The position numbers and the translations under genes were made by a program. From Octopus sinensis (lineage: Eukaryota), in NCBI RefSeq assembly GCF_006345805.1, contig NW_021823629.1, forward strand, positions 1-21,850: a DNA stretch of 21,850 bases, given 5' to 3'. Position 1 is the stretch's first letter. The number at the start of each line of letters is the position of its first letter. Below, in pieces: positions 1 through 21,850 of this stretch. Under the pieces are notes generated by a model. It did not search any database, was not told the DNA's origin, and saw only the letters and a program-made list of their open reading frames with translations.

Positions 1-1
1 C

Positions 2-424
2 AGAGTAAAAGGCAGACTGTATGATGCATGCGTACGTACAGCCATGCTACATGGTAGTGAAACATGGGCCGTGACTGCTGAGGATATGCGTAAGCTCACA
101 AGAAATGAAGCCAGTATTCTCCGATGGATGTGTAATGTCAGTGTTCATAATCGTCAGAGTGTAAGTACCTTGAGAGAAAAGTTGAACCTAAGAAGCGTCA
201 GTTGTGGTGTGCAAGAGCGACGGCTGCGCTGGTATGGTCATGTGACGAGAATGGCTGAAGATAGTTGTGTGCAAAAGTGCTACACCCTAGCAGTTGAGGG
301 AACCTGTGGAAGAGGTAGACCCAGGAAAACCTGGGACGAGGTGGTGAAGCACGACCTTCGAACTTTAGGTCTCACCAAGGAAATGACTAGAGACCGAGAC
401 CTATGGAAGTATGCTGTGCGTTAG
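2..424 (+). CDS. RTE reverse transcriptase C-terminal region (5'-partial)
   Basis: The frame is open from base 2 (RVKGRLYDACVRTAMLHGSETW...) to TAG 422-424. A second in-frame TAG at 440-442 (after KTRQD) may be the original stop. Confidence 0.85.
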   Translation, partial: RVKGRLYDACVRTAMLHGSETWAVTAEDMRKLTRNEASILRWMCNVSVHNRQSVSTLREKLNLRSVSCGVQERRLRWYGHVTRMAEDSCVQKCYTLAVEGTCGRGRPRKTWDEVVKHDLRTLGLTKEMTRDRDLWKYAVR

Positions 425-1436
425 AAGACCCGGCAAGACTAGTCAGGCCATAACCCGTGGCCCCTACCTGGGACGTAGTCAGTCCACCTGTGCATACCTT
501 CCTTCTTGTGACCTTGTGAAGACCTGCTGAGGCAAGTGAAAATCAAAATCAAAACAAATCAAAATAGATGAACATCAATGGAATTTGTATCTTTGTGGTA
601 CCAGTGCCGGTGGCACACAAGAAAACCATCCGAACGTGGCCGTAGCCAGTACCTCATCGACTGGCCTCTGTGCTGTGGGCACATAACAAACACCATCCGA
701 TCGTGGCCGTTCGCCAGCCTCATCTGGCACCTGTGTCGGTGGCACATAAAAACACCATCCGAAGACCCGGCAAGACTAGTCAGGCCATAACCCGTGGCCC
801 CTACCTGGGACGTAGTCAGTCCACCTGTGCATACCTTCCTTCTTGTGACACTTGTGAAGACCTGCTGAGGCAAGTGAAAATCAAAACAAATCAAAATAGA
901 TGAACATCAATGGAATTTGTATCTTTGTGGTACCAGTGCCGGTGGCACACAAGAAAACCATCCGAACGTGGCCGTAGCCAGTACCTCATCGACTGGCCTC
1001 TGTGCTGTGGGCACATAACAAACACCATCCGATCGTGGCCGTTCGCCAGCCTCATCTGGCACCTGTGTCGGTGGCACATAAAAACACCATCCGAAGACCC
1101 GGCAAGACTAGTCAGGCCATAACCCGTGGCCCCTACCTGGGACGTAGTCAGTCCACCTGTGCATACCTTCCTTCTTGTGACACTTGTGAAGACCTGTTGA
1201 GGCAAGTGAAAATCAAAATCAAAATCAAAACAAATCAAAATAGATGAACATCAATGGAATTTGTATCTTTGTGGTACCAGTGCCGGTGGCACACAAGAAA
1301 ACCATCCGAACGTGGCCGTAGCCAGTACCGCATCGACTGGCCTCCGTGCTGTGGGCACGTAACAAACACCATTCGATCGTGGCCGTTCGCTAGCCTCATC
1401 TGGCACCTGTGTCGGTGGCACATAAAAACACCATCC
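424..1436 (+). repeat. Three near-identical tandem copies of a ~332-344 bp RTE 3'UTR segment
   Basis: The unit start GAAGACCCGGCAAGACTAGTCAGGCC occurs at 424, 761 and 1093. Copies differ mainly in the number of AAAATC hexamers (2, 1, 3) and a few substitutions. Confidence 0.95.
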
Positions 1437-1603
1437 GAGCGTGGCCATCTGGCACCTGTGTCGGTGGCACATAAAAAACACCATCCGAGCGTGGCCGTTC
1501 GCCAGCCTCGTCTGGCACCTGTGTCGGTGGCACATAAAAAACACCATCCGAGCGTGGCCGTTCGCCAGCCTCGTCTGGCACCTGTGTCGGTGGCACATAA
1601 AAT
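1397..1603 (+). repeat. 63-bp tandem repeat in RTE 3'UTR (one 49-bp truncated unit plus full units)
   Basis: TGTGTCGGTGGCACA recurs at 1408, 1457, 1520 and 1583 (spacings 49, 63, 63). Confidence 0.9.
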
Positions 1604-1758
1604 CACCCACTACCCTCTCGGAGTGGTTGGCGTTAGGAAGGGCATCCAGCTGTAGAAACACTGCCAGATCTGACTGGCCTGGTGCAGCCTTCGGGCTCCC
1701 CAGACCCCAGTTGAACCGTCCAACCCATGCTAGCATGGAGAGCGGACGTTAAATGAAA

Positions 1759-1777
1759 TGATGATGATGATGATGAT
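1759..1777 (+). repeat. (TGA)n 3' tail of the RTE element
   Basis: TGATGATGATGATGATGAT lies directly after the conserved RTE terminus. Confidence 0.85.
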
Positions 1778-1796
1778 ATATATAGTAACCACCTTG

Positions 1797-2112
1797 TTTG
1801 TGGTGAAAGTTGGTGTGCATCAGGGATCTGTGCTGTCACCATTGTTGTTTGCAATAGTGGTTGATGTGGAGAAGGAGAATGCAAGAAAGAGACTGTAAAT
1901 GGAGATACTGTATGCAGATGACCTTGTTCTGATGAGAGAGAAGTTTTGGAAATGGAAGGAGGCATTTGAAAGCAAGGGTTTGAAGGTAAACCTTGGGAAA
2001 ACAAAGGTGATAGTGAGTGGGGTGGAAGGAGAAGTGTTGGTGAGTAAGGGGGATCCATGTGGTGTCTGTGGGAGGAGGGTAATGGCAAATGCAGTGTTGT
2101 GTATGACATGTG
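1797..2112 (+). pseudogene. Degraded RTE reverse-transcriptase fragment with start of an internal Cys-rich (PHD-like) insert
   Basis: Reads FVVKVGVHQGSVLSPLLFAIVVD...*MEILYADDLVLM...GLKVNLGKTKV...DPCGVCGRRVMANAVLCMTC, with an in-frame TAA at 1896-1898 and an apparent deletion after YADDLVLM. Confidence 0.88.
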
Positions 2113-2150
2113 ATAACATTGGAAAAATCCACATTTTTCATTAAAAAAAT

Positions 2151-2325
2151 TAGATATTTGTTGTTTTTTTCCTTCAATTTCAACCAATCAATGACGTCTA
2201 TTGAGGTGAAAACCCCAACCCTAAAACACATTGAAATGCAATAGATCGATACTAGGGTCATAATTATGGGTGACAATTTCATATGACACTGCTAGAAAAA
2301 ACTGCCGTTCAAACCGATAAGATCC
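2151..2325 (-). mobile_element. MITE-like element, inverted partial copy retaining one terminal inverted repeat (2296-2325)
   Basis: Reverse complement of the element at 8782-9158 and 13725-14100, with an internal deletion. Ends in AAAAAACTGCCGTTCAAACCGATAAGATCC. Confidence 0.8.
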
Positions 2326-2461
2326 AAAAGTTGTTTTTAAGTTACAATGGCTTAAAGTTCAATTATGTTTACTCATTCACAAAACGGTTTGGAAGCTATC
2401 ATTTTGAGCATGGCAACACGTGTTGTCAGATATTTGTGAATCTGTATTCTTCACACGGTAA

Positions 2462-2526
2462 TTTTACTTTTGTTTCAGTCATTCGACTGCGGCCATGCTG
2501 GAGCACCGCTTGCAGTAGAACAAATC
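2462..2526 (-). mobile_element. 3' fragment of tRNA-derived SINE (same family as 21003-21756)
   Basis: TGTTTCAGTCATTCGACTGCGGCCATGCTGGAGCACCGC matches ~21022-21060 almost exactly. Confidence 0.8.
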
Positions 2527-3616
2527 TACAACTCTCTCCCTTCTCTTTCCCCTCCTTAATTCTTTTGTTCCTCTTTTTCTCTCTCTTCTCTTCCCACGTG
2601 ACCGATAGGCCAGACAGCTAACCCTCTTTTTGCGTCTGACCACGGTCAGTGCAACATCGATATTCTTCCGTGTGTTGGTGGAAGCCCTGTATCTCTGCCT
2701 GTATCTCTGACGTTTTTTTTAGTGCATTCAACGATGCTCAGTCCAAACCCACGACCCGCCACATTCTTCCAGAAAAGAAAGGGGGAGGGGTGGTGGGGGA
2801 CCTTGGGGTTTCCCACCAACAGAGTTTTGTTTTGTTTTTTTTCTGGGTTATTTTACGTTTTCAATGTATGACATTGAAATTATACGTAAACGGCTCCTTT
2901 CCTTAGAAAAAGAAAGATTCGGCCACTATTTCTTGCATGCCCTACTACCACGTAACAGCTATATTGAGTCCTTTATCGTAAATAGCTGTTGTATGGTAAC
3001 AGGGCATGCTAGAAATAGCAACCAAGTCTTTGGAAATGAGATACATTAAATGCACTTGAAAAAAACCTATGGAAAGAATTTATTTCACAGTGAGGTTATG
3101 AACAGGTCTTTTACGAAATATTTACGGTATTTCTAAAGCCATCTTCACTTTAAAATATTTTTTAAATATGCCAAAACAATATTCGTAATGGTATTCAATC
3201 GAATATAATAAAAAAATAAAATTGTCTGTTTAAAGAAAGCTAAAATATAAATACAAAAAAGCAAATATAGAAACATTTCCTGTAAAAACAACTTTTTTTG
3301 TTGGCAAGTTAGTCATAATGTGTCTAATCGAAAGGCTAAAAATTCTTCCTTTTCAGGGTTAAGTTACTTTTGGTGTATTTTCCCAATATGCACTGTTTTG
3401 GGTATTTATACCCACCAAAACTCCTAATATCTCAAGAACCAATTGTCCAATTCACACGAAACTTGTTTTATTCCGTTTGTATTCACATTTCAGGAAAGTC
3501 TTAATTCTTAGTATTTTCCCCATTATGTGCCATTTTGGCTATGTAACATTTGAAGCAAGATTGAAGTTCATTTTTAATGTAATATATGTGTGTGTGTGTA
3601 TAGGTTTGCCTACTTA

Positions 3617-3700
3617 CAACTGCAATACAAGTATTTAGTTGTGAATAAACCATTATACTTGGCACTTGTTGGCCTGGAGAAAGTCTTTGATATAATTCCT
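3617..3700 (+). pseudogene. Short RTE RT relic
   Basis: QLQYKYLVVNKPLYLALVGLEKVFDIIP resembles the conserved RT segment QLQEKY...LYxAFVDLEKAFDRVP. Confidence 0.7.
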
Positions 3701-3802
3701 CAGTTGGCCACACACCAAGGTTCAACAGAACCTACTGAAGCAAGCCAACGTGCTTCTGGCATTATCACAGGCAAGAGCAAGAAGTCGACATTAAAGTTCA
3801 TA

Positions 3803-4021
3803 CTGTTTTCAAATTTTGGCACAAGGCCAGCAATTCCACGTGTGTGTGTGTTAAGTTGAATATGTTGATTCCAGTGCTCAACCGTTGCTTATTTCCATGA
3901 AACCCCAAAAGGACGAAAGACAAAGTCCACCTTGGCAGAATTCAAATGCAAATGTCATGTCAGAAGAACCACAGCTAAGCATTTTCCCCAATGTGCTAAT
4001 GACCCTGCCAGTTCGCCACCT
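3803..4021 (-). mobile_element. Old, diverged tRNA-derived SINE (same family as 17729-17900)
   Basis: The minus strand begins GGTGGCGAACTGGCAGGGTCATTAGCAC... and contains GAATTCTGCCAAGGTGGACTTTGTCTTTC and CTGGCCTTGTGCC, colinear with the copy at 17729-17900. Confidence 0.75.
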
Positions 4022-4967
4022 TAGTTTATTATTAATTACTAGTGGGACCCATGTAAATTCTACAGAATGAAAAAAATTAAGAGGACCTATTTAAGAAAGA
4101 GAGGATGATTTGCATTTTTATAGCATTCATAGTTTTAGCTTTCTTTGAATATACTTGGCATCTCTCTACATCCAATTCCTCACAACACCATCGGTGCCAT
4201 CTTTTTCCTCTTTTTTATTATATCTTCTTAGTGTTCCATGCTCTAGATCTGTGCATCTTTTCTCAGGCAGCTTGCAACTGTGTCTCTTGTGAATCCATAG
4301 TTTAGGCTAAATTAATCCTTAGAAACAAATATCAATCTCTTAAGTGAGAAGGCGATAAATAATTGCAAAGAAGTGCAAGTGTTGAGTGATGGTCTCTATA
4401 AAAAAAAGAAATTCTTTTTCACTATGAACACACCACCACCATCATCTCTCTCTCTCTCTCTGTGCCTTTCTTTAATCTCACCATCAGAACATCACCCCTC
4501 TGCAAAGAATATATTTCTAACTCTTCTCTATATCACAACCTTCAGCTAGCTTTTTTAACCATAAAATAACTATTACATTCCCCCTATCACATGTCATACT
4601 TGCTTCTTTCTTAGTCTTTTGTCTCTCCCTTTTCTTTCTTTCTCTATTTGCCTCTCTCTTTGTCTTATAATCTCTTCTCTCTCTACCCCCTTTTCTCTAA
4701 TAACATGAAAGTGTTACTGACGAGCTAAGTAACAGAATGAGAAGCAGAATTATTATAAGATCACCTTACTCTATTTCTCCCTCCCTTTTCCCCACTTCTG
4801 TCCCCACCCCTCATTTATTCCACTAATCTAATGAAAGCATAACAGCTGTACAAACAAGCTGGTTATTATATATATACATAAATATTATTTTTGTCTGAGG
4901 TTTGGATAATATTTTTTGCAGAGTAATTACATATCACATAAGGAGACTGGAAAACAGTTTGATAGTA

Positions 4968-4973
4968 TTTATT
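4968..4973 (-). terminator. Putative polyadenylation signal AATAAA of zinc-finger gene 1
   Basis: TTTATT on the + strand, inside a block conserved with 9593-9598 at the distal edge of the duplicated unit. Confidence 0.5.
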
Positions 4974-5107
4974 CAGCATTACATATGTTTCATTACCTAA
5001 TAGGAATTACAAACTTTTAGACAAAGAGAAAACATGTAAAATATCTCCTATAAGAAATTCTTCATACATACATATATACACGTGTGTGAGTGTGTATGCA
5101 TAAGTGA

Positions 5108-5350
5108 GTGTACCCTTGTCCAGATATTATGTGATGTCCGTAAATGGCCATCATGACCGTCATACTTGTGTAGTTCTTCATTTCCAGTCCTCTGCGTAAA
5201 TTATGTCTCACCAGGGAAAATATTTCCTTGCTTGGAAACAGGTGAGGATTGGTGACAAGAAAGGGTACCCAGCTCAGGAAAATCTCCATCAATGAATTCC
5301 ATCTGATCCATTGAAGCATGGAAAAGCGAATTTTAAATGATGATGATTAT
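5108..5350 (+). mobile_element. Old RTE-related 3' end (LINE tail or SINE sharing it), antisense in the 3'UTR of gene 1
   Basis: GATTGGTGACAAGAAAGGGTACCCAGC...CCATTGAAGCATGGAAAAGCGAATTTTAAATGATGATGAT parallels the RTE terminus at 1625-1777. Confidence 0.65.
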
Positions 5351-5356
5351 CATCAT

Positions 5357-5683
5357 TGTAGTGACATGGTTCCTCTTCTGTATTAATGCAGTTATGTTTT
5401 AATAATTAATAATTTCATAGATTGACTTAGCAGAAATGTCTTAGGGTATGGTTTTATCTTTCATATTAATAGGACTGTGTAGAATTCTCCATTTTCATAG
5501 AATGATTAAGCACTGCTATCACAGTGATATGTCTTCCTTCCTCTGTCAATGCTCTTTTGATTCGTTAATAGATCATTTCAAATGAAAGGCTTACCATTGA
5601 TATAGTTTCTTTCTTGTGTAGAGGGTTTTATGAGATAAAAACTTGTCCTTCTGACGGAATGTTATACAACCAATGTCACTGTG
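5357..5683 (-). pseudogene. Fossil zinc-finger repeats downstream of the gene 1 stop
   Basis: Eroded 84-bp finger motifs on the + strand (AGAATGATT, ATCACAGTGATATG, GTGACATGGTTCCTCTTCTGTAT), with stops and indels. Confidence 0.7.
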
Positions 5684-6430
5684 TTATGGATCAACTTCAT
5701 AACGAGTACACTTGTGTTTAATTGAGTGATGTTTTCGTGAGAATGATTTACCACAGATGTCACAACGATATGGTTCCTCACCTGTGTGAATACGTTTATG
5801 TGCAGTCAAGTTACTGCCAACAGAGAATGATTTACCACAGATATCACAGTAGTAGGGTTTCTCCCCTGTATGAATACGCTTGTGTTTAGTTAAGCTACTG
5901 TTCTGAGAGAATGATTTACCACAGATATCACAGGGATATGGTTTCTCCCCTGTATGAATATGCTTGTGTGCGGTTAAGCTACTGCTAACAGAGAATGATT
6001 TGCCACAGATATCACAGCGATATGGTTTCTCACCTGTATGAACACGTTTGTGTTTATTTAAGTTATTGCCAGCAGAGAATGATTTACCACAGATATCACA
6101 GCAATATGGTTCCTCACCTGTGTGAATACGTTTGTGTGCAGTGAAGTTACTGCTAACAGAGAATGATTTACCACAGATATCACAGTGATATGGTTTCTCT
6201 CCAGTATGAATACGTTTGTGTTTCGTTAAGCTACTGCCAACAGAGAATGATTTACCACAGATATCACAATGATATGGTTTCTCACCTGTATGAGTACGTT
6301 TGTGTTGAATTAGGTTATTCCTGTCAGACAATGATTTACCACAGATATCACAGCGATATGGCTCTTGACTTGTATGAATTTGTTGGTGTTTACTGGATTT
6401 ACGTTTTTCTAAAAATGACATTTTGTACAT
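5684..6430 (-). CDS. C2H2 zinc-finger protein, gene 1 (7 intact fingers + 1 degenerate C-terminal finger)
   Basis: 248 aa of tandem CxxC-x12-HxxxH units with TGEKPY/TGEEPY linkers. No KRAB, BTB or SCAN domain is visible. Confidence 0.92.
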
Positions 6431-6860
6431 GCCACAGTCATATGATGATTTTCCGTATTCTTCCGATATTTCTTCAAGAACAAATAAAATCTAACCTTCT
6501 CTCACCAAAATATATGGATATTTTTCTTCTTTTTGCTTTTATAGTTTATTCCAAACAAATATCACTTCTCTTATATTTCTTGTAAACGTGATCATTGCCA
6601 ATATTTAAAAATGTTGCAAATACTCTTTGGAAATCCATCAAAGTATATTTAAAAGAGAAAATTTTCTCTTGCACATTTCAGACACAGAAGTAAAGAAATG
6701 CTTTCTCTCTCAGAGGAAATATTTTACTGTAATTCAGCAATGTTTTATAGAAGCAGGATTATACGTTTGTAGAATATCTTTGCAGAGTCTTTCAAACATG
6801 ATACATATTGATGATTCTTTAAAAGCAAAAAATACTTTTTAGCCAATTTCATGTGATTTC

Positions 6861-6885
6861 CTGACAGAATAGAAAAATAATATAA
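6861..6885 (-). promoter_or_regulatory. Predicted 3' splice acceptor of gene 1 (equivalents at 11993 and 16735)
   Basis: Minus strand TTATTTTTCTATTCTGTCAG|G. The copies read TTTTTTCTATTCTTTCAG|A. Conserved in all three units. Confidence 0.65.
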
Positions 6886-7400
6886 GACAAAAAGTATGTT
6901 TAAAAGGCAGATATTCAAAAGTGCAAATTTACGACATTTCTACTTTCATAAATTGTAGAAGTAATTCTTTATCTGAACTATTAAATTTATCCCATCTCTC
7001 TGTTTTCAAAAAGTTTATATCAGGGTGTAGACACATGCAATATAATAACATCCCCTGGACATTAAGTCTGTCATAGACACACACCAATATACATGTCAAT
7101 AACACTAGATATCTGATGTTTTCATCTCAGTCATGTGTCGTAAAAGAGATATCACACCTCATCTGCCTCTTTCCGTACATTTAAAAATATATAAATACAT
7201 ACATACAGGAAGCTTAATGTCAATATTCTGTGTTACATGAAACATGAATAAAAGTCAGCAAATAATCAGTATGGATGACTAACACCATCAAAATGTTTTG
7301 TGGGGAATTTTTGATGTAGGAAAAATCATTGGTTGAGGTGGAGAAGGAAATTGGTGACAATCCTTCTCAATGGGGGCAAATGATGCGTAATCACGGAGGT

Positions 7401-7417
7401 GTGAGTTCGAGTCTCAT
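7401..7417 (+). mobile_element. tRNA T-arm/B-box relic (SINE fragment) in intron; duplicate at 12531-12547
   Basis: GTGAG-TTCGAGT-CTCAT stem-loop, absent from the third unit. Confidence 0.45.
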
Positions 7418-8469
7418 AGCCTGCCGCCAACACTTTTCTGCAAAATAGGGGTAGCTTATCCTGTTCAGGCTATATTATTAGCAATATCCTGCCTTTGAGA
7501 ATTTAAAATCATTTCTTAAACTTCCTAAGACATCTCAAAAGCTTCTAAAGCAAACTTCGTTTGTTTGTTTACGTTCATCGTAATTTGAATTTAAATATAT
7601 ATGTATTACGAAGAGAGAAAAGGATAACTTAGGTAATTAATTGAAAATAACATTAAAATACAGAGTGCAATTCATATATAATGCCTTAAATCCCAACAAC
7701 AGACCATTGAATGTGTTTATGTGAAAAAAGATATCAAAAAACATTAGCACGTAAGAGTGAGAAAGAAACTCGGAAGGTATCAGGTGGTCGTGGGGTGCGC
7801 GATAAATAACAGCTAAATTGCTCTTCAATCGGTTTTTTCCCTTCTTTGTTGGTTTCATAACCGTTTGAATCCTTGCATGTACAGCAGAAATACGTAGAAA
7901 TTTTCTGAAAATTCCCCCAAAATAAAAATGTGATAAGCGGTTACATTGGGTGCTTAAAGAAAGACTCCTTTGCAAAAATAGATATCAATTGTAAGTTGTA
8001 ATGATGGAGAAGAACCTCCGGAAATAAAGACTTCCTAGGTTTTAAATAAAATCAGTTCCATTTCTTCTGTATACAATATTTACTTTTCGTTTCAGTATTT
8101 CAAGTGCACACTCGTATTTTTATACATTCCGTATGTCTTAGAAATTACATCGTAATTTTCCCGCGGAATTTACATGTGAGGAAGAAGGAGAAAAGTTATC
8201 TACACAAGGTATCCATCTGACGTTAACAAATAATATAGGAAATAACGAAAGATGCAATGAAATATCTGAATGTAAAGGAGTGAAAGAACAGCCTCACCGA
8301 AGTTGAAAAAGTGGGTTTCCATCGCAAAAAAATTAGGGAAAGGTAGGTGCGGTCCATGCCCTTTACCTCCGCTATTTCGTCTTTGTTTAGTGAGATTCTT
8401 TCTTGTAACTTACTCAACACATCGAAACAAACAGACGTACGTAATATGATACATATACAATAGAAATAT

Positions 8470-8475
8470 ACTTAC
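8470..8475 (-). promoter_or_regulatory. Predicted 5' splice donor of non-coding exon 1, gene 1 (equivalents 13402-13407, 18562-18567)
   Basis: Minus strand TATTACTAT|GTAAGTA is conserved in all three units, including the diverged third. Confidence 0.6.
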
Positions 8476-8554
8476 ATAGTAATATATATTCAGAGAGAGT
8501 CAACGATGAAAATATGAGAATATGTTGAATGAGTGAAAAGTTAGAGTGGACAGT

Positions 8555-8660
8555 GACAGCTTCAAGAGAATTTTTACGACGAATATTAATATTTAACAGG
8601 TCAACATAATAAAAAAAATGCTGCATTTGTTTCTTTAGACACTTAATTACCAATCACGTG
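8555..8660 (-). promoter_or_regulatory. Putative core promoter/TSS of gene 1 (equivalents 13487-13593, 18635-18765)
   Basis: The 19-bp block GACAGCTTCAAGAGAATTT is identical in the three units. TTAATTACCAATCA (CCAAT at 8650, 13583, 18740) lies ~80 bp upstream. An E-box CACGTG is adjacent in units 1 and 2. Confidence 0.5.
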
Positions 8661-8781
8661 TCAATTTAATTAGATTTTTTCTTCAATATCAGTTGTATAG
8701 TGGAACGGAGCAAGCAATACACATGCATACGGAGCAACAAAATTAGGAAGAATCAAGGGGAACTAAGTCTTGTCTTTATAC

Positions 8782-9158
8782 TCTAGCGGTGTCATATGAA
8801 ATTGTCACCCATAATTATGACCCTAGTATCGATCTATTGCATTTCAATCTATTTTAGGGTTAGGGTTGGGGGGAAGGATAATCTTTTTTTCTTCACAAAT
8901 GTAAATAAACCCAATCTGTTTCTTAAACGAGGGACATATTTATACGGCACAGGAATTTTTTCCTTATCTCAATGGACGTCATTGATTGGCTGAAATTGCA
9001 GAAAAAACAACAAATATCTTACAAAGTATAGAATTTTCTCAATAAAGCCAAGAGAGAAAGATGTTTTATAAACACATTCTACCAGTATACGAAGTTGAAA
9101 ATTTTTTAGTTACCTAGAATTTACGTTAAAAAAACTGCCGTTCAAACCGAAAAGATCC
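8782..9158 (+). mobile_element. MITE-like DNA element, left TIR missing, right TIR 9129-9158
   Basis: Shared with 13725-14100 and, inverted, with 2151-2325. Absent from the third unit. Contains TTAGGGTTAGGG. Confidence 0.8.
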
Positions 9159-9592
9159 TATATGTGTTAAAAAATTCCATCACGCAATCGAACCAATGTG
9201 AGAGCCTCTGCCTGGTCGCTCGACATGCTAAAAATAGCAGCCAAAGTATACCCCTATCTAAATCACATGCCCATTGTACGTAATGTCCTAGATTATGCCT
9301 CAAAAGACAGTTTGCTGAAGGCTGGAATGTCTTTGATGATACGTTTGCTGTATCAGGTTTGATTTGAGGCTAAATAACATTATGGTAAATTTCTATATTA
9401 ACTCCCGCATGATTTTCACTAAGAAAAAAATCAAAATGTTAGATTTTTTGTGTGGAATCAACTACCCTGACCTCATAATATGCTACAAAACCCTTTTATG
9501 GGTCCAAAACATGGGGTGGGGTGAGGTGGAAGCAATTTTCTTTTGACCTTAGAAAAAAACACATCAGGACAATGGAGAAGAGTTTGATATTA

Positions 9593-9598
9593 TTTATT
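9593..9598 (-). terminator. Putative polyadenylation signal AATAAA of gene 2
   Basis: Same conserved context as 4968-4973 (TATTTATTCAGCATTACA on +). Confidence 0.5.
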
Positions 9599-9702
9599 CA
9601 GCATTACATGTGTTTCATTTCCTAATAGGAATTACAAACATTTACATGTAGAGAAAAAATGTAAAAGATTTCCTTTAAGAAAATCTTTGAACATACATGT
9701 GT

Positions 9703-9945
9703 GTGGACCCTTGTCCAGATATTATGTGATGTTCGTAAAGGGCCATCATGACCGTCATACTTGTGCAGTTGTTCATTTCCAGTCCTCTGCGTAAAATATG
9801 TCTCACCAGGAAAAATATTTCCTTGCTTGGAAACATGTGAGGATTGGTCACAAGAAAGGTACCCAGATGTAGAAAATCTCCATCAATGAATTCCATCTGA
9901 TTGACAGAAGCATGAATAGGAGAATTTTAAATGATGAGGATCATC
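9703..9945 (+). mobile_element. Old RTE-related 3' end, paralog of 5108-5350
   Basis: Colinear with 5108-5350, so it predates the older gene duplication. Confidence 0.65.
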
Positions 9946-9949
9946 ATCA

Positions 9950-11523
<1,574 letters not shown>

Positions 11524-13724
11524 GCCACAGTCATATGATGATGTTCCGTATTCCTCCGATATTTCTTCAAGAAAAATAAAATCGAACCTTCAAGTTGTAC
11601 AGATCAACAACTTTTTAATAATATTTCTCCTCTCACCAAAATATATGGATATTTTGCTTCTTTTTGCTTTAATAGTTAATTCCAAACAAATATCACTTCT
11701 CTTATATTTCTTCTGAACGTGATCATTGCCAATATTTAAAAATGTTGCAAATACTCTTTGGAAATCTATCAAAGTATATTTAAAAGAGAAAATTATCTCT
11801 TGCACATTTCAGACACAGAAGTGAAGAAATGCTTTCTCTCTCAGAGGAAATATTTTACTGTAATTCAGCAATGTTTTATAGAAGCAGGATTATACGTTTG
11901 TAGAATATCTTTGCAGAGTCTTTCAAACATGATACATATTCATGATTCTTTAAAAGCAAAAAATACTTTTTATCCAATTTCATGTGATTCTTCTGAAAGA
12001 ATAGAAAAAATAATATAAGACATCAAGTATGTTTAAAAGGCAGATATTCAAAAGTGCAAATTTACGACATTTCTGTTTCCATAAATTGTAGAAGTAATTC
12101 TTTATCTGAACTATTATATTAATCCCATCTCTCTATTTTCGAGAAGTTTATATCAGGGTGTAGACACATGTAGTATAATAACATCTGGACATTAAGTCTG
12201 TCATAGACACACACCAACATACATGTCAATAACACTAGATATCTGATGTTTTAATCTCAATGATGTGTTGTAAAAGAGATATCACACCTCCTCTGCCTCT
12301 TTCCGTACATTTATAAATATATAAATACACACATACAGGCAGCTTAATGTCAATATTCTGTGTTACATGAAACATGAATAAAAGTCAGCAAATAATCAGT
12401 ATGGATGACTAACAGCATCAAAATCTTTTGTGGGGAATTTTTCATGTAGGAGAAATTATTGGTTGAGGTGGAGAAGGAAATTGGTGACAATCCTTCTCAA
12501 TGGGGGCAAATGATGCGTAATCACGGAGGTGTGAGTTCGAGTCTCATAGCCTGCCGCCAACACTTTTCTGCAAAATAGGGGTAGCTTATCCTGTTCAGGC
12601 TATATTATTAGCAATATCCTGCCTTTGAGAATTTAAAATCATTTCTTAAACTTTCTAAGACATCTCAAAAGCTTCTAAAGCAAACTTCGTTTGTTTGTTT
12701 ACGTTCATCGTAATTTGAATATAAATATATATGTATTACGAAGAGAGAAAAGGATAACTTAGGTAATTAATTGAAAATAGCATAAAAACACAGAGTGCAA
12801 TTCATATATAATGCCTTAAATCCCAACAACGGACCATTGAATGTGTTTATGTGAAAAAAGATATCAAAAAACATTAGCACGTAAGAGTGAGAAAGAAACT
12901 CGGAAGGTATCAGGTGGTCGTGGGGTGCGCGATAAATAACAGCTAAATTGCTCTTCAATCGGTTTTTTCCCTTCTTTGTTGGTTTCATAACCGATTGAAT
13001 CCTTGCATGTACAGCAGAAATACGCAGAATGTATTTTTATACATTCCGCATGTCTTAGAAATTACATCGTAATTTTCCCGCGGAATTTACATGTGAGGAA
13101 GAAAGAGAAAAGTTATCTACACAAGGTATCCATCGGACGTTAACAAATAATATAGGAAATAAGGAAAGATGCAATGAAATATCTGAATGTAAAGGAGACA
13201 CAACGAAAGTATTGAAAGAACAGCCTCACCGAAGTTGAAAAAGTGGGTTTCCATCGCAAAAAAATTAGGGAAAGGTAGGTGCGGTCCATGCCCTTTACCT
13301 CCGCTATTTCGTCTTTGTTTAGTGAGATTCTTTCTTGTAACTTACTCAACACATCGAAACAAACAGACGTACGTAATATGATACATATACAATAGAAATA
13401 TACTTACATAGTAATATATATTCAGAGACAGTCAACGATGAAAATATGAGAATATGTTGAATGAGTGAAAAGTTAGAGTGGACAGTGACAGCTTCAAGAG
13501 AATTTTTACGACGAATATTAATATTTAACAGGTCAACATAATAAAAAAAAATGCTGCATCTGTTTCTTTAGACACTTAATTACCAATCACGTGTCTATTT
13601 AATTAGATTTTCTCGTCAATATCGGTTGTAAAGTGGAACTGATCAAGCAATACACATGCATACGGAGCAACAAAATTAGGAAGAATTAACTCTGAACAAG
13701 GGGAACTAAGTCTTATCTTTCTAC

Positions 13725-14100
13725 TCTAGCGGTGTCATATGAAATTGTCACCCATAATTATGACCCTAGTATCGATCTACTGCATTTCAATCTATTTTAG
13801 GGTTAGGGTTGGGGGGAAGGATAATCTTTTTTCTTCACAAATGTAAATAAACCCAATCTGTTTCTTAAACGAGGGACATATTCATACGGCACAGGAATTT
13901 TTTCCTTACCTCAATGGACGTCATTGATTGGTTGAAATTGCAGAAAAAACAACAAATATCTTACAAAGTATAGAATTTTCTCAATAAAGCCAAGAGAGAA
14001 AGATGTTTTATAAACACATTCTACCAGTATACGAAGTTGAAAATTTTTTAGTTACCTAGAAATTATGTTAAAAAAACTGCCGTTCAAACCGAAAAGATCC
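13725..14100 (+). mobile_element. MITE-like DNA element, duplicate of 8782-9158 (right TIR 14071-14100)
   Basis: Near-identical sequence with the same truncated left end. Confidence 0.8.
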
Positions 14101-14467
14101 TATATGTGTTAAAAAATTTCATCACGCAATCGAACCAATGAGAGAGCCTCTGCCTGGTCGCTCGACATGCTAAAAATAGCAGCCAAAGTATACCCCTATC
14201 TAAATCACATGCCCATTGTACGTAATGTCCTAGATTATCCCTCAAAAGACAGTTTGCTGAAGGCTGGAATGTCTTTGATGATACGTTTGCTGTATCAGGT
14301 TTGATTTGAGGCTAAATAACATTATGGTAAATTTCTATATCAACTCCCGCATGATTTTCACTAAGAAAAAAATCAAAATGTTAGATTTTTTGTGTGGAAT
14401 CAACTACCCTGACCTCATAATATGCTACAAAACCCTTTTATGGGTCCAAAACATGGGGTGGGGTGAG

Positions 14468-14838
14468 ATTGATCACTTTCATAGATTGATTTAGCACAAA
14501 TAGCTTAGGTTACAGTTATATCTTTCATATTAATACAACTGTGTAGAAACAATTCACCATTTTGAAAGAATGATTCAGGTTTAACATCACAGTGATATGT
14601 TTTCCTTCCTCAGTCAATGCTCTTTTGATTCAATAATGGATAATTTCATTTCAAAGATTTACTATAGATGTCACATTCATATAGTTTCTATCAAGTGTAG
14701 AGTTCTTTATAAGTTCCAAGCTTGACCTTCTGACGGAATGTCATACAACAAATGCCACTGTGCTATGGATCCTTTGCATAACGAATGCACTTGTGTTTAA
14801 TTAAGTGATGATTTTATGAGAATGATTTTCCGCAGATA
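14468..14838 (-). pseudogene. Fossil zinc-finger repeats in the 3' region of gene 3
   Basis: Highly similar to 9991-10361. Confidence 0.75.
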
Positions 14839-15105
14839 TCAGTGATACGGTTCCTCACCTGTATGAATACACTTGTGATAAGTTAAGTTACAACCATCAG
14901 GAAATGATTTACCACAGATATCACAGTGATATGGTTTCTCCCCTGTATGAGTACGTTTGTGTCGAGTTAAGCTACGGCTCTCAGAGAATGATTTACCACA
15001 GATATCACAGTGGTAGTTTTTATCTCCTGTATGGATATGCTTGTGAATATCTAAGCTATGAGTACGTGAGAATGATTTACTACAGATATCACAATGATAT
15101 GGTTT
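14839..15105 (-). other. Three intact in-frame zinc fingers beyond the internal TAG of gene 3
   Basis: Translates as [88 protein letters not shown] (TGA at 14841-14839). Confidence 0.9.
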
Positions 15106-16302
15106 CTACCCTGAATGAATACGTTTGTGTGCAGTTAAGTTACTGCCATCAGAGTATGATTTACCACAAATATCACAGCGATATGGTTCCTCTCCTGTGT
15201 GAATACGTTTGTGTGCAGTCAAGTTACTGCTAACAGAAAATGATTTACCACAGATATCACAGTGATAAGGTTTCTCCCCTGTATGAATGCGCTTGTGTTT
15301 AATTAAGGTACTTCCATCAGAGAAAGATTTACCACAGATATCACAGGAATATGGCTTCTCTCCTGTATGAACCCGTTTGTGAGTAGTTAAGCTGCTGCTT
15401 TGAGAGAATGATTTACCACAGATATCACAGTCATATGGTTTCTCGCCTGTGTGAATACGTTTGTGGTTTGTTAAGTGACTATTTAGAGAGAATGATTTAC
15501 CACAGATATCACAGTGATATGGTTTGTCCCCTGTATGAATACATATGTGCTTCGTTAAGCTACTTCCATCAGAGAAAGATTTACCACAGATATCACAGCG
15601 ATATGGTTTCTCTCCAGTATGAATATATTTGTGTCTCGTTAAGCTACCGCCAACAGAGAATGATTTACCACAGATATCACAGTGATATGGTTTCTCCCCT
15701 CCATGAACCTGTCTGTGAGTAGTTAAATTACTGTCATTAGAGAATGATTTACCACAGATATCACAGCGATATGGTTTCTCGCCTGTATGAAGACGTTTGT
15801 GTTTAGTTAAGCTACTGGAAACAGAGAATGATTTACCACAGATATCACAGTGGTGTGGTTTCTCACCTGTATGAACACGTTTGTGTTGAGTTAAGCTACT
15901 GCTTTGAGAGAATGATTTACCACAGATATTACAGGTATATGGTTTGTCTCCTGTATGAATATGTTTGTGTTGAATTAAGGCACTGCCATCAGAGAATGAT
16001 TTATCACAAATATCACAGTGATATGGTTTGTCCCCTGTATGAATACGCTTGTGAATATCTAAGCTATGAGTACGAGAGAATGATTTACCACAGATATTAC
16101 AGGTATATGGTTTCTCTCCTGTATGAATACGTATGTGTTGTGTTAAGTGACTGTTACTTAAGAATGATTTACCACAGATACTACAGTGATATGGTGCTTC
16201 CTCTGTATGAATTTGTTTGTGTTGATTGAATTTACTTTCTTCTAAGAATGACTCTTTGCAGATATCACAGTCATATGATGATTTTCCTAATTCTTCCGAC
16301 AT
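15106..16302 (-). CDS. C2H2 zinc-finger protein, gene 3 (14 intact fingers; stop is GAG->TAG in a linker)
   Basis: 398 aa, [15 protein letters not shown]...; ends IHSG* where the linker consensus is TGEKP. Confidence 0.92.
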
Positions 16303-18890
16303 CTCTTCAAGAAAAATAAACCTGAACCTTCAAGTTGTACAGATCAAGAACTTTTCGAAAATATTTCTCCTCTCACCAAAATATATGGATATTTTGCTTC
16401 TTTTTGCTTTAATAGTTAATTCCAAACAAATATCACTTCTCTTATATTTCTTCTGAACGTGATCATTGCCAATATTTAAAAATGTTGCAAATACTCTTTG
16501 GAAATCTATCAAAGTATATTTAAAAGAGAAGATTATCTTTTGCACATTTCAGACACAGAAGTAAAGAAATGCTTTCTCTCTCTCAGAGGAAATATTTTAC
16601 TGTAATTCAGCAATGTTTTCTAAAAGCAGGATTATACGTTTGTAGAATATCTTTGCAGAGTCTTTCAAACATGATACATATTGATGATTCTTTAAAAGTA
16701 AAAAATACTTTTTAGCCAATTTCATGTGATTTTTCTGAAAGAATAGAAAAAATAATATAAGACATAAAGCATGTTTAAAAGGCAGATATTCAAAAGTGCA
16801 AATTTACGACATTTCTGTTTTCATAAATTGTAGAATTGATCCTTTATCTGAACTATTATATTCATCCCATCTCTCTATTTTCAAGAGGTTTATATCACAG
16901 ACACATCCATCGTAATAACACCTCCTGGACTTTGCGTCTGTCCTAGACACACACACACACCAATATACATGTCAATGACAGTAGATATCTGATGTCTTCC
17001 CCTCAGTGTTCTATTGTATCAACACAGGTTTGTTTTATAACATAGACATCACTCCTCCTCTGCCTCTTTCTGTATATGCATAAATATACAAATATATATA
17101 TGTGGTTAGCTTAATGTTAACCTTTTGTTGAGCATAAAAGATGCATAAAAGTCAGTAAATAATATTGATGTCTGACTTGCAGCATCAAAATCTTTTGTGG
17201 GGAATTTTTGATGTTAAGAAAAATTGTTGGTTGATGAAATTGGTGACAATCCTTCTCCATGGGGCAAATGGAAGAGGCTTCAATGAAGTCTATCCTTCTT
17301 TTACGGAAAAACTATAATTTCTTTTCATTGTTATGCACATAGTTTTAAAACTTAGCCATTCTTGTTTTTTTCTTTTAATTATAAATTCTTACACATTATA
17401 ATTAATGTTTCTCTTCCTTGTTGCTTCAAAACGAAATATTGTTTATCTGGATGAGTGAAAAATACATTCATATTAAATATATACGCATTACGAAGAAAGA
17501 AAAGGATAACTTGCATAATTAATTGAAAATAACATTTAAAAAGGGTGCAATTCTGCTTTAAACATTATATAGTTCCTTAAATTTCTTTTCCCATTTTTCT
17601 GTGGAATTTTCGAAAAATTCTCCAAATTTGTGACCTACATTATGAAAAAATTGTTTCCCATTTTTTAAAAAATTGCCACTGTAGAACTTTGATTAAATCT
17701 CAACAATGTGTTTATGTGGAGAAGGATATCTTTTCTACTCTAGGCACAAGGCCAGAAATTTTGGGAGAGGGGGCCCAAGTGGATTAGATAGACCCCAGTA
17801 CGCAACTGGTACTAAATTTATCGACCTCGAAAGGATGAAAGGCAAAGTCGACCTCGACGGAATTTGAACTCACGTGCTAACGATTCTACCAGCTCGCCGG
17901 TTTTATATGGAGAAAAATACTGAAAAACGTCAGCACATCGGAGTGACAAAGAAACTAGGGAGGTATCAGGTGGTCGTGAGATGTGCGAAAAATAACAGCT
18001 AAATAGCTCTTAAAGCACACAGCTTTTGCTTGTTTGTTGAATTCTCGTGTGTAGAATATGTATTTGCAAAAATTTTCTGAAAATTCCGGAAAAAACAAAA
18101 CAAACCCCAGATATTAATTGTAAGTTGTAATGATGCAGAAGAAACGCCAGAAATAAAGACTTCCTATGTCTCAAATAAAAGCCATTTCCTCTCGATAAGA
18201 TATTTGCTTTTCGTTTCAGTATTTCAAGTGCACACTCGTATGTTTATACATTCCCCATTTCTTACTAATTCCATCGTAATTTTCCCGCTTTTAACGAAAT
18301 CGTCGAATTTACACGTTAGAAAGAAAGATAAATGTTATCTAAACAAGGGATTGATCCGACGTTTTTACAAATAATTTAGAAAATAACCAAAAGTGCAATG
18401 AAATGTCTAAAAGAAAACGACAACACAATGAAAGTATTAAAATTACAGCCTTTCGTATAATTTCGTCTTCGAGATTTTTTTTCCTTTTTACTTTCTCAAC
18501 ACATCGAAACAAATAAATGTACATAATACGACACATATATAATAGAAATGTTTAAATAAATACTTACATAGTAATAGATATGGAGAGAAAGAGTGAAGGA
18601 GGAAGATGTGAGAACTGGAGTCAGAGTGGACAACGACAGCTTCAAGAGAATTTCTAGATTTCTACAACAAACGTTAATTAATATTTTTCAGGTCCACATA
18701 ATCTTAAATGCTGTATCTGTTTGTTTAGACAGTTAATTACCAATCATTTGTATATATTTGATTGGATTTTCTCTTAAATATCAGTCGTAAAGTGGAACTG
18801 ATCAAACAATCAAGGTGCGTGAGAAACAGGAGCAAGAAATACACTTAATGAGGAAGAGTTTTGATAATGAACAACGAGAACTAACTCCAA
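16200..18890. repeat. Older, more diverged third copy of the gene 5' region
   Basis: Very similar to copies A and B up to ~16900, then clearly more diverged but colinear to ~18890. Confidence 0.85.
17729..17900 (-). mobile_element. tRNA-derived SINE with target-site duplication, in the intron of gene 3
   Basis: Minus strand GGCGAGCTGGTAGAATCGTTAGCAC (A box) and GAGTTCAAATTCC (B box). Flanked by TTTATGTGGAGAA (17711-17723) and TTTATATGGAGAA (17902-17914). The site is empty in units 1 and 2. Confidence 0.88.
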
Positions 18891-18975
18891 TTTCTTAATT
18901 ACCCACCAGAAGAGGGGACATTACAAAACATTGGGGACATAGAACATTATAATTAAATTTATGAACAATGAATTA

Positions 18976-19193
18976 TCAACTCTTTAGTGTTTAAACCGGC
19001 CAAAATATTCTACCTATTTTATGTTCAAACTAGTCAGATATGGTCATTCATAGTTACCTTATTGTGTTTTTTGAAAAATAAACAATCACATCATTGAAAT
19101 CTTAAAGTCATGAAATGATACAAGATTAATTTTACATGGTGTGAATACATAAGCTTTACATTTGACAGAATAATCTGAATGCTAAAGGCCTAA
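18976..19193. mobile_element. Degenerate piggyBac-like (TTAA) MITE
   Basis: Imperfect inverted ends CTCTTTAGTGTTTA (18980-18993) and TGAATGCTAAAGGC (19176-19189), 9/14 matches, flanked by TCAA and CTAA (decayed TTAA). Confidence 0.45.
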
Positions 19194-19199
19194 TGAAAA

Positions 19200-20700
19200 A
19201 ATGATAATATGAAAGCGACGCTCTCGGCCCCATCCGCCAGCATCACTTACCTGTCCTTTATCACCCATTTCCAATTACAATTCCTAGTTTTTCTATCACA
19301 CTCTTCGTTTTCCTTTCATACATCTCTATCATTTCACCCTGCATCGGCACTGTCATCCATTTTATACCCTCTTCCTCACACCTCCTCGCCAATGTCTCCA
19401 TAAATTCATATTTCACAACCGCGTAACTACCATCTTCATGTTCGCGCCATAAGTCTTTATGTACCATCCTTTTCGAGTTCTGGGTGTCCCTCCTCCTCGC
19501 AACATACAAAAAATAGGTCCTGGGACTTTGTTCGTTCTGTGTGTCTGCATTTGTTTTTGTTTTTCTTGTAGGCGGGGAGTGGGTGGAATCGCTGTTTGCA
19601 GGGGAGGGATGGGATTCAGAGGGTACGTGTGGTGTTGGGGTTGGTTAGGGTTTCGTACTGTTTTCTTTTTTCTTTCTTTTCCTTTTTTTATCCCTTCTTC
19701 CCACTCTTGCTGGATCTCCTCCCCTTCAGTTGCTTCCCTTTCTGTTTGGTTCTCCTTTTCTTTAGTGTCTTCCTTCTTTTGGGGTTCCGTAACGATTTCC
19801 TTTTCCTTTGGAGGGAGAGGGCAGTAGGCTCTTATGTGACCCCTCAGGCCACACTTATAGCACCTGGGCGCCCTGCCCTCCACCCACACTCTCATAATAA
19901 TGTTCCCCGTTCCTACAGTATCTGTCAGCCCTTCCACTGCTTCCGCCTCCGTCTGCATATTCATGTCCAAGGTAGCACCTCTCACGCCTTCGCACTTCAT
20001 CGTGGCGTGGAGGATGTCCACCTTTTCCTCGTTTCCCTTAATCACCGCTGCCGTTATGTATTCACCCGCTAGGTGTGGAGGTATTCCCTCCACCCTAATT
20101 CTTGTGGTCCTTCTATTTAGATACGAGGGCAGTAAGTATATTTTCTCGGTCTTCACCACCTTGGCTGCTATTTTTTTGGCGACGTTCTCACTTCTATACT
20201 GCACCGTTACCGTTCCACACTCCATTCCTCCAGTCAGGTAAACAATTTCCTCTCCAGTCTGTTTCAATGCCTCTTCAATAACTTCCACATTGACTACTTC
20301 CATCCTTCTTCCCCCATTCACGCACACTCCATATTTTATGGTTCCAAGATTGAACCACTCGCCCCGCTTTGCTGGAGGTGACAGCTCGACTTCGTCGTTT
20401 TCCTCCTCCTTCATAAAATTCTGGAAGCCTGGTAGTTTAGCCAGGTCCACCTCTTTTTCTATCGACTTCCTCATTATTCCTGCGTAGGTACTTTCCAGCT
20501 TCCTGTCCATTTTTGCCACTGCTTCTTCCAACTCCTCCTCAGATGTTGACAATTCCGGCAAACTTTCAAATAAATTCCTCCCGGCCATCTCACCAGTTAG
20601 GGAGAGGCGGCTCATAATCTCCTCAGACCGAAAACGGCCGCCCAAACAGAAACAGTGCAACGCGCAGAACCAGTGCGACGCGAAACCGCATCAACCGAAG
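19200..20700 (-). mobile_element. Tx1/L1-like non-LTR retrotransposon, 5' portion (5'UTR, ORF1, first codons of probable ORF2)
   Basis: GC-richer island containing a gag-like ORF1. Boundaries are approximate. Confidence 0.75.
19261..20615 (-). pseudogene. Retrotransposon ORF1 (gag-like, CCHC zinc knuckle), probably with one frameshift
   Basis: First ATG at 20615 (MSRLSL). Contains RIRVEGIPPHL and VWVEGRAPR-CYKCGLRGHIRAYC, then an acidic/basic tail. An overlapping frame is open from ~19644 to TGA 19263-19261 (...SPRTYFLYVARRR...IVIGNG*) and likely encodes the real C-terminus. Confidence 0.8.
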
Positions 20701-20922
20701 TTCAAAACTCCACAACACTTTTTGTTCTTTTTCACCGACGTCAAACGTTAGGGAACTAACTCCGGTCTTTAAAGAATTGCGGCTCTACTTTATAGATTTG
20801 CTATTTTGTGAAAGATGTTTCTTTGATAATTCTGTCTCATAAATTATTATTATTGTCATTATTACCAATCCTGCCGAATCTTTTCTGTTTGGCTGCAAAT
20901 ATGGAAGTTTTTAATTATTCAC

Positions 20923-21003
20923 ATATATATATATATATATTATAATTATATATATATACATATATATATATTTATATATCTATATTATATTTATATATAT
21001 ATA
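20923..21003. repeat. Imperfect (TA)n microsatellite
   Basis: Read directly from the sequence. Confidence 0.9.
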
Positions 21004-21244
21004 CTCTTTTATTCTTTTACTTGTTTCAGTCATTTGACTGCGGCCATGCTAGAGCACCGCCTTTAGTCGAGCAAATCGACTCCGGGACTTATTAATTGTA
21101 AGCCCAGTACTTACTCTATCGGTCACTTTTGCCGAACCCCTAAGTGCCGGGGACGTAAACACACCAGCATGCAATGCTACCGGGACAAACACACATACAT
21201 ACATACATATATGAGTGTGTATGCACACATATTTATATTTATAT

Positions 21245-21546
21245 GTAAATTTTTTTCATACTTGCATTAAATTCTCTGAAGAGGCCGTGAGATATTCTTG
21301 TTAATGTCTCATTTATACCTGCTTTATATGGCTAATAGGTTAAATGGGACATACCTGTCTTCACGGCCGAAACAGCTGTCAGCTACAATGTAAATGTAAA
21401 TGTATTTCTATTTCTATGTCTTGTTATATTTGTACTATATTAATGTATAATATCATTGCTATTGTGTAATGGTTTAATAAAGTATTGATTGGGTATTATC
21501 TGATGGTTGATGATTGATTTAGATATATTTCTCCGTTTTCTCATTT

Positions 21547-21550
<4 letters not shown>
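21245..21550 (+). mobile_element. Probable Penelope-like element terminal-repeat fragment inserted in a (TA)n tract
   Basis: AT-rich non-repetitive insert between two TA-rich tracts, carrying a minimal hammerhead motif. The family assignment is inferred from the ribozyme type only. Confidence 0.55.
21263..21392 (+). ncRNA. Type I hammerhead ribozyme motif
   Basis: CTGAAGA 21276-21282; stem II GGCCGTGA 21283-21290 / TCACGGCC 21361-21368; GAAA 21369-21372; stem III AC-AGCT-GT; cleavage triplet GTC 21378-21380. Confidence 0.85.
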
Positions 21551-21583
<33 letters not shown>

Positions 21584-21850
21584 TCATATATACGACAGGC
21601 TTCCTTCAGTTTCCAACTACCAAATCCACTCACAAGGCTTTGGTTGGCCCGGGGCTATAGAAGAAGACGCTTGCCCAAGATTCCACGCAGTGGGACTGAA
21701 CCCAGAACCATGTGGTTGGTAAGCAAGCTACTTACCGCACAACCACTCCTGTGCCTTTGCTAGAGAAAGATGAGCTGGTGAAAGTTGTATGTATCATGGC
21801 TGTCTCTGGTCATCTCATTTCACCAACTGGCTTTTGCTTTACGAAATTCT

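Follow-up and report, generated by a model that had tools for sequence, protein, structure and literature searches.

A predicted type I hammerhead with an extended stem II in the 3′ end of a probable Hydra-clade Penelope-like element of Octopus sinensis

The role of hammerheads in Penelope-like elements (PLEs) is an open question. It is raised again by a 21,850-nucleotide stretch of the Octopus sinensis genome (hereafter the window), which carries near its end a hammerhead motif with a very long stem II: to what does the motif belong, and would it cleave? Hammerheads in PLE pseudo-LTRs, with a palindromic helix III and action as dimers, have already been published (PMC4209133), as have those of Hydra PLEs, one of them from octopus (Hydra-1_Obim, PMC8557442); here and below, statements on the literature refer to the available parts of the papers cited. 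As judged from sequence, what appears to be new is the length of stem II, the length of the tail, the size of the element, the copy number, and the lineages with a CCGA core. Intact frames and young copies are available in the family, as are three lengths of stem II and a natural U4/C4 switch, which lets the question be tested directly.

Results

Parts of the hammerhead motif

The motif spans positions 21263–21392 (+), and its classification as a predicted type I hammerhead ribozyme relies on sequence, fold, and the conservation of pairs among copies. The core segment CUGAAGA (C3 to A9, 21276–21282, +), in which sister lineages replace U4 with C, leads into an extended stem II of 86 nt (21283–21368, +). 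From its base, this arm consists of 8 bp (GGCCGUGA, 21283–21290, with UCACGGCC, 21361–21368), a bulge, 4 bp (GAUA, 21291–21294, with UGUC, 21356–21359, a helix overlooked in the sequence-only reading of this locus), a 9 × 3 internal loop, 12 bp (AUGUCUCAUUUA, 21304–21315, with UAAAUGGGACAU, 21341–21352), an upper 4 bp (ACCU, 21317–21320, with AGGU, 21337–21340), and an apical loop. The segment 21369–21380 (+) holds the core GAAA (21369–21372), the palindromic stem III ACAGCUGU (21372–21379), and C17 at 21380, after which the cut is predicted. The 5′ arm of stem I (21263–21275, +) and its 3′ arm (21381–21392, +; placed by the fold and by comparison of flank pairs) form two proximal pairs (CU/AG), an internal loop, and six distal pairs (UGCAUU, 21263–21268, with AAUGUA, 21387–21392). 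The core nucleotides are present in order, together with the G10.1–C11.1 and A15.1–U16.1 pairs. On rereading the sequence, the complete core, stems I–III, and the palindrome were all found where the sequence-only reading had placed them, and its hammerhead observation holds.

The bare core pattern with a gap of 20–50 nt occurs twice in the window against 2.3 expected, which is the chance level, so the case for a hammerhead rests on the helices and the copies. The core-plus-stem pattern of the window type has 145 exact matches in the genome and none for the reversed control. The fold of 21255–21400 has an energy of −41.7 kcal/mol (z −3.89), which none of 200 shuffles equaled, and the stem II segment alone has a z of −6.9 (60 shuffles). 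The model scan that had been proposed as a check failed to recover the motif: Rfam gave six matches at E ≤ 1, none of them a hammerhead or any other ribozyme, probably because of the long stem II.

Folding of the monomer and the dimer

The minimum free energy (MFE) structure of the monomer is without the active junction. The pair probabilities are 0.059 for proximal stem I and 0.002 for stem III, and the active monomer fold lies ~10 kcal/mol above the MFE, a score that omits a few apical pairs and is based on nearest-neighbor energies, which disregard tertiary contacts. The monomer is thus predicted to be mostly inactive, with a noncatalytic fold favored. As an 8-bp intermolecular helix, the palindrome reaches −11.1 kcal/mol versus +2.4 kcal/mol for the monomer hairpin, and two copies co-fold at −91.5 versus 2 × −39.5 kcal/mol. 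Cleavage as a dimer would fit these folding energies.

Borders and insertion target of the window copy

Borders against other copies, and the linkage to an RT-EN frame in longer copies, delimit a 343-bp, 5′-truncated 3′ end (pseudo-LTR region) of a Hydra-clade PLE at 21209–21551 (+). It ends in a short 3′ terminus that is common to the family (21539–21551, +; defined from other copies), 171 nt past the predicted cut. The (TA)n run that follows (21552–21592, no strand assigned) is the likely insertion target, as suggested by its sequence, by other copies, and by the preference of Hydra-clade elements for (TA)n targets (PMC8557442). A search with a 321-nt query gave 1,956 candidates in the 2.72-Gb genome, of which 40 were scored, and identity was 93–100% in the resulting 42 matches. 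In the 30 loci examined, the copies have their common 3′ end at 21551, with (TA)n directly after it, and most of them reach farther upstream than the window copy, whose 5′ end is at 21209. Several copies are head-to-head inverted pairs in which one member runs ~170 nt beyond the common 3′ end; this optional tail of ~170 nt is absent from the window copy. The first (TA)n run begins 150–179 nt past the predicted cut in 88 of 135 occurrences, and a second group (29/135) lies at 300–349 nt, the occurrences including overlapping loci.

Three observations on the tail and the termini were made besides. In four runs, contig depth over the tail at L031:3488–3658 exceeds that over the hammerhead several-fold. 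In most sister-subfamily copies, the tail is 81–91% identical versus ~73% for the region upstream. An apparent 8-nt echo of stem II (21307–21314) at the termini is not evident in the other families among the matches listed.

The window copy is 97–98% identical to many dispersed copies, and two proximal stem I pairs are the commonest state in its subfamily (36 of 49 distinct flank pairs). The suggestion that the weak stem I marks a decayed copy is therefore not borne out, and two pairs are rather a trait of the subfamily. Positions 19740–21850 are 100% identical to G000:C28:4534845–4538165 and 98.7% identical to 4714592–4717912 of the same contig, 180 kb apart. This near-identity points to duplicates, not independent insertions; contig C100, to which the window belongs, is likely a duplicate of the C28 region, itself duplicated. 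No coding potential was detected in the 1.6 kb upstream of the hammerhead. By itself, the window copy is an ordinary truncated insertion, a solitary fragment without an ORF that is likely inert.

The frame at 19413–20690 (−) and the RT fragment at 2–424 were considered as parts of the element and rejected because the 5′ end of the element is at 21209. The former runs for 425 codons, includes a weak CCHC zinc knuckle (E 0.023), and is likely the ORF1/gag of an unrelated retroelement. The open frame at 2–424 (+), which had no Pfam match, resembles the C-terminal region of an RTE-type LINE reverse transcriptase. SINE-like dispersed repeats flank the element at ~21005–21190 and 21593–21750, with matches of ~70–90% in many loci.

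The parent element and its protein

The linkage to an RT and GIY-YIG frame that the sequence-only reading had suggested looking for was found. In three loci (L107, L106, and L121; 95.6, 94.5, and 92.9% identical to the window stretch), a frame for a telomerase-like RT with a C-terminal GIY-YIG domain (RT-EN) lies upstream on the same strand and stops 2,416–2,475 nt before the core. A GIY-YIG frame beside L037 was rejected as a partner, as it belongs to another family and lies on the opposite strand. No intact frame was found in the subfamily of the window among the 20 + 20 long loci examined. A search with the N-terminal part of the protein recovered sister subfamilies, one of which shares 73% identity with the window in the hammerhead region and 73% with L107 in protein, and contains unbroken 960-codon frames (L168 and L169). 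The L169 locus forms a partial tandem: its hammerheads, at 1671 and 7273, belong to a 2.16-kb direct repeat of 98% identity. The element unit is ~5.6–6 kb, the hammerhead-bearing direct repeats being 5.6 kb apart, and the stop-to-core distance is 2.1–2.5 kb.

Neither the RT nor the EN was recognized by Pfam, and sequence profile searches of the PDB gave 0 and 1 weak matches (best E 0.018). The model of the ~947-aa protein has a pLDDT of 79.7, with two Asn-rich inserts modeled at low confidence, and its top three Foldseek matches are telomerase RTs (E 2.6e-9 to 6.9e-8). In the representative library, 308 relatives of the protein were found at E ≤ 1e-30. The protein carries the Hydra motifs RWR (RWK in L157 and L161) and DKT. 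By eye, it has a CxCx5C linker as well as CxxC and CxH around the conserved E and N, lacks CCHH within the GIY-YIG core, and is collinear with the published Hydra proteins, while being distinct from Hydra-1_Obim.

The family shows the traits of a PLE: a single ORF with a telomerase-like RT and GIY-YIG (the intact frame coming from the sister subfamily, and the EN being assigned by motif rather than by profile), pseudo-LTR partial tandems with inverted 5′-truncated copies and an optional tail, and a sense-strand hammerhead in the pseudo-LTR. Insertion at (TA)n agrees with the Hydra clade; the unit of 5.6 kb departs from the short size (<3 kb) of Hydra elements, which is a descriptive trait in the available part of PMC8557442 and no strict criterion. 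Of the earlier alternatives “Penelope-like or retrozyme,” the former stands, and sequence comparison supports narrowing it to the Hydra clade; the latter does not, the copies being dispersed 3′ ends of a ~5.6–6-kb RT-EN element.

Conservation and covariation

Forty-seven loci were picked by their upstream or ORF sequence, and a covariance model gave 54 matches, 48 of them distinct. Ten invariant-core positions are 96–100% conserved in the 48 copies, while most flank columns are variable. Across subfamilies, G5, A6, G8, A9, G12, A13, A14, the A15.1–U16.1 pair, and the palindrome are conserved at 96–100%. Position 4 is occupied by U in 37 copies, by C in 10, and by A in one, and position 17 by C in 35, by A in 12, and by U in one.

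Pairing is kept in 90.8% of 1,616 cells, versus 25–42% when the pairs are slid. Two-sided changes number 35 versus 12.5 in shuffles (0/500), and 24 representatives give a similar picture; these figures come from a structure-fitted alignment, and relatedness among sequences can beat the shuffle control. Two measures that count pair types were within the shuffle range (156/500 and 92/500). On these comparisons, covariation among the copies is modest. RNAalifold on an unfitted alignment of the 24 representatives gave 18 pairs, all in stem II, four of them with two-sided changes. The covariation sought in stems I and II was seen in one of them: stem II has compensatory changes, whereas stem I (2–4 bp) has no two-sided change, and stem III is near-invariant. 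The 86-nt stem II therefore appears to be maintained by compensatory changes. The conservation of its apical loop nearly equals that of the core, and some of the conservation may thus serve a noncatalytic role.

Variants across the genome

A looser pattern was counted by the gap between the core halves, giving 251 matches at 6–39 nt, 9,354 at 40–75 nt, and 1,577 at 76–110 nt (controls: 6, 9, and 7, respectively); a hammerhead whose stem II is preceded by an extra base, or whose stem III is a different one, escapes this pattern, and the counts include duplicates and both members of inverted pairs. A gap of at least 40 nt is found in 10,931 of the 11,182 genome-wide matches to this one motif pattern, which suggests that descriptors with short stems undercount the ribozymes of this genome by a large factor. 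The description of stem II as atypical holds against the literature but not against the matches of this motif class, where a long stem II is the norm. In the present family, stem II is 82–106 nt.

The CCGA core has 456 exact matches in the genome and none in the control. Median nearest-neighbor identity is 0.976–0.980 for CCGA (20 sequences) versus 0.990 for CUGA (29), so the divergence of CCGA copies is only slightly higher. In a tree, the six CCGA rows lie on one side of a 100/100 branch; the tree left out 5 of 24 loci that have no downstream match (L153, L155, L156, L157, and L170), and L155 has a CCGA core with an ORF close to the subfamily of the window. CUGA versions of the 100-nt stem II type also occur. 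The data do not establish that CCGA arose once, and CpG decay from CCGA to CTGA could blur its history. In viroid-like RNAs, CCGA is reported to be tolerated but slower (PMC9608096, PMC3088659, and bioRxiv 10.64898/2026.09.16.752053, in the parts available).

In the 40–75-nt class, 30 loci were inspected among the matches listed: a Hydra-type endonuclease match lies within 1.5 kb of at least 13, with none for the other 17, and two termini are found ~155 nt apart. Across 16 sequences of this class, 10 pairs are predicted in stem II and 5 of them show two-sided changes; the consensus energy is weak. Two features recur in independent families: a stem I in two parts and, 10–12 bp up stem II, an internal loop.

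Other hammerhead families were encountered. Very abundant ones with a stem II of 53–55 nt and a proximal stem I of 3–6 bp (L113:5160, L005:1206, L119:6766, and L193–L221) are in part tied to other Hydra-type frames. A short-stem family (L225, L229, L231, and L232) has 15 nt between the core halves and mixed CUGA and CCGA cores; a Hydra-type endonuclease match was found in at least 1 of 10 loci of the short class. Two hammerheads of another family, L102:2017 and L102:2526 (+), share the same orientation at a distance of 509 nt, have a 79-nt stem II region and a palindromic stem III, and are possibly a cis dimer or a retrozyme-like unit.

Discussion

Comparison with known systems

The element resembles Hydra PLEs (PMC8557442) in its C-terminal GIY-YIG, its RWK-like, DKT, CxCx5C, CxxC, and CxH motifs, its (TA)n targets, and a sense-strand hammerhead near the 3′ end; the acag...ctgt stem III occurs in 4 of the 26 Hydra rows of the supplement. 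Unlike the published elements, which are mostly <3 kb, its unit is ~5.6 kb. In the 26 Hydra rows, stem II has 3–7 bp and loops of 3–10 nt, and two non-Hydra PLE-X rows have loops of ~28–35 nt. The 2,507-bp element Hydra-1_Obim carries a short hammerhead of a different kind, in contrast to the stem II of 82–106 nt found here. The minimal hammerheads of PMC4209133 are likewise type I, with a short helix I, G10.1–C11.1, a palindromic helix III, and a mostly solitary occurrence, and they have low activity as dimers. However, the helix II called “large” there has 6–8 bp, usually with an extra base between 9 and 10.1, whereas ~28 bp and no extra base are present here.

Poseidon PAc of Anolis (PMC11167929) shares a pLTR hammerhead, a tail with two termini, and AT-rich targets. 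It belongs to another clade, and its hammerhead overlaps the ORF start, whereas the one found here lies ~510 nt ahead of the next start codon, within a long untranslated region. Its tail, which marks two internal RT start sites, is 30–40 nt, as compared with ~170 nt here. Literature on long or extended stem II hammerheads and on cephalopod PLE ribozymes gave nothing like an 86-nt stem II, including the available parts of PMC13725137, PMC7229834, and bioRxiv 10.64898/2026.07.22.740005; the Terminon literature, the supplementary figures of PMC4209133, or Repbase/Dfam may already hold the family.

Proposed mechanism and alternatives

In all likelihood, the locus is the 5′-truncated 3′ end of a Hydra-clade PLE whose 3′ UTR carries a hammerhead of type I, its 86-nt stem II being conserved; alone, this hammerhead is predicted to cut weakly after 21380, and it would likely need a second copy or the protein of the element. 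Inserted copies contain both sides of the cut site, which requires a template that was uncut or rejoined, and cleavage seems unneeded before reverse transcription. Together with the predicted inactivity of the monomer, this suggests that cleavage is weak or gated by dimerization or protein. From the models and from analogy with other PLEs, we favor such gated cleavage, acting in the processing of element RNA. A precedent is the anole PLE (PMC11167929, available part), whose hammerhead requires protein for cleavage and whose insertion in vitro proceeds without a functional hammerhead.

Here, we propose how this may proceed. A partial-tandem locus would be transcribed through two hammerheads ~5.6 kb apart; two hammerheads per transcript are a feature of the partial tandem, not of inverted pairs or of the solitary window copy. 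Either an 8-bp helix would then form between the palindromic stem III segments or the fold would be stabilized by the RT-EN protein, and cleavage would trim the element RNA or bring it to unit size. RT-EN may nick (TA)n, with reverse transcription starting at either internal site, ~170 or ~340 nt past the cut. The long stem II probably provides an internal-loop contact to stem I, a protein-binding surface, or both.

The spanning of the cut site by inserted copies would also be expected if the motif were retained as a structural or protein-binding element that no longer cleaves usefully in vivo. Catalytic mutants of the anole PLE still inserted in vitro (PMC11167929, available part), and the two proximal stem I pairs and the 456 exact CCGA matches point the same way. 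We nevertheless consider loss of useful cleavage unlikely, since the core residues listed above, A15.1–U16.1, and the palindrome are 96–100% conserved across subfamilies. Only U4C recurs among the core changes, and a viroid hammerhead found in nature reportedly tolerates it, though it lowers activity in vitro (PMC3088659, available part).

A circular template would also explain the spanning copies (model in the available part of PMC4209133), and an efficient monomer acting through tertiary contacts of the extended stems I and II, with the cut RNA rejoined as a circular template for insertion, could exploit the two-part stem I and the stem II internal loop that recur in independent families. 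Such a monomer would have to overcome the ~10 kcal/mol separating its active fold from the MFE and a stem III probability of 0.002, and it would not need the conserved palindrome; this explanation is very unlikely. Most improbable of all is a nonautonomous retrozyme or satellite unit independent of the PLE. Most copies are indeed short and without an ORF, and non-LTR retrozymes (PMC7229834) share the type I fold, a weak palindromic helix III, and animal hosts; but they are noncoding tandem units of 150–450 bp, whereas the hammerhead here stands at the end of a coding element. Short tandem arrays were absent from every locus examined, and the variable 5′ ends run continuously into the RT-EN frame, so that the non-LTR retrozyme assignment is contradicted by the ORF linkage and was rejected.

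Beyond the favored weak, gated cleavage, a broader scheme may be put forward tentatively, and we regard it as doubtful. The family may be part of a Hydra-clade PLE radiation with >10,000 copies missed by Rfam, in which the long arm (10–12 bp, an asymmetric internal loop, and a distal hairpin) docks the RT-endonuclease, switching cleavage on and positioning the two RT start sites. If so, the CUGA and CCGA cores and the 53-, 86-, and 100-nt variants would constitute a natural tuning series.

Other features of the window

At 2913–3031, a hairpin has 50-nt arms that are 78% complementary, with a weak match to a miRNA model below the gathering score. A repeated, GC-richer sequence occupies ~560–1750, and its peptide segments recur in several frames. 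Three tandem C2H2 zinc-finger frames with 84-bp repeats lie at 5684–6490, 10453–11589, and 15106–16329 (−) and belong to a duplicated gene cluster.
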